From NCBI GenBank assembly GCA_963662275.1, contig OY759316.1, positions 1 through 64,000 on the forward strand: 64,000 nt of DNA. Direction: 5' to 3'. How positions within the stretch are numbered: position 1 is the first letter of the stretch; each line of letters begins with the position of its first letter. This document shows positions 1 to 64,000 of the stretch, in pieces. The notes beneath the pieces were generated by a model. It was not told the DNA's origin, did no database searches, and saw only the letters and a program-made list of their open reading frames with translations. The position numbers and the translations under genes were made by a program. This stretch comes from Candidatus Cloacimonadales bacterium. Its GTDB lineage: Bacteria > Cloacimonadota > Cloacimonadia > Cloacimonadales > DAONDQ01.

Positions 1-43
1 GTAACGATGTAGAATCCTTTGCCCCAGGTATCTTTATTTCCAT
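1..43 (-). CDS. Possible 5' end of a gene running off the left edge (MEIKIPGAKDSTSL...)
   Basis: ATG at 43-41, GGAGG at 61-57 (long 13-nt spacing), frame open to the window edge. Confidence 0.3.
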   Translation of the reverse strand, partial: MEIKIPGAKDSTSL

Positions 44-85
44 TGATGATATAAAGCCTCCATTAAACATACTGGATTCAAGGAT

Positions 86-1946
86 GAGACTGTTCAGGCA
101 TTTATTCATAATATACAATAAGTTAGGAAGTATCAAGTTGCGAAAAGTGGTCGAAACGATCATAATTTGATATCACTTCCAGAATTGACATATCGGCATC
201 TCCTATAACCCAAACTCTCAAGCTAAGCTTTTTGATTAAAAGCAAAAGATAAGCGATAGTAAGTAATTTTTCGACTCCACTATTGACTATAAGTGTATCT
301 AAAAGTATATAAAATAGTTCTTTACAAGTTTATTGCTATAGCTTCAATGGCATTTGTTACCTGGTAACAAAAGGGAGGATATTATGACAAAAAAACACTC
401 CAATTCAAGAAGCTGTAAGTGTCAGTCATGAAAGTAACCAATACCATGTAAGTATTAACGTACCATGTTCATTTTGTTTGCCTGAAACGACATCCAACCA
501 CAAGTTTTTAATGGTATTCCTCCGCTTAATAACAGGAATAAACGGAGGCAATCTTCTCACATTTCAGCAAATAGCTAATCTGTTTAACTATGCAGACCGC
601 AGGAATGTGCATAATTTCTGGCAGGAGTTTGAGCAACATGGCAAAGATATTCTGGCGTATCTGAGCCGGAAAGTTGACCTGCTGGAGTGTATTCCTCAGA
701 TCGAGAGTTTTGTTATCGATAACCTGCTTTTACCTTTAAATGTAATGTATCAGGAGTTCATCAGCCATCATGATTTTCAAATGTCGTATGCCACTTTCTG
801 CAAATATGCTTCTCAGATCAATGTCCTGTCTGTGGTTAAGCAAGCTCAGAAGCTTCTTCTGAAAAAGACAGTAGGCAGTGATGCTGTACATCTACTGAAA
901 CTGCTTGCCGGTCAGCAAAATACACCTGTTATCTGTGACAGACTCCTGGAACAAATGAAGACTGCTAAAGGCAATGCATCGCATAGAATAGCCGATTCAA
1001 AGCCATTCCATAGTCTGGAACGCAAGAACCTGTGTCTGCTTGTGCATTACCTGGTTGGAAGCGGTATGAACTTCGAGACAATAGCTTTGCTGCTCAACAC
1101 CTGTAAAGCTACAGTCTCAAATCTCTGGCATGAAATCGGTGATTTGCAGAGCCTGATTCTGAACTCAATCGGTAAGTGGAGCGGAAAGATCAGCATTGAT
1201 GAGAAATATGTGAAGATCAAAGGTATTCCGTACTATGTCATCAGTATTGTGGATTTTGTGACTCACATCCCTCTATTTTGTGAGTTGTATCCTGACACAA
1301 AGAAAGAATCATTCGAAGCATGTTTCAGAACCTTCAGACAGCTCTATAGAAAAGATCCTATCCTGGTTGTCAGTGATGGCAGTAAAGCATTAGCGGCTGC
1401 CAGAAAAACCGTGTTTCCCAAAGTCCATTATCAGCTCTGCAAATTCCATAAAATACGAAACCTCTTCAAAAGAATCAGTCAATGTCATCTCCCTGAAGAG
1501 GGAGACAAGTTCTTTAAGAAGAGGATTATGAAAGCTTTCCGAAGAGAAACGGCGGGCGGAAGGAAAAAGGGTATCTCAAGCCTGACAGCTATTACTCCCC
1601 CAACCGCCGCCGAATACATCAAAAGCAATATCATTAGTGATTGGAGACACCTCAGCAAAGGTTTGACTTCCAATGTCTCTGAACGCTGGAACCGCAAAAT
1701 CAAGAAAGTGACATCCGGCAGATTTGGTCTAAAATCTGAAGAAACCACTCGCAACCTTGTGTTTTCGCTTTGGTTCAAAGAACTGGTCGATAAAGGACAA
1801 CCAATCCTGCGTCAGGAATCGCTTTTAGCCAGTTTAAATATCTCTCGGATATGTCAAGAAAATGTGGACTGGTCGCACTTAGACCACTTTTTCTCTGTCA
1901 GTACCAATAAGGCTGCATAAAATGGAGGTTAATTTTGAACAGTCTC
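86..1946 (+). mobile_element. Insertion sequence, IS256/Mutator-like DDE family, copy 1 (1861 bp)
   Basis: Terminal IRs GAGACTGTTCA (86-96) and TGAACAGTCTC (1936-1946); 8-bp direct repeat TCAAGGAT at 78-85 and 1947-1954; second copy at 54219-56079. Confidence 0.95.
478..1920 (+). CDS. DDE transposase (IS256/Mutator-like); frame is open from 388, true start uncertain
   Basis: SIDEKY (D), VVSDGS (D), QLCKFH (CxxH signature), TSNVSERWN (E); two N-terminal HTH-like segments. Confidence 0.9.
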   Translation: MPETTSNHKFLMVFLRLITGINGGNLLTFQQIANLFNYADRRNVHNFWQEFEQHGKDILAYLSRKVDLLECIPQIESFVIDNLLLPLNVMYQEFISHHDFQMSYATFCKYASQINVLSVVKQAQKLLLKKTVGSDAVHLLKLLAGQQNTPVICDRLLEQMKTAKGNASHRIADSKPFHSLERKNLCLLVHYLVGSGMNFETIALLLNTCKATVSNLWHEIGDLQSLILNSIGKWSGKISIDEKYVKIKGIPYYVISIVDFVTHIPLFCELYPDTKKESFEACFRTFRQLYRKDPILVVSDGSKALAAARKTVFPKVHYQLCKFHKIRNLFKRISQCHLPEEGDKFFKKRIMKAFRRETAGGRKKGISSLTAITPPTAAEYIKSNIISDWRHLSKGLTSNVSERWNRKIKKVTSGRFGLKSEETTRNLVFSLWFKELVDKGQPILRQESLLASLNISRICQENVDWSHLDHFFSVSTNKAA

Positions 1947-1980
1947 TCAAGGATTGAGAAAAAATAGCTAATATTTTTTC

Positions 1981-2010
1981 TTGACATTGAATTATATTCA
2001 TTTATATAAT
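1981..2010 (+). promoter_or_regulatory. Sigma70-type promoter
   Basis: TTGACA-18 nt-TATAAT about 30 nt upstream of the ATG at 2040, with a GGAGG SD. Confidence 0.7.
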
Positions 2011-2039
2011 TACATATCAACTAGTACGTTGGAGGAAGA

Positions 2040-2960
2040 ATGAAACAAATTATTTTATCTCTTTTTCTTGTTCTATTTCTATCTTTATCTATCTTATCTG
2101 CCATTCCATTTGAACGGGAGAAATTTGCAGATACCGAGAAAATGGTTGATAAGGTATTAAACAGCAAATTGAAGGATTTGCAAAAATTCGATGTGAAGAA
2201 GGTTGTTATTTTTGAATGTGCCGGTGAGTTTGTGGTTTCCCGAGAGACAGCACCAAGTGCTTTTGAAGCAAAGGACATGACCATGTATGAGATAAAACAA
2301 CATACCAGCACAACTTCAGTTTCTTTTAACCAGGAATTCTGTGCAGAAGTTGCCTCCGGAGTTTACGATCTAGTGAAGGAAACCTTGGAAAAAAGCGGTA
2401 TCGCCGTTATTCCAACAGAGGAATGGATGAAAGATCCAACATACCAGGAAATCGAAAAGAAACTCGTTGCCTATGATGAAGACAAAGCTGCCAAATATGG
2501 CATGTTCAGCAAAACCGTCACAACACGAACTATCAAGGTTGCCGCTGCCGGAATGCGGATGTATCCTGATAATGCCTTATCTCAGTTATCATTGATGAAA
2601 TCGATGCAGAAAAAAGGTAAGATATTGGAAGATACCGGAAGTCAGGCTTTTGTAAGCATCAAGTTCACAATTGATAAGGGAGTAAAAGCCGCACCAGTCA
2701 TCACTAACTTCACGGTTAACTTTGAGACCGGATTCAAGAAGAGCGATATGGGAGGTGGAAATTATATGTATTCTCCATCAGCCTTTGATTTCATGGCACT
2801 CAAGGTTCCCATTGAATCAAGGGATAATGTGCTAAGTACAGGCAATACTAAATACTTGGATACATCATTGTATAACAAAGCTGTATTTGATGTTTTAGAT
2901 GTTCTTGAAACGATGATGGACTATAAGTTGAAGGAAGAAACAAGCAAATACATCAAATAG
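2040..2960 (+). CDS. Exported hypothetical protein
   Basis: 306-aa ORF, signal peptide, GGAGG SD, promoter and terminator. Confidence 0.8.
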   Translation: MKQIILSLFLVLFLSLSILSAIPFEREKFADTEKMVDKVLNSKLKDLQKFDVKKVVIFECAGEFVVSRETAPSAFEAKDMTMYEIKQHTSTTSVSFNQEFCAEVASGVYDLVKETLEKSGIAVIPTEEWMKDPTYQEIEKKLVAYDEDKAAKYGMFSKTVTTRTIKVAAAGMRMYPDNALSQLSLMKSMQKKGKILEDTGSQAFVSIKFTIDKGVKAAPVITNFTVNFETGFKKSDMGGGNYMYSPSAFDFMALKVPIESRDNVLSTGNTKYLDTSLYNKAVFDVLDVLETMMDYKLKEETSKYIK

Positions 2961-2967
2961 TGAATTC

Positions 2968-2991
2968 AAGGCAGGTGAAAGCCTGCCTTTT
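2968..2991. terminator. Intrinsic terminator between convergent genes
   Basis: AAGGCAGG-tgaaag-CCTGCCTTTT. Confidence 0.75.
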
Positions 2992-2994
2992 CGG

Positions 2995-3396
2995 TTATTC
3001 TATAATCAATTCAACTAATTCCACCTTAATCCGATCAGGGTCTTCAAAGAAAACGATGTATGAATCTTCTCCGCCTGCATGGGGATGACGATCTTCATAC
3101 AGGATGGGAATTTGCTTTTCTTTCAATAAGCGTGAAAATACATCCACTTCCTGTTGATCCTGAACATGAAATGCCAGATGATTCAGTCCTGTACGGCATC
3201 TGTGAAAGGGAACATCACGATATTTCTCTTCCGTTTGCACAAAGACGAGATACGTATCTTCCAGTAGATAACTGAAACCTTCTCTCCATTCCTGGAACAA
3301 AACATATCCCAGTTTTTCCAGTAACCAGCTCCAAAACAATCGGCTATTCTCTAAATCACTGACATAGATTTCCACATGATGTAAGCTACCTCTCAT
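2995..3396 (-). CDS. VOC/glyoxalase family protein
   Basis: LHHVEIYVSDL, GLNHLAF, FEDPDRIKVEL motifs; start reassigned to ATG 3396 with an AGGAG SD. Confidence 0.88.
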   Translation of the reverse strand: MRGSLHHVEIYVSDLENSRLFWSWLLEKLGYVLFQEWREGFSYLLEDTYLVFVQTEEKYRDVPFHRCRTGLNHLAFHVQDQQEVDVFSRLLKEKQIPILYEDRHPHAGGEDSYIVFFEDPDRIKVELVELIIE

Positions 3397-3669
3397 ACAA
3401 ACTCCTAATGTATCAAATTGAAGATTTAGAAGGGAAAAATCGTTTGAACAATATGGGACTGGTCGCTCCCATGATGAAGGCACTGACAGCAATCCAGTAT
3501 CCGCTGAAAACTTGTATCTTAATGGATTTCAAAAATCCGGGTTTGCCGGAAAGATCATTGATCATATAGAAGTATAACAAAAAAAGCATCAAGAAAGATA
3601 CAATATATATTTTGATTCCTGCTATCTTGTCGTGGCATAAGATTCCAATCTTATGGGAACTGTGACTTT

Positions 3670-3731
3670 ACGTGGAGTAGGATGTCAATCCTGCTTTCGG
3701 AAGCCTTCCTCCCTTTATCCAAAGGGAGGGA
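3670..3731. repeat. Cluster of REP-like palindromes upstream of gatE
   Basis: ACGTGGAGTAGGATG..ATCCTGCT is the reverse form of the 10931/31548 repeat; CCTCCCTTTATCCAAAGGGAGGGA is identical to 8399-8422. Confidence 0.7.
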
Positions 3732-3836
3732 AACCAGACTATATTCATTATCTCTACATTTATATTGACTATCCCCCAGCCCAAAAAAAGCATAGAAAAA
3801 AATATGATCAGCCAGAAAGGCGAAAGGGAAGTTACC

Positions 3837-5816
3837 ATGGCGAACCGATGGAAAGAAAATTGGCTTAACTCCCGTGCCCGTGTGGGGTGGGTGGATCTGA
3901 AAACAGCCACACCGGACACATATCAGCAACTAGGTTTTAAATGCGGTCTTGAAGTGCATCAGCAACTTCTCACAGAGAAGAAGCTGTTTTGCCGTTGCAA
4001 GGCAGGAATATATCACGATTTCGATAACTATGATGCAGAGATCGTCCGTCATATGCGTCCCACACTCAGTGAATTGGGTGAATACGATGGCACTGCCCTC
4101 ATGGAATTTCGTACCCGTAAGCAGATCGTTTATCGTATCAAAAACGATAGCGCTTGTACGTATGAAGTGGATGACACTCCCCCATTCCTGCTGAATCGGG
4201 AAGCTTTGTCACACGCCATGGAGATTGCTCTCCTGGAGAATATGAATATCGTGGGTGAACTGCATATCACTCGTAAGCAATACCTCGATGGCAGCATTCC
4301 CACCGGTTTCCAGAGAACGACTATTCTCGGTATTGAAGGCTCTATTCCTATTTCTAATAAAACAATCAAACTCATCCAATTCAGTATAGAAGAAGACAGT
4401 TGCCGTGAAGTGTCTGATGTCCGCCATACCCGCACCTATTTCGCTGACAGATTGGGTATGCCTCTCATCGAAACGGTGACATATCCTGAAATGCTCACTC
4501 CCCAGGAAGCAGCAGAAGCAGGACAGTACATCCGTTTCCTTGCCCGCAGTTCAGGGAAGGCACGTATAGGCATTGGTGCAGCCCGTGAAGATGTGAATGT
4601 GAGTGTTACCCGCGGTACACGTGTGGAAATCAAGGGAGTTTCTCATATCACCTGGATTCCAAAGCTTACGCACAATGAAGCATTCCGTCAGAAAGCATTA
4701 TTGGAGATCATGGATGAACTGAAAAAGCGAATCCTTGAACCAAAGAAGTGGAATACAAACTGGGTTACTCTTCCTGCCGATGAATGGAAACATATCCCCA
4801 TTTTGAAGAAGTCCTCCGCTGAAAACTGGAAACTGATCGCCATCAATCTTCCTCATTTCGAGGGCTTGTTGTCCTTCTTTACCCAGCCCGGACAGTCTTT
4901 TTCCAATGAATTATCAGATAGACTGAAAGTCATCGCCTGCCTTGAAAAACCGAATATGTTCCATTCTGAAGAACTGGAACCTGTTCTTTCCGAAACTGAA
5001 TGGGCTGAAATTGCTACTTTATTGAAAGCCGAGGAAAACGATGCCCAGGTATTGATCTGGACTCCCCAGGAAGATCTGAAAACAGCAGTGGAAACAATAA
5101 CGGAACGTTGCCAGATGGCTTTTACCGGTGTACCGGGAGAAACCCGCAAGTCACTTCCGAACGGCACCACGCTTTTTGAAAGAGTACTTCCCGGTGCAGA
5201 CCGTATGTACCCGGATACAGATTCCGCTCCTATTCCTATTCTCGATGAAATGATCGAAGAATCACGCCGGAAACTGCCTGTTGACCTGCATGAAAGGATG
5301 CTTCAGCTTGCAGCCTGGAACGTACCGTTGGATGCCTATACCTACATTTTGCGCAACAACCTCATGCCTGTCATCGAAAAGATGTCCACGGAGCATGACA
5401 TCCATCCGAAATTCCTCTGCCTTATCTATGCTCATTACCTGAAGAGTTTGCAGGGACGCAATCCCCTTCCTTTCGGACATGACCGCATTTCTGACCTCTT
5501 GAAATTCATACGTGCCCGCAAACTGACCATGGACATTCTTTCTCTCATGCTGGAAGTACTCTTTGTGAATCCGAATATGGTCTTTTCTTCCATTCTCATG
5601 GTCGTCGGTTACAAGGAAGTGGATGTCGATAAATTATATGAACAGATTCCCATTTTGAGGGACATATTCAATCAGGTGAAATCCAATACCAACCCTGATG
5701 CAGAGATAAACTGGATCATGGGACGCCTAAAAAAACTGGCATTGGGAAACATACCTCTCAAGGAGCTTCGTGCCACCATTGAGGCAAAACTCCAGGAGGA
5801 GGTCGGCAATGCTTGA
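3837..5816 (+). CDS. gatE: Glu-tRNA(Gln) amidotransferase subunit E (archaeal-type)
   Basis: GLEVHQQL, KLFCRC, RPTLSELGEYD, DGSIPTGFQRT, DRLGMPLIE, RVEIKGV, LPGADRMYPDTD; about 660 aa with a central insertion typical of GatE and absent from GatB; start may instead be 3804. Confidence 0.9.
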   Translation: MANRWKENWLNSRARVGWVDLKTATPDTYQQLGFKCGLEVHQQLLTEKKLFCRCKAGIYHDFDNYDAEIVRHMRPTLSELGEYDGTALMEFRTRKQIVYRIKNDSACTYEVDDTPPFLLNREALSHAMEIALLENMNIVGELHITRKQYLDGSIPTGFQRTTILGIEGSIPISNKTIKLIQFSIEEDSCREVSDVRHTRTYFADRLGMPLIETVTYPEMLTPQEAAEAGQYIRFLARSSGKARIGIGAAREDVNVSVTRGTRVEIKGVSHITWIPKLTHNEAFRQKALLEIMDELKKRILEPKKWNTNWVTLPADEWKHIPILKKSSAENWKLIAINLPHFEGLLSFFTQPGQSFSNELSDRLKVIACLEKPNMFHSEELEPVLSETEWAEIATLLKAEENDAQVLIWTPQEDLKTAVETITERCQMAFTGVPGETRKSLPNGTTLFERVLPGADRMYPDTDSAPIPILDEMIEESRRKLPVDLHERMLQLAAWNVPLDAYTYILRNNLMPVIEKMSTEHDIHPKFLCLIYAHYLKSLQGRNPLPFGHDRISDLLKFIRARKLTMDILSLMLEVLFVNPNMVFSSILMVVGYKEVDVDKLYEQIPILRDIFNQVKSNTNPDAEINWIMGRLKKLALGNIPLKELRATIEAKLQEEVGNA

Positions 5817-7191
5817 TCTTTTTAAAGGTTATAAAGGTAGGGCACTGGAAGTCCTGAAGTCATTTAAAGTCAGGGTGTGGGGCGATACAACTGTCGATAC
5901 CACACGTGGACGCTTCCAGGGCATTATCCTTCCACGTTCTGAAAATGACGATGATAAACATATCGTTATCAAACTAATTACAGGATACAATGTCGGTATC
6001 GATGTTGAGAATATCCTCGATATGAAGGAAACCGGCTATAAGGAAGCGCATTACAAGATTCCTGAACGTGAATTTCCCAATACCCCCGGTCTGCCTAAAG
6101 TGAAGTTATTCGGAACAGGCGGTACCATCGCTTCCCGTTTGGATTATCGTACGGGAGCTGTGATTCCTGCCTTCTCACCTGGTGAATTGTACGGTGCAGT
6201 TCCTGAACTGGCAGATATCTGCAACCTGGACACTGAAAAACTCTTTGCGGTCTTCTCTGAGAACATGGGACCGGAACAGTATAAAAAGCTGGCTATTTCC
6301 ATTGGAGAAGCCATCAATAAAGGCATCGACGGCATCATTATCGGTCATGGTACGGATACCATGCATCACACAGCTGCTGCGATGTCATTCATGCTGCAGG
6401 ACTTGCCTGTACCTGTCGTTATGGTGGGCTCCCAGCGTTCCAGCGACAGACCGTCCTCCGATGCAGCTCTGAACCTCATGCACGCAGCCAAGACAGCCGC
6501 CGATTCCGATATCGCTGAAGTCATGGTCTGTATGTTTGGACCGACAAGTGATGAATACGGTCTCCTGCATCGCGGAACACGCGTACGTAAGATGCATTCC
6601 TCCTATCGTTCCACATTCAGAACAATCGGTGATGTACCGATTGCTACTGTCACACGTGAGAAGATCACACCCATCAAGCTGGATTACAATATCCGCCGTC
6701 GTGACAGAACCGTGAAAGTCATGCCATTCTTTGAAGAACGTGTCGCGATTGTGTATTACTATCCAAATATGCACCCGGATATCATAGATTCACTCACAGA
6801 TAACGGTTATAAGGGAATCGTCATTGCCGGAACAGGCTTGGGACATATCAATAAACCGGTATATCCAGCCATCCGCAGAGCTGTGGAGAAAGGCGTTCAT
6901 ATCTATATGACCGTCCAAACTCTCTGGGGTTATGTGAATATGTTTGTCTATGACACAGGACGTGATCTCATGGGTATGGGCGTTATCCCGGGTGAGAATC
7001 TTCTTCCTGAAGTTGCCTATATCAAATTAGCCTGGGCTTTGGGTCAAACCAACGACCATGAAGAAGTCAGAAAGCTCATGATGACCTCCATCGCCGGTGA
7101 AATCACCGATGGCGAACCATACAACGGTTATCTCATCTTCCAGGGCGGTATCCCAGAAGTGGAAGAATTCATACGCAAGCATCATAAGTAG
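5809..7191 (+). CDS. gatD: Glu-tRNA(Gln) amidotransferase subunit D (archaeal-type)
   Basis: N-terminal GatD extension plus asparaginase fold: GTGGTIAS, HGTDT, GSQRSSDRPSSD, RKMHSS; GGAGG SD; overlaps the gatE stop. Confidence 0.92.
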   Translation: MLDLFKGYKGRALEVLKSFKVRVWGDTTVDTTRGRFQGIILPRSENDDDKHIVIKLITGYNVGIDVENILDMKETGYKEAHYKIPEREFPNTPGLPKVKLFGTGGTIASRLDYRTGAVIPAFSPGELYGAVPELADICNLDTEKLFAVFSENMGPEQYKKLAISIGEAINKGIDGIIIGHGTDTMHHTAAAMSFMLQDLPVPVVMVGSQRSSDRPSSDAALNLMHAAKTAADSDIAEVMVCMFGPTSDEYGLLHRGTRVRKMHSSYRSTFRTIGDVPIATVTREKITPIKLDYNIRRRDRTVKVMPFFEERVAIVYYYPNMHPDIIDSLTDNGYKGIVIAGTGLGHINKPVYPAIRRAVEKGVHIYMTVQTLWGYVNMFVYDTGRDLMGMGVIPGENLLPEVAYIKLAWALGQTNDHEEVRKLMMTSIAGEITDGEPYNGYLIFQGGIPEVEEFIRKHHK

Positions 7192-7193
7192 GA

Positions 7194-7310
7194 AGCTTGT
7201 AGCTTGTAGGGAAGAGAAGACCCGTCTGATCCCCCTCCCATTTGTAAAGGGAGGGGTTAGGGGAGAGCTAGTTCTGTTCTAGTCTCTAGCCTCAAATCTC
7301 TAGTCTCTTC
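7194..7310. repeat. Dispersed palindromic repeat flanked by heptamer tandem repeats
   Basis: CGTCTGATCCCCCT..ATTTGTAAAGGGAGGGGTTAGGGGAGAGCT.GTTCTG nearly identical to 39946-39998; AGCTTGT x2 and TCTAGTC-like x4. Confidence 0.8.
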
Positions 7311-7440
7311 TTCAATAGGGGAGTGCGGAAGTAAGCCCGTCTTTTTGGAGAGTCTGATGCTCTTCTCTGAACTATTCCCTATTCGCTATTTACTTTTCCC
7401 TTCTGCAACGGGAGAGTTTGAAAAAACAGATATGATTGAA

Positions 7441-8190
7441 CTACAATTTAACTGTCATTCCCAGCACAGCATAATTGAACAGGGCGAATCCATAAACCAC
7501 ATCATTATCTGAACCGCCTTCCAATATACGATAACCGGCTTTCAGAGCAATATTATCATTCAATGAGTAGACTCCTGCAAGCAGTACATCCTCAGCTCTT
7601 CCCTGGGGAGCGGCTAGGGCATCTCCTTGGAACTGGATTGCGAATTTATCAGATATCTTATGACTATATCTGAAATTCACAATAGGTACGAATCTTACAT
7701 TGGACTTTTCTGCAGATAATCCCCCACCTTCTACCGCAATCCTTGCATCCCGAATCTTTGCAGTCAATCCCATGCCAAATTCATTGTTTTCCGTCCGGAT
7801 AAATTCATATCGATATGTTAGCCGATATGAATTGAATTTATAGGTTCCCTTCAAGTTTGTATGTGCAGGAAAAGTCACTCCTGCAAAATCGATGTGCCTG
7901 TCCAAATTACCTTCTGATTTTACCGTCAGCGGAGCAAATAATACGGATAAACTGTGCCTCTTCCCTAATGACTGGATCAGCATTACTCTTATAAATGGGG
8001 ATGCATCAGTATGGAAATCCTTCACAAGTGAAAAGTCAGACCCCGTATTCCCCGGGATACGCACATGGTTCATTGTATTGAAAGTCAGGCCTGATTCCAT
8101 ATCGATACTGGTTTCTGCATAGCCGATGTTAATTGATATGGCAATAGTAGCAATCAGCAATATCAATCTAATTAAACCGTGTTTTTCCAT
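7441..8190 (-). CDS. Putative outer-membrane beta-barrel protein
   Basis: Signal peptide, amphipathic beta-strands, C-terminal LGMTVKL strand. Confidence 0.7.
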   Translation of the reverse strand: MEKHGLIRLILLIATIAISINIGYAETSIDMESGLTFNTMNHVRIPGNTGSDFSLVKDFHTDASPFIRVMLIQSLGKRHSLSVLFAPLTVKSEGNLDRHIDFAGVTFPAHTNLKGTYKFNSYRLTYRYEFIRTENNEFGMGLTAKIRDARIAVEGGGLSAEKSNVRFVPIVNFRYSHKISDKFAIQFQGDALAAPQGRAEDVLLAGVYSLNDNIALKAGYRILEGGSDNDVVYGFALFNYAVLGMTVKL

Positions 8191-8398
8191 TTTCCCACCT
8201 CTATTCTAATTTATATGTAAAGCAACTAACATAGATAGGGTAAACAAAATGCTGAAGAATGCAAACAAGAGCACTAAATCCAACGCTAAAAGAGGTTTCA
8301 CCCAGACTGAAGAAAGAGTAAACGACCAGTTGTCTTGAATTACGTGTCGATTTTCAGCCATAAATCGACACGTCTTGTGAATATGTCGATGCTTAATC

Positions 8399-8422
8399 CC
8401 TCCCTTTATCCAAAGGGAGGGA
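8399..8422. repeat. REP-like hairpin
   Basis: 24-bp identity to 3708-3731. Confidence 0.75.
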
Positions 8423-8491
8423 GATCAAAGTTGATTTATTACGATTATGACTTATATTAAGTATAGAATATGAATTAAAAAGGGAGTAATT

Positions 8492-9031
8492 ATGATGTTA
8501 ATGTACAAATGGATACTGATGGTTATTCTGTTAGCGAACATCTTGTCTTGCAGCGCTGCGAAAAACAAGATGGATAGACCGATTGTGAAAGATGTGGATT
8601 TGGCTCGTTACACCGGTGTTTGGTATGAAGTGGCTAGGCTTAATCATTCCTTTGAACGGAATCTTGTTGGTGTGACTGCCACCTATTCCATTCTTCCCAA
8701 TGGTAAGATCAGGGTGTTGAACCAGGGATTTGCCTATAATCTGAACGGGAAGCATAAGAAAGCCAAAGGCATTGCCAAAGTTCCTGATGCCAGTGTACGT
8801 GGTCACTTAAGGGTCTCCTTCTTCTGGCCTTTCTTTGCTGATTATTACATCATGGATCTGGATACCGTGAATTATTCTTATGCATTGATTGGGAGCAATA
8901 ATTCGAAATACCTGTGGATTCTGAGTAGAACGCCGAAGATGAATGATCAAGATTTGAAGAGATTGATAACCGAAGCAGCTAACCTGGGGTATGAAACACA
9001 GAAGCTGATCATGGTGCAACAGGCGGAGTAA
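8492..9031 (+). CDS. blc: Lipocalin Blc-like lipoprotein
   Basis: Lipobox ILSC, YTGVWYEVAR, VSFFWPF, YLWILSRTP motifs. Confidence 0.88.
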   Translation: MMLMYKWILMVILLANILSCSAAKNKMDRPIVKDVDLARYTGVWYEVARLNHSFERNLVGVTATYSILPNGKIRVLNQGFAYNLNGKHKKAKGIAKVPDASVRGHLRVSFFWPFFADYYIMDLDTVNYSYALIGSNNSKYLWILSRTPKMNDQDLKRLITEAANLGYETQKLIMVQQAE

Positions 9032-9035
9032 GCAG

Positions 9036-9487
9036 AAATTAAGAATGAAAAATTAAGAATTAAAAATTTGCAGAGAAAAGTCTGGCAGAATGCAGTCCGA
9101 AGGACGTTACTCCATTAGCCCAAGAAGTTCTTCCTGGGTGAGAAATGCCTGTTGAATACTTCTTTTATGCTGAGTGAGGAGTCTGGAAGACGGTATAATA
9201 CTTATACCTTCTGAAGTAGGTGTTACAACATATACCGCCTAAAGACGGTATTACGATATATTAGAGATTTTCATATAGTCAGAGCAGAACTAGCTCTCCC
9301 CATGTAGAAGGTTGTAGATGATAGATTGTAGGTTGTAGAGCAGAGCAGAACTAGCTCTCCCTAAAAGGTACAACCCCCTTTAATCCCCCCTCGGTTAGGG
9401 GGTAAATGGGACGGGGATCAGACAAGTATTCTTCCCCTTTACCCTGTCCCCTGTACGCTGTACCCTGTACCCTGTCCGCTGTACGCT
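9036..9487. repeat. Mosaic intergenic repeat region
   Basis: Heptamer arrays at 9036-9069, 9303-9338 and 9440-9487 (TACCCTG-like x7); family-B element 9090-9138; 20-bp direct repeat AGAGCAGAACTAGCTCTCCC at 9281 and 9342. Confidence 0.8.
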
Positions 9488-10708
9488 TTACACTATCCGC
9501 TGATTCTTCCTTTTCTTTTCCTTTTGAAATCTTCTTAAAAGCGTTAACATTAAGATAGCACCTATACAGATAACACCAACAGCAAAATACGTGAAAGCTG
9601 TTCCTGCCTTATCGAGGGATATTCCTACAAAAGGTGAAAGAATAGCAAAGCCAAGACTACCGGCAAGACTGACGATAGAGATGATAGTAGCTCGTTGTTC
9701 GTCATTCACCTGGTGGTTGATATAGAAGCGCATAGTGGGATTGTACATGCCGCGTACAATTTGTTGAAGAGCAAGCACAACAATCATCACAGGGAAAATC
9801 AGCAGCGCTGGAAGGATGAAGGATACTGCCATCAAACCTGCAAGAAAGAGAAGTACTTTTCTTGGTCGTCTATCATAATACTTGGCACCTATGATTTTGG
9901 AAGCAAAGGCAGCCACCATGTTGAAAAAGAAGAAGATCATTCCATACCAGAAGATATCTATATTTGTCATCACAAAATAGGGTTGATAGAGCCAGTAGGA
10001 TACTCTCATGGCAAAACCCATGAAAACAGCAAACAACACTGCCCATAGTAATCGGGGCGTTGTAACGCTGACTTTCAGACTCTTCCAGATATGATTCAAA
10101 TAACTATGTTTACTTTTCTGTCTTTCCGAATCAACAAATAATAAGGCTGCAACTACAGATAAACCAACAAATCCAATACTAGCCCAAAAGGGAATAAAAG
10201 GACTCTTTGTATATAAGATACTGCTGATAATAGACCCAACACCTTGCCCGATGAAGATCATTGAACCTGCATGTCCTTCCCGATGCTGATATTCTTCCTT
10301 GCGATTAAGCTTTACCAAACTTTCATAGAGGATTGCTGCATCGGCACCACTATTGAAAGTAATACCCAACCCAAAGATGATTTCAGCAATAGCAAAGGCA
10401 TAGAATGAATGAAATGCGATATAGATCAGAAGCCCAATCATCATACAGATCGAACCCAGGGATAAGGAAAGTTTTCTTGATATTCTGTCTGCAATTGTGC
10501 CTGTGGGTATTTCAAAGATAATAGCTGCTATTGCAGAAATAGACTGCAAAAGCATGATGTGGGAATAATTCAGACCTTTGAAGAGCATAAAAGGTACTAG
10601 AATAGGACCAATGATCATTAAATTCACCAATAGTCGGTATTGCGGATAGACCTTCAGATTGCGCAAGTATTGGCGATCGGAGAGAGGAAAGTTCGTTGTT
10701 TTAGTCAT
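9488..10708 (-). CDS. MFS transporter
   Basis: About 12 hydrophobic helices; EIPTGTIADRISRK motif A-like; SGADAAILYES. Confidence 0.9.
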   Translation of the reverse strand: MTKTTNFPLSDRQYLRNLKVYPQYRLLVNLMIIGPILVPFMLFKGLNYSHIMLLQSISAIAAIIFEIPTGTIADRISRKLSLSLGSICMMIGLLIYIAFHSFYAFAIAEIIFGLGITFNSGADAAILYESLVKLNRKEEYQHREGHAGSMIFIGQGVGSIISSILYTKSPFIPFWASIGFVGLSVVAALLFVDSERQKSKHSYLNHIWKSLKVSVTTPRLLWAVLFAVFMGFAMRVSYWLYQPYFVMTNIDIFWYGMIFFFFNMVAAFASKIIGAKYYDRRPRKVLLFLAGLMAVSFILPALLIFPVMIVVLALQQIVRGMYNPTMRFYINHQVNDEQRATIISIVSLAGSLGFAILSPFVGISLDKAGTAFTYFAVGVICIGAILMLTLLRRFQKEKKRKNQRIV

Positions 10709-10770
10709 ATTAATCCTGATATATTAAAATCAGATGGACAGACATTATTCTCCACAATTTAGTTCGTAGA

Positions 10771-10956
10771 ACGTAATTCTGTTAGCCCAGGAATTCATTC
10801 CTGGGCTAACAGAGTGACGTCCTTCGGACTGCATAAAAGACAGCAAGAACGGCGTCTTGCTTTACTATTTACATCCTGAAGTATGTGCTACAACTCATTC
10901 AGCAGGAACGGCGTCCTACTCTACACAGATAGTAGGATCGGCATCCTACTCCACGT
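10771..10956. repeat. Cluster of REP-like palindromes
   Basis: 50-bp hairpin 10771-10820 followed by CCTTCGGACTGCA; family-C hairpins at 10842-10861, 10901-10926 and 10931-10956. Confidence 0.8.
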
Positions 10957-13133
10957 TACTTTCTTTCCACTTTATCCACTCCTGGAAGGGTTAATATCTT
11001 TTGGCAAATCTTATCCAAGTCGTCTGAATGATTCAACCAAAGTCGGAAATGGGCATACGTTCTATTACCTTCAACTTTTGTATTACTTTCAGCAGTCTGA
11101 GCATGAAAACGTGCAAAGATGCCCAGTATATCAAAGATAAAACGTGCCCTGTTTTTACCTGTGATAGAAAGCGATGCTGGATGAAGATGAACATTTCCCT
11201 GTATGGATTTGGGTAAATCCCATTGCACGGACATTACTCTTTCCGGTTCAATCTCACACTGATGCCTGAAAGAAGGATTCGGGCAATTAGCCCTATGAAC
11301 ACTGATTCCTCTTCCTCTCGTGATATAGCCAATGACTTCATCTCCCGGAACGGGTGAACAGCAGGCTGCATAATTGATCATCAGGTTATGAACATCTGCC
11401 AATTGAATCCCGAAGGAATGTGATTTTCTAGAATCCATTTCCTCTGGAGGAATTTCAATAGGGGCAGGATTATCTCTTTCATTCACAGCTTGCTTGATTG
11501 TAGCAAATAATAACTTACCTGTTCCCAATTCATAATACAGACTGTTTGCATCATTGATATGAACCAAACGGGACAATTCACGAATTTCATCATCAGTTTT
11601 ATACTTCCAATGCAGCTTTCGACATCTTTTCTCGAAGATTTCCTTACCCAATCGAATGGCGTCCTGCCTTTCCTTCCATTGCAGCCAGGCACGAACCTTC
11701 TGTCTTGCACGGGAGGTTTTCAGGAATCCAAGCCAATCACAGCTTGGATTTGGTTCTGAAGAAGTGATGACTTCCACCATATCACCATTATGGAGGGTTG
11801 TGCGTACAGGCACCATGCGTCCATTTACTTTGGCACCTGTGCAGCGAAAGCCAATTTCTGTATGCACTGCAAAGGCGAAATCAAGAGGTGAAGCGTCACG
11901 GGGAAGTTTGATATAATCGTTATTAGGTGTAACAACGACGATGAATTGCGGCTGCAGATTCTCTTTCAGGAGATTGACGAAATCGTCGCCATTCCCATGC
12001 CCCTGCTGTAGAATCTTTCGAATCCATCGCAATTGATTTTCATATGTATCATCAGTATTATCGGTAAGAGTTTTTTGCCTGGTTTGTTTGTAACGCCAGT
12101 GTGCAGCAATCCCTTCTTCAGCAATGAGATGCATTTCATAAGTACGAATCTGGATTTCCACTTTTCGCTCATCCTGTCCGATGACAACAGTATGAAGAGA
12201 CTGGTATCCATTGGATTTGGGACGTGTAATATAGTCCCTGAACCTTCGTTCAATCGGCTCATAGATAGAATGAACGATACCCAGCACAGAATAGCATTGT
12301 TCCACACTTCCCACTAAGATACGGATGGCAGCATAATCGTAGATTTCAGAATAAGGTACTTTCCTGACCTGTCGTTTCCGGTAAATACTATAGATATGTT
12401 TGCTTCTACCGGATATATCAGCTTGAATACTGTTTTTTAGCAGATTTCCCGATAAAACAGGAATTAGATTATGTATATAGGCTTCTCTTTCTGTTTTTGT
12501 TTCGTTCAGGAAACTGGCGATGCCTTTGAACTCTCCAGGATTGAGATATTTAAGGGAAAGGTCTTCCAATTCATTCTGCAACTTCACAAGTCCAAATCTG
12601 TTTGCAAGAGGGGCATAAATATCGAGAGTTTCACTGGCAATACGCTTTTGGCTTGCTTCATCCATGAACTGAAGAGTCAGCATATTATGGAGGCGATCAG
12701 CTAGCTTGATGAGAATGACCCTGACATCCTTGGTAATGGAAATTAGTAGTTTTCGATAATTATCTGCCTGGTCATCAGGGCGATGATGATTGGTATGAAA
12801 CGCATATTTATGGAGTTTGGTGACACCATCCACTAATTCAGTAACTTCAGTCCCGAATCTTTCTTCTAAATCCTTGATCTGGTAATCTGTATCTTCTAAA
12901 ACATCATGGAGAAGGGCAGCTACCAGTGTAGGTAGATCAGCCTGCATGCGTGAAAGTATGAAAGAAACAGCCATAGGATGGAGAATATATTCTTCACCTG
13001 AAAGTCTTTTCTGTCCGGTATGAGCTTTCACAGCAAAGGTAAGAGCTTTCTCAAGGAGGGTAAGATCCAGGTCTTTACGCTCCTGTTTGAGGATGGATAA
13101 TAATTGGTCAGGAGAAACGTTATAATTCTTCAC
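10956..13133 (-). CDS. relA: Bifunctional (p)ppGpp synthetase/hydrolase, RelA/SpoT family
   Basis: HDVLED hydrolase motif, KLADRLHNM, NGYQSLHT, EIQIRT, TGS (DFAFAVHTEIG), CC-PVPGD and ACT domains. Confidence 0.95.
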   Translation of the reverse strand: MKNYNVSPDQLLSILKQERKDLDLTLLEKALTFAVKAHTGQKRLSGEEYILHPMAVSFILSRMQADLPTLVAALLHDVLEDTDYQIKDLEERFGTEVTELVDGVTKLHKYAFHTNHHRPDDQADNYRKLLISITKDVRVILIKLADRLHNMLTLQFMDEASQKRIASETLDIYAPLANRFGLVKLQNELEDLSLKYLNPGEFKGIASFLNETKTEREAYIHNLIPVLSGNLLKNSIQADISGRSKHIYSIYRKRQVRKVPYSEIYDYAAIRILVGSVEQCYSVLGIVHSIYEPIERRFRDYITRPKSNGYQSLHTVVIGQDERKVEIQIRTYEMHLIAEEGIAAHWRYKQTRQKTLTDNTDDTYENQLRWIRKILQQGHGNGDDFVNLLKENLQPQFIVVVTPNNDYIKLPRDASPLDFAFAVHTEIGFRCTGAKVNGRMVPVRTTLHNGDMVEVITSSEPNPSCDWLGFLKTSRARQKVRAWLQWKERQDAIRLGKEIFEKRCRKLHWKYKTDDEIRELSRLVHINDANSLYYELGTGKLLFATIKQAVNERDNPAPIEIPPEEMDSRKSHSFGIQLADVHNLMINYAACCSPVPGDEVIGYITRGRGISVHRANCPNPSFRHQCEIEPERVMSVQWDLPKSIQGNVHLHPASLSITGKNRARFIFDILGIFARFHAQTAESNTKVEGNRTYAHFRLWLNHSDDLDKICQKILTLPGVDKVERK

Positions 13134-13332
13134 GATTACGATTATGTAAAGCTTGTATTCTGGCTTGTTTGATCTTGTGATAAATCCATATTGCGAATTG
13201 ATAGAGCAGATACATAGAATATAATGTTGTTAGGATGATAATAAATTGTACTATAGTAGGGTTATTCCAGAACCAGCTAATGCTTAATACGATAAGACCC
13301 AAGAGGATAATTAGCCTAATTTGTTTTGGCAT
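13120..13332 (-). CDS. Small membrane protein
   Basis: 70 aa, two hydrophobic segments, GGAG SD, overlaps the relA start. Confidence 0.6.
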   Translation of the reverse strand: MPKQIRLIILLGLIVLSISWFWNNPTIVQFIIILTTLYSMYLLYQFAIWIYHKIKQARIQALHNRNREEL

Positions 13333-13355
13333 ACCTGCTCCATTTACTTTACAAT

Positions 13356-14351
13356 TTAACGAAAAACAGCAAAAAGAAAAATAATGTAACCGATTCCACC
13401 AGTCAACAATAGAAATGGATTAATCTGTTTCATAATCTTGATCCAGGCAAGATATGTCATGGCAGAGACGAGGGCAATCATGGCGGAAATAAAAGTAATT
13501 CCTTTTAAATCCCAAGGGGTCAGCAGCATGCCGAACACAACAGGGAAGCAGCTTTGAAAGACCATCGCGCCGGTAATATTTCCCAGGGCTAGTGTGTCCT
13601 TTTTCTGTCCAGTCCAGATAATGGAATTCAGCTTTTCCGGTAGTTCGGTGGCAATGGGAGTGACGATGATAGATAAAATCAGGGGAGCAATGCCATAATA
13701 CTTGGCAAGAATTTCAACATTATGAATGAAGAAATGAGCACCGAGGACGATTCCTATTAGACTGATTATTATTTGCATAACAATCTTAAAAATTGTCACT
13801 TTTCCTTTCAAGAGAAGATTAATGTACAATCTGTCCAAGTCTTCGATATCTTCAGTATCTACTGCAAAAGTCATTTTTAGGTAATAAATGTAGGACAGCA
13901 TGAGCATCACAGCAATAACTACTTTTAACATATGATATTGGTGAAAGAAAGTCGTACAAACTGCCAGTCCATAGATAATGATAAAAAAAGTAAGGTCTTT
14001 GGAAACTGCATGAAGATCAGTTGTCATTTTCAACGAGCGTTTTCCCAACAAAGAATAGATAATAATTGCTATTCCCGTCACAAAGAAAGCCAGTGTTCCC
14101 AGCATAAAGGGAGCTCCTGCTATTGCTCCAATCCCTATCTGCATTCCTGCAACACCGGGATGAAAAACGATAGCGATTATGGGAATGAGTGTTTCCGGTA
14201 GTGCAGTTCCGACCGCAGCCAGAACACTTCCTACAACGCCATGTCCTAGTTTCAGATGTTTTCCCAGCCACTCTATGGCATTGGCAAAAACAATACAGGA
14301 ACCAAGGATAAAGCCAAGACAAAGGACAGTGGAAATAATATCAATTACCAT
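13356..14351 (-). CDS. Sodium:calcium (CaCA family) antiporter
   Basis: Alpha-repeats GTALPE and ATELPE, ALGNITG. Confidence 0.88.
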   Translation of the reverse strand: MVIDIISTVLCLGFILGSCIVFANAIEWLGKHLKLGHGVVGSVLAAVGTALPETLIPIIAIVFHPGVAGMQIGIGAIAGAPFMLGTLAFFVTGIAIIIYSLLGKRSLKMTTDLHAVSKDLTFFIIIYGLAVCTTFFHQYHMLKVVIAVMLMLSYIYYLKMTFAVDTEDIEDLDRLYINLLLKGKVTIFKIVMQIIISLIGIVLGAHFFIHNVEILAKYYGIAPLILSIIVTPIATELPEKLNSIIWTGQKKDTLALGNITGAMVFQSCFPVVFGMLLTPWDLKGITFISAMIALVSAMTYLAWIKIMKQINPFLLLTGGIGYIIFLFAVFR

Positions 14352-14689
14352 ATGTTATCCCCTTTCATGATTTCCATAAAATTTACACTGAGAAAAGTAG
14401 TTATTTACTATGGTTTCATGTCAAGAACAATAGGCGGAAGTTTATCACTGGCTGCTAACAGCTTATAGCAAAGAGAAGAATAGAAAAAGCTTAAACAGAA
14501 GATTGCATGCTTCTGCCAGAGCCTTATCTTTTTTTTCTTGCTAAATTTTATAGAGTTATATAATATAGATTACTCTAAAAAATGGTGAATTTGTAAGATT
14601 CGGTTAATCTATTTCAGGAAGTATTTATGTAATAAATTAACCTGGTGTATTCTTTGTAAAAAATAGTAATACTCTTGATGGAGGAAAAA

Positions 14690-17600
14690 ATGAGATTAAG
14701 GATTTTAGTCAGCTTAATGTTATGCCTTTTTTTTGCCGGTTTATGGGGTTGGACCCTGGATCGTCAATGCAACTTCCCAGCTAATTTCTATAATATGGAT
14801 ATTAATGGAGACGATGTCTGGGCTATTGGTACAGCGGGTGCAGTTGCACACTCTACAGACAGCGGATCCACTTATCGTTTTGTTTTAAATCCCGGCTTCA
14901 TTGCTGCAACAGCAACCTACACCGATTTGAATGATGTTGATTTTTATGATACAACTCATGGTATTATCGTTGGTGAAAGTGGTTTGGTTGCTCGCACAAC
15001 TGACCGTGGACTTAACTGGACTGTCTTGACCAGTATCGCACCTATATTTGCAAGTACAAGTATAACCAGTGTTGTTTATCATTCCGATGGTAAAGTCTGG
15101 GTTTGTGGTGCAGCGGGTAAAGTTGCTTATTCCACCGATAATGGTGATAGCTGGATTGAACAGACTTCAGGTATCACAAATGCTCTATTTTCTATTTCTA
15201 TGAATGATAACGGTACCGGTTTTATGACCGGAAACTCTGGAACAAGTCCTGCTCTTTCAAAATTGCTCAGGACTTTAGATTATGGTACAACTTGGACTTT
15301 ATTGCCTATCGTTATTACAAATAATCCACAACTTTATCAAGTGAAGCAATTTGGTTCAACCGTAGTTGTTATGGGTGATAAAGGATTTGTTGGTGTCAGT
15401 ACGGACAATGGTGATTTGTGGACAAATCATGAATTGATTGGTGGCGCGACAATCAAAATGCAGGATGCATGCTGGAATGGTACGACAGGTTATGTTGTCG
15501 GATATAGCAGTACGATTTTAAAAACGACTGATAATTGGGCAACTCTTACGCCTGTAATTACTGATTTCAGTGATTACTTTGAAGGTATTGGTTTTAATGC
15601 TGCCGGTAACCTGATCGCTTCCTGCTGGAAAGGTGATATGCTTCGTTCCCAGGATAGCGGATTAACTTGGTCTGAAAGGACTGTTCCCATCAACTTTATT
15701 TATGGTACCAGCGTTGTTGATAATAATACTTGGTACATGGTTGGAGATGTTGGTTATATCATGAAAACAACCGATGGTGGTTCGAATTTCACCCGCTTGA
15801 CAGTCACTACGGGAAATGCCGCAGCTCCATATGAATATAGCCGTTTCTACGCTACTTATTTTAAAAATGCCCTGGAAGGATGGGTTACAGGTAAGACAGC
15901 AGGTAAGATATATCACACTCTGGATGGTGGAGCTACCTGGTCATTTTTCCAAGTACCGGGAGTAGCAGCTTCCAAGAGCTATTATAAGTTACAATTTATC
16001 AATGACACAATAGGTTATGCTATTGGCCCTGATACCTATAATGCCAAGACAAACGATGGTGGATTAACCTGGACAGCCCTGGCTAATGTAGGTATTCCAG
16101 GAGGAACCGCGTTGTACAGTTGTTATTTTGGCTCAGAATTGGTTGGTTATGCCACTTCCGCTGCAGGTAAACTGTTCCTGACACAGGATGGTGGAGCAAA
16201 CTGGACCTCGATCACAGTTGGTACTCAAGATATTATGGATATTTGTTTTAAGGATGCCCAACACGGTGTTTTTGTAGCGAAAGCCGGCAATATCTATTAT
16301 ACAGCTAATGGCGGTCAAAATGTTGCAGATTGGACTGTCGCGACTGAATCAGCTACAGGAGATATCAATGGGTTATACTGTGATACAGAAGGAAATTTCT
16401 ATGCATCTGCCTATAGTTCTGATGCTGATAATCTAGGTAATACCTGGGCGGTCATGAAATCAATTGATAATGGTGCAATCTGGAACCAGGAAATTCTACC
16501 CTCGCTTACATTTAATAAAACGCGCCTGACTGGTGTGACCGGAAAAGCGAATAAAATCATTGCCTTTGGTGGTAATCAAGTGATCTTTAGTAAGTCTGCA
16601 TCTACACCTCCAAATCTGGCGACTGATCTGTTCATTTCCGAATACATTGAAGGAAGCAGCAATAATAAATCTATTGAAATTTTCAATGGAACCGGTGAAC
16701 CTGTCAGCTTAGCTCCATATGCAGTTAAACTTGCTCCTAATGGAGGTGCTTGGGGAACGACACTGACTACAAATCGTATCTTGGCAAATAATGACGTCTT
16801 TATCATATCCAATGCCGGAGCAAATGCCACGATCCAGGCAGTAACTGATACCATTAGTACCGTTACTTATTATAATGGTAACGATGCTGTAGGTCTTTTC
16901 AAGAATGGTTTGTTGATTGATACGATTGGTATTCAAGGAGTTGACCCGGGAGCAACCGTTTGCTGGCCTGTAGCTGGTGTTGCAGGAGCTACGCTGAATC
17001 ATACGATCGTCAGAAAACCTACCGTCGCAAGTCCAACCACTGAATGGGCTGTTTCAGCAGGTACAAATGCAGATGATTCACAATGGTTAGTATATCCGAT
17101 TGATACAATTACCTATCTTGGTACGCATACATTTACACCCGGAACGACAAATCCGCAGGCAGGAATTCCAATTTTTGCACCACCTGCAGGGATGTATCCT
17201 AATGCTATCAATGTGACATTGACAAGTTCCACAGTAGGAGCAGAGATATACTACACTACTGATGGAACAGATCCAACCCAGGCATCCAACCATTATACGA
17301 TCGCCATACCTGTAAATGCAGCAACCACAATCAAAGCACGTGCTTATGCAACAGACATGGATCCAAGCTATATTGCATCTGCTGTTTATTCGTTCCCTGT
17401 CAGTATTCCCAATATTACTGCCTTATGGGCAGCCAATGCAGATAATACAACAGTCTATCGGTTGAATGAAGAAGCTATTCTTACATTCAAACAGATATTC
17501 CGTAATCAAAAATTTATCCAAGACGCGAATGCAGGTGTATTGATTGATGATCTTTCAGCAGCTCTAACGTCAACTTACAATGTTGGAGATGGCATCACTG

Positions 17601-19171
17601 GAATTATGGGAAAACTCACGTTGTATGGTGGTATGCTGGAATTTATTCCTGTTGCAGATCCTGGTACTGCCACATCAACGGGTAATATCATTAATCCAGT
17701 TGTCATTACTCTTGCTGAACTGAATACAAATTACAACAATTATAAATGTCGAGTAGTACAAATCACAAATGTAACATTCACGGCACCGGTTGATAATTTT
17801 GCTAATGGCATCACATATCCGTTTGGAAATGGTGCAGATACTGCCAATTTCCGTACATCCTTCTACGATGTTGATTATATTGGAACAGTGATTCCATCCA
17901 GTGCCATGAATTTATCGGGTATCCCGAATTCCAGAGTGGATGGTAATTACTTTACTTCACGAAATTTGGCAGATTTCCAGTTCATTAATCCCCAATTCCA
18001 GCCACCATCAAATTTAGTGGCTACTGCAGGAAATGGTACAGTTCATCTCACATGGATTGCCCCTCAAGTACCTGGAAACCGTACAAAAACAAACAGGGAT
18101 ACTCGTAATTTGAGAGGTTATCAGGTATACAGAGACGGTACGGCACTTGGTATACAAATCACAGATATATTGTATGATGATAACACTGTTACAAATGGAA
18201 CTCCCTATACTTATTATGTGACTGCCTTATACACAAATCCTAATGGAGAATCAGCACATTCAAATTCACAGACAGTTACTCCTTCGTCTCAGACATTCAA
18301 TCCACCCTCAAATTTACAGGCTGTTGCAGGAAATGCTTTAGTAACACTTAGCTGGAATGCTCCTGTTGCAGCACCTGCTACTGTTCGTCAAGCCCAGGGA
18401 AAGACGGTTGCATCACGTGCTCTGAGTGGATACAAAGTCTACAGAAATGAATCATTCTTAGTTGATATCACAATTGGAACAACAACATATCTGGATAACG
18501 CGGTAACGAATGGAACGCTCTATCATTATTATGTAACAGCCATATATAGTAATCCGAATGGTGAATCAGCGTCATCTAATGTAGTATCAGCTACTCCGCA
18601 AGCACCTGTTCTAAATCCACCAACCAACCTGGCAGTACAGCAGGTTACTCATGACGTAGTACTGAACTGGGTTGCACCAGTTCCCGCTGTAGGGACAACA
18701 GTGCTGTGGATCAATATCTATCGTGAGAATAACTTCATGACAAACATCAGTCCTGATTTGATAACCTGGACTGATCTGAATGTGTCAGCAGGACTTCATA
18801 CATACAAAGTCAGTGCGGGTTATCTGCAGGGAGAATCAGTATTTTCCAATGAAGCAAGTGTGACTGTTGGTAACAATGATCCAGTCGCTGTCACTTCAAC
18901 TTCCCTTTTAGGCGCAGCTCCAAATCCTTTCAATTCTGCCACTTCAATTCGTTATCAGGTGAAAGGAAGCCATGATGTAATGATCCAGATTTACAACGTC
19001 AAAGGGCAATTAGTAAAAACACTCGTACAAGAAACCAAATCATCCGGTATGAATTCTGTTTCCTGGAATGGGAGAGATAGTAAAAATCAGGTTTTACCTG
19101 CAGGAATCTATTTCTATAAAATGAAGTCCGGAAATTACTCTAGCACTAAGAAAGTCATACTTCTTAAATAA
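14690..19171 (+). CDS. Large secreted protein: BNR/Ycf48-like propellers, lamin-tail domain, CHB_HEX_C-like domain, three Fn3 domains, FlgD-Ig/T9SS-like CTD
   Basis: Many T-x-DGG-x-W repeats; LFISEYIEGSSNNK; IYYTTDGTDP; PPSNL repeats; PNPFN...IYNVKGQLVKTL...GIYFYKM. Confidence 0.85.
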   Translation: MRLRILVSLMLCLFFAGLWGWTLDRQCNFPANFYNMDINGDDVWAIGTAGAVAHSTDSGSTYRFVLNPGFIAATATYTDLNDVDFYDTTHGIIVGESGLVARTTDRGLNWTVLTSIAPIFASTSITSVVYHSDGKVWVCGAAGKVAYSTDNGDSWIEQTSGITNALFSISMNDNGTGFMTGNSGTSPALSKLLRTLDYGTTWTLLPIVITNNPQLYQVKQFGSTVVVMGDKGFVGVSTDNGDLWTNHELIGGATIKMQDACWNGTTGYVVGYSSTILKTTDNWATLTPVITDFSDYFEGIGFNAAGNLIASCWKGDMLRSQDSGLTWSERTVPINFIYGTSVVDNNTWYMVGDVGYIMKTTDGGSNFTRLTVTTGNAAAPYEYSRFYATYFKNALEGWVTGKTAGKIYHTLDGGATWSFFQVPGVAASKSYYKLQFINDTIGYAIGPDTYNAKTNDGGLTWTALANVGIPGGTALYSCYFGSELVGYATSAAGKLFLTQDGGANWTSITVGTQDIMDICFKDAQHGVFVAKAGNIYYTANGGQNVADWTVATESATGDINGLYCDTEGNFYASAYSSDADNLGNTWAVMKSIDNGAIWNQEILPSLTFNKTRLTGVTGKANKIIAFGGNQVIFSKSASTPPNLATDLFISEYIEGSSNNKSIEIFNGTGEPVSLAPYAVKLAPNGGAWGTTLTTNRILANNDVFIISNAGANATIQAVTDTISTVTYYNGNDAVGLFKNGLLIDTIGIQGVDPGATVCWPVAGVAGATLNHTIVRKPTVASPTTEWAVSAGTNADDSQWLVYPIDTITYLGTHTFTPGTTNPQAGIPIFAPPAGMYPNAINVTLTSSTVGAEIYYTTDGTDPTQASNHYTIAIPVNAATTIKARAYATDMDPSYIASAVYSFPVSIPNITALWAANADNTTVYRLNEEAILTFKQIFRNQKFIQDANAGVLIDDLSAALTSTYNVGDGITGIMGKLTLYGGMLEFIPVADPGTATSTGNIINPVVITLAELNTNYNNYKCRVVQITNVTFTAPVDNFANGITYPFGNGADTANFRTSFYDVDYIGTVIPSSAMNLSGIPNSRVDGNYFTSRNLADFQFINPQFQPPSNLVATAGNGTVHLTWIAPQVPGNRTKTNRDTRNLRGYQVYRDGTALGIQITDILYDDNTVTNGTPYTYYVTALYTNPNGESAHSNSQTVTPSSQTFNPPSNLQAVAGNALVTLSWNAPVAAPATVRQAQGKTVASRALSGYKVYRNESFLVDITIGTTTYLDNAVTNGTLYHYYVTAIYSNPNGESASSNVVSATPQAPVLNPPTNLAVQQVTHDVVLNWVAPVPAVGTTVLWINIYRENNFMTNISPDLITWTDLNVSAGLHTYKVSAGYLQGESVFSNEASVTVGNNDPVAVTSTSLLGAAPNPFNSATSIRYQVKGSHDVMIQIYNVKGQLVKTLVQETKSSGMNSVSWNGRDSKNQVLPAGIYFYKMKSGNYSSTKKVILLK

Positions 19172-19193
19172 ACGTCACATCAAAAATTAAGAT

Positions 19194-19227
19194 AAAATAG
19201 GGCGCACAGATGTGTGCCCTATTTTTT
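19194..19227 (+). terminator. Intrinsic terminator
   Basis: AAAATAGGGCGCAC-agat-GTGTGCCCTATTTTTT. Confidence 0.8.
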
Positions 19228-19359
19228 CAACTCGACAAAAAAGCTGTTTATAGAATTTAGTTACTATAAGTTCATTGGTTCTGGAATACTTCTTGCATTT
19301 TTATCCTATCAATAACCAATGGCAAACATTGATTTCTGTTCTGATATATTGAGGTAAGC

Positions 19360-20574
19360 ATGCTAATTTTGATTCTGGCAACTGTCCTTTTAGTTTTGAA
19401 TTGGACAATTGAATATATCCGTCATTATTACAAAGTTAAATCGATTCCGATACGAATCCATGTGAATGGAACACGTGGAAAATCTAGTGTTACGCGATTA
19501 ATTGCGGCAGGTTTGAGAGCAGGAAATATCTCAACTATCGCAAAAACAACAGGTACGATGCCTCGAGTAATCATGGTAGATGGAACAGAAGCATCAATTG
19601 AAAGACTTATGGGTGCTAATATTATCGAGCAGAAATATATCTTTCGCTTTGCGGCTGCCTGTAAACCAAAAGCAATTGTAATCGAATGTATGGCTGTGAA
19701 TCCCATCTATCAATGGATAACAGAACGGATGTTCGTGAAATCCACTATCTCTGTCATGACTAATTGTCGTGCTGACCATATGGATCTGATGGGTTCCACG
19801 GTACAAAGTGTTACCATGAGCCTGAGTAATACAATACCGGAAAATGGTGTTTGCTATACGGCAGAAGCAGATCATTTCTCTATACTAAAAAAAGTAGCCG
19901 AACAACGTAACACTCAAATCATCCAAGTTCATCCCAAAGATATTACTGCTGAAGAATTGCATCATTTTCATTACATCGAGCATGCTGAAAATCTTCAATT
20001 AGCTCTTGCTGTCTGTGAGGATGTCGGAGTTCCACGCAATATTGCCTTGAAGGGAATGCAGGATGCTCATCCAGATCCGGGAGCATTAAAAAAATACGTG
20101 ATTCATGAACGCAAAAAGAAACTTTTCTTTTACAATGTTTTTGCTGCCAATGACCCAGATTCCACAGGTATGATCTGGAAGACAATCACCGGGCATTTGC
20201 AAAGTGTAGAAAAAATCATTATTCTGAATGGTCGTGCGGATCGTTTTTTTCGTTCTGAGCAATTAGTCGATGCTTGTACGCAACTTGATTTTTCTTTTCT
20301 TATCCTAACAGGAGAATTATCTGATAAAGCCATGTCTTACGGTATTCATAAAGGAATTCCTAAGGAAAAGATGTTTGCCTTTGGTGAAATGGAGCCTGCA
20401 GAATTATATGAAAAGCTCTTTGCCCTGACAGATAAGGAAGCTCACATAGTGGGTATCGGAAATATAGCAGGTAGAATCAAATACGGAGCACACATTGTTA
20501 AGTACTTCAAAAAACGTTCATTGGAGACATTGAATGCAAAAGAAAAGGCTAAAGAAGATATCTTTCCCGAATAA
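19360..20574 (+). CDS. pgsB: Poly-gamma-glutamate synthase PgsB/CapB
   Basis: RIHVNGTRGKSSVTRLIAAGLR, KTTG, ECMAV, DHMD, FAANDPDST. Confidence 0.92.
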   Translation: MLILILATVLLVLNWTIEYIRHYYKVKSIPIRIHVNGTRGKSSVTRLIAAGLRAGNISTIAKTTGTMPRVIMVDGTEASIERLMGANIIEQKYIFRFAAACKPKAIVIECMAVNPIYQWITERMFVKSTISVMTNCRADHMDLMGSTVQSVTMSLSNTIPENGVCYTAEADHFSILKKVAEQRNTQIIQVHPKDITAEELHHFHYIEHAENLQLALAVCEDVGVPRNIALKGMQDAHPDPGALKKYVIHERKKKLFFYNVFAANDPDSTGMIWKTITGHLQSVEKIIILNGRADRFFRSEQLVDACTQLDFSFLILTGELSDKAMSYGIHKGIPKEKMFAFGEMEPAELYEKLFALTDKEAHIVGIGNIAGRIKYGAHIVKYFKKRSLETLNAKEKAKEDIFPE

Positions 20575-20619
20575 TAAAAAGTAAAAATAAATTCATAGAT
20601 GTCAGTTAGGAGGTCTTGA

Positions 20620-21075
20620 GTGGTCGAAGCTGCAGTCGGATTAGGTGTAATCCTAAGTTTAATATTCACAGAATTACTTGGCGCAGCAGCCGGAGGAATT
20701 GTTGTTCCCGGTTACATAGCCATGTACTTGGATCATCCTCGTCAGATTTTAGGTACTTTACTTGTTAGTTTACTTACCTGGGGGTGTATCCGAGTCATTG
20801 GCAAATTTACACTTCTCTTTGGAAAAAGACGTATGGTACTAAGTATACTGATAGGTTTTATCATAGGTTGGGCGTCTCGTAACCTGATCTGGAATAATAT
20901 CACTGTTTATGATCTTCAATTACAATCCATCGGTTATATTATCCCTGGTTTGATTGCAAATTGGTTTGAACGACAGGGAATTATTAAGACCATAGCAACC
21001 ATGATGATTGCTGCCGTCATAGTGCGCCTGATTCTGATGGTCATTGCCGGTGGGGAGGTAAACTTCAATGTATAA
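20620..21075 (+). CDS. pgsC: Poly-gamma-glutamate biosynthesis protein PgsC/CapC
   Basis: GGIVVPGYIA, LFGKRR, IGYIIPGLIAN; AGGAGG SD. Confidence 0.92.
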   Translation: MVEAAVGLGVILSLIFTELLGAAAGGIVVPGYIAMYLDHPRQILGTLLVSLLTWGCIRVIGKFTLLFGKRRMVLSILIGFIIGWASRNLIWNNITVYDLQLQSIGYIIPGLIANWFERQGIIKTIATMMIAAVIVRLILMVIAGGEVNFNV

Positions 21076-22189
21076 ACCTTCATTAAAATCTAACTGGTCA
21101 CTGGTTCTCCTCGGATTTTTGAGTCTCTTCGTTTTCTATATTGCTCAGACAAGCTATAAAAATACACAAGCTGATTATTATGTGGAGAAATTACAGGCAG
21201 CTCAGAAAATGAGCGACTATATGCAAGCGTTAAAAAGTGCATACAGTGCAACAGGTAATAACTTTGATATCCTTGATGATCCTATGCAAACGGGATTGAT
21301 CGGCTCCAAGATAAGTACGATTACTTCCAGCAAAGCGTTACTTTCGGAAAAACAGACGGCACTTGATCCAAACCTAGCAGCAGTATTCATCCAATTACTT
21401 AAGGATGCACATGTGAAAGAAGGAAATTATGTTGCTGTTGGTTTGACTGGTTCAAATCCGGGGATGAATCTTGCATTATATGCTGCAATGTCCGTTTTAA
21501 AAGTCAAACCCATCATTATGACCTCATTAAGTTCATCCATGTATGGTGCTAATTATACAAATTTTACTTGGCTGGATATGGAAAAAGTACTTAAAGATAA
21601 GGGAATGATAGATTTTGCTTCAAGCTATGTCTCTCTTGGTGGAAAGGATGACTTAGCCATAGGATTATCCGAAACAGGTATTGCAGATTTGAACAAAGCG
21701 ATAGAACGTAATCAGGTGAAACTTATCAAGGGAACTAGCCTGGAAGATAACATCCAACTACATATGAACAGATATTATGAGCTTCTTCCCAAAGGTAGAC
21801 GTTATCACTTGTTTGTTAATATTGGTTCCGGACTTGTCAATATAGGAAGTGGCGTGAATGCGAAACTTGTCAAGGAAGGTATAAACAAGAAGCTGGCTGA
21901 AAAGAACTTTGCCCTCCCTGGTGTGATGATGCTTTTTGCAAAAAAGAACATCCCTGTTCTGCATGAATTGAGAATTCTCAGATTAGCACAAACCTATCAA
22001 TTGCAGATATCTCCTGAAAAGATGCCTAAGATTGGCGAAGGTATCATTTTCGGTACGAAAGTCCATAACGCGAAAGTTTCCTTGATTTGCCTCCTTGTAT
22101 TACTTGCGGCAATCATCACAGTAATACTTTTTGATCGTTCAGACAGGCATTTCATGTCCAATATTGTTGACCCTGATGAGGAGTTATAA
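21068..22189 (+). CDS. pgsW: Poly-gamma-glutamate system protein (PgsW-like)
   Basis: TGLIG..STITS, TGSNPGMN, SSSMYGAN, SLGGKDD; N- and C-terminal TM helices; overlaps pgsC. Confidence 0.75.
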   Translation: MYKPSLKSNWSLVLLGFLSLFVFYIAQTSYKNTQADYYVEKLQAAQKMSDYMQALKSAYSATGNNFDILDDPMQTGLIGSKISTITSSKALLSEKQTALDPNLAAVFIQLLKDAHVKEGNYVAVGLTGSNPGMNLALYAAMSVLKVKPIIMTSLSSSMYGANYTNFTWLDMEKVLKDKGMIDFASSYVSLGGKDDLAIGLSETGIADLNKAIERNQVKLIKGTSLEDNIQLHMNRYYELLPKGRRYHLFVNIGSGLVNIGSGVNAKLVKEGINKKLAEKNFALPGVMMLFAKKNIPVLHELRILRLAQTYQLQISPEKMPKIGEGIIFGTKVHNAKVSLICLLVLLAAIITVILFDRSDRHFMSNIVDPDEEL

Positions 22190-23055
22190 TGAAACTTAGC
22201 GTTCAAATACATACAAGGAGACTCCTGTTTATTGTCATTTTCCTATCCCTGATGATGGTTTTAACCGCAGCACAGTATATGCAATGGAAGCCAACTGCAA
22301 TGAGTAAAGATGCCCCAAAAGGGAGTCTCTACGGAACTAAAAGAGTACTCGTTGAAGGGAAATCCCATATTTTTTATTATCGTTCTTTACCTGGTAAACC
22401 CTTGGATATAGGGACTATTGAACAAGCGAAACTTCGAATTAGTGTGTTTTCTAAAAAGGATAGCCTCAAATTCAAATATACAGTTATCATCGATAAAGAA
22501 AAAAAGGAATTCACTGTTAATTATCAAAGAAAAGCAGGTAATTATTTTTGTTATGAGGATATCTATTTGAATTTGCTACCAGGACCACATAGAGTAATGA
22601 TCAACACCTCAAACAGGAATGTCTATTTCCGGGCGTTTTATCCGAAATTCAAAAAGATCTATCCTCCTCTCTCACTTGCAAAGCCATCCATAGCAATAGA
22701 CACTGTTCATCTCAATAAAGGGACAACTTCAAAAACCTATTATATTGCCACAACAAATAAACCCTATCAGACGATTGTGGATGATAAACACACTTTATAT
22801 GGATATGCTCGTGCTACTTTTATGAATAAATCTCCTTCTTCCTTTGAAATATACAGGAATGGTGCTTTACTCAAGAAAATCGATCTCTCTGTTAAGAAAA
22901 CTAAGTTATACCGAAACACGAGATACCAGAACCTCACTATTGGAAAGAAATTTGAAATTCCATTGGTTACAGGCAAGAATGTGATCATTTTGAAGCCTGT
23001 GGGAACCAATCCTGTGATATTCCGCATCTTCAAGGAAAGAAAGGTACATCCATGA
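22189..23055 (+). CDS. Exported basic hypothetical protein with two similar beta-rich halves
   Basis: Signal peptide; TAATG coupling to pgsW. Confidence 0.7.
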   Translation: MKLSVQIHTRRLLFIVIFLSLMMVLTAAQYMQWKPTAMSKDAPKGSLYGTKRVLVEGKSHIFYYRSLPGKPLDIGTIEQAKLRISVFSKKDSLKFKYTVIIDKEKKEFTVNYQRKAGNYFCYEDIYLNLLPGPHRVMINTSNRNVYFRAFYPKFKKIYPPLSLAKPSIAIDTVHLNKGTTSKTYYIATTNKPYQTIVDDKHTLYGYARATFMNKSPSSFEIYRNGALLKKIDLSVKKTKLYRNTRYQNLTIGKKFEIPLVTGKNVIILKPVGTNPVIFRIFKERKVHP

Positions 23056-24077
23056 AATCCGCCATCTTAGCTATTTTGATTTTATTGATATTCATTCCGA
23101 TCCATGCAAGACTATCTCTCGTCCTATCATCAGATTTCACCTATGATAGTAATGTTTTTCAGCTTTCCCCCTATGATAGCGATCGTTTCCAAGATGGGGA
23201 ACCGACTCTTTCGTATATTGAATCAAAGGATGATGTTATATGGGGATCATCCTTAAAAATGCAATATCAGTATAACATCAACCATTTGAAAATCAGACCT
23301 AGTATCAAAGTTGCTGCAAATCGCTTCATGAGTAATGTCGATAAATCAAATGAGAATATCCTAGGAACAATGACAATTCTGCACTCCAGTAGTGAATTGA
23401 ACCTTGCTTACGGTTATTATCCTGATAATTACCTGCGGAAGTATAATTACAAGGACAATGGTCAATATACCGGAATTTATGAAAAATTCACCTATGATAA
23501 AAATCTATATAAAGCAGATGCTTATCTTTCAGTCATGAAACATGAATCGCTTTACCTGTATTTAAAATCAGAACCATATTATTATAACAAGTTCTTTACC
23601 GAGTATGATGGAACTGCAACCACGACTGGATTAGGATGGAAACATTCCAATCCCCAGGTTTCCTTTGATGCCATCTACTTCTTCAGGATATTTGACTGTG
23701 ATACCAATACGGATGCTTCTGGTGTAACAGGAGATGCCTCCTATGAAAGTAACATCTATGCATTTAGTATAATGTGGAAGAATTGGAAACCACAAATTTC
23801 TTCTCATCAAATGAATCTCCGACCTTCGATTAAGCTGAACTTGGAAGACCGTTATTATCAAGGTAATGATACTAATCATAGCGGTCGGAAAGACACCATT
23901 ATTGATTTGGGAGCTGGTTTATTAGTTCCTGTTCAAAAAAATCTCGACTTTAGCCTTGACTTTTCCCATACAATGCGCAATATAAGTTCAAATGTCTTGA
24001 GTGTTCCAAAATATAAGGAATATACTGAAGACACTATCTCTGTAGGTTTCAGTTATTCAATAAACTTAATGCGCTAG
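23052..24077 (+). CDS. Putative outer-membrane beta-barrel protein
   Basis: Signal peptide, N-terminal YDSNVF, Tyr-rich strands, C-terminal ISVGFSYSI; ATGA coupling. Confidence 0.7.
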   Translation: MKSAILAILILLIFIPIHARLSLVLSSDFTYDSNVFQLSPYDSDRFQDGEPTLSYIESKDDVIWGSSLKMQYQYNINHLKIRPSIKVAANRFMSNVDKSNENILGTMTILHSSSELNLAYGYYPDNYLRKYNYKDNGQYTGIYEKFTYDKNLYKADAYLSVMKHESLYLYLKSEPYYYNKFFTEYDGTATTTGLGWKHSNPQVSFDAIYFFRIFDCDTNTDASGVTGDASYESNIYAFSIMWKNWKPQISSHQMNLRPSIKLNLEDRYYQGNDTNHSGRKDTIIDLGAGLLVPVQKNLDFSLDFSHTMRNISSNVLSVPKYKEYTEDTISVGFSYSINLMR

Positions 24078-24090
24078 GGGGTAAAGTATT

Positions 24091-24417
24091 ATGATGCAGA
24101 AAGAAGCTTCGCGCGAGCGAGTACGTGAATTCCTTGATTTGGTAGACAATGACAAAATCGATTTGAGACGCTACTCTCGTCCAGTCTTAGTATACAAAGT
24201 TGAAGATGGGACAGTTCGCTATTCCATCTGGGAAGAAGATCTTCTCAATCGGTTTGGTTTACAATATGTAGATGGCTGGGATTACGAAGAAGATGAACTG
24301 TTTTGTCCGGATTGGGTACTCGGAGAACATGATGATCTAGAAGATTATGAAGACGATGATGATGACGATGATGATGACTTCAGTGATCTTGATGATTTCT
24401 GTGAACCTGGTAAATGA
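24091..24417 (+). CDS. Hypothetical protein with an Asp-rich tail
   Basis: 108-aa ORF with a poly-Asp tract. Confidence 0.65.
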   Translation: MMQKEASRERVREFLDLVDNDKIDLRRYSRPVLVYKVEDGTVRYSIWEEDLLNRFGLQYVDGWDYEEDELFCPDWVLGEHDDLEDYEDDDDDDDDDFSDLDDFCEPGK

Positions 24418-24470
24418 TTAATCTGTCCTTTGTTATTCTTGATATACAAACCCTATCTAGGTGATTAAGA

Positions 24471-24884
24471 ATGTCGCCTTTTGAAGCTATTAATTTTCCT
24501 AAGAAATATCCGGTTTCTGCTTCAGTCAAAATTGTTGTACTACTGCTTATTATATTTGGTATTTGGTTACGAGGATGTTATTATAGGCAGTTACCGAAAG
24601 AAATGATCATCAGTGAAGTCAGTATCAGCAATTTGACCACCCAGAGTGTGGATGTTAATTTTACTTTGGAAAATCGAAAAGGGGTGAATATGGATCAGAA
24701 TCTTTTTATTCAAATATTCACAACTGAGAATTATATGATTGCCAGTAAGATTGTGAAAGTCACTGTTCCTGCCGGTAAAAAACTGGGATACGTGAAAATA
24801 CTCGACAATCTGAATCGACCTCTAAACAAAGGTGAATCCATTCAAAAGGCAACTGTCGAATTATATCATCCGAAGCTATTCTAA
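24471..24884 (+). CDS. Membrane-anchored hypothetical protein
   Basis: One TM helix followed by a beta-rich domain; AGGTG SD. Confidence 0.65.
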   Translation: MSPFEAINFPKKYPVSASVKIVVLLLIIFGIWLRGCYYRQLPKEMIISEVSISNLTTQSVDVNFTLENRKGVNMDQNLFIQIFTTENYMIASKIVKVTVPAGKKLGYVKILDNLNRPLNKGESIQKATVELYHPKLF

Positions 24885-24956
24885 TCCTACCACCTTTTCT
24901 CATGGTGTATATCCTTCTTTAGCATATCTTATCTCTACTAGAGAAATGGAGAGATT

Positions 24957-27212
24957 ATGAAGCGAAAACGCCAAATTCCAATTGCCGGTATGCATTGCGC
25001 TGCCTGTAGCTTAAGGATAGAAAAAGCACTGGAAAGGAATCCTTCAATATTCATTGCCAGGGTCAATCTGGCAACAGAAGTTGCTACAATTGAATATGAT
25101 GATCAATCAATCAATAATGATGCTATAGATGCCATTATCCGTAAAATAGGGTATGATGTCAAACCTTCCATACCCGACCAGGAAAGGGAAGGAATCACGC
25201 TGCAAACAGCAAGAAGAAGACTCACTATTGCCTGGATATTTACTGGATTGATCATGTTGTGGATGATTCCTCATATGGTCTTCCATATCATGTTTGCCAG
25301 CCATACCGTCATGGAACTGGGGTTGATACTGCTAGCTCTCCCAGTTATTATATTCTGCGGATACCCTACTTTCAAAGGTGCATTCAGAACGGTCATACAT
25401 GGTTCAGCAGATATGGATGTATTGATTGCCACAGGTACCGGAGCTGCATTTATTACCGGACCCTTATCTTTCTTTATCCCTATCGCCAATTATTCTGCAA
25501 TATCCGCGATGATCCTGGCTTTTCAACTGACTGGGAAATACTTGGAAACCAGAGCAAAAGGAAAAGCTTCTTCAGCAATTCGGAAATTATTGGACTTGGG
25601 TGCTAAAACAGCCTTGATTGAGAAAGATGGGAAAGAGCTGGAAATACCCATTACAAAGGTCGAAATCGGAGATATTATGATCGTGAAGCCAGGAACGAAG
25701 ATACCTACCGATGGAATCGTTGTGGAGGGTGAATCCGGGGTTGATGAATCAATGGCTACAGGTGAATCCATGCCTGTTTTGAAGAAGAATGGTGAGAAAG
25801 TAATTGGGGCAACGATACTACTGAATGGTTTTCTGAAAGTAAAAGCCACAAGAATTGGAAAAGAGACATTTCTTGCTCAAGTAATACAAATGGTGGAAGA
25901 AGCCCAAACCTCTAAAGTACCAATACAAACTTTCGCTGATAAAGTAATTTCCATCTTCGTTCCGGTTATTCTTTGTATAGCAGTGCTGACTTTCCTTGCC
26001 TGGTTCATTTTCCCTGGTTCTATGAGAATGATTACAGATTTAGCGCAGCAGTTCCTACCGTGGGTTAATCCGAATTTGGGGAGATTGACAGGTGCAATTT
26101 ATGCCATGATCGCCGTCCTTGTTATTGCATGCCCCTGCGCCTTAGGTTTGGCTACTCCAACAGCACTGATGGTAGGTAGTGGAATGGGTGCTGAAAGAGG
26201 TGTGCTCATTCGTACCGGTGAAGCTCTGCAAACAATGAAAGATGTCCGGATGATCGTTTTCGATAAAACCGGGACATTAACATACGGAAAACCGGAATTA
26301 CTCTCGATTTTACCATTTAATCCCGGTGAAGAACTTCAGGTTATGGAAATAGCAGCAGGATTAGAATCCGTATCAGAGCATACTCTCGCTCATGCAGTAC
26401 TGCAAAAAGCAACAGAGATGAAAGTGGATTATGTCTCTCCTACAAATTTTGAAGCAATCCAGGGAAAAGGGATTATGGGAACGATTCGTGATATTGAGTA
26501 TTTTCTCGGCAACCGTAATTGGCTCATCGAAAATAAGATAGATACTCTCGATATGGATACAAACCCACTCATACATGCATACCCAGAAGCTACAACCCTA
26601 TACTTAGCTTCAAAAGATAAACTGGTAGGTGTTTTAATTGTGGCAGATAAAGTCAGGTCAGAAGCAGCAGAAGTTATTGCATGTTTGCATGAAATGGGAA
26701 TCCAAACTGCACTCTTGAGTGGCGATCTGAAAAAGACGGCAAATGCAATTGCCTTACGCCTTGGAATTGATAATGTTGATGCCGAAGTACTCCCTGGAGA
26801 GAAGGCTAAGATTGTACAGGCGTACAGGGAAAAGTACGGAATTGTAGCTATGATCGGTGATGGTATCAATGATGCTCCCGCTCTCAAACAGGCAGATATT
26901 GGTATTGCTATGGGTATGGGGACTGATATTGCCATAGAAACAGCAGATATCACACTGATCAGGAATCATTTGGAAAGCCTGATCATTGCAGTTAATCTTT
27001 CAAAAGAGACATTTATGAAAATCAAACAGAACCTATTCTGGGCTTTCTTCTATAATCTGATCGCTATTCCGCTTGCCATCATGGGGTTATTACATCCACT
27101 GATTGTGGAAGTCGCTATGGCTACAAGTTCTGTTTCTGTTGTTACCAATGCGAATTTACTACGTAAAAAGAATCTCTTGCCGTTGCAGAAGGGAACAGGT
27201 ACTAGGTTTTAA
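24957..27212 (+). CDS. copA: Copper-translocating P1B-type ATPase
   Basis: GMHCAAC HMA domain, TGES, CPC, DKTGT, GDGINDAP, YN and MATSS. Confidence 0.95.
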   Translation: MKRKRQIPIAGMHCAACSLRIEKALERNPSIFIARVNLATEVATIEYDDQSINNDAIDAIIRKIGYDVKPSIPDQEREGITLQTARRRLTIAWIFTGLIMLWMIPHMVFHIMFASHTVMELGLILLALPVIIFCGYPTFKGAFRTVIHGSADMDVLIATGTGAAFITGPLSFFIPIANYSAISAMILAFQLTGKYLETRAKGKASSAIRKLLDLGAKTALIEKDGKELEIPITKVEIGDIMIVKPGTKIPTDGIVVEGESGVDESMATGESMPVLKKNGEKVIGATILLNGFLKVKATRIGKETFLAQVIQMVEEAQTSKVPIQTFADKVISIFVPVILCIAVLTFLAWFIFPGSMRMITDLAQQFLPWVNPNLGRLTGAIYAMIAVLVIACPCALGLATPTALMVGSGMGAERGVLIRTGEALQTMKDVRMIVFDKTGTLTYGKPELLSILPFNPGEELQVMEIAAGLESVSEHTLAHAVLQKATEMKVDYVSPTNFEAIQGKGIMGTIRDIEYFLGNRNWLIENKIDTLDMDTNPLIHAYPEATTLYLASKDKLVGVLIVADKVRSEAAEVIACLHEMGIQTALLSGDLKKTANAIALRLGIDNVDAEVLPGEKAKIVQAYREKYGIVAMIGDGINDAPALKQADIGIAMGMGTDIAIETADITLIRNHLESLIIAVNLSKETFMKIKQNLFWAFFYNLIAIPLAIMGLLHPLIVEVAMATSSVSVVTNANLLRKKNLLPLQKGTGTRF

Positions 27213-27265
27213 GTGCTAGTGAGAAATAGATAAAAACTTATTTTGCTAAGAAAAAAGGAGAAATC

Positions 27266-27484
27266 ATGTTAAGACCCTATATGTTAAACGTGTCAGGAAT
27301 GAGTTGTGACAATTGCCGTATGGCAATAACCCAGGCATTACGAGAGCTTCCAAGCCTGGATGATGTGGAAGTGAATGTGGAAGTTAGTACCGCTAATTTC
27401 AAATTTGATGAAGACATCATAAAAATTGAAACCATTGTAGCAGCAATCGAAGAATTAGGATACGACGTAATTAGACCTATATGA
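27266..27484 (+). CDS. copZ: Copper chaperone (HMA domain)
   Basis: GMSCDNC, AIEELGY; next to copA. Confidence 0.88.
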   Translation: MLRPYMLNVSGMSCDNCRMAITQALRELPSLDDVEVNVEVSTANFKFDEDIIKIETIVAAIEELGYDVIRPI

Positions 27485-28707
27485 GCTGTAATAACCTGGA
27501 TTCGTTCATCAAATCGCATCTCCCTGTCGTTGTTCTCAAACCTGGAAGGGCATATCCCTTTATCCATAGGCATCCTTGGCTTTTTGCAGGTGCAATTCAT
27601 CATACGGAAGGTAAGCTTGAAGATGGAGATGAAGTAGTTGTGTGCAACTCTGAGGGTGTTTTTATTGCCTATGGGTTATTCAACTCCCAAAGCCAGATAC
27701 GTGTCAGGCTATACTCCTGGAATCAAATACAAACACTGGATGATTCATTCTGGAAGAATCTTGTTGAACAGGCTATCTCTCTTAGGGAAAAAATCCTTTT
27801 CAGTTCTGCTAAACAAGATTCCCTGCGTTTAATATCCAGTGAAGGAGACGGTCTTTCCGGAATTACTGTTGATTCATATGCTGGCTATCTTGTTGTGCAA
27901 TTCACCAGCCTTGCTTTATATAAAAAAAAGAAATTGTTCCTTTCCTTACTCCAAGATCAATGTCAGCCCAATGGTATATATCTTAGAACGGAGAAGGATA
28001 TTAAGGAAGAAGAAGGATTAGAGATTCGGGATGGACTTCTTTGCGGAAAAGAACCGGGAGAAGAGTTTCTGATCCATGAGAATGGCATTTCATACGAAGT
28101 AGTACTGCAAACAGGTCAAAAGACAGGTTTTTATCTCGATCAAAGAGAGAATCGCTTGAAAGTTCAGCAGTATGCAAAAAACCGAAAAGCCCTTGATATG
28201 TGTTGCTATACGGGTGGTTTTGCTTTAAATATGGCAAAAGCCGGAGCATCATCTGTTCTTGCAGTCGATGTTTCTGCTACCGCCTTGATCATAGCAGAAC
28301 GCAATGCAAAACGTAACGATTTTTCACAGGTTCAATTCATGAAAGGTGATGCATTCAAGACATTGGAACACTTACTGGAATCGGGAGAGAAATTTGATCT
28401 GATCGTTCTTGATCCACCTAAATTCAGTAGGAGCAAGACCGCCCATAAACAAGCATTAAATGGCTATCGTAGCTTGAATGAAATGGCAATGAAACTGTTG
28501 AATGCTAATGGAATCCTATTTACCTGCAGTTGTTCAGGACGTGTTAGTTGCGAAGAGTTTTCGCAAGTCTTGTTAGATGCAGCCAAGTCAGCTAATGTTA
28601 ATTTCCAGCTTCTTGAACAGCGCGGGGCAGCAGAAGATCATCCTATATCGATTTTTTGCCAGGAAAGTCAATACCTGAAATGCTTTATTGGAAGAGTAAC
28701 TAAGTAA
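27481..28707 (+). CDS. rlmI: RlmI-like rRNA m5C methyltransferase
   Basis: PUA-like HPWLF, GQKTGFYLDQRENR, YTGGF, DPPKF, CSCS. Confidence 0.85.
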   Translation: MSCNNLDSFIKSHLPVVVLKPGRAYPFIHRHPWLFAGAIHHTEGKLEDGDEVVVCNSEGVFIAYGLFNSQSQIRVRLYSWNQIQTLDDSFWKNLVEQAISLREKILFSSAKQDSLRLISSEGDGLSGITVDSYAGYLVVQFTSLALYKKKKLFLSLLQDQCQPNGIYLRTEKDIKEEEGLEIRDGLLCGKEPGEEFLIHENGISYEVVLQTGQKTGFYLDQRENRLKVQQYAKNRKALDMCCYTGGFALNMAKAGASSVLAVDVSATALIIAERNAKRNDFSQVQFMKGDAFKTLEHLLESGEKFDLIVLDPPKFSRSKTAHKQALNGYRSLNEMAMKLLNANGILFTCSCSGRVSCEEFSQVLLDAAKSANVNFQLLEQRGAAEDHPISIFCQESQYLKCFIGRVTK

Positions 28708-28761
28708 AGCAGGACACTGATCCTGCTATCTAATCTTGTAGGCATAAAAAAAGGAGATATT

Positions 28762-29244
28762 ATGAGAATATGTATTATTGTCCATTCTGCAGTAGGAACA
28801 ACTCTGAAATTTGCAAATATCATCAGTCAAAAACTGCAAAAAGAAGGTCACTCTGTTGATGTAGTCCAACTTAAAACAGATATTCCTGTGGTAGCAGGAT
28901 CAATCAGACAGCCTATGAATTTCAAGATTATCAATTTACCCGATGTTTCCACCTATGATATTATCCTGGCAGGTGGACCAGTCTGGGCCTTCTCTATTTC
29001 TACAGTGATCTACAAGTGTATCACAACTTTCTCGGATATGAAAGGAAAGAAATTTCTGCCTTTCGTTACTATGGGATTTTTTTTACCTGGTATGGGTGGT
29101 ACTAATGCTTTAAAGCTGATGAGTCAGGTTGCCAGGGATCTTGGTGCTGATGTCCTCCCTGGCGCTGTTGTCTGTAAAATGTTCCATAACATCGATCAGA
29201 TGATGGATAAGGAAGCGGATAAAATAGCTCGAATGCTGAAGTAA
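28762..29244 (+). CDS. Flavodoxin-like protein
   Basis: HSAVGTTLKFA, AGGPVWAF. Confidence 0.75.
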   Translation: MRICIIVHSAVGTTLKFANIISQKLQKEGHSVDVVQLKTDIPVVAGSIRQPMNFKIINLPDVSTYDIILAGGPVWAFSISTVIYKCITTFSDMKGKKFLPFVTMGFFLPGMGGTNALKLMSQVARDLGADVLPGAVVCKMFHNIDQMMDKEADKIARMLK

Positions 29245-29367
29245 TGAAGTAAAGATCAAGCAAAAAGCAGAGTAAAATATCTTAATCCATTCCAATATAC
29301 ATACTCTATCCTTTGAAAGTATTTGTATGTTTGACTTACTCTGTTTATGATATTTTATACTCTATAT

Positions 29368-30756
29368 TTATTTTTGTTTCCATTCTGTGCCTTCTTTAGT
29401 GTCCATGAGTTCAATACCCTTTTCGATAAGATTCTTGCGGATTTGGTCTGCTGTTGCCCAGTCTTTTTCAGCTTTGGCTTTATTGCGGATTTGGATTTGA
29501 GCTTGGACAAAGGCATCTAAATCGCTGTCTATTGGTTTCGTATCAAAGGCATTCATATCTTGGAAGAAACCTAGGACAGAACCGAGTTTGTAGAGCAAAA
29601 GGGTAGATGCTTTTTTCTGATCAAATGATAGTTCATTACTGTGTGCTTTCTTATTTAGTTCAAAAAGAAGTGCAAGGGCTTTTGCGGTATTGAAATCATC
29701 ATCCATTGCTTCTCTGAACTCTGCCTCTGCCCAAGTTAGTTCTTCGCCAGTAGTAAGGGATTCAGTTTTGAAGTTTTCAAAATTGATATCTCTAAAAGTG
29801 TTATAGAAGTTTTTAACAGCTCTATCTGATTCTTCCAGGATTGCCCGATTAAAATCTATTGGACTGCGATAATGCTTTGAAAGGAAGAAAAAGCGAATGG
29901 CTTCAGCAGAATATTCCTCAAGTACTTCACGGGCAGTAAAGAAGTTATTCTCACTTTTCGACATCTTCTCACCTTCGATATTCAGGAAGCCGTTATGCAT
30001 CCAATAATTCGCAAGTGGTTTACCATTCAAGCTTTCAGCCTGAGCTATTTCGTTTTCATGATGCGGAAATACCAGGTCGATACCACCACCATGAATATCA
30101 AAAGTATCGCCTAAATTCTCTCGTGATAAAACAACGCACTCCGTATGCCACCCAGGTCTGCCCTCACCCCAAGGACTTTGCCAGACAGGTTCACCTGGCT
30201 TGGATTTTTTCCATAGCGTAAAATCACCCGGATGCTTTTTTTCCTTATTTTCTTCCACGCGAGATCCAGCTCTCTGCTCGTCTATTTTTTTGCCTGATAG
30301 TTTTCCATATCCAGGGAAGGATTCGACTGAGAAATATACATCCCCATTCATTTCGTAGGCATGACCGTTCTGAATGAGCTTCTCGATTAAAGTGACCATT
30401 TGCGGAACGACAGAAGTGGCTTTGGGCTGAATATCCGCTTGTGCAATACCCAGTTTAGCAAGGTCTTCGTAATATGCATTTATATATTTTTCACTGACAG
30501 CCTGAAAAGGAATCTCTTCCCGAATGGACTGAGCAATAATCTTATCTTCAATATCCGTAATATTCTGTACATAAGTCACCTGGTAACCAAGGTACTGAAA
30601 ATAATGACGGACAACATCGAAAAAGAGGAAAGGACGTGCATTACCAATATGAAAGTAATTATATACTGTAGGACCGCAGACATACATTTTAATTTTACCC
30701 GGTACTATAGGTATAAACTCTTCTTTTTTACCACTCATCGTATTATTGATCTTCAT
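29368..30756 (-). CDS. cysS: Cysteine--tRNA ligase
   Basis: CGPTVY, HIGN, GRPGWHTEC, HGGGIDLVFPHHENE, KMSKS. Confidence 0.97.
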   Translation of the reverse strand: MKINNTMSGKKEEFIPIVPGKIKMYVCGPTVYNYFHIGNARPFLFFDVVRHYFQYLGYQVTYVQNITDIEDKIIAQSIREEIPFQAVSEKYINAYYEDLAKLGIAQADIQPKATSVVPQMVTLIEKLIQNGHAYEMNGDVYFSVESFPGYGKLSGKKIDEQRAGSRVEENKEKKHPGDFTLWKKSKPGEPVWQSPWGEGRPGWHTECVVLSRENLGDTFDIHGGGIDLVFPHHENEIAQAESLNGKPLANYWMHNGFLNIEGEKMSKSENNFFTAREVLEEYSAEAIRFFFLSKHYRSPIDFNRAILEESDRAVKNFYNTFRDINFENFKTESLTTGEELTWAEAEFREAMDDDFNTAKALALLFELNKKAHSNELSFDQKKASTLLLYKLGSVLGFFQDMNAFDTKPIDSDLDAFVQAQIQIRNKAKAEKDWATADQIRKNLIEKGIELMDTKEGTEWKQK

Positions 30757-31318
30757 CGTGGTTCTCCTTTTCTTCTGGAATATCGGTAACTTTTAAAATA
30801 GAAACCATAGAAAGTTTACTTTTTTTATGATACATCAAAAATTTATTGTATTCATCTCTAATCTTTTCTGTAGGTGAATGCTCGATCACAATTATTCCAT
30901 CAGGTTGGATGATCTGTCTTTCAAATATCAATTCCAATGTAGGATTAATCAAATTTTTACTATACGGAGGATCGATAAAGATGGCATCGAATTTTTGATC
31001 AGTCTTTTTCAGAAAGACCGTAACCTTCTGACGGTGGATATGAATATCTTCACCACAGCGGAGATATTCCATATTTCTGACGATCGTTGTCAGGGCAGGT
31101 GTTGCCATTTCCACAAGATCTGCAAACTCAGCGCCACGGCTTAAGGCTTCAAAAGCAAGTGCCCCGGTACCGGCAAAGAGATCCAGGACATGCTGACCAG
31201 TAAAATCCTGGACTACAGAAAAGATTACTTCCCGCAGGAAATCCGTAGTTGGTCTTGTTGTAATTCCGGGTACAGAATAAAGAGAATGTTTCTTATATTT
31301 TCCAGCAATAATGCGCAT
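30743..31318 (-). CDS. rsmD: 16S rRNA m2G966 methyltransferase
   Basis: MRIIAG, RPTTD, LDLFAGTG, EALSRGA, DPPY. Confidence 0.93.
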   Translation of the reverse strand: MRIIAGKYKKHSLYSVPGITTRPTTDFLREVIFSVVQDFTGQHVLDLFAGTGALAFEALSRGAEFADLVEMATPALTTIVRNMEYLRCGEDIHIHRQKVTVFLKKTDQKFDAIFIDPPYSKNLINPTLELIFERQIIQPDGIIVIEHSPTEKIRDEYNKFLMYHKKSKLSMVSILKVTDIPEEKENHDEDQ

Positions 31319-31369
31319 AGTGCTTTACCTCATCTATCGTATCATCCATATGGACTCAGTTGAAGGTTA

Positions 31370-31416
31370 CCCAGGAATGAATTCCCAAGCTAATAGAGTA
31401 ACGTCCTGCGGACTTC
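31370..31416. repeat. REP-like element, family B
   Basis: CCCAGGAATGAATTCCCAAGCTAATAGAGTAACGTCCTGCGGACT is similar to 10786-10830. Confidence 0.75.
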
Positions 31417-31547
31417 AAAATCGCCACTCACCCTAAGGCTTTGGAGTTCAATTGCCCTAACTGATTATCAATGAATACATGACTAAAAGGGCAAATGGAC
31501 TTCAAGCAGAGAAAAATGAATTATAATCTTATTCCATACAAATATTC

Positions 31548-31573
31548 AGTAGGATCGGCATCCTACTCCACGT
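31548..31573. repeat. REP-like element, family C
   Basis: 26-bp identity to 10931-10956. Confidence 0.8.
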
Positions 31574-31589
31574 GTATATTCAGCATACT

Positions 31590-31763
31590 CTAATCTACTT
31601 TGTTTTTACTTTGTTTGAACTTAAATTCCAGTTGTATTTCCTTAGCATCGTAATGCGGACAGGCAACCAGTTTTGATTTTTCGACCTGTTTGCATTTCTT
31701 TCTGCAACGTGTGCATAATATATTGTATCTGGGAACATCTGTTTTTTTATGATTCATTGCCAT
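31590..31763 (-). CDS. Small Cys-rich protein, 57 aa (absent from the ORF track)
   Basis: MAMNHKKTDVPRYNILCTRCRKKCKQVEKSKLVACPHYDAKEIQLEFKFKQSKNKVD; overlaps the upstream stop; alternative start 31757. Confidence 0.7.
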   Translation of the reverse strand: MAMNHKKTDVPRYNILCTRCRKKCKQVEKSKLVACPHYDAKEIQLEFKFKQSKNKVD

Positions 31764-32373
31764 TCTCTAAACGAATATCCTGCCAGAATTCTATTAAATC
31801 TCTTATCTTTAATTCGGTGACTTTGCGTTCTTTTCCTACAAAAGCTTGGAAAAGATCAATTAGCTCAATAACCGACATATCATTAATGACTTTCTTTTCA
31901 GCTTTAGTCATTTCTTCCTGGAGATTTTCCTTGGCAGTGATGATATGGCGCATTACTTCTAGCTGATCAATACTGGATGCCGGTCTTTCTGAGAAATCAC
32001 TGATACCTTCACCTGGGATGGCAATTATGATATCATCTTCATCTTCAGCCAGAATATCGTCATCCATTGGTTTTAAAGATACCTGTGATCTTGCTTTTTC
32101 ATATGCTTCACAGATTTCAGCAGGAGCTATCCTGAATTTTACTTTCTCTTCAGGAGTAAATATCTGATCGATTAACGGTATATACTGAATATTTGATTCC
32201 AACAGAATTTTATGTAAAAGACGTTCTATCGCTTCGTCCACTTGTGGATCAGTATTTGTTTTCCTGATCAATTCATAGGCAGCAAGTGCATCCAATAATT
32301 GATTCTGATCCTCATACAAACGTGCTAACGTCCAAGTTGGCGGTAATACCTGTCGATTTCCGGACACTGTCAT
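31747..32373 (-). CDS. Hypothetical protein with an N-terminal TPR-like helix pair
   Basis: TLARLYEDQ...ALAAYE; lies in the comEA operon. Confidence 0.7.
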   Translation of the reverse strand: MTVSGNRQVLPPTWTLARLYEDQNQLLDALAAYELIRKTNTDPQVDEAIERLLHKILLESNIQYIPLIDQIFTPEEKVKFRIAPAEICEAYEKARSQVSLKPMDDDILAEDEDDIIIAIPGEGISDFSERPASSIDQLEVMRHIITAKENLQEEMTKAEKKVINDMSVIELIDLFQAFVGKERKVTELKIRDLIEFWQDIRLENGNES

Positions 32374-32376
32374 AAT

Positions 32377-32991
32377 CTAATCTCCCACAGTAATCAGGTC
32401 TTTTAGTTTCTCATACGTTTTAGGTCCGATCCCTTTTACATCCATAATCTGCTCAGTCGTTTGGAAACTGCTAATCTCATTTCGCTTATCCAATATAGCT
32501 TGTGCTTTCACAGGTCCAATTCCTGGTAACTGCATCAACTCATCAAGAGATGCTTCATTAATATTTACTTTTCCAGTAAATGGCGTTTTTCTGTCAACTT
32601 GTCTAATATTTAGAGTATCGATTTCTGCACCAAACCAAATCAGGTTCGGTTTGATTTTTACCATCAGCTTCGGTCCTATCCCCTTGATTTCCATTAAATC
32701 AATACAGCTTTTCAAGTCATGCGATTTTCGATACTCAAGGATATCGGTTGCTTTTTTTTCACCAATCCCGGGAAGACTCATTAAGTCTTCCTTACTAGCA
32801 GTTCGAATGTCCACCATGAGAACGTGTTCAGTTTTTACTTCAGACTTCAAACTGTCAGCAACAGAATCAGTTACGGCATGCGTATTCTTCCTTCCTGAAC
32901 CTACGGACAAACCCAAGATAAGAAATAAACACAGAAAAAGCAACATTCTTTGTTCCTGGTCTGTCAAGAAGTCCTTCAAGTAATTTCGCAT
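32377..32991 (-). CDS. comEA: ComEA-family DNA-binding protein with two HhH domains
   Basis: LPGIG and KGIGPK repeated twice; N-terminal TM; GGAGG SD. Confidence 0.85.
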   Translation of the reverse strand: MRNYLKDFLTDQEQRMLLFLCLFLILGLSVGSGRKNTHAVTDSVADSLKSEVKTEHVLMVDIRTASKEDLMSLPGIGEKKATDILEYRKSHDLKSCIDLMEIKGIGPKLMVKIKPNLIWFGAEIDTLNIRQVDRKTPFTGKVNINEASLDELMQLPGIGPVKAQAILDKRNEISSFQTTEQIMDVKGIGPKTYEKLKDLITVGD

Positions 32992-33058
32992 AAGCCCTCC
33001 CACTAAATTAACTCGAGAATCATTTATATTTTGACAATCTTCTTAACTCTGCTAAAAA

Positions 33059-33361
33059 TTGGCAAAGAATATTTCAGAAAGGCAGAAAATGAGACCAATA
33101 GAACAGAAAATACTCCACAAGATAAATGATAAAAGTGCATCATATGATGATATCCTCGAGTGGATTGATGCGATATCAACGCAGGAAATGAAAAAGAGTT
33201 TCCCTGATGATTGCCACTTTCAATCTGCTAAGTATTTTGCCAAGATCATCGTTGATAATTTGTTAAGAAATAAATTAATTGTCCGTGAAGGCAACAGATT
33301 TAGCGTACCTAAAAAGGAAAATGAGAAAAGCCCGGAAAAAGCTGATCCGGACAAAGGATAA
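33059..33361 (+). CDS. Small hypothetical protein, possibly winged-helix
   Basis: ORF directly upstream of the M3 peptidase; start may be ATG 33089. Confidence 0.5.
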   Translation: MAKNISERQKMRPIEQKILHKINDKSASYDDILEWIDAISTQEMKKSFPDDCHFQSAKYFAKIIVDNLLRNKLIVREGNRFSVPKKENEKSPEKADPDKG

Positions 33362-33365
33362 AAAA

Positions 33366-35081
33366 ATGCATTTAACAACTGAAAAGATCCAGCCAATTCC
33401 CCGAAAATACTATTCACTTGATCTTGATATCACAAATTGGGAAAATGTGGAAAAAGAGTTCACAAAGCTACTTGAACTACCTTTGAATTCTCCTGATGAT
33501 CTTATTCACTTACTCGAACAGGCTACAGAATTGGGTCTTATCATTGGAGATGAGCTGAGCTGGCGTTACATTCGCATGACGCTAAATGCTGATGATGAAA
33601 CTTACGAACAGAACTATACTACTTATTACGCCAGCATCTATTCAAAGGTGCTTCCCTATAATTTTGAGATTCAGAAGATGTTCTATAACAGTCCTTATCG
33701 AAAGCAACTTAATCCTGAAGTCTATGGTCATTTAAATCAAATTATCTCGAATTACATTGAGTTGTTCCGGGAAGAAAACATACCGCTGAAGGTACAGGAA
33801 GCGGAACTGAATAATAAATACGGTTCAATTTATGGAAAAATGACAGCCGTGTTTGATGGACAAGAGCGTACTATGGCTCAAATTGGAACCTATCTCAAAA
33901 ATCCTGATCGTAAAATTCGAGAAGAAGCATGGAGACTTAGATTTAAAAAACTTCAGGAAAACAGTAAAGACTTTGACCAGTTGTTTGATGAGCTGAAGGG
34001 AATCCGTATGCAAATGGCAAAAAATGCTGGTTTTGATAATTATCGTGACTATATGCATCGGAATATGGGACGTTTTGCCTATACACCCCAGGATTTGATG
34101 AATTTCCACGATGCTGTAGAGAAAACAGTTTTGCCTTTCCTTAAAGAACAAACAAAACACCGACAGGAAATTCTTAGGCTGGAAAGTGTTCGTCCCTGGG
34201 ATACTTCTGTAGACTTGGATGGTAAGGTTCTAAAGCCCTTTGAAACAACAGATGAATTTGTCATCAAGGCAATTCGTATCTTGGAAAAAGTTTATCCCGA
34301 ATATGCTGATCAACTGCAAAAAATGCAGAATACAGGTCTACTTGACTTAGAGAATCGAAAAGGGAAAGCCCCCGGAGGTTATAATAATGGTCTCAATGAA
34401 CTCGGTTCTTCCTTTATCTTTATGAATGCTGTAAAAATGCACCGAGATGTTGTGACTCTCCTGCACGAAGCTGGGCATGCTATGCATTCAATGTCAATGC
34501 CGCACATTAGTATTGAGTATTATCGAGAAACTCCATCAGAGGTGGCTGAACTGGCTTCCATGTCGATGGAATTATTGACGATGGATTACTGGGATGAATA
34601 TTACAAGGATGCAGATGATTTGAAGAAAGCAAAGCGAGACCAATTGGAAGGAACCCTCGCCTTCCTGCCTTGGTGTATGATCGTTGATGCGTTTCAACAA
34701 TGGATGTACACGCATCCGGAACATACGGTTGAAGAAAGATATGATTATTTTATGACCCTGTCAGAAAGATTTGGGACCGGTGTGGATTGGTCAGGATTAG
34801 AAGAGTTAAGAAAGATTTCATGGATGTTCCAATTGCATATATTTGAAGTACCATTCTATTACATAGAATATGGTATGGCGCAGCTCGGAGCACTGGCAAT
34901 CTATAAAAACTATAAACAGAATGGGAAGAAAGCTATTCAGGCTTATCAGGATTTCCTTGACTTAGGATATACAAAACCTGTAGATGAATTATATCGTGCT
35001 GCTGGGATAAAATTCGATTTCTCCAATCAATATCTTTCTGAATTGGTTGATTTCGTAAAACAGGAATTGGATCAATTGTAG
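33366..35081 (+). CDS. M3 family oligoendopeptidase F
   Basis: HEAGH, GKAPGGY, EVAELASM, HIFEVPFYYIEY. Confidence 0.92.
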   Translation: MHLTTEKIQPIPRKYYSLDLDITNWENVEKEFTKLLELPLNSPDDLIHLLEQATELGLIIGDELSWRYIRMTLNADDETYEQNYTTYYASIYSKVLPYNFEIQKMFYNSPYRKQLNPEVYGHLNQIISNYIELFREENIPLKVQEAELNNKYGSIYGKMTAVFDGQERTMAQIGTYLKNPDRKIREEAWRLRFKKLQENSKDFDQLFDELKGIRMQMAKNAGFDNYRDYMHRNMGRFAYTPQDLMNFHDAVEKTVLPFLKEQTKHRQEILRLESVRPWDTSVDLDGKVLKPFETTDEFVIKAIRILEKVYPEYADQLQKMQNTGLLDLENRKGKAPGGYNNGLNELGSSFIFMNAVKMHRDVVTLLHEAGHAMHSMSMPHISIEYYRETPSEVAELASMSMELLTMDYWDEYYKDADDLKKAKRDQLEGTLAFLPWCMIVDAFQQWMYTHPEHTVEERYDYFMTLSERFGTGVDWSGLEELRKISWMFQLHIFEVPFYYIEYGMAQLGALAIYKNYKQNGKKAIQAYQDFLDLGYTKPVDELYRAAGIKFDFSNQYLSELVDFVKQELDQL

Positions 35082-35155
35082 GGATAGACCTATGTGTCTA
35101 TCCTCTGGAAAGTTATGATTCGTTGTTTGGATAGACAAAAAGGTCTATCCCTACA
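35077..35155. repeat. REPIN-like inverted doublet with GTAG ends
   Basis: TGTAGGGATAGACCT ... AGGTCTATCCCTACA; each arm is itself a hairpin. Confidence 0.8.
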
Positions 35156-35172
35156 TTAAATGGAGGATTATC

Positions 35173-35727
35173 ATGAATACTGTTCAAAGCGATTATCTTC
35201 TGAAATTAGCGCGATCCAGTATCTTATCTTACTTGGAAAGCGGTAGGCAAAATGTTCCTCCTAAACCTGAAGATCCTATGCTGTTAGATGAAAGAGCTGT
35301 TTTTATCACTTTGACAAAAAATGGCAGCTTAAGAGGCTGCATCGGTCATTTAAGGGCTCGGGAACCACTTTACAAAGCTGTTGCTGAAATGGCTATTGCG
35401 GCAGCAGTTGATGATAGTCGTTTTTCACGAGTAACGAAACATGAATTAGAGCAGTTAAAGATTTCTATTTCCATTCTGTCTCCATTAAGTCGGATTCATG
35501 ACTGGCAACAGATACGTCTGGAAATTGATGGTGTTTGGGTGATAAAAGGTTACCAGAATGGCGTTTTCCTTCCCCAGGTTGCCACTGAAACTGGTTGGGA
35601 TCTAGAAACTTTCCTTCAACACTTATGCAGAGATAAAGCCGGATTATCTGCAAATGCATATCAAGATAAAGATACCGAAATCTATATTTTTCAAGTGGAA
35701 AAGATCGAAGATGCCCCAGATCTTTGA
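35173..35727 (+). CDS. amrA: AMMECR1 / AmmeMemoRadiSam system protein A
   Basis: LRGCIG, FLPQVA, LCRDKAGL. Confidence 0.88.
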   Translation: MNTVQSDYLLKLARSSILSYLESGRQNVPPKPEDPMLLDERAVFITLTKNGSLRGCIGHLRAREPLYKAVAEMAIAAAVDDSRFSRVTKHELEQLKISISILSPLSRIHDWQQIRLEIDGVWVIKGYQNGVFLPQVATETGWDLETFLQHLCRDKAGLSANAYQDKDTEIYIFQVEKIEDAPDL

Positions 35728-35781
35728 ATTAGTAGATGCTTAAATACTTCAAAATCATGAATTAAAAAAATAGGAGGCTCA

Positions 35782-36885
35782 ATGAAAACAAAACTCATCA
35801 TTCTCATTCTTACCTTATGCGCCATGCTATCTCTCTTGAATGCAACTGATGATCTACAGACAACAATGTCTAAACTATCAGGTACTGCTGGGAAAAGCTA
35901 TGTTGATCCATTTGCACAGTCTATGATGGTTGATTTCAACGGGGGTTGGTTTCATAAGGTACCTAAGTCCAAATTTTTAGGCTTGGATTTGGAATTTGGT
36001 TTTGTTGGTATGGGTACATTCTTCAACAGTGATCAAAAAACATTTCAAACTGACAATGCTTCATTCCGTTTTACTGATGCGCAGGCTGAAGAGCTTATTG
36101 CAGGAGTTACTTATCCTGCATCTGCTCATGATCAGTTGATTGATCAGATCACAGGGCAAGACTTTTTTGTCAATTTTTCCGGTCCGACAATCATTGGTAA
36201 AGAATACGATGCAGTTACTGGTGAAAACTCCATTAATGTTAACTTTCAAGGTACAGTAATTCCTGTATCAACAGTAGGCGGTTCTCAAGATATTACGATT
36301 CCTGCAAAGAGTGTTCCTTTGAAAATCGGTGGTATTTTAAGTGATCTACCCGCGATGCCTTTAGCTGCTCCACAACTGACATTAGGTACTATTGCTGGAA
36401 CGCAGCTTTCTTTTAGATATTTACCCGAAATGACGACAACCGATCAAATTGGTAACATTAAATATTCCGGTTTCGGTATCCAGCACAATCCAATGTATTG
36501 GTCTCCGATCAAGATTCCTGTAGATGTAGCATTAGCGTTTTTCACTCAAAACCTGAAAGTGGGAGAAATAGCAGAGATTAGTGGATCCACAATCGGAATA
36601 AACGTAGCAAAGACTTTTGGTGCGAAATTGCTCAGTGTAACTCCATATGGTGGACTTGCTTCTGAATCGGCAAAAGTGAAATTCCACTACAATTATGTCC
36701 CTGAAGTTGCAAGTGGATCAACCGCCGTTCCTGTTAAAGTTGCCTTTGATATTAAGGGGGAAAATACCACAAGAGCAACATTAGGTTTGAGTTTTAGATT
36801 AGCAATTATCAATCTGAATTTCGATTACAACCTAGGTAAATACTCGTCTGGTACATTTGGATTTATGTTCAATTTTAGTTGGTAA
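35782..36885 (+). CDS. Putative outer-membrane protein
   Basis: Signal peptide, C-terminal beta-strands ending in FMFNFSW. Confidence 0.7.
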   Translation: MKTKLIILILTLCAMLSLLNATDDLQTTMSKLSGTAGKSYVDPFAQSMMVDFNGGWFHKVPKSKFLGLDLEFGFVGMGTFFNSDQKTFQTDNASFRFTDAQAEELIAGVTYPASAHDQLIDQITGQDFFVNFSGPTIIGKEYDAVTGENSINVNFQGTVIPVSTVGGSQDITIPAKSVPLKIGGILSDLPAMPLAAPQLTLGTIAGTQLSFRYLPEMTTTDQIGNIKYSGFGIQHNPMYWSPIKIPVDVALAFFTQNLKVGEIAEISGSTIGINVAKTFGAKLLSVTPYGGLASESAKVKFHYNYVPEVASGSTAVPVKVAFDIKGENTTRATLGLSFRLAIINLNFDYNLGKYSSGTFGFMFNFSW

Positions 36886-36900
36886 TATATAAATCAAATA

Positions 36901-36927
36901 AAAACCCCACTGCATGGTGGGGTTTTT
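36901..36927 (+). terminator. Intrinsic terminator
   Basis: AAAACCCCAC-tgcatg-GTGGGGTTTTT. Confidence 0.8.
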
Positions 36928-36960
36928 GATAACTAGAAATTTCAAAGGCATTACTATATC

Positions 36961-36999
36961 AAAAAAAAAGACTGCCAGAGGATTAACTGACAGCCTTTT
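36961..36999 (-). terminator. Minus-strand intrinsic terminator
   Basis: On the minus strand: AAGGCTGTCAG-loop-CTGGCAGTC followed by T9. Confidence 0.65.
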
Positions 37000-37453
37000 G
37001 AGATTTATGAGGAATGTTTATTATTTCAGTCTTTATTTTTATGCACATCCACAAAATGAAACACAGAGATTTGTTTCAATACTGTGATTAATAAGCAGGA
37101 CTTGACCCATCGGTAAGGAAATTTGTAACTAATTGTGTTAATGGAAGATGTGTATATATTACATAAAATATAATGGCAAATTATACTACTAGGATTAGTT
37201 GTGAAAAGACATTATTCTATCCGTTTTTGTAACTTAATTTAGCTCTTAGCGTTGACTGCCTGAGAACATTCTTATTGAAGGAATATGCCGTTTTGTTTGA
37301 TTTAATGATATTCAAGCGGGATTGCATTTGATAGCTTATTCTAGTCTTTGAATTTCCCCAAGCTATGTTTTATGAGTAGGCAATTTGTACACCCCAAAAA
37401 GCCATTTATGGCAAATAATACATCAGGAATTATGTAACGAAGATCTATAATAC

Positions 37454-38806
37454 TCAATGTTTCGAAACATATGCCTGCATATCGAATTTACGTTCTAAAC
37501 CGGAAGAAGTCATCGTCCGAACAGTTCCAAAGATAGGTCTTGTTGCCCAGGGTCTGTCATGTTTACCGAAACACCAGGCGATACCGGCAAAGCTATTGGG
37601 GTCACGACCATCCATTTGATACTTGTTGTTCAGATAGAGAGAGAACTCATAGGCACTCATCGGATCAGGTATCCATTCCAATATCTTCTTTCCCCAGTAC
37701 ATACGCATATAGTTGTGTATCGTACCGGCATTCACCATTTCCCGTTGAGCTGCATTCCAATAAGGATCATGGGTATCAGCATTTTCCAGTTGTTCATAGG
37801 AATATGTGACTATCCTGCAATCTCCTGCATGATCAAGTAAGGTTTTATAAGCCCAGGAAGGAAGGTTGTCAAAGGTGTCATAATGCTTATTAAACCAGCA
37901 AAAGTTCAAGCTGAGTTCGCGCCTCACGATCAGTTCTTCCAGGAAAACAGCTTTTGCTTCCTCGCTGAACTCTGATTTGATCACTTGTTTTGCAATGAAG
38001 ATGGGTGAGATTTGTCCAAAATGAAGATAGGGACTTAAGCCTGATGTAGCATCCAAATCAGGGTGATTGCGATCCCAATCATATCTTTCAAGTTTATTCT
38101 GAATGAAATCATTCAATTTGCGAATCGCTACTGAAGTTCCACCTTTCATTTCTTTCCCCCGTGAAGGATATGCAGATATCTTCATACTTTCTAATAAATT
38201 ATCAATATCCGAAATATCTATTCCCTTCGGGAGTGATGAGATTTGCTGATTCAGAACTAATCTTGCTTCAGGAAGTTTATCTTCCGTAAGGAATTGATCC
38301 AGCAAACGATGAATCTTAGGTCTGAGGGTCCTGGCAGCATACTCCTGGTGATCAGATACTGTTTCCACAGGAATAATAGAATCAGTCTCAATTTCAATCA
38401 TGGAACAATCAATAACATCTGCAATGTCATAACGCCATTTACGTTGGATACGTAAGTATCCGCGATCTGTGATCAAACAGGCTGCTGCTTTTGCTAAGTG
38501 GGGTATTTCTACTGTTGGATCACCCATATATATATTGAAGCTCAGTGCCATTTTCCGGCATTGTTTGACCAGTTCTTGAAGTCCTTCCAGCATAAAAGCA
38601 TAGTGTCTGGCAGTTGCCTCGGGAAATGATGGTGCCAGGATAAAACATATCTCTAATGGTATTTGCAGTCGGTTTGCTTCATCAATGGAATAATTCAGGG
38701 CAAGATTTGATTCAATGCGTTGTGCTTGCTGCATCCAGTATAGCACAAATGTGTCGGGCAGAATGGGTTTATCATTCAGGATGTGGATTCTTTCAGATTT
38801 AATCAT
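37454..38806 (-). CDS. phr: Class II CPD photolyase
   Basis: VLYWM, SGLSPYLHFGQIS, EELIVRREL, THDPYWNAAQ, YMRMYWGKKILEW, DGRDPN. Confidence 0.93.
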   Translation of the reverse strand: MIKSERIHILNDKPILPDTFVLYWMQQAQRIESNLALNYSIDEANRLQIPLEICFILAPSFPEATARHYAFMLEGLQELVKQCRKMALSFNIYMGDPTVEIPHLAKAAACLITDRGYLRIQRKWRYDIADVIDCSMIEIETDSIIPVETVSDHQEYAARTLRPKIHRLLDQFLTEDKLPEARLVLNQQISSLPKGIDISDIDNLLESMKISAYPSRGKEMKGGTSVAIRKLNDFIQNKLERYDWDRNHPDLDATSGLSPYLHFGQISPIFIAKQVIKSEFSEEAKAVFLEELIVRRELSLNFCWFNKHYDTFDNLPSWAYKTLLDHAGDCRIVTYSYEQLENADTHDPYWNAAQREMVNAGTIHNYMRMYWGKKILEWIPDPMSAYEFSLYLNNKYQMDGRDPNSFAGIAWCFGKHDRPWATRPIFGTVRTMTSSGLERKFDMQAYVSKH

Positions 38807-38814
38807 TTCAGTCT

Positions 38815-39825
38815 CTATTTGACTTCAAGCATGTGGAATACAGGAGATATTTCACCAACTATGAGGTTGTCATCATTCAGATTATGACAGTGATGAAATG
38901 AGGAAAGTTTTTCAAATTCAGATGAAGACAGAAGATTCAAATCATGCAATATCTGCATTGCTGCCAGTGGAATCATGTCAAGAGAACCATCTTCAATTTT
39001 TAAAGCGATTGCAATTTGAGGTTTTCTGATTCCGATACAATAAATACCTTTAGCACCAATTTTCCCTATCATTCTTCCATTGGTTACAGCCATCAGGGAA
39101 GTACAGAACCCTCCAGTACCTGCTACCATTTCAGGGTGGGTATTCATGGTATTGAATATCCTGTTTGCTGCATCCCGGTATTGAATTGGCAGAAAGTCAG
39201 GATTCGCAAGGTTCATAAAACCAATTGCCATGTTATATATTGGCATTCCAAAGACAGGTACTGAACAGCCATCAATACCAATTTCAATCCGGTTTGAAGG
39301 ATATTCGCAGACATCTCCGATGAGTGTCAGTATTTCTTTTTGCAGAGGATGTGATGGATCGATGTAATTGTGAATCGGATAACCCTTATAGACACATACA
39401 GCTAGCATACCTGAATGCTTCCCTGTGCAGTCACTGAATTTACGATCAGGTTTATATCCAAGACGAGTATGCTTTTCAGCTACTTCAGGCTTAAGAGACA
39501 TCGCAGGTCCGCATAGAAGCGCACTTTCATCAAGACCGATTTTATACAGAATGGAGCTCACGGTTTCCATATGAAAATCTTCTGCATAATGAGAAGAGCA
39601 CATGACAGATAATTCCTTCTCTGAAAAGTGAAAATGATCTGCAGCTCCGGATAGGATAACTTGCATGGCTTGAATGGGTTTGGCAGCAGACCTTAAATAT
39701 GTATATTTATGGATATCGCCACAGGAAGCGATAACCTCATTTCTTGGTTTGATAACAACAGCATCACCGCGATAAATCGCTTCGACTACATTTCCACGTG
39801 TTTCATGAATGAAAATTTCAGACAT
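38815..39825 (-). CDS. Asparaginase II (rhizobial AnsA-like) family protein
   Basis: RSAAKPIQ, SSH, CTGKHSGM, DGCSVP, KIGAKG, KIEDG. Confidence 0.85.
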   Translation of the reverse strand: MSEIFIHETRGNVVEAIYRGDAVVIKPRNEVIASCGDIHKYTYLRSAAKPIQAMQVILSGAADHFHFSEKELSVMCSSHYAEDFHMETVSSILYKIGLDESALLCGPAMSLKPEVAEKHTRLGYKPDRKFSDCTGKHSGMLAVCVYKGYPIHNYIDPSHPLQKEILTLIGDVCEYPSNRIEIGIDGCSVPVFGMPIYNMAIGFMNLANPDFLPIQYRDAANRIFNTMNTHPEMVAGTGGFCTSLMAVTNGRMIGKIGAKGIYCIGIRKPQIAIALKIEDGSLDMIPLAAMQILHDLNLLSSSEFEKLSSFHHCHNLNDDNLIVGEISPVFHMLEVK

Positions 39826-39853
39826 TTATACCTCCAGATTGGTGAAGAAGGGA

Positions 39854-40034
39854 ATAGCGTACAGCATATGGCGTACAGCGTACAGGGAAGAAGAGAAGAA
39901 CTAGCTTTCCCTGTTGTACTTCGACTCCGCTCAGTAACCCCTTTTCGTCTGATCCCCCTTCATTTGTAAAGGGAGGGGTTAGGGGAGAGCTTGTTCTGAC
40001 ACTTCTGGATCAGTTTCCGATTCGCTCAGTAACC
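39854..40034. repeat. Mosaic repeat region
   Basis: ACAGCGT-like heptamers x5; CTTCGACTCCGCTCAGTAACC with a second copy of CGCTCAGTAACC at 40023; family-A hairpin 39946-39998. Confidence 0.8.
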
Positions 40035-40101
40035 GCATCTCGTTTGTACAAATCGCACTCTCACGTTACATACGAAAGAGAAAAAACAGAGCAAAAGAGG
40101 A

Positions 40102-41571
40102 TCAATTTTCATCAAATGTAAGGGTCGGTTGATCAATAATTCCCTCTGAATCATCCATCGCTTCTGCAATTTCTACTAAATTCGCTTCGATCTGTTTATT
40201 TGTCTTGGCACCAAGTTTCTTTAGCTTTTCCACGCTGACAACCAGGTTACCCGAACCTGATTGGAGTTGTTTCATGGCAAGTTCAGAGGATTCCATAGCC
40301 TTGCCCATATGCTTTTGAATATCTTCCAGGTTTTTGACAAAGCCGATGAATTTATCGTAGAGTCTTCCCGCCTGTTCAGCAATTTCCTTGGAATTACGAT
40401 TTTGATATTCATAAGTCCATATGTTTTGAATAGTTCTCAGGGTCACTAATAGGGTAGATGGACATACAATGACGATATTCTTGTTGAAAGCATCGCTGAA
40501 TAAAGTGTTATCCTTTTCTATAGCTGCCAGGAAAGCAGATTCTATAGGGATGAACATCAGCACAAAATCAGGTGCATGAAGATCTTTAATACTTTCATAT
40601 TCCTTGCTGCTGAGACCTTTTATGTGATTGCGAATGGAAGCAATATGCGCTTTGAAGGAAGCTAGGCGAATCTCTTCAGATTCACCCGAAATGTAACTTT
40701 CATAATCTTTCAGTGATACTTTGGAATCAATGATCACATGCTTTTTCCCGGGCAGCATAACGACAACATCAGGGCGCTGCATATTCCCATCGGCATCCCT
40801 GAACGTGGGTTGAATCTGATATTCTATATCCTTTCTCAGTCCTGAGTTTTCCAGGATGCGTTCCAGGATAACTTCGCCCCAATTACCCTGTGTTTTGGAT
40901 TCTGACTTCAGGGCTTTGGTCAGATTCCTGGCTTCTTCACTGATTTCATTATTGAGTGTCTTGAGGATTTGTATTTCTTTCAAGAGAGCTGTACGTTGCT
41001 GTGTTTCAGAGTCATATACAGTTTCGACCTTGGTTTTAAAATCTTTTAATTGCTCTTTGAGAGGGGATAACAGCCCGTCAAGGTTTGTCTTATTCTGTTC
41101 AGTAAATTTACTGCCTTTTTCTTCAAAAATCTTATTTGCAAGATTCTCAAATTCAGTTTTAAGCTGATCTTTTGCTTCCAACAGGATCTTCAGCTTTTCA
41201 TCTGATTGTCTTCTTTCTGCATCCAATAATGTATTCAACTTACTCAGTGTTGTTTTTAATTCAGTGATTTCGGTTTGTTTTACCGTATTTTCAACACGTT
41301 GCTGTTGCAGATCATTTTCCACTATCGGAATACGTTTTACCTGCTCTTCCAGTTGAGCTTTTTCAAGAGATAAAGCATCAGCCGATGATCTGAACTTTTC
41401 AACATCAGATTTAATGGTTTGGGAATCTTGAATTAGCTGGTCTTTTTGATTCTGAAGATCTTGAATTTTCTCATCGAGAGATATGGTTCTGGCTCGATTC
41501 ACTTGCTTCATGAAGAACCAGGAAAAACACATGCCAATAATAATGGCTATTATTAGATAGAGTATTATCAT
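40102..41571 (-). CDS. rmuC: DNA recombination protein RmuC
   Basis: QGNWGEVIL, RPDV, IDSKVSL, DFVLMFIPIE, PSTLL; N-terminal TM and coiled coil. Confidence 0.93.
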   Translation of the reverse strand: MIILYLIIAIIIGMCFSWFFMKQVNRARTISLDEKIQDLQNQKDQLIQDSQTIKSDVEKFRSSADALSLEKAQLEEQVKRIPIVENDLQQQRVENTVKQTEITELKTTLSKLNTLLDAERRQSDEKLKILLEAKDQLKTEFENLANKIFEEKGSKFTEQNKTNLDGLLSPLKEQLKDFKTKVETVYDSETQQRTALLKEIQILKTLNNEISEEARNLTKALKSESKTQGNWGEVILERILENSGLRKDIEYQIQPTFRDADGNMQRPDVVVMLPGKKHVIIDSKVSLKDYESYISGESEEIRLASFKAHIASIRNHIKGLSSKEYESIKDLHAPDFVLMFIPIESAFLAAIEKDNTLFSDAFNKNIVIVCPSTLLVTLRTIQNIWTYEYQNRNSKEIAEQAGRLYDKFIGFVKNLEDIQKHMGKAMESSELAMKQLQSGSGNLVVSVEKLKKLGAKTNKQIEANLVEIAEAMDDSEGIIDQPTLTFDEN

Positions 41572-41600
41572 AAAATCTCCCCCTCTGGATGAATATGTGT

Positions 41601-41731
41601 ATGTAGGGGTCCGCGTCAGCAGACCCATTTTCTTCAGTCATTTGAATTCGTGAACGAGACTGCTGACGAGTACCCCATTTTCTTCTGGATTTGAACTCAT
41701 GAAACGGGTCTGCTGACGCGGACCCCTACAT
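41601..41731. repeat. REPIN-like array with GTAG ends
   Basis: Perfect 26-bp inverted repeat ATGTAGGGGTCCGCGTCAGCAGACCC plus a degenerate internal third unit. Confidence 0.85.
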
Positions 41732-41735
41732 GATA

Positions 41736-44033
41736 TTATTTCAGAAGAACCGCTTTATGTGTAGCAATACGTTTTCCATCCACTTCCAAAGTATAAAAGT
41801 AAATACCGGAAGCTTGTTCAGTGGCAAGCCAAGTGATTTTTCCTTCATGTTTCTGTTTTTCGGACAGTAAGAATTCCTTCACTTGCTGTCCACGAATATT
41901 ATAAATATTTATTTTAGCATTATCAGTATTTACGTTCAGCAAACTGAATCGGATCGTTGTTTCAGGATTAAATGGATTTGGATAATTCTGGCTTAAAGAC
42001 ATTACCGGTAATGAAGGAACTGTCTGATCATTATTTGCAGTAGCAGAGGCATTTCCCGTAACAATATTGATATTGTCAATTGTCCAACCCGGATCCGTGA
42101 GATCTGTATTCTGGGACTGATCTGTCAGCCTGAATCTCAAGTAAATTGGCTGCCAAAGATACTCATCAAGACTGATATAGATTGGATGCCAGGTATCATA
42201 TTGACCGGATTGGATATATAAAGTATCCCAATCTACATTATCTGTAGATATCTCTACTCTAGCATAATCATAATCCCATTCTGTATACAGATGCTGCCAA
42301 AAAGAGAGATAAGCTCGCTGAAGTTGAGGTAGAAAGATGGTTTGTGAAGTTGTGATGTTGACATCACAATTTACGGAATAAAAACCTAAACCTCCCCAAC
42401 TATCGGTTAATGCATATCCCTGGTGAGAAAGCTGGTTTTCAAGAACCCATGGTCCTGTGATAGTCCATTGTGCTGTTCCATTTTCCCAATTCTCAGTGAA
42501 AATGGTTTGCGCTGTTGAAAGATCTATATTCAAACCATGCTGACCACCTGTAACATGAAGAGAGTCAATATAGGGAAAATATCCCGGTGAAGTAATCATG
42601 ATCTTATGAGTACCTTCAAACGTCTGGAATGAGTAATTGCCATCTACTGTATAAATTGTATCAGGGGGATTATCATAAACAATGATTTGCGCCGGTCGAG
42701 GAGTTCCTGCCCCGAATATTGTACCTGAATAGGTTGCAATTGGCAAAGGTGTTAATTGCACATCCCTGATCGTCCAGAATGAGTTCAAAACAGTGACATT
42801 TGCCAATGTTACTGTAGCATATCCCTTTTTGCTGATAGTTACTGTGTAATTTCCCATTTTGAGTGGTCGCCAGAATCTGCCATAAAGAGCATCACTCATT
42901 CGAGGTGCAAAATAAGGTGCTTTTTTTTCTTCGACTGTTATCTCAGCGACTAGTGGTAGCCCTGTCCGGGCATCTGTAATGTGTCCCGTTAACATCGCAT
43001 TAGTTGGTTGTGTACTATGTGACAGTGCACGATTAATCATCCATTTCACACCTTGCGTACAACGCTGAACAGTACCTACCATGATTGTGGAATCCGGTTG
43101 GAGATTTGCTGTCCCGCATTCGATTAAAAGTTGTATTGTACCATAAGCCTGGTAGAACCAATCATTGGTTGCACCCCGGCGACTTTGGGTTGGACTTGGT
43201 TCATACGTTCCAGAACCGGACTCTTTAATAATTTGCCCGGCAGTTCCTTCACCGATTTGCTGTGCCAATTCTAGATCAGGGGAAGGACGTTGATCATACC
43301 AATTGAATGAGTAAAACACTTTTTGGGAAAAGTTTCCAGTCCGCGAGGAATGCCAATTGATCGAATAGATTATATGATGCTGAGCTGCAAAATCACGGAT
43401 AGCCTTCGATTCATTTTCCGAAAAAGGAGCTAAGCCACGATAATAATCGTAGATTTCGGGAGGTGTTGAAGCAAAGAGTGAATCACCATGAACCCAGTTA
43501 AAAGAAAAATTACGATTTGGGTCAACACCATCTATATCAAATCCAACTCGAGGATCATCGTCCCATATATTATTGTTGTTATTATCTCTTTTATTCTTTC
43601 GATAGGAGATATCCAATCCATCCATGACAACATTGTATCCTTCCGGGTTCATTGTAGGGATGAACCATAATTCGGTTGAGGATAACCAGGTGCTATAAGG
43701 AGTTTGAGTCTGATGTGTTAAAATCTCTTTAATATTACTTAACACGATTTCTGTACCTAAAACTTCTTCAGCATGAACTTGTCCAACAAATAGAAGTTCC
43801 GGCTCATCTTCATCCGCACTAACATTGTTGGATACTTTCATGGCATAAATTGGTACATGATCAACTTGCGAATAGCCAATCGTATAAAGTTTCGCCTGGT
43901 TGGGATATTGTTCTTCAATGGAATTCAAGTAAACTTCCAATTCTGGATAAGTATGATAACAGGACGGTAACGTTACTTGAGCCAATAGAATAGAGCATGA
44001 AAATAACATCATAAACAGGATGCTGTTTCGCAT
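41736..44033 (-). CDS. Secreted M14 zinc carboxypeptidase with a T9SS-like CTD
   Basis: HAEE, NPEG, RKN, DPNRNF, WHS; carboxypeptidase regulatory-like domains; QNYPNPFNP. Confidence 0.88.
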   Translation of the reverse strand: MRNSILFMMLFSCSILLAQVTLPSCYHTYPELEVYLNSIEEQYPNQAKLYTIGYSQVDHVPIYAMKVSNNVSADEDEPELLFVGQVHAEEVLGTEIVLSNIKEILTHQTQTPYSTWLSSTELWFIPTMNPEGYNVVMDGLDISYRKNKRDNNNNNIWDDDPRVGFDIDGVDPNRNFSFNWVHGDSLFASTPPEIYDYYRGLAPFSENESKAIRDFAAQHHIIYSINWHSSRTGNFSQKVFYSFNWYDQRPSPDLELAQQIGEGTAGQIIKESGSGTYEPSPTQSRRGATNDWFYQAYGTIQLLIECGTANLQPDSTIMVGTVQRCTQGVKWMINRALSHSTQPTNAMLTGHITDARTGLPLVAEITVEEKKAPYFAPRMSDALYGRFWRPLKMGNYTVTISKKGYATVTLANVTVLNSFWTIRDVQLTPLPIATYSGTIFGAGTPRPAQIIVYDNPPDTIYTVDGNYSFQTFEGTHKIMITSPGYFPYIDSLHVTGGQHGLNIDLSTAQTIFTENWENGTAQWTITGPWVLENQLSHQGYALTDSWGGLGFYSVNCDVNITTSQTIFLPQLQRAYLSFWQHLYTEWDYDYARVEISTDNVDWDTLYIQSGQYDTWHPIYISLDEYLWQPIYLRFRLTDQSQNTDLTDPGWTIDNINIVTGNASATANNDQTVPSLPVMSLSQNYPNPFNPETTIRFSLLNVNTDNAKINIYNIRGQQVKEFLLSEKQKHEGKITWLATEQASGIYFYTLEVDGKRIATHKAVLLK

Positions 44034-44362
44034 CTTTCCTCCGTATGTTGGATGGTCTCACTATAGGTAATTATCTAATCACTGTAGATGAGGCATTTGA
44101 TTCTTATTATTTGTCAAGAACAAAGCAAATTTAGAACCATATCCTTTGAGTATTCAATATTGAGTTCAAATTCCTCCTGAAAAAAAAGCTAGAAATGTCA
44201 GCAATTACGACATAATATTATGACTGTTTATGGTTATTGTAACTTTATAGCGACACGGATTTTCATAAAAAGCTTCATTTTATAATACTTTATGCGATTA
44301 TCTTCTTGGAACACAATATGCAATTCTATATCATTGCTTTATTAATAATAAGGAGTCATGAT

Positions 44363-46015
44363 ATGATGAAGAACAAGCTTATCCTGATTATTTTTGTATT
44401 AATTCTAGTTCTTCCAATTTGTGCAGAAACGATACGAGAAACACGAACAATTGAAACGTTCCCTTTTATAGAGAACTTTGAATCTGTCACTCTTCCTGCC
44501 TTTCCAACTGGTTGGACAGTTGAAGACACAAACGCAGATGGGATTACTTGGGATTCAAGAGCTATCAATGGCTGGTCAGAACCTTATGCTGTTGCCTGTG
44601 ATTATAGTTTCACAGAGCCCATGAATGATTGGTTTTTTACACCCAGTTTACATCTGATCAATGGCGTTACCTATCGTATCATATTTTCCTATAAATGTGA
44701 ATATGCAGAATATCCTGAAAAACTGGAAATCAAATGGGGGGAAGCACCTAACTCAGCCAGTATGCTATCTGATGCCATATTCTCCAATACAAATATTGTG
44801 AATGGAGCCTTCCAAGAGGTAACAGTTGCCTTTAGTGTAACACCCCAGGGCAGAGACGGAAGAGCTTTCTATAATATTGGTTGGCATGGCTTTAGTGATA
44901 CATATCAATGGACTCTTTGGGTAGATAATATCACTATTGAAGAGATGCCTTCAGATCCGGTATTTTTTACTGATACATCAAGCTACTACTTTGGTAATCA
45001 GCAAATTTTTTATGACTCGCATCCTAAAAATATTACTATTTCGAACACAGGTGGAGGAATTTTAGCACTAACTTCATGTTCTCTAGTTGGAAGTGATTCA
45101 ACGCAATTTGAATTAATTGATTTAAATACTTACCCTGATAGTATCGGTGTTTATTCTTCTTCTCAAGTCGGAATTCGTTTTCATCCTCAGTCTATTGGAG
45201 CGAAGTCAGTTACTCTGCAATATCTGGAAAATGGTACGATCGTTCATAATATTCCGATCACCGGAATTGGAGTGGATAATACTATCACTTCATTCCCTTT
45301 CAATGAAGACTTCGAAACCGGAGGATTACCAACCAACTGGATAAAACTTGCTGACGGTGCCGGATGGAGATTTGGAACTAACCTGGGCAGAGGAACATAT
45401 CCTATTCCTGCTCATACAACTTATGCCGCTGTAAATAAAAATACATCAATCTTTGAATATGACCCTTTACCTGGGCGAAATGACTTTCTTATCCCTCCTC
45501 CCTTTGATTTGACAGCGGGAGTTGGTATTCCACATTTTACTTTTTCCAGTTATTTTGCCTATCTAATGGATAACATTGGTGAACATGCTACGGTTGAATA
45601 TTCAATAGATGGAACAAACTGGAATTTGCTTGCAGAAGTACCAGTATATAATAGTGGATGGAAATTCATTGATATCAATCTGAGTGCATATCAAACTTGC
45701 ACCTGTTTCTTCATTCGTTTCCATGGTGATGATATGGGAATCGATCATGCCACAGGCTGGGCAATCGATGATGTGAATCTATTATTTGTCGATCCAACAC
45801 CAACACCGCCTATTAGTATCAATGTCACAGTAACTGGTACCTTAGTAAATCTTACTTGGGAACCAGTACTTTACGTATCAGGTTATCGAGTTTATTCTGC
45901 TCCCGATCCACATTCAAATTTATGGACTGAAGAAACTGGCATAATTACCACAACTAGCTGGTCAGGTAATACGTCTCTTATCCGAAAATTCTTTAGAATT
46001 GGATCTGTCAGATAG
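44363..46015 (+). CDS. Secreted protein with cleaved-adhesin/choice-of-anchor-like and Ig domains
   Basis: Signal peptide; two FPF-E-FE jelly-roll repeats; NTGGGIL Ig-like domain; AAGGAG SD. Confidence 0.72.
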   Translation: MMKNKLILIIFVLILVLPICAETIRETRTIETFPFIENFESVTLPAFPTGWTVEDTNADGITWDSRAINGWSEPYAVACDYSFTEPMNDWFFTPSLHLINGVTYRIIFSYKCEYAEYPEKLEIKWGEAPNSASMLSDAIFSNTNIVNGAFQEVTVAFSVTPQGRDGRAFYNIGWHGFSDTYQWTLWVDNITIEEMPSDPVFFTDTSSYYFGNQQIFYDSHPKNITISNTGGGILALTSCSLVGSDSTQFELIDLNTYPDSIGVYSSSQVGIRFHPQSIGAKSVTLQYLENGTIVHNIPITGIGVDNTITSFPFNEDFETGGLPTNWIKLADGAGWRFGTNLGRGTYPIPAHTTYAAVNKNTSIFEYDPLPGRNDFLIPPPFDLTAGVGIPHFTFSSYFAYLMDNIGEHATVEYSIDGTNWNLLAEVPVYNSGWKFIDINLSAYQTCTCFFIRFHGDDMGIDHATGWAIDDVNLLFVDPTPTPPISINVTVTGTLVNLTWEPVLYVSGYRVYSAPDPHSNLWTEETGIITTTSWSGNTSLIRKFFRIGSVR

Positions 46016-46057
46016 TATAAAGTACTTCACTCATTATTCCTTGTAATTGACAATATC

Positions 46058-46085
46058 AAAGCCCATGGTAAAAATCATGGGCTTT
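46058..46085 (+). terminator. Hairpin / terminator
   Basis: AAAGCCCATG-gtaaaaat-CATGGGCTTT. Confidence 0.6.
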
Positions 46086-46124
46086 CATTTTTCTTCAGCA
46101 AAATACCAGTAGAATTTTGCCAAA

Positions 46125-46153
46125 GTAGAGACGCCCAATTTGGGCGTTTCTAC
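46125..46153. repeat. Single GTAG-ended REP-like palindrome
   Basis: GTAGAGACGCCCAATTTGGGCGTTTCTAC. Confidence 0.7.
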
Positions 46154-46252
46154 AGTATCATATTTTGTACAATTACGGATAAAGTGCCTGTATATGTTTT
46201 AGATATTGAATAGATACCAAGCCATTGTAACTAGTCATAAGACAAATAATTC

Positions 46253-46281
46253 TTGACGGAAATAGGATAGATTCATATTAT
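46253..46281 (+). promoter_or_regulatory. Sigma70-type promoter
   Basis: TTGACG-17 nt-TATTAT upstream of the ATG at 46314. Confidence 0.55.
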
Positions 46282-46313
46282 ATTTAATATCATTTATTAC
46301 TAAGGAGTAATCT

Positions 46314-47402
46314 ATGCGAATTATCTTACTTATTGTCATAGCACTATCCCTCATGTGTAGTCTGTTGGCAATTCCTACGCTCCAAGTAATTAAGACTCAT
46401 GATTATATCTACGTAAATCGAACCGTCATTGTGTTTAGTAATCAAGTAAAATATCTTTATAAGACTAATACTGCAGATAGTACACTCCAAATTAGAATAC
46501 TGAGTGCAGCTAAAGCTGAAAACTATGTTGAACCTATAATTGATGATAGTAAAGTGGTACGTTCAATTTTGGTTGAGCCAAAAAAATCAGGATTGGAAGT
46601 GGTGATAAAAACGAACATGACTTATCGTGCTGACATCATGACTCTCAGTGAAGATGGTTATAAGATCGTCCTGGATATTTTCCAGAAGGAATCTCCTTTT
46701 ACATATGATGCCGGGCTGGGTATTGCCAATTTTTATCTGTCCACTCATCAATTTGTGACAGCAAAAAGATTATTTAGCAAGCTTGAGGCGGATTACCCGG
46801 AAAAGAAGGAAATGAACTATTATTTTGCCAAGAACCTCGTTAGAATGAATCGATTTACGGAAGCCTTAAAAAGACTTGATCTCGTACCTGCCACTTCCAG
46901 AGAGTATGAGTTTTCCCAAATCCTGATCGAGAAATTTAAAAGCATACAGAGATATTCTGAATTTTCCCAGGATTTCCTGGATAGTGATTTCGATATCGCA
47001 CTTTCGTCACCTGTTGCTGTTAAGGATACTACGCTAAATTCTTCAAAAGTGATTTCTCCATCCAAAGCTCAGGTGAAACATAAGAAACCTTCACTATTAA
47101 CGGTATTGGCAACTGCCCAGATTCCTTTATGGTTGGCTCTTGCTTTGATACTGCTGCTGATCATTATTAATGCGATCATGCTGGAAATAACACATAAACA
47201 GTCTAGAAAAGCAACAGCATTCAACAATAGCAAGGAATCTGCCAGTGAACCTACTTTGTTTATCGATGAAGAAGCAAAACGGAAAATGATCTCCAAATTA
47301 ATGCGGGATGGCTGGAGTAACAAAGAGATTGCCAAAGAGCTTCATATTTCGGAAAAAGATACGGAACTAATTGTCAAACAACTATCTGTTACAGATTTCT
47401 AG
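46314..47402 (+). CDS. Single-pass membrane protein: AMIN-like, TPR, TM, C-terminal HTH-like
   Basis: Signal peptide; YKIVLDIF; TPR helices; TM LWLALALILLLIII; GWSNKEIAKELHIS. Confidence 0.7.
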   Translation: MRIILLIVIALSLMCSLLAIPTLQVIKTHDYIYVNRTVIVFSNQVKYLYKTNTADSTLQIRILSAAKAENYVEPIIDDSKVVRSILVEPKKSGLEVVIKTNMTYRADIMTLSEDGYKIVLDIFQKESPFTYDAGLGIANFYLSTHQFVTAKRLFSKLEADYPEKKEMNYYFAKNLVRMNRFTEALKRLDLVPATSREYEFSQILIEKFKSIQRYSEFSQDFLDSDFDIALSSPVAVKDTTLNSSKVISPSKAQVKHKKPSLLTVLATAQIPLWLALALILLLIIINAIMLEITHKQSRKATAFNNSKESASEPTLFIDEEAKRKMISKLMRDGWSNKEIAKELHISEKDTELIVKQLSVTDF

Positions 47403-47421
47403 AGAAATTTATTAGGATGAT

Positions 47422-48972
47422 ATGAAGTTACTTATTTTATGCATATTGTTTTCCTGCCTCGTTGTTACGGGGCAGGATTTTTTATACGGTTTGGAATATC
47501 AACCCGATATACATTCCAGGATTAATCAATCTTTCAATGAAGATCCTGTTCAATTCTCCATGATGTACAATGAAAACAGCTACGATGCCAAAGGTACCGA
47601 GTTTGCGTTATCATCCGTAAAAATAGCAAAGAGATCCATAATGCGATATCTCTCTCCTTCAGATACAGAAGGAATCATGTTTCGTTATACACCAAAGTAT
47701 CCTGAGCAAGACTTAATGATTCGTATTTTGGGTGGTTTTGATTACAACCAAAATAGTAATGAGCATTACTTTTTCGTATATAAGGGGTTAAGGCTTCAAT
47801 CACAGATTACCAAGAACATCAGTATCAATGGATATTGGTGGGCTGGTCAATTTAGAGGAGATAAGAATTATTATAACAAATCTCCCTTGATTGACGGATA
47901 TTATCAACCTGATAAAGAAGTGGTATACTTGGATAACTTACAGGGATCTCTAAGATATGATGTTAGTAATGTTCATGTCTCCCTTGGTAGAGGTAAGTTC
48001 CAGGAAGGAGATAATATTAGCGGCAGCATCATACTCAATAATGCAGCTAATGACTACGGATACTTATCCGGTCAGCTTGAATTTGGGACTCTCTCTCTTT
48101 CCTATTTGCATTGTGCATTAACTCCGGATTCATCTGAAGTCGTTTATTACCAGCCTGATGGTCCTGGTTCTGTTGATTCTTATCGTGTAGATAAGTTTCT
48201 TGTCATGCACAAACTGGATTGGAATCCTAGAACCAACTTTATGGGTTTCTTAGGAGAAGAAATTGTTTATGGGAATCGCAGCCTCGATTTAAACTATCTC
48301 ATTCCCCCTGTCTTCTGGCGTATTATTGAACATAACCTGGAAGACCGTGATAATGTTCTCATATTTGGTGGTCTGAAATGGGGTATAACACCACATATTA
48401 CTTTCTATCAAAATACATTATTCGATGAATATACACAAAGCAAGATACTTACTGATTGGTGGGGAAGTAAATATGCCGTACAGGCAGGACTTTCTTATCA
48501 ATTCCATAATCGATTTACAAATCAGGACGACGACCTCATTTCTCGAGTTACGATGGAAGCGACGGCTGTCAGACCCTGGACATATACTCATTTCATCAAG
48601 TGGAATAAGTTCTCCAATGACAATATCGCGATGGGTTATCCCGTTGGTTCAAACTGTATTAATTATTCTTTTGAGACGGACTATCCGATTACAAACAGAA
48701 TATTTATCGCGGTAAATGCTTCCTATTCCAGGCAGGGAAGTGAAGGTAATAAATTCGATTTGAATACTGCTGACCCCTTAGTAATTCCCGATCAATTACA
48801 TACGAAAACCAGATGGTTGGCGGGAACAATTGCAGATACAAAAAGACTGAAGATCATGGCAGAATGGAAACCTCTTGCCCATCATTTCATTAGATTGGGT
48901 ACTACTCTTTCACAAATCAATGAAATGGATTGGACAAAAGATCTAACACTTAGTTATCGAACCGAATTCTAG
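47422..48972 (+). CDS. Outer-membrane protein, Wzi-like (tentative)
   Basis: Signal peptide, LGRGK, DLNYLIP, RDNVL, RPWTYTH, GYPVGSN, C-terminal YRTEF. Confidence 0.6.
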   Translation: MKLLILCILFSCLVVTGQDFLYGLEYQPDIHSRINQSFNEDPVQFSMMYNENSYDAKGTEFALSSVKIAKRSIMRYLSPSDTEGIMFRYTPKYPEQDLMIRILGGFDYNQNSNEHYFFVYKGLRLQSQITKNISINGYWWAGQFRGDKNYYNKSPLIDGYYQPDKEVVYLDNLQGSLRYDVSNVHVSLGRGKFQEGDNISGSIILNNAANDYGYLSGQLEFGTLSLSYLHCALTPDSSEVVYYQPDGPGSVDSYRVDKFLVMHKLDWNPRTNFMGFLGEEIVYGNRSLDLNYLIPPVFWRIIEHNLEDRDNVLIFGGLKWGITPHITFYQNTLFDEYTQSKILTDWWGSKYAVQAGLSYQFHNRFTNQDDDLISRVTMEATAVRPWTYTHFIKWNKFSNDNIAMGYPVGSNCINYSFETDYPITNRIFIAVNASYSRQGSEGNKFDLNTADPLVIPDQLHTKTRWLAGTIADTKRLKIMAEWKPLAHHFIRLGTTLSQINEMDWTKDLTLSYRTEF

Positions 48973-48973
48973 T

Positions 48974-50014
48974 ATGGATCTATACATTTTCCTGTTCGCT
49001 ATAATCATCATCAAGATGAGCTTCGCTATGTTTCGCAAATGGAAGATTCAATCATCTCAAAAACTACATTATTCCGTCATAGTAGTCTGTCGTAATGAAG
49101 CTCCCCGTTTACCTTTATTCTTTACATCCCTGGATCAATTGGATTACCCGTCCGATCTGTATGAGATCATACTTGTGGATGATGCATCCCGTGATGGTTC
49201 TGATCAAATGATAAGGGATTATGTTGCAGGAAAATTAAATGGAAAAGCTTTTTTCATTATGGAAAAGGATGAGAATCAATCGGGAAAAAGACAGGCTCTT
49301 TCGCTTGCTGCATCTCATGCAACCGGAGACATATTACTAATGACTGATTCAGATACTGAGGTTCCCCCCAATTGGATTGAATCCTACAATCATTATTTTT
49401 CTTCCTCGATTGGAATGGTCATTGGATATGCCAGGGAAAAGCATCTTGGACTTGTGAAACGAGTAAAAAAGATCTTCTCTGCAGGGATGTTCTGCTCAAC
49501 AGTCGGCATTAATATGCCCTTCAGTTGTTCCGGTGCCAACATAGCAATTAGACGATCTGTTTTTGAGAGTATTGGAGGATACGACAAGTTAGGTCACTTC
49601 CAATCAGGAGATGATAAACTATTATTGAAGAAAGTTGTGAAAGCTTGGGAGAAAGTAGCTTATAATGCAGAAGTTGTTGTCTATGAACAGAATCGTCATT
49701 ATTCTATCCGGGAATACTTGAACCGGGAGTTACGGCATTTTGGTAAATTCAGGCAATCATCAATTATTTATCAGTTTGTTTCTTTACTAGTTTTGGCATT
49801 TTTCCTGTATCTGCCATATTGGTTCATTGTTGAGGGAACTTGGCTATTCTTAGCAACAGCGATACTACCTTTGTACATTTTTTATTCGTTTTCCATGATT
49901 AGACACCATGAGAAATTCCATATTTCTGATTATCTTTTTCTCTTGATTTATCCGTATTATGCTATCTTATTCTCGATTATCGGTACATTCATGAAGGCAA
50001 AATGGAAAGTGTGA
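48974..50014 (+). CDS. Membrane glycosyltransferase family 2
   Basis: RNE, VDDASRD, GKRQAL, TDSD, GANIA, SGDD; C-terminal TMs. Confidence 0.88.
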   Translation: MDLYIFLFAIIIIKMSFAMFRKWKIQSSQKLHYSVIVVCRNEAPRLPLFFTSLDQLDYPSDLYEIILVDDASRDGSDQMIRDYVAGKLNGKAFFIMEKDENQSGKRQALSLAASHATGDILLMTDSDTEVPPNWIESYNHYFSSSIGMVIGYAREKHLGLVKRVKKIFSAGMFCSTVGINMPFSCSGANIAIRRSVFESIGGYDKLGHFQSGDDKLLLKKVVKAWEKVAYNAEVVVYEQNRHYSIREYLNRELRHFGKFRQSSIIYQFVSLLVLAFFLYLPYWFIVEGTWLFLATAILPLYIFYSFSMIRHHEKFHISDYLFLLIYPYYAILFSIIGTFMKAKWKV

Positions 50015-50910
50015 CCAAAAAACGACTGATCTTTGTTCTGAAAATTATCATCTCTATCGTGATACTATACCTGATTTTCCGTAAAATAGACATACAGGAA
50101 GTATTTACCAATTTTATGAAGTTCAGTTTGTTCACTTTGTTCATACTGGTACTAACCACAGGTATCAAATTATATCTGCAGTATCGGAATTGGAAGATGA
50201 TGCTGCATATGAATCCCGGCTTCAAGTCAAGAAAAAGGCAAATATTCAAATCTTATCTTATCGGTCTTGCCTTGGGTTTTCTTATACCCGGTGGACATGC
50301 CAGTTTCGGAAAGGTCTTCTTCATCGAAAACACGAGTAAGAGACGAACATTTATTTCTATTTTGACGGAAAAGTTCTTCATTACTTGGACGAATTGGTTC
50401 TTTGCAATTTGGGCTACCTTTTTCTATTTCTATAATGTCTCATTGGGATTGAAGATAACAGGCGCTTTCCTGATTACTTTTCTGCCGATGTTCATATATT
50501 TTGGAATGTTACTGAAGCCAACCCTGGAGCCTCTTCGCCAGGAATTCAGGAAAGTAGCCCCGCTTGTTATGTTGAACCAGATAATAACGGTCTTTTTCAC
50601 TTTTGTACAATACTGGATTATTTTGTTAACTTTCTACCCGATTCGGTTTGATGAAGTAGCGATTTCTACTTCTCTCATCCTTTTTTCTAATACCATACCG
50701 ATTACCTTCTCCGGTTTGGGGTTAAGAGAAACGTTTGCTGTCTTCATTCTGCAAAGGTATCATATCAAAGCTGAGTATGCGGTAACCGCTTCATTGACGA
50801 TCTTCTTCATGACTTGTGTCTTGCCGGCATTGGTTGGTTTGTTTCTTATGCTGCAAGAAAAAAAGAAGCATCCAGGGGATGCTTCTTTCAAACAAATGCT
50901 TTCTGATTAA
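50002..50910 (+). CDS. Flippase-like lysylphosphatidylglycerol-synthase TM domain protein
   Basis: Multi-TM, IPITFSGLGLRE motif. Confidence 0.8.
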   Translation: MESVTKKRLIFVLKIIISIVILYLIFRKIDIQEVFTNFMKFSLFTLFILVLTTGIKLYLQYRNWKMMLHMNPGFKSRKRQIFKSYLIGLALGFLIPGGHASFGKVFFIENTSKRRTFISILTEKFFITWTNWFFAIWATFFYFYNVSLGLKITGAFLITFLPMFIYFGMLLKPTLEPLRQEFRKVAPLVMLNQIITVFFTFVQYWIILLTFYPIRFDEVAISTSLILFSNTIPITFSGLGLRETFAVFILQRYHIKAEYAVTASLTIFFMTCVLPALVGLFLMLQEKKKHPGDASFKQMLSD

Positions 50911-50911
50911 C

Positions 50912-53389
50912 TCAGATTACAATATTGACCAGTTTATTCGGAACAATGAATATCTTGCGGATTTCATGTCCTTCAAGCAGCTTTTGAACATTTTCACTTG
51001 TTAATGCCATATTCTCTAATTCCTCATCCGAGATATCCGGGGAAACATTCAATTTACTTCGAATTTTACCATTAATTTGTACAACGTATGTAATGGAATC
51101 CTTCACAAGATATTCTTCCCGGTAACCTGGAACACCGGATTCATGCACAAGGTTCGTATTACCCAGGATTGACCATAACTCCTCTGCAAGATGAGGAGCA
51201 AAAATATATAGCAGCCTGGGAATAACAAAGCATGCTTCCGCATATACAGCTTTTTCTGTATCATTCAGCAAATCAGGTTCCTTGATATCCGTCACATGGT
51301 TCAGATGCTCCATAATGGCAGCTATGGCGGTGTTGAATTGCATCCTGGTCTCAATGTCCTCAATCCATTTTTTGATCATGAAATGAGTGCTATAACGCAA
51401 ATTACGTATTTCCTTGCGCATCTCACCATGTTCAGCCAAAGGTTTGTAGTGTTTCCGAATCAAATCCTGTTGAGTATCTATCAATCGCCAAATACGATTC
51501 AAAAAACGGAAGGAACCAACAACACCGTCATCACTCCACTCCACATCCTTTTCAGGAGGAGAGGCGAAGAGCATGAAAACACGGGCAGTATCTGAACCAA
51601 AGCGATCCAGATAACTCTGGGGATCAACAGCATTTCCCTTTGATTTGGACATCTTAGCACCATCTTTCGTGACCATGCCTTGAGTCAATAGACGGGCAAA
51701 GGGTTCATTGGATTTAACCAATCCAATATCCCGCATAAACTTATGAAAGAATCGGGCATATAACAAATGCATACAGGCATGTTCAATTCCGCCGATGTAT
51801 TGATCAACAGGCAGCCAGTAATTACTTTTATCCGCATCGAAAGGCAGTTTGTCGTTCTTCGGATCAGTATATCGGGCATAATACCAGGAACTATCAACGA
51901 AGGTATCCATGGTATCTGTTTCACGACGCGAAGGAGCACCGCATTTCGGACAAGGAACATTGAACCATTCTGGTACTGAAAGCAATGGATTCTGAGTCGT
52001 CTTACCTACCTGGACATTATCAGGCAGCAATACAGGCAAGTCTTCATCTGGAACAAGCACAATACCGCAGTGTTTACAATAGATCACGGGGATAGGATTC
52101 CCCCAATACCGTTGACGGGATACACCCCAATCACGCAAGCGATAGGTGATAGTGCCTTTTCCCATATCACTTTCCTGGAGCCATTGGGTAATTTCACCTT
52201 TTGCTAGTGTGCTGGGCTGCTGGTTGAATTGAGCAGAATTTACCATATAACCAGGTTCGGTATAGGCATATTTCATCAGTTCCAGGACTAAATCCTTATC
52301 TTCATTCTGAATGACAATCTTCATAGGGATATTGTATTTCAAAGCAAATTCGAAATCTCTCTGGTCATGAGCAGGAACAGCCATGACAGCACCTGTACCA
52401 TAATCCATTAAAACATAATTCGTTATCCATATTTGGACTTTATCCCCATTCACAGGATTGATACAATAATGCCCTGAGAAAATACCTTCTTTAGTAGTAT
52501 CATCAGCAGTTCGATCAATCTTATCTTCATTAATGACCTTATCACAGAATTCATGAAGTTTTTTATTCTCCGGTTCGGCTTCCAACCAGCCCCTTACAAG
52601 TGGATGTTCAGGTGGCAATGCCATGAATGTGACACCAAATATGGTATCCGGACGTGTGGTAAAGACTTTTATGATTTCATCTGTCTCTTCCATTTTAAAG
52701 AATATCTTTGTGCCATAGCTTTTTCCGATCCAGTGTTCCTGCATTAGTTTCACACGTTCAGGCCAATCAATCACATAAGAGAAATCAAGTAATTCTTCAG
52801 CATATTTGGTGATCCGGAAAAACCACTGTTCAAGTTCTTTCTGACGTACAATTTTACCACAACGCCAACAATTGCCGTCTTCCACCTGTTCATTTGCCAG
52901 AACTGTCTGGCATTCATCACACCAGTTCACAAAGGAGATTTTCTTATATGCCAGTCCATTTTCATAGAGCTTTTTGAATAGCCATTGTCCCCACTTGTAA
53001 TAGTCAGGTTTACAGGTAGTAGCATCCCTGTCCCAGTCAATTCCAAAACCGAAATCTTCAAACTGCTTTCGCATTATTTTGATGTTGCTTTCAGTAGTAA
53101 GGCGCGGATGTGAATTATGCTGAATCGCAAAGTTCTCTGCCGGCATTCCGAAAGCATCATATCCCATAGGCTGTAAAACATTATAGCCTTGCATTAATTT
53201 GAACCTGGTGATGGCATCACCGATGGAATAGTTGGAGACATGCCCCATATGTAAGGCACCTGAAGGGTATGGAAACATGGATAATATATAATATTTGGGT
53301 TTATTACTGAAATCCTGAGCGCTGAAAATACGCTTTTCATTCCATATCTGCTGCCATTTCTTTTCGATGACTTCGAAGGGGTATTCCAT
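50912..53389 (-). CDS. leuS: Leucine--tRNA ligase
   Basis: MFPYPSG, HMGH, TTRPDT, SRQRYWG, GGIEHA, KMSKS. Confidence 0.97.
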   Translation of the reverse strand: MEYPFEVIEKKWQQIWNEKRIFSAQDFSNKPKYYILSMFPYPSGALHMGHVSNYSIGDAITRFKLMQGYNVLQPMGYDAFGMPAENFAIQHNSHPRLTTESNIKIMRKQFEDFGFGIDWDRDATTCKPDYYKWGQWLFKKLYENGLAYKKISFVNWCDECQTVLANEQVEDGNCWRCGKIVRQKELEQWFFRITKYAEELLDFSYVIDWPERVKLMQEHWIGKSYGTKIFFKMEETDEIIKVFTTRPDTIFGVTFMALPPEHPLVRGWLEAEPENKKLHEFCDKVINEDKIDRTADDTTKEGIFSGHYCINPVNGDKVQIWITNYVLMDYGTGAVMAVPAHDQRDFEFALKYNIPMKIVIQNEDKDLVLELMKYAYTEPGYMVNSAQFNQQPSTLAKGEITQWLQESDMGKGTITYRLRDWGVSRQRYWGNPIPVIYCKHCGIVLVPDEDLPVLLPDNVQVGKTTQNPLLSVPEWFNVPCPKCGAPSRRETDTMDTFVDSSWYYARYTDPKNDKLPFDADKSNYWLPVDQYIGGIEHACMHLLYARFFHKFMRDIGLVKSNEPFARLLTQGMVTKDGAKMSKSKGNAVDPQSYLDRFGSDTARVFMLFASPPEKDVEWSDDGVVGSFRFLNRIWRLIDTQQDLIRKHYKPLAEHGEMRKEIRNLRYSTHFMIKKWIEDIETRMQFNTAIAAIMEHLNHVTDIKEPDLLNDTEKAVYAEACFVIPRLLYIFAPHLAEELWSILGNTNLVHESGVPGYREEYLVKDSITYVVQINGKIRSKLNVSPDISDEELENMALTSENVQKLLEGHEIRKIFIVPNKLVNIVI

Positions 53390-53471
53390 TTGATCCTCCT
53401 GACTTTTTCATAAGAATGAAATCAAAATGTGAGGGGATTTGAAGTCAAGAAGAAAGAATGTTGACCCCATT

Positions 53472-54119
53472 TTATGGTTCGAATGTGACTCCAGCCTCTT
53501 GGGATTGATGATTCTGAAAATAAGTTGTATAGTAGTAAGTTGTGTAAACTGTCCAATCATTGTCATATACCCAATATTCTGTGGCATTACCGGGTAAAAC
53601 ACCTAACCTGACATTATTATGTGCGTAATTAATATCTTTTTTCACTACGATACTGTCTGCCCAAGGTGCTTGGTTAATCCAATACATACGTATCCAGTGT
53701 GGATTTGAATAATACTGCCAATCCATATTATAGACACACGGGAGATCGAAGTTATACTGAAGCTGTGTTTTCACAGATTCAGCATGTCCTTTGAAGGCGT
53801 AGACATGATAGTAATAAATCTTTCCAAGATCAGCGGTTGTATCAACTACAGTATGAATATTCGGACCAACAACTTGTATACTGTAATGCCATTCTCCATC
53901 CCATATCTTTCGATCGATACGGAAACCTTCTTCGTCAGAGAAGTTCTCATACCAGGAAAGACGTATGGAAGTGGGACTTAGTACTTGGAATCGAACACTA
54001 TCCACAATCCCGCTTGTATAAGAGGTTGTGCTATTGTTATCATCATCCTTATTGAACAAGTTGCACCCGCTCATTATCAATACAAATATAAACAAAAACG
54101 GAAGTAGTAATTTCTGCAT
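53472..54119 (-). CDS. Lipoprotein with Fn3-like domains
   Basis: Lipobox MSGC; LSW..EEGFRIDRK, YYYHVYA. Confidence 0.75.
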   Translation of the reverse strand: MQKLLLPFLFIFVLIMSGCNLFNKDDDNNSTTSYTSGIVDSVRFQVLSPTSIRLSWYENFSDEEGFRIDRKIWDGEWHYSIQVVGPNIHTVVDTTADLGKIYYYHVYAFKGHAESVKTQLQYNFDLPCVYNMDWQYYSNPHWIRMYWINQAPWADSIVVKKDINYAHNNVRLGVLPGNATEYWVYDNDWTVYTTYYYTTYFQNHQSQEAGVTFEP

Positions 54120-54218
54120 GATTCTTACCTCTTTTCATATTTTATTGTCAGTATATTTATTGTAATAAGCTTCTGGAAGGTCAAGAAATATTTGTAAACA
54201 CAATGTTTCGACTCATCG

Positions 54219-56079
54219 GAGACTGTTCAAAATTAACCTCCATTTTATGCAGCCTTATTGGTACTGACAGAGAAAAAGTGGTCTAAGTGCGACCAGTCCA
54301 CATTTTCTTGACATATCCGAGAGATATTTAAACTGGCTAAAAGCGATTCCTGACGCAGGATTGGTTGTCCTTTATCGACCAGTTCTTTGAACCAAAGCGA
54401 AAACACAAGGTTGCGAGTGGTTTCTTCAGATTTTAGACCAAATCTGCCGGATGTCACTTTCTTGATTTTGCGGTTCCAGCGTTCAGAGACATTGGAAGTC
54501 AAACCTTTGCTGAGGTGTCTCCAATCACTAATGATATTGCTTTTGATGTATTCGGCGGCGGTTGGGGGAGTAATAGCTGTCAGGCTTGAGATACCCTTTT
54601 TCCTTCCGCCCGCCGTTTCTCTTCGGAAAGCTTTCATAATCCTCTTCTTAAAGAACTTGTCTCCCTCTTCAGGGAGATGACATTGACTGATTCTTTTGAA
54701 GAGGTTTCGTATTTTATGGAATTTGCAGAGCTGATAATGGACTTTGGGAAACACGGTTTTTCTGGCAGCCGCTAATGCTTTACTGCCATCACTGACAACC
54801 AGGATAGGATCTTTTCTATAGAGCTGTCTGAAGGTTCTGAAACATGCTTCGAATGATTCTTTCTTTGTGTCAGGATACAACTCACAAAATAGAGGGATGT
54901 GAGTCACAAAATCCACAATACTGATGACATAGTACGGAATACCTTTGATCTTCACATATTTCTCATCAATGCTGATCTTTCCGCTCCACTTACCGATTGA
55001 GTTCAGAATCAGGCTCTGCAAATCACCGATTTCATGCCAGAGATTTGAGACTGTAGCTTTACAGGTGTTGAGCAGCAAAGCTATTGTCTCGAAGTTCATA
55101 CCGCTTCCAACCAGGTAATGCACAAGCAGACACAGGTTCTTGCGTTCCAGACTATGGAATGGCTTTGAATCGGCTATTCTATGCGATGCATTGCCTTTAG
55201 CAGTCTTCATTTGTTCCAGGAGTCTGTCACAGATAACAGGTGTATTTTGCTGACCGGCAAGCAGTTTCAGTAGATGTACAGCATCACTGCCTACTGTCTT
55301 TTTCAGAAGAAGCTTCTGAGCTTGCTTAACCACAGACAGGACATTGATCTGAGAAGCATATTTGCAGAAAGTGGCATACGACATTTGAAAATCATGATGG
55401 CTGATGAACTCCTGATACATTACATTTAAAGGTAAAAGCAGGTTATCGATAACAAAACTCTCGATCTGAGGAATACACTCCAGCAGGTCAACTTTCCGGC
55501 TCAGATACGCCAGAATATCTTTGCCATGTTGCTCAAACTCCTGCCAGAAATTATGCACATTCCTGCGGTCTGCATAGTTAAACAGATTAGCTATTTGCTG
55601 AAATGTGAGAAGATTGCCTCCGTTTATTCCTGTTATTAAGCGGAGGAATACCATTAAAAACTTGTGGTTGGATGTCGTTTCAGGCAAACAAAATGAACAT
55701 GGTACGTTAATACTTACATGGTATTGGTTACTTTCATGACTGACACTTACAGCTTCTTGAATTGGAGTGTTTTTTTGTCATAATATCCTCCCTTTTGTTA
55801 CCAGGTAACAAATGCCATTGAAGCTATAGCAATAAACTTGTAAAGAACTATTTTATATACTTTTAGATACACTTATAGTCAATAGTGGAGTCGAAAAATT
55901 ACTTACTATCGCTTATCTTTTGCTTTTAATCAAAAAGCTTAGCTTGAGAGTTTGGGTTATAGGAGATGCCGATATGTCAATTCTGGAAGTGATATCAAAT
56001 TATGATCGTTTCGACCACTTTTCGCAACTTGATACTTCCTAACTTATTGTATATTATGAATAAATGCCTGAACAGTCTC
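54219..56079 (-). mobile_element. Insertion sequence, IS256/Mutator-like, copy 2 (1861 bp)
   Basis: Same IRs as copy 1; 8-bp direct repeat ACTCATCG at 54211-54218 and 56080-56087; identical protein. Confidence 0.95.
54245..55687 (-). CDS. DDE transposase, identical to 478-1920
   Basis: Identical translation in the ORF track. Confidence 0.9.
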   Translation of the reverse strand: MPETTSNHKFLMVFLRLITGINGGNLLTFQQIANLFNYADRRNVHNFWQEFEQHGKDILAYLSRKVDLLECIPQIESFVIDNLLLPLNVMYQEFISHHDFQMSYATFCKYASQINVLSVVKQAQKLLLKKTVGSDAVHLLKLLAGQQNTPVICDRLLEQMKTAKGNASHRIADSKPFHSLERKNLCLLVHYLVGSGMNFETIALLLNTCKATVSNLWHEIGDLQSLILNSIGKWSGKISIDEKYVKIKGIPYYVISIVDFVTHIPLFCELYPDTKKESFEACFRTFRQLYRKDPILVVSDGSKALAAARKTVFPKVHYQLCKFHKIRNLFKRISQCHLPEEGDKFFKKRIMKAFRRETAGGRKKGISSLTAITPPTAAEYIKSNIISDWRHLSKGLTSNVSERWNRKIKKVTSGRFGLKSEETTRNLVFSLWFKELVDKGQPILRQESLLASLNISRICQENVDWSHLDHFFSVSTNKAA

Positions 56080-56317
56080 ACTCATCGAGATAAAATATAG
56101 TATACATAATGCATCAAATCAACCCATTTCAATGGTAAAAATCTAACAGTAGGGGCTAACGTCCCGGCAGCCTTATATCACGCCCGGAGGTCGTGAACTA
56201 CGGCAGTTGATCCAACGACTGAAGTTGTTGCTATGGAATACCCGTGGGTCTATCCCAAGCCTGAAGGATGAGCTACCGAAAAGCAACGCTATTTTCAAAT
56301 AGGATTTGATCTGAAAC

Positions 56318-57400
56318 CTAGTCTCTTGTCTCCAGCTTCTTCTTTTCTAGCCATTCCTTATTAGCCCAGAGTGCACATCCGCCATCCGTTTCCTTTAACA
56401 GTTTATGATCTTGGCGAATGGCTGCCAATAAGGGGGAAGAAAGGGCATCTCTCAAGGAAGTATTTCTCAAATCCCGGTCCGAAAAGGGAGCAAACGGACA
56501 TGGCTCAACTTTGCCTTCCGGATTGATATGCAGAAATCCACGACCCGCTGCCAGGCATCCATCATATTGATCTTCATCACCGGGGAAAGCGACGAACATA
56601 GCAGGCTGATCTTTCATCATTTGATCTACTATCGGCTGAACACTTTTCTTTTGAGATTCCGTAAGAACCATCTCATTGCATTCTGCTTCGATGGGAACAT
56701 ATTCCACGTAAAAGAACAGACGACAGCCTTTATCCATCAATATTTTCGTGTATCCTTGTGAAGTGAGTATTTCGAAATTCCTGCTTGTTAAAGTGAGTGA
56801 AGTTCCCCACAGGATACGGTTTTCATTCAGGGAATCCTTAATTGTACGGAAGTTTTCATAAACACCATCACCACGGCGTTCATTGGTTTCATCTTCACGA
56901 CCTTCCAAGCTAATGACGGGGATAAGATTCGGATGCTTTTTAAAAAAGGCAATATATTCATTATCTATCAGTAAACCATTGGTGAAGATGGGGAACATGA
57001 TATCAGGAAACTTAGCCGCCATTTCCAGCATATCTTTTTGAACAAGAGGTTCTCCACCCGCCAGCAGGATTATGGAGACTCCCAATGATCTTGCTTCTGT
57101 CACGATTTCCTGAAATCGCTGCACATCCATTTCTTTTTGCGTATCACGGTGTAGATGCTTGGAATAACAGCCTGCACAGGAAAGATTGCAGATACTGGTA
57201 ATGCTGATGATTAAAAGCGGAGGAACTTCCAGACCTTCCTTTAAATATTTTTTTCTTAAGCGGGCTGCTTTTTCCTGGTTCTTCAGCATATTCATGAAGA
57301 AAAACAGTTTGGATGGGTCTTTTGTCATGATTTGCACAGCTTTTTTGAATTGCGCTGCAATATTGCTGTCAAATACGTTTCTGTAGGCGTTGGATTGCAT
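56318..57400 (-). CDS. Radical SAM protein with SPASM/twitch-type C-terminus
   Basis: CNLSCAGC, GGEP, CLAAGRG..EPCPF; start reassigned to ATG 57400 with a GGAG SD. Confidence 0.88.
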   Translation of the reverse strand: MQSNAYRNVFDSNIAAQFKKAVQIMTKDPSKLFFFMNMLKNQEKAARLRKKYLKEGLEVPPLLIISITSICNLSCAGCYSKHLHRDTQKEMDVQRFQEIVTEARSLGVSIILLAGGEPLVQKDMLEMAAKFPDIMFPIFTNGLLIDNEYIAFFKKHPNLIPVISLEGREDETNERRGDGVYENFRTIKDSLNENRILWGTSLTLTSRNFEILTSQGYTKILMDKGCRLFFYVEYVPIEAECNEMVLTESQKKSVQPIVDQMMKDQPAMFVAFPGDEDQYDGCLAAGRGFLHINPEGKVEPCPFAPFSDRDLRNTSLRDALSSPLLAAIRQDHKLLKETDGGCALWANKEWLEKKKLETRD

Positions 57401-57545
57401 TTTTACTCCATATAAGATCATATTAAGCAAAAAAAATATTATTGAGTAAGATGTCAAGCGGAGAGTAAATGGGAGATCTACTCCTGAAGCTTGGCAGAAT
57501 CAAGGTGGCGACAGTAAATTAATGTAATTAGAAACCCATCTCTCG

Positions 57546-59438
57546 GAGATGTCCCGAAACTAGCATGATTTTATTTTCTTCTGTTGTAAAATATGTGATT
57601 GTTTTTACGGGCAAACTAAATTACTCAATAGTTTCCGAAAAGCGATGCAAAGACAAGGAAAAACGGAGTAATATTTACCTAATTCATGTTTGAATTCTGG
57701 TAGGAAGAGTCTTCATCAGGCTTTTCCTTCAGTATTTTGTAAGTGCAGAAACATTTTCCCTATATTATGTCCTAAAAAGAGGAGGGATAACTGTTCCTTG
57801 CATTTTCTCAATGAACGGACAGTAAATCTCTCAAACTTCCTGTTCCACTTCATGAAAGCAAATACAGCCTCCGGTTCGATGCCTCTTTGCTTTCTCAGCT
57901 TGTCGCCTTTTTCAGAAAGCAGATTATTGACTGTCTGACGTTTTAGTGGAGCTATATGAGGATCGTAGGTCAGCAATTTATGAGTTTTATCCTTGTAGGG
58001 AATACACTTTTTATTGTGAGGACATTCTCTGCAGTCATTACATATATAGGTTTTCACGATTCGTTTCGGACCGTTCTTCTCTGTCTCTTCTTCCTTGATT
58101 TTGACCAGTCTCCGATTAAATTGACAGACCCACTCATCATGCTCCTCATCATAGCTGAAGCCTGTCAGAAGAGAGTCCCGATAATCTCTCTTATAATCCT
58201 GGGTCTTGAGATAGCTTGTTATCTCTTTTTCAGCAGCATAATTCAAATTCAGCGCAGTGCCATAGGCAGCATCTCCAACAACGTCGGTAGGATATTGTCC
58301 CAATTCATCATGCATTTGCTCCATGAGATTGGGAAATTCAACGGTTTCTTTAGGGATATTGAATAAGTGAATGCCTGTGACAAATTGCTCTGAAGTTCCG
58401 ATACTGGCAACATAACCCGGTGCCAGCTGTCCATTTTTCAATCGCATAAATGTGGCATCATTATCAGTCTTGGATGTGCTGCTGCGTCCTTCTCCAATTA
58501 TCTCAAGCTGTTGCTCATATTTCTCCAGCTTAGTTATATCATTGCTCTTTGATTTGGAGATTTCGCGCAAAAGAGATTTGATTTTCTTGATAGCCCGAGT
58601 ATCTGACGGATGATTTTTCTGTAGTCGGGACATTGCTTCTTTCAGCTTGTTTTCTGCTGAGACCAGTCTATCTCTGATCTGTTCAGATGCGACTGTAGCA
58701 GTTTTCTCTGATTCAACCGCATGCAATTGCTCACCAAGCTCAAGAAGATCAGCGGTTCCATATTGCTGTTGCTCTTCCTGATTATATTCCTCGATCTTTT
58801 TAAACAATCCCTCAACTCGTGTCTTGACCAGTTCCTGATAACGAAGCGCATTGCTTTTCCAGATGTAGGAATTCTTGCCGGCATTTGCGTGAATCGTCGT
58901 CCCGTCAACAAAACAGGTGTCGAGATCAAGATATCCTAATGATGATGCTTTCAGTACTACCTGATAAAATACATCAATAAGAATATCAGAACACTTAGTC
59001 CAGGCAAAGGTGTTGATCGTTCTGAAATCAGGTTCCTGTTCTCCTGCCAGCCAGATAAAATTGATGTTCTCCCGAACAGCCTTAGCTATCTTCCGACAGG
59101 TATAAATACCATTGATATAGGCGTATACAATGATCTTCAACATCATCTTGGGATGATAAGCAGGTGTACCTTCATCAGAGTATCTTGTATATAGCTCAGA
59201 TAAGTCCAGTTGCTCAATGATATCGTTAACATAACGAACCATATGTTTGGGGGGTATTTTTTCGCTTATATTAAGCCCGAAAAGAGTACCCTGATCCGGG
59301 TTGTGTTCTCTGAAATTCATAGTGTCTCTCTATACTTAGTTTTTAAAGGCAATAATACACCATAGAACAATATGTCAAGATATATAACTAATTATTTAAT
59401 AGTTGCTATTTTTCTATCATTTAGTTTCGGGACATCTC
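57546..59438 (-). mobile_element. IS1182-family insertion sequence
   Basis: IRs GAGATGTCCCGAAACTA (57546-57562) and TAGTTTCGGGACATCTC (59422-59438); flanking CG on both sides is either a 2-bp TSD or part of the IR. Confidence 0.88.
57716..59320 (-). CDS. IS1182-family transposase
   Basis: PAYHPKMMLK, PDFRTI, VDGT..ANA, TDNDATFMR, DAAYG, C-x2-C-x5-C cluster, IEPEAVF. Confidence 0.92.
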   Translation of the reverse strand: MNFREHNPDQGTLFGLNISEKIPPKHMVRYVNDIIEQLDLSELYTRYSDEGTPAYHPKMMLKIIVYAYINGIYTCRKIAKAVRENINFIWLAGEQEPDFRTINTFAWTKCSDILIDVFYQVVLKASSLGYLDLDTCFVDGTTIHANAGKNSYIWKSNALRYQELVKTRVEGLFKKIEEYNQEEQQQYGTADLLELGEQLHAVESEKTATVASEQIRDRLVSAENKLKEAMSRLQKNHPSDTRAIKKIKSLLREISKSKSNDITKLEKYEQQLEIIGEGRSSTSKTDNDATFMRLKNGQLAPGYVASIGTSEQFVTGIHLFNIPKETVEFPNLMEQMHDELGQYPTDVVGDAAYGTALNLNYAAEKEITSYLKTQDYKRDYRDSLLTGFSYDEEHDEWVCQFNRRLVKIKEEETEKNGPKRIVKTYICNDCRECPHNKKCIPYKDKTHKLLTYDPHIAPLKRQTVNNLLSEKGDKLRKQRGIEPEAVFAFMKWNRKFERFTVRSLRKCKEQLSLLFLGHNIGKMFLHLQNTEGKA

Positions 59439-59650
59439 CGTTCTGCCTATAAAGCTCGGGCGTTAGCCCGGCGACAAGAGTGGTAGTGACAGTCTGAGTC
59501 CATCGGGACGACACATCTGAGGGAATCAGATTTTCAAAATAAATCTGGACAATATGCATTCCAAAAATGAATATTAATAACAGATAAGGACTTCTACTAT
59601 ACAACTTAAATCCGACGAATAGCTCTGACTATTTCTTCCAAAATAATCGT

Positions 59651-59782
59651 AAGTCCAATCCAAGTCCAAACCAGTTTCAGTCCAATGTTTCGAAACAAGA
59701 ATGAAACAGGGTACGATTACTATATCAATACGGTAGAAATACGGTTTTTTACCGTAATGCTACCGTAATGCTACCGTAATGC
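59651..59782. repeat. 11-bp-period tandem and inverted repeats
   Basis: TACCGTAATGC x3 (59750-59782), ATACGGT x2 inverted, AAGTCCAA x2. Confidence 0.75.
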
Positions 59783-60026
59783 TTTTATGTTGCTTGCTGT
59801 GGATATTAGGAAAGTTGGACTACAAACTTGAATTAACCACAGAAGATTAAATTGGGGGGGAAGTACAATGGAATATTTGAATGTCCATTTGAATAACTAG
59901 AAAACAATTGTCAGCTTCTTCTTACACATTTTGTTTGACAATTCTGTGAGAGCATAAATCATGAAACAGAAGATATGCAAATATAAAAAATTAAACACAT
60001 GGAAAATGTATAGATAAGGAGTAGTT

Positions 60027-61085
60027 ATGAAGATGGGCGGAAATCGTTATGGAACCCACAGAGTCATGGAACCTAAAAATGTATTACCTCAACCTGCAAG
60101 AGTACTTGATAATGACATGAGCGAGATATGGGATAATGAACTCCTGCTCGACGTGATACGCCTTAACGTGGACTCTGCCTCCTTTCATCAGATTAAAGCC
60201 AAATTAGAGAAACAAGGTGCAATTGATTTGGAAGAAGCTTTTGCAAATCATGTAATCGACCTTACTAATCGTACAGGAAAGCACAAAAATGAAGATACCG
60301 GTTCCGGTGGAATGCTCATTGGAAGAGTTTCCCAAATCGGTCCAAATTTTGAAATGAAAGATCAGATAAAAGTTGGAGATACAGTAGCCTCTTTAGTTTC
60401 ATTGTCATTAACTCCTTTGAAGGTTAAAAAAGTCAAGAAAGTCTATTTAGATAAAGATCAAGTTGATATTGATGGTCAGGCAATCCTTTTCAGCAGTGGT
60501 ATTTATGCAAAATTGCCTGAAGATATGGATGAAAACCTGGCTCTCTCAGTCTTAGATGTTGCTGGTGCACCAGCACAGGTTGAAAGATTAGTTAAACCGG
60601 GTGATACCGTTGTCATAATTGGAGCAAATGGAAAATCAGGTGTGCTTTGCAATGCAGTTGCGAAAGAACGGGCAGGCGTAACAGGAAGAGTAATTGGCGT
60701 TGTCCGTAATCGTTCCTATATTGAAACCTGTAAAATGACCGGCTGTCATGATGTGATCATCGCAGATGCCACAGATGCGATTTCAATTCAGAAACAAGTT
60801 GCTGATCTTACGAATGGTAAGATGGCAGATATCGTAATCAATGTCGTCAATATTGAAGATACGGAAATGTCCTCTATTATGGCATGTAAAGATAGAGGCA
60901 TCGTTTATTTCTTTTCGATGGCTACTTCGTTCACCAAGGCAGCCTTGGGAGCAGAAGGAATTGGTACCGACGTGGATATGCTTTTAGGTAATGGATATGC
61001 TCATCATCATGCTGCCATATCATTAGACCTGTTACGTCGTAATCCAGTATTAATGAAGATATTCAAAGAAAGGTATGTGGATTAA
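60027..61085 (+). CDS. kdd: L-erythro-3,5-diaminohexanoate dehydrogenase
   Basis: YGTHRV, LNVDSASF, TGSGGMLIG, SLVSLSLTPL, LDVAGAP, FFSMATSF; upstream of kamA. Confidence 0.9.
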   Translation: MKMGGNRYGTHRVMEPKNVLPQPARVLDNDMSEIWDNELLLDVIRLNVDSASFHQIKAKLEKQGAIDLEEAFANHVIDLTNRTGKHKNEDTGSGGMLIGRVSQIGPNFEMKDQIKVGDTVASLVSLSLTPLKVKKVKKVYLDKDQVDIDGQAILFSSGIYAKLPEDMDENLALSVLDVAGAPAQVERLVKPGDTVVIIGANGKSGVLCNAVAKERAGVTGRVIGVVRNRSYIETCKMTGCHDVIIADATDAISIQKQVADLTNGKMADIVINVVNIEDTEMSSIMACKDRGIVYFFSMATSFTKAALGAEGIGTDVDMLLGNGYAHHHAAISLDLLRRNPVLMKIFKERYVD

Positions 61086-61088
61086 TTG

Positions 61089-62369
61089 ATGCAGAAAGCA
61101 CAGGCAACGATTTTAGGAGAACCCGTTAAGTCCCTGAAAAATATCAGGATGGGAGTTTCAGATCACGATTGGAATGACTGGCATTGGCAGTTGCGTAATA
61201 GAATCCAGGATTATGAAACATTGGTACAATACATAGACCTGACAGAGGAAGAAGAAAGAGTATTTGTAACTACAGGTTTTTCCTTCCGCATGGCAATAAC
61301 ACCTTATTATTTGTCTCTCATCAATAATGACGATGCCAATGATCCTATCCGTCTTCAAGCTATACCTCGCATCATGGAAAGCCATATCACAGTTTCAGAT
61401 ATGTGTGACCCGCTTCATGAAGAAGTTGATTCACCTGTACCTGGAATGACACATCGCTATCCTGATCGCGTATTGCTATTGGTCACAGATCAATGTTCCA
61501 TGTATTGCCGTCATTGTACACGTCGTCGCAAGGCTGGTGAACATGACGCTGCTATGCCACATGAAAATATCGATAAAGCAATAGAATATATTCGGAATAA
61601 CAAGGAAATCAGGGATGTCATTCTTAGTGGGGGTGATCCTCTCACATTAACAGACCAGGGTCTGGATGATATACTCTCCCGTATCCATGCCATTGAACAT
61701 GTAGATATCATTCGCATTGGAACAAGGATACCAGTTGTATTACCTCAAAGAATCACAGATGGGTTAATTACCATTTTAAAAAAATATCCGCCGATATGGT
61801 TGAATACTCATTTCAATCATCCTCGCGAGCTGACGGCTGAATCTCGTGCAGCTTTAGCCAAACTGGCAGACAATGGAATCGTACTCGGAAATCAATCCGT
61901 TTTATTACGTCATATCAATGATCATGTGGATGTAATGAAGAATTTGCTTCATCAGTTAGTAAAGAATCGCGTCCGTCCTTATTATATTTATCAATGTGAC
62001 CTTTCAGAAGGAATTGCTCATTTCCGTACTCCTATCTCAAAAGGTTTAGAGATTATGGAATCATTACGGGGTCACACATCTGGGTTATGTGTTCCAACTT
62101 TTGTCGTAGATGCCCCTGGTGGAGGCGGTAAGATACCTATTCAGTCGAATTATGTCGTTGCCCAGGCTCCAGGGCGTTGGATTCTGCGTAATTATGAAGG
62201 AATCATTACTACTTATACTGAATCTGGTTATACAGAACAAAATACAGCGGACTACCGTGATCTTGCTCCAGAAGAACGTCGTTCTTCTGAAGGAATCATG
62301 AAATTACTTCGTGGGCAGCAGGTTTGTATTGGACCACAGGAAACAAAACGTAATGGTCGAAAGCGTTAA
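61089..62369 (+). CDS. kamA: Lysine 2,3-aminomutase
   Basis: WNDWHWQ, HRYPDR, CSMYCRHCTRRR, DAPGGGGKIP. Confidence 0.95.
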   Translation: MQKAQATILGEPVKSLKNIRMGVSDHDWNDWHWQLRNRIQDYETLVQYIDLTEEEERVFVTTGFSFRMAITPYYLSLINNDDANDPIRLQAIPRIMESHITVSDMCDPLHEEVDSPVPGMTHRYPDRVLLLVTDQCSMYCRHCTRRRKAGEHDAAMPHENIDKAIEYIRNNKEIRDVILSGGDPLTLTDQGLDDILSRIHAIEHVDIIRIGTRIPVVLPQRITDGLITILKKYPPIWLNTHFNHPRELTAESRAALAKLADNGIVLGNQSVLLRHINDHVDVMKNLLHQLVKNRVRPYYIYQCDLSEGIAHFRTPISKGLEIMESLRGHTSGLCVPTFVVDAPGGGGKIPIQSNYVVAQAPGRWILRNYEGIITTYTESGYTEQNTADYRDLAPEERRSSEGIMKLLRGQQVCIGPQETKRNGRKR

Positions 62370-62397
62370 TACTGAAATAATTTAATAAAATATAGTC

Positions 62398-62421
62398 ACC
62401 GACCTGCATTAGCAGGTCGGT
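62398..62421 (+). terminator. Hairpin after kamA
   Basis: ACCGACCTGC-atta-GCAGGTCGGT. Confidence 0.6.
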
Positions 62422-62455
62422 ATCTTTATATATCACCATAATTAAAAGGGAAAAT

Positions 62456-63478
62456 TTGAAATCACAAGTTGATCAATTTCTCCAAGTAACACTAGGCACC
62501 AAGAAAATAAACTTATTGGTCGCTGTGATTGGGATTTGTAAGAACGCTGGTAAGACCACACTGCTAAACTGGCTATTACAAAAAGTGGAAAATACGCCAC
62601 TTGGTGTGATCACTACGGGTCGTGATGGAGAAGATGTGGATTTGGTAACAAATGAATCTAAACCCAAGATACATCTGCCGGCGAATGTGTTCTTTTCTAC
62701 TTTTGCAGAAGAAATAGAGAGGCATTCTCCTCATCTTGAAGTCATGGAAAAATTACTTTATCGGGCAGGTGGAAGAAATCTTTGGCTAGCAAGAACAACT
62801 CAAGCACTGCAAGTAGAAATCGTTGGACCTGCAACAGCAGAATCGCAAGTGGAATTAGCGAATCATATTCTTTCATTGGGTGCAAAACAAGTTTTTATTG
62901 ATGGTTCATTTGATCGAAAAGCAATTTCATTACAAGAACAGATCGATGCCTTGATTCTTGTGATCAGTCCGGCAATGGGTAAGGAAAAGGAAATTTTAAG
63001 TGAAATAAACAGATTGTATAGCTTATCAGAAATTAGGATGGCACATTCGAAATGGAAATCTCCCTACATTTGTTATCGAACAGAAAAGGGGAAATGGAAG
63101 CAAACAGAGTATAAATCATTATTAAGCCAGGAAAAGGAAATTTTGCAATCGTTATCTGATATCGAAGGGCTACATACCCTTTATATTCCCTGTACAATAT
63201 CAGATAGAGGTTTTCCTATACTGAAGTCTTTTCTCCAGCATTTTGATGGTGTGTTGATGATAAGACATCCCAATCTGTTACATATTTCACATGCAAATCT
63301 AGACTGGATACTTGAAAATACTAATATACAAACAATTCATCCTTTTCGCTTAAAAGCAATCGCCGTTAATTCATATGCCTTCAATAATCATCATGTTCAT
63401 AGTGACAAATTACGTTCTACTATTCGTAATTGCGTCAAGAAACTTCCAATCATCGATGTAAAGGAAATCATTGAATGA
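62456..63478 (+). CDS. KamB-like P-loop protein of lysine fermentation clusters
   Basis: GICKNAGKTT, TTGRDGE, IDGSFDRK; position after kamA. Confidence 0.65.
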   Translation: MKSQVDQFLQVTLGTKKINLLVAVIGICKNAGKTTLLNWLLQKVENTPLGVITTGRDGEDVDLVTNESKPKIHLPANVFFSTFAEEIERHSPHLEVMEKLLYRAGGRNLWLARTTQALQVEIVGPATAESQVELANHILSLGAKQVFIDGSFDRKAISLQEQIDALILVISPAMGKEKEILSEINRLYSLSEIRMAHSKWKSPYICYRTEKGKWKQTEYKSLLSQEKEILQSLSDIEGLHTLYIPCTISDRGFPILKSFLQHFDGVLMIRHPNLLHISHANLDWILENTNIQTIHPFRLKAIAVNSYAFNNHHVHSDKLRSTIRNCVKKLPIIDVKEIIE

Positions 63479-64000
63479 ATAACGAATATAGTCAAAAAGA
63501 GAAAGATATCCAGCTTCTACGTGACGGGAAGAACAATGTTACGATAAACTTGGGTTTGTATACGAATGTAGTGCTTGCGCTGGTAAAAACTATCGTTGGT
63601 ATTTTTGGTCATAGTACGGCTTTGCTGGCTGATGGTATCAATTCTGTATCGGACGTTACGTATTACATAGCTGTTAAGATATTTATGGTACAGGCAAAGA
63701 AACCTGCTGATAAGGAACATCCTTATGGGCATTTGCAATTAGAAAGTATTTCCGCATTGGTTGTTGGTGCCTTTATCCTGACTACGGGAATTGCAATATT
63801 CTGGCAGTCTATCAATTCAGTGTTTGATATTTTGAGCGGTAAAAGCGTTGATACTATGGTATCGTGGGGTGCTTTCATTATTGCTATTTTAACAGTATTT
63901 ACTAAGCTGTATCTCTATTTTTATACAAATAAAAGATATAAAGAAACTTCCAATCCTGCTTTAAGGGCATTAGCTCAAGATCATCTCAATGACATTTTCG
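63475..64000 (+). CDS. Cation diffusion facilitator transporter, truncated by the window edge
   Basis: Hand translation gives GHSTALLADGINSVSD, KPADKEHPYGH, AQDHLND; ATGA overlap with the upstream stop. Confidence 0.88.
   Translation, partial: MNNEYSQKEKDIQLLRDGKNNVTINLGLYTNVVLALVKTIVGIFGHSTALLADGINSVSDVTYYIAVKIFMVQAKKPADKEHPYGHLQLESISALVVGAFILTTGIAIFWQSINSVFDILSGKSVDTMVSWGAFIIAILTVFTKLYLYFYTNKRYKETSNPALRALAQDHLNDIF

Follow-up and report, generated by a model that had tools for sequence, protein, structure and literature searches.

An intact gatE-gatD pair of the bacterial GatDE clade beside glutaminyl-tRNA synthetase in a closed Cloacimonadota genome

GatDE, a heterodimeric tRNA-dependent amidotransferase whose archaeal form is described in part of one review as specific for Glu-tRNA(Gln) (PMC2811023), is held in the passages of two reviews that deal with it to be confined to archaea (PMC2811023; PMC9499178, section 19). 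A pair of genes resembling its two subunits lies in a 64,000-nucleotide stretch of DNA, here called the window, from a Cloacimonadota chromosome, and a preliminary description of this DNA proposed that the lineage may make Gln-tRNA(Gln) with a divergent GatDE. The locus raises the question of whether the pair is a true GatDE and, if so, what such an enzyme would do in a bacterium that also has GlnRS. The answer we favour, judged from sequence, is that gatE and gatD probably encode an intact and selected heterodimeric amidotransferase of a bacterial GatDE clade, serving as an accessory or clean-up route beside GlnRS.

Identity of the pair and its bacterial relatives

The two genes (Table 1) are read in the same direction and share 8 nt, the gatD ATG falling inside the 3′ end of gatE. 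The motifs quoted in the preliminary description are present in the translations: RPTLSELGE, CTYEVDDTPP, RKQYLDGSIP, GAAREDVN and LPGADRMYP in GatE, and GSQRSSDRPSSD in GatD.

Table 1. Features of the gatE-gatD locus (positions in the window)
Feature	Coordinates	Strand	Details
Intergenic region upstream of gatE	3493..3836	+	344 nt; presumed promoter and 5′ UTR of gatED
gatE, Glu-tRNA(Gln) amidotransferase subunit E	3837..5816	+	659 aa; ATG at 3837, stop at 5816
gatD, Glu-tRNA(Gln) amidotransferase subunit D	5809..7191	+	460 aa; ATG at 5809, stop at 7191

Both proteins are what that description took them to be, rather than GatB and an ordinary asparaginase. In NCBIfam equivalog searches, GatE scores 462.3 bits against NF003107 (cut-off 456) and 393.2 bits against TIGR00134 (cut-off 319.55), whereas six GatB models give 39.6-120.9 bits, far below their cut-offs of 314.8-680; its best PDB chain matches are 2d6f_C (302.5 bits) and 1zq1_C (274.7 bits), with no GatB chain above 61.7 bits. 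GatD, an amidase of the asparaginase type that bears a GatD N-terminal domain, reaches 518.5 bits against TIGR02153 (cut-off 324) and 513.3 bits against NF003217 (cut-off 310), with asparaginase equivalogs far below their own cut-offs. Pfam recognises in it GatD_N (47.9 bits), Asparaginase (191.1 bits) and Asparaginase_C (124.5 bits), and its best PDB chain matches, 1zq1_A (416.5 bits) and 2d6f_A (396.8 bits), stand against at most 135.6 bits for asparaginases. Its motifs GTGGTIASR, HGTDTM and VRKMH, which we take to be the catalytic Thr, Thr-Asp and Lys motifs, are identical in 1zq1_A and 2d6f_A, and its length is the commonest among its relatives (460 aa).

The same two subunits, and probably the same domain order, characterise the archaeal enzymes of Methanothermobacter thermautotrophicus (PDB 2D6F, with tRNA-Gln) and Pyrococcus abyssi (PDB 1ZQ1). 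By homology, GatE, a kinase/transamidase, would have a cradle domain, an AspRS/GAD-like domain inserted in it, and towards the C-terminus a helical domain and a YqeY-like tail of the kind with which GatE reads the tRNA D-loop; its AF2 model has a pLDDT of 91.3 over the whole chain, tail included, and Foldseek matches it best to 1zq1_C (TMt 0.83) and 2d6f_D (TMt 0.80), at 31-33% identity to the archaeal chains. Of the 69 columns with 95% or more conservation in archaeal GatE, 63 are retained, including GLEVHQQL, EED, R250/D252/N254/S256 and RMYPDTD, and an alignment of 45 bacterial and archaeal sequences holds 50 invariant columns.

The GatE tree, which is unrooted, places sequences of several bacterial phyla, that of the window among them, together on one branch, separate from archaeal GatE (support 99), and several taxonomic families are recovered in it. 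The bacterial and archaeal groups were drawn from a first tree and checked against the 18 named of 57 non-window rows and against names in database records; of the sequence clusters, 1 of 10 in one set and 4 of 10 in another bore an organism name. GatE of the window shares 67-83% identity with records from Cloacimonadota and 55-60% with those from Zixibacteria and Bacteroidetes, relatives that NCBI and JGI already name “Glu-tRNA(Gln) amidotransferase subunit GatE”. Annotated bacterial GatDE extends over Cloacimonadota, Zixibacteria, Bacteroidota, Coatesbacteria, Aminicenantes, Desulfobacterota and Clostridiales MAGs, which settles whether similar bacterial pairs carry the annotation, a point on which the preliminary description was undecided. 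The motifs that it saw as departing from the archaeal consensus are, by alignment with the clade consensus, the signature of the bacterial clade, and the E-before-D order to which it drew attention is likewise a clade feature: in 21 of the 24 loci compared, gatE is followed by an adjoining gatD in the same orientation, while contig ends truncate two of the exceptions and the third (L030) has no adjacent gatD. With this gene order and these motifs, the GatDE of the window does not differ in kind from the annotated clade, its particulars being an elevated GC content and, elsewhere in the genome, a single tRNA-Gln with A1-U72; it is an ordinary member of a large bacterial group already labelled in databases. 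In the literature, a search confined to non-subscription papers found nothing linking GatDE with names beginning in Cloacimon-. Queries joining GatDE with Zixibacteria, Bacteroidetes, Cloacimonetes, WWE1 and Cloacamonas gave zero occurrences of GatDE among the matches listed, and among the matches listed since 2014 that name GatDE none reports a bacterial one by title or abstract.

Departures of GatE from the archaeal enzyme

Of the six near-invariant residues lost from GatE, three (G233R, R244I, Q251E) fall within or close to the basic loop RSxGKxRxG, directly N-terminal of the REDVN strand. Archaeal GatE shows GAD and GatB_Yqey besides GatB_N in Pfam, whereas in the window protein GatB_N is matched (157 bits, residues 35-474, spanning an insert), GAD has no match at E<=0.001 and the tail domain GatB_Yqey has none either. 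As regards the inserted domain, the model as a whole aligns across 513-536 columns to 1zq1_C and 2d6f_D, and weak matches to AspRS appear (probability 0.38-0.60). The 1zq1_C alignment reaches residue 654, but the tail-motif columns align poorly; the helices from 470 to 657 are modelled with pLDDT mostly above 89. In precomputed Pfam lists GatB_N stands alone in 119 of the 120 best relatives, the other (P0106) adding GatB_Yqey, while nearly all other bacterial GatE rows listed have GatB_Yqey and a few GAD too. The Cloacimonadota/Zixibacteria subclade also sits on a long stem (0.56-0.6, support 100). Because of this stem, the GAD and YqeY domains undetected by Pfam, and the U1-A72 pair of both tRNA-Gln genes in most relatives with GatE, an altered specificity is possible.

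Taken further, these features could mean that the Cloacimonadota/Zixibacteria subclade has been neofunctionalised, keeping the chemistry while acting on another aminoacyl-tRNA or in regulation or stress. The long stem, the reduced Pfam complement, the substitutions at the basic loop and a patchy presence even inside genera (5 of 15 genomes in g3, 8 of 14 in g21) would all agree with such a change. We hold it to be unlikely, since the conserved archaeal columns are largely retained, the confidently modelled chain superposes on archaeal GatE nearly to its end and no conserved neighbour gene points to another pathway.

Charging genes and tRNA-Gln in genome, order and phylum

Besides GlnRS (736.1 bits, over the cut-off), the source genome encodes a single bacterial-type GluRS (521.1 bits), AsnRS, glutamine synthetase, two AsnB (449.7 and 441.2 bits) and one bacterial-type AspRS-like ORF. 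In profile searches neither GatB nor GatA came over the cut-off, and no second GluRS or AspRS was found, there being one GluRS match per genome and one AspRS-like ORF here.

No tRNA gene was found in the window. Two adjacent tRNA-Gln genes of the source genome differ in their first base pair, UUG having A1-U72 and CUG having U1-A72, a pattern shared by one other genome with GatE (G040). Glu-tRNA(Gln) is a plausible substrate in that the D-loop measures 8 nt (..GGTTA) in both tRNA-Glu genes versus 7 nt in both tRNA-Gln genes, a difference of a kind that amidotransferases read according to a passage of one review (PMC2811023). Archaeal GatDE is reported, in part of another, to read A1-U72 and the D-loop of tRNA-Gln (PMC9499178). 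In view of the two first base pairs, GlnRS might charge tRNA-Gln(CUG), leaving tRNA-Gln(UUG) to be glutamylated by GluRS and amidated by GatDE, but such a split between isoacceptors is improbable. The 1-72 pair was read in 30 of 38 genomes with a match, and among these every tRNA-Gln found is U1-A72 in 14 of the 16 genomes with GatE, while A1-U72 occurs in 2 of those 16 versus 3 of the 14 without GatE. The latter three (G027, where UUG alone has it, and G021 and G039, where every copy does) have GlnRS and no amidotransferase, so the GlnRS of the order handles A1-U72. Inspection of the pair, as the preliminary description advised, thus did reveal A1-U72 in UUG, but its supposed link to GatDE did not hold among relatives, and A1-U72 was rejected as a sign of GatDE dependence.

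The residue of GluRS aligned to Arg358 of the T. thermophilus enzyme, which we take to have a role in anticodon discrimination, is Tyr rather than Arg, which might suit a non-discriminating GluRS, in a stretch where the alignment is not secure. With the same insecure alignment, genomes with GatE have 7 Tyr, 5 Arg and 2 Gln at this position and those without it 7 Tyr and 9 Arg, a similar mix that gives no link to GatDE.

Bacteria with direct synthetases are known to retain an amidotransferase in Thermus, Deinococcus and Bdellovibrio, where GatCAB persists beside GlnRS and AsnRS and serves asparagine synthesis via a second, non-discriminating AspRS, as set out in part of PMC4206432; in the present genome, by contrast, GatDE is the amidotransferase, AsnB is encoded too, and neither AspRS nor GluRS was found in a second copy. 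A switch of GatDE to Asp-tRNA(Asn), giving a tRNA-dependent supply of asparagine like that from GatCAB in Thermus and Deinococcus, would agree with counts in the order, where GatE is somewhat commoner in genomes without AsnB over the cut-off (8 of 13) than in those with it (11 of 28), the two GatE-bearing genomes of one family (f12) being its two without AsnB; AsnA occurs in 1 of 41 genomes. We nonetheless regard this switch as very improbable, given the two AsnB and the AsnRS of the source genome, its one bacterial-type AspRS candidate and the Glu-tRNA(Gln) specificity described for archaeal GatDE in part of PMC2811023. The association also vanishes in the phylum, where GatE is found in 34 of 99 genomes with AsnB versus 24 of 59 without, counts on which a role as stand-in for missing asparagine synthetase was rejected. 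A stand-in role for missing glutamine synthetase was rejected too, PF00120 being present in 38 of the 41 genomes of the order, the source genome included. Hence no tested trait tracks the presence of GatDE, be it A1-U72, the residue at the GluRS Arg358 position, AsnB or glutamine synthetase.

The idea from which the analysis started, that GatDE is the chief or sole source of Gln-tRNA(Gln) in this lineage and replaces GlnRS and GatCAB as in archaea, has in its favour that GatCAB was not found, GatB being over the cut-off in none of the 41 genomes of the order, and that the pair is intact. It fails nonetheless: GlnRS, so strong in the source genome, is present in 38 of the 41 genomes, the three misses being 88-93% complete, and in 17 of the 19 with GatE over the cut-off, which leaves a sole route hardly credible. 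Since the other 22 have neither GatE nor GatB, GlnRS suffices in the order, and its 38 occurrences against 19 for GatE argue that GatDE is accessory. Within the phylum, GatE is over the cut-off in 56 of 158 genomes and has a match in 27 of 55 genera; with some one third to one half of the phylum having it, GatDE is dispensable.

Persistence of the pair and its probable role

The surroundings of the pair are bacterial, as the preliminary description had it, with neighbours in the window that include RelA/SpoT (677.6 bits), the lipoprotein Blc and a protein that carries a T9SS sorting domain, and with the closest loci in Cloacimonadaceae and Cloacimonadales MAGs. A chimeric contig, which would have undone that description, is excluded because the source genome is a closed chromosome of 4.38 Mb, and a genome of the same genus (G001) has the same gatE-gatD-Blc-MFS synteny. 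Within the intergenic region upstream of gatE, an Rfam scan gave no match at E<=1 and no recognised regulatory RNA, the sole match of the scan, at 3300-3404 with 16.5 bits where the gathering score is 290, lying upstream of that region; a scan that does not cover FCB-group promoters called no sigma-70-like site there. Across the 24 loci, conserved neighbours of gatDE were limited to lineage-local ones. Such local neighbours include an RNB-domain RNase, which lies upstream in 4 loci, and, in 4-5 loci, a GidA/TrmFO-like gene with DUF3795.

Both genes are under strong purifying selection. For the least saturated pair of genomes (G024-G017; dS 0.79-0.89), dN/dS is 0.057 for gatE and 0.029 for gatD, within an overall range of 0.03-0.08; the value for gltX is 0.033 (pair G012-G032). 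Their GC content (0.466 and 0.473, with GC3 of about 0.49, in a genome at 0.391) places them at the 98th-99.5th percentile of 1240 long ORFs, and a transposase-like ORF lies 1.9 kb upstream of gatE, as might befit a recent import or decaying passenger genes without a role; but the intact frames, the low dN/dS, the synteny kept in the same genus, a GC3 that tracks that of gltX in most relatives and the families recovered in the GatE tree make this scarcely tenable.

An accessory or clean-up role beside GlnRS is, then, the function that we consider probable. On the model of the homologous archaeal enzymes of solved structure, GatD would hydrolyse Gln or Asn and pass ammonia to GatE, which would use ATP to phosphorylate the Glu side-chain carboxyl of Glu-tRNA(Gln) and then amidate it to Gln-tRNA(Gln). 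The substrate would presumably come from the single GluRS by mischarging of tRNA(Gln), and GatDE would work alongside GlnRS, not in its place.

More speculatively, GatDE in FCB-group bacteria that own GlnRS might be a re-tuned enzyme, changed in loop and tail, a conditional second pathway or detoxifier, or an enzyme with another substrate, a possibility to which we give a minor share of belief. In what would be the loop for the first base pair, the archaeal G233 has become R and R244 has become I, T or V, and the tail would have diverged. Such changes would admit the bacterial U1-A72 tRNA-Gln together with the A1-U72 variants arising repeatedly in the order, and the product detoxified would be Glu-tRNA(Gln) from a leaky GluRS.

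Set against archaeal GatDE, the pair is alike in passing the equivalog models, in its GatD motifs and in fold, and unlike in its host, a bacterium with GlnRS, in its separate clade, in the sequence of its GatE, in being dispensable within the phylum and in tRNA-Gln genes that mostly carry U1-A72. What the window offers is a clean case of a known kind of system: the genome is closed, encodes GlnRS, glutamine synthetase, AsnB and a single GluRS, shows no GatCAB, and has A1-U72 in one tRNA-Gln. A large bacterial GatDE clade beside GlnRS contradicts the statement that the enzyme is exclusively archaeal, as worded in the relevant passages of the reviews (PMC2811023; PMC9499178), and touches the scenarios there that rest on this exclusivity, namely the co-evolution of GatDE with archaeal tRNA-Gln and the reason why archaea never took up GlnRS. 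It amounts to a natural experiment on the redundancy of direct and indirect charging, in which the negative correlations found here narrow the accessory roles that GatDE may have. If GatDE has indeed been re-tuned, or turned to another substrate, in these bacteria, three tenets would fail together: that GatDE is archaeal, that it reads A1-U72, and that GlnRS makes amidotransferases redundant.

Identity and setting of the gatE-gatD operon

The window's operon is a genuine, intact and selected GatDE, the two-subunit Glu-tRNA(Gln) amidotransferase. A same-strand pair of open reading frames (ORFs), overlapping by 8 nt, occupies the whole interval singled out in the preliminary description, and all the motifs cited there are found in the GatE and GatD translations. 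GatE clears the cut-offs of the two GatE equivalog models of NCBI (with 462.3 bits for 456, and 393.2 bits for 319.55) and falls far below the cut-off of all six GatB models, while GatD passes two GatD equivalogs (518.5 bits, cut-off 324; 513.3 bits, cut-off 310) and contains the GatD-specific N-terminal domain. In comparisons with solved structures, GatE hits the archaeal GatE chains 2d6f_C at 302.5 and 1zq1_C at 274.7 bits while no GatB chain exceeds 61.7 bits, and GatD hits 1zq1_A at 416.5 and 2d6f_A at 396.8 bits while no asparaginase exceeds 135.6 bits; GTGGTIASR, HGTDTM and VRKMH in GatD are identical in both of these chains. An AlphaFold2 model of GatE (45-sequence alignment as input; pLDDT 91.3, pTM 0.88) superposes best on archaeal GatE from P. 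abyssi (TM 0.83) and M. thermautotrophicus (TM 0.80, both on target), compared with about 0.7 for GatB. Equivalog models, structure matches and superposition together confirm the GatDE identification first made from the sequence alone. An Rfam search upstream of gatE gave no family match.

Coordinates of the operon and of other features discussed (G000, the window's own genome; G024, a related genome of the same order; L-numbers, homologous loci)
Feature	Position	Strand	Remarks
gatE	window 3837-5816	+	ATG 3837 to stop 5816, 659 aa
gatD	window 5809-7191	+	ATG 5809 to stop 7191, 460 aa
tRNA-Gln gene pair	G000:C1:2842273-2842442	-	A1-U72-bearing site; relatives in L038, L041, L042, L043
480-aa ORF	window 478-1920	+	possible divergent transposase
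249-aa ORF	window 7441-8190	-	flanked by gatD and the Blc lipocalin gene
1498-aa ORF	window 14675-19171	+	probably secreted or cell-surface protein
gatE of L030	L030 5959-8028		Cloacimonadota MAG contig
glnS-gltX	G024:C23:246778-249988		directly adjacent genes

A chimeric contig, the artefact that might have explained an archaeal-type operon here, is excluded, since the genome is a single contig of 4.38 Mb (completeness 99.97%) that begins with the 64 kb of the window, the surrounding genes are bacterial (RelA/SpoT, Blc lipoprotein, MFS transporter, T9SS-sorted protein), the nearest loci in named genomes belong to Cloacimonadaceae, Cloacimonadales and Cloacimonadota MAGs (GatE identity 67-78%), with MAGs of Bacteroidetes and Vicingus next (55-56%), and the order gatE-gatD-Blc-MFS recurs in the same-genus genome G001 on a separate contig of its own. 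No neighbour of gatDE is conserved among relatives beyond a lineage-local RNB-domain RNase, a GidA/TrmFO-like gene and DUF3795.

Some local features are recorded here in passing. The 249-aa ORF has no Pfam or NCBIfam match and no counterpart on the syntenic G001 contig. The 480-aa ORF resembles transposase models of IS256, IS6 and ISL3 weakly, at 26.7-50 bits and below threshold, and dnaA is not seen near it where the chromosome record begins. The 1498-aa protein has Ycf48/BNR-like repeats and a nuclease-related stretch resembling ExeM, and ends in a C-terminal sorting domain of T9SS type A. Elsewhere, gatE of L030 is followed by a 127-aa ORF and unrelated genes instead of gatD, and in L032 and L029 a spacer carrying an antisense ORF sets gatE and gatD apart.

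A bacterial clade of GatE

GatDE is called exclusive to archaea in passages of the structural and review literature (PMC2811023; PMC9499178, section 19), and among the literature matches listed none joins it with Cloacimonadota, Zixibacteria or Bacteroidetes. Public databases already label bacterial homologues GatE or "GatDE subunit E", and the window's GatDE is an ordinary member of a large bacterial clade, annotated in databases yet neglected in the literature. A library search yielded 595 representatives at E<=1e-30, and a FastTree analysis of 125 rows (the window, eight named proteins and, from the 150 best representatives, the 116 with lengths of 580-720 aa) separates a 41-row clade including the window from one of 84 rows, each with support of 100. 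With the "bacterial" group defined from that tree, a site-heterogeneous IQ-TREE analysis of 58 rows sets all 28 "bacterial" rows apart by one branch (99 SH-aLRT); leaving the window aside, organism names accompany 18 of the remaining 57 rows, and all 18 agree with the grouping. Names on the bacterial side comprise Cloacimonadota, Zixibacteriota, Celaenobacter, one "Patescibacteria" label, Deltaproteobacteria, Coatesbacteria, Clostridiales, Aminicenantes and Desulfaltia, and a further set of bacterial-side GatE is bacterial in 10/10 organism-named rows. The other side is archaeal for 21/21 organism-named rows and for the four clusters of ten that carry names (Heimdall-, Thor- and Odinarchaeota, Diapherotrites). 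A Heimdallarchaeota GatE is the archaeal row nearest to the bacterial clade (support 91) in what is an unrooted tree with no GatB outgroup, which therefore neither shows ancient ancestry nor tells which way a transfer went. Three homologues, P0168 (943 aa), P0072 (765 aa) and P0219 (781 aa), far exceed the usual 640-690 aa of GatE and may be fusions or have mis-called starts.

The Cloacimonadota/Zixibacteria GatE subclade has a long stem (0.56-0.6, support 100) and a distinctive domain profile: archaeal GatE shows Pfam GAD and GatB_Yqey besides GatB_N, and nearly all of the other bacterial GatE rows listed show GatB_Yqey, whereas this subclade mostly has GatB_N alone (the sole Pfam domain in 119 of the 120 best rows of precomputed lists). 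Measured against 84 archaeal-clade sequences, with 69 alignment columns at least 95% one residue, the window's GatE keeps 63 of these near-invariant positions and departs at 229, 233, 244, 251, 269 and 378; G233R, R244I and Q251E lie within or beside the basic loop RSxGKxRxG, ahead of the REDVN strand. A passage of the 2009 structural paper (PMC2811023) describes a short, positively charged GatE loop adjoining the first base pair, and we infer that RSxGKxRxG is that loop. The main rival to a role beside GlnRS on the usual substrate is that this fast-evolving subclade has changed its substrate specificity, which we regard as rather unlikely. In the least saturated pair of relatives (G024-G017, dS 0.79-0.89), gatE has a dN/dS of 0.057 and gatD one of 0.029, similar to 0.033 for gltX (G012-G032), and the operon is clearly held by selection wherever present.

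Within the order, GatE inheritance was mostly vertical, with possible exchange, because its tree recovers taxonomic families f1, f7 and f12 and, in part, f3 and f6, while some placements, for example that of f7, are discordant with the GluRS tree. The window's gatED is GC-rich (0.47 vs 0.391 genome-wide; GC3 about 0.49 vs a median of 0.35), ranking at the 98th-99.5th percentile among 1240 long ORFs, with gltX at GC3 0.34; G024 shows a like excess, and in most other relatives gatDE and gltX have matching GC3. Synteny at genus level argues against a very recent import.

GlnRS and tRNA-Gln beside GatDE

The preliminary description suggested that GatDE may make this lineage's Gln-tRNA, which is contradicted by a full GlnRS in the same genome (736.1 bits) and, among the 41 genomes of the order sample (this one included), by GlnRS in 38 as against GatE over cut-off in 19. 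Neither GatB nor GatA exceeds its cut-off in the window's genome, and no true GatB occurs in any of the 41. The three genomes with no GlnRS match are 88-93% complete, 17 of the 19 GatE-bearing genomes also have GlnRS, and glutamine synthetase is found in 38/41. The window's genome further encodes one bacterial GluRS (521.1 bits), AsnRS, glutamine synthetase and two AsnB. Across the phylum, 56 of 158 genomes with a completeness of at least 90% have GatE over cut-off; matches occur in 27/55 genera, and presence is split even inside genera (5/15 in g3, 8/14 in g21, 4/6 in g31, 0/21 in g34). Given this patchiness and the prevalence of GlnRS, GatDE is accessory, often lost or gained, and not the lineage's route to Gln-tRNA. 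Several of the order's families (f7, f8, f11), though not the window's genome, have glnS and gltX directly adjacent (G024, G017:C2, G007:C6, G011:C5, G019:C16, G031:C46, G018:C42, G037:C12), and the two may form a co-regulated GlnRS-GluRS pair.

Nor does tRNA-Gln's first base pair follow GatDE. ARAGORN finds 47 tRNA genes in the window's genome, two of them tRNA-Gln genes lying side by side outside the window: tRNA-Gln(CUG) has U1-A72/G73 and tRNA-Gln(UUG) has A1-U72/G73, the A1-U72 pair being reported, in a passage of PMC9499178, as the one read by archaeal GatDE. When tRNA-Gln loci were compared in 30 genomes, among the 38 of 41 with a match, A1-U72 occurred in 2/16 genomes with GatE (G000, G040) and 3/14 without (G027, G021, G039), all five having GlnRS and no GatB. 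The window genome's two genes suggested that GlnRS and GatDE share the work by isoacceptor, which is very unlikely, A1-U72 being unlinked to GatDE among the genomes compared. The pair is confined to the UUG isoacceptor in G000, G027 and G040 and borne by every tRNA-Gln copy in G021 and G039, which have GlnRS and no amidotransferase, so this order's GlnRS copes with it. Since its 8 occurrences among the 60 genes compared spread over three taxonomic families, the switch from the usual bacterial U1-A72 to A1-U72 probably came about several times; on a simple reading, nothing enforces U1-A72 where GatCAB is absent, and the weak pair is thus free to flip. The D-loop has 8 nt in both tRNA-Glu genes of the window's genome and 7 nt in both tRNA-Gln genes; amidotransferases reject Glu-tRNA(Glu) through a D-loop cue, according to a passage of PMC2811023, and such a cue is therefore available here.

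A possible role for GatDE in a GlnRS-bearing bacterium

Two other candidate correlates of GatDE showed no link. Each genome examined shows one GluRS, and the residue tentatively aligned to Arg358 of the T. thermophilus enzyme, which we take to be its anticodon discriminator, is Tyr in the window's genome and mixed alike with GatE (Tyr 7, Arg 5, Gln 2) and without it (Tyr 7, Arg 9). A role in asparagine synthesis was hinted at in the order, where GatE occurs in 8/13 genomes lacking AsnB vs 11/28 having it (AsnA in 1/41), and the hint vanished across the phylum (24/59 vs 34/99).

The best-supported reading of these genomic comparisons, and one we favour with some reserve, is that GatDE would act beside GlnRS as a second, dispensable indirect route, or would clean up Glu-tRNA(Gln).
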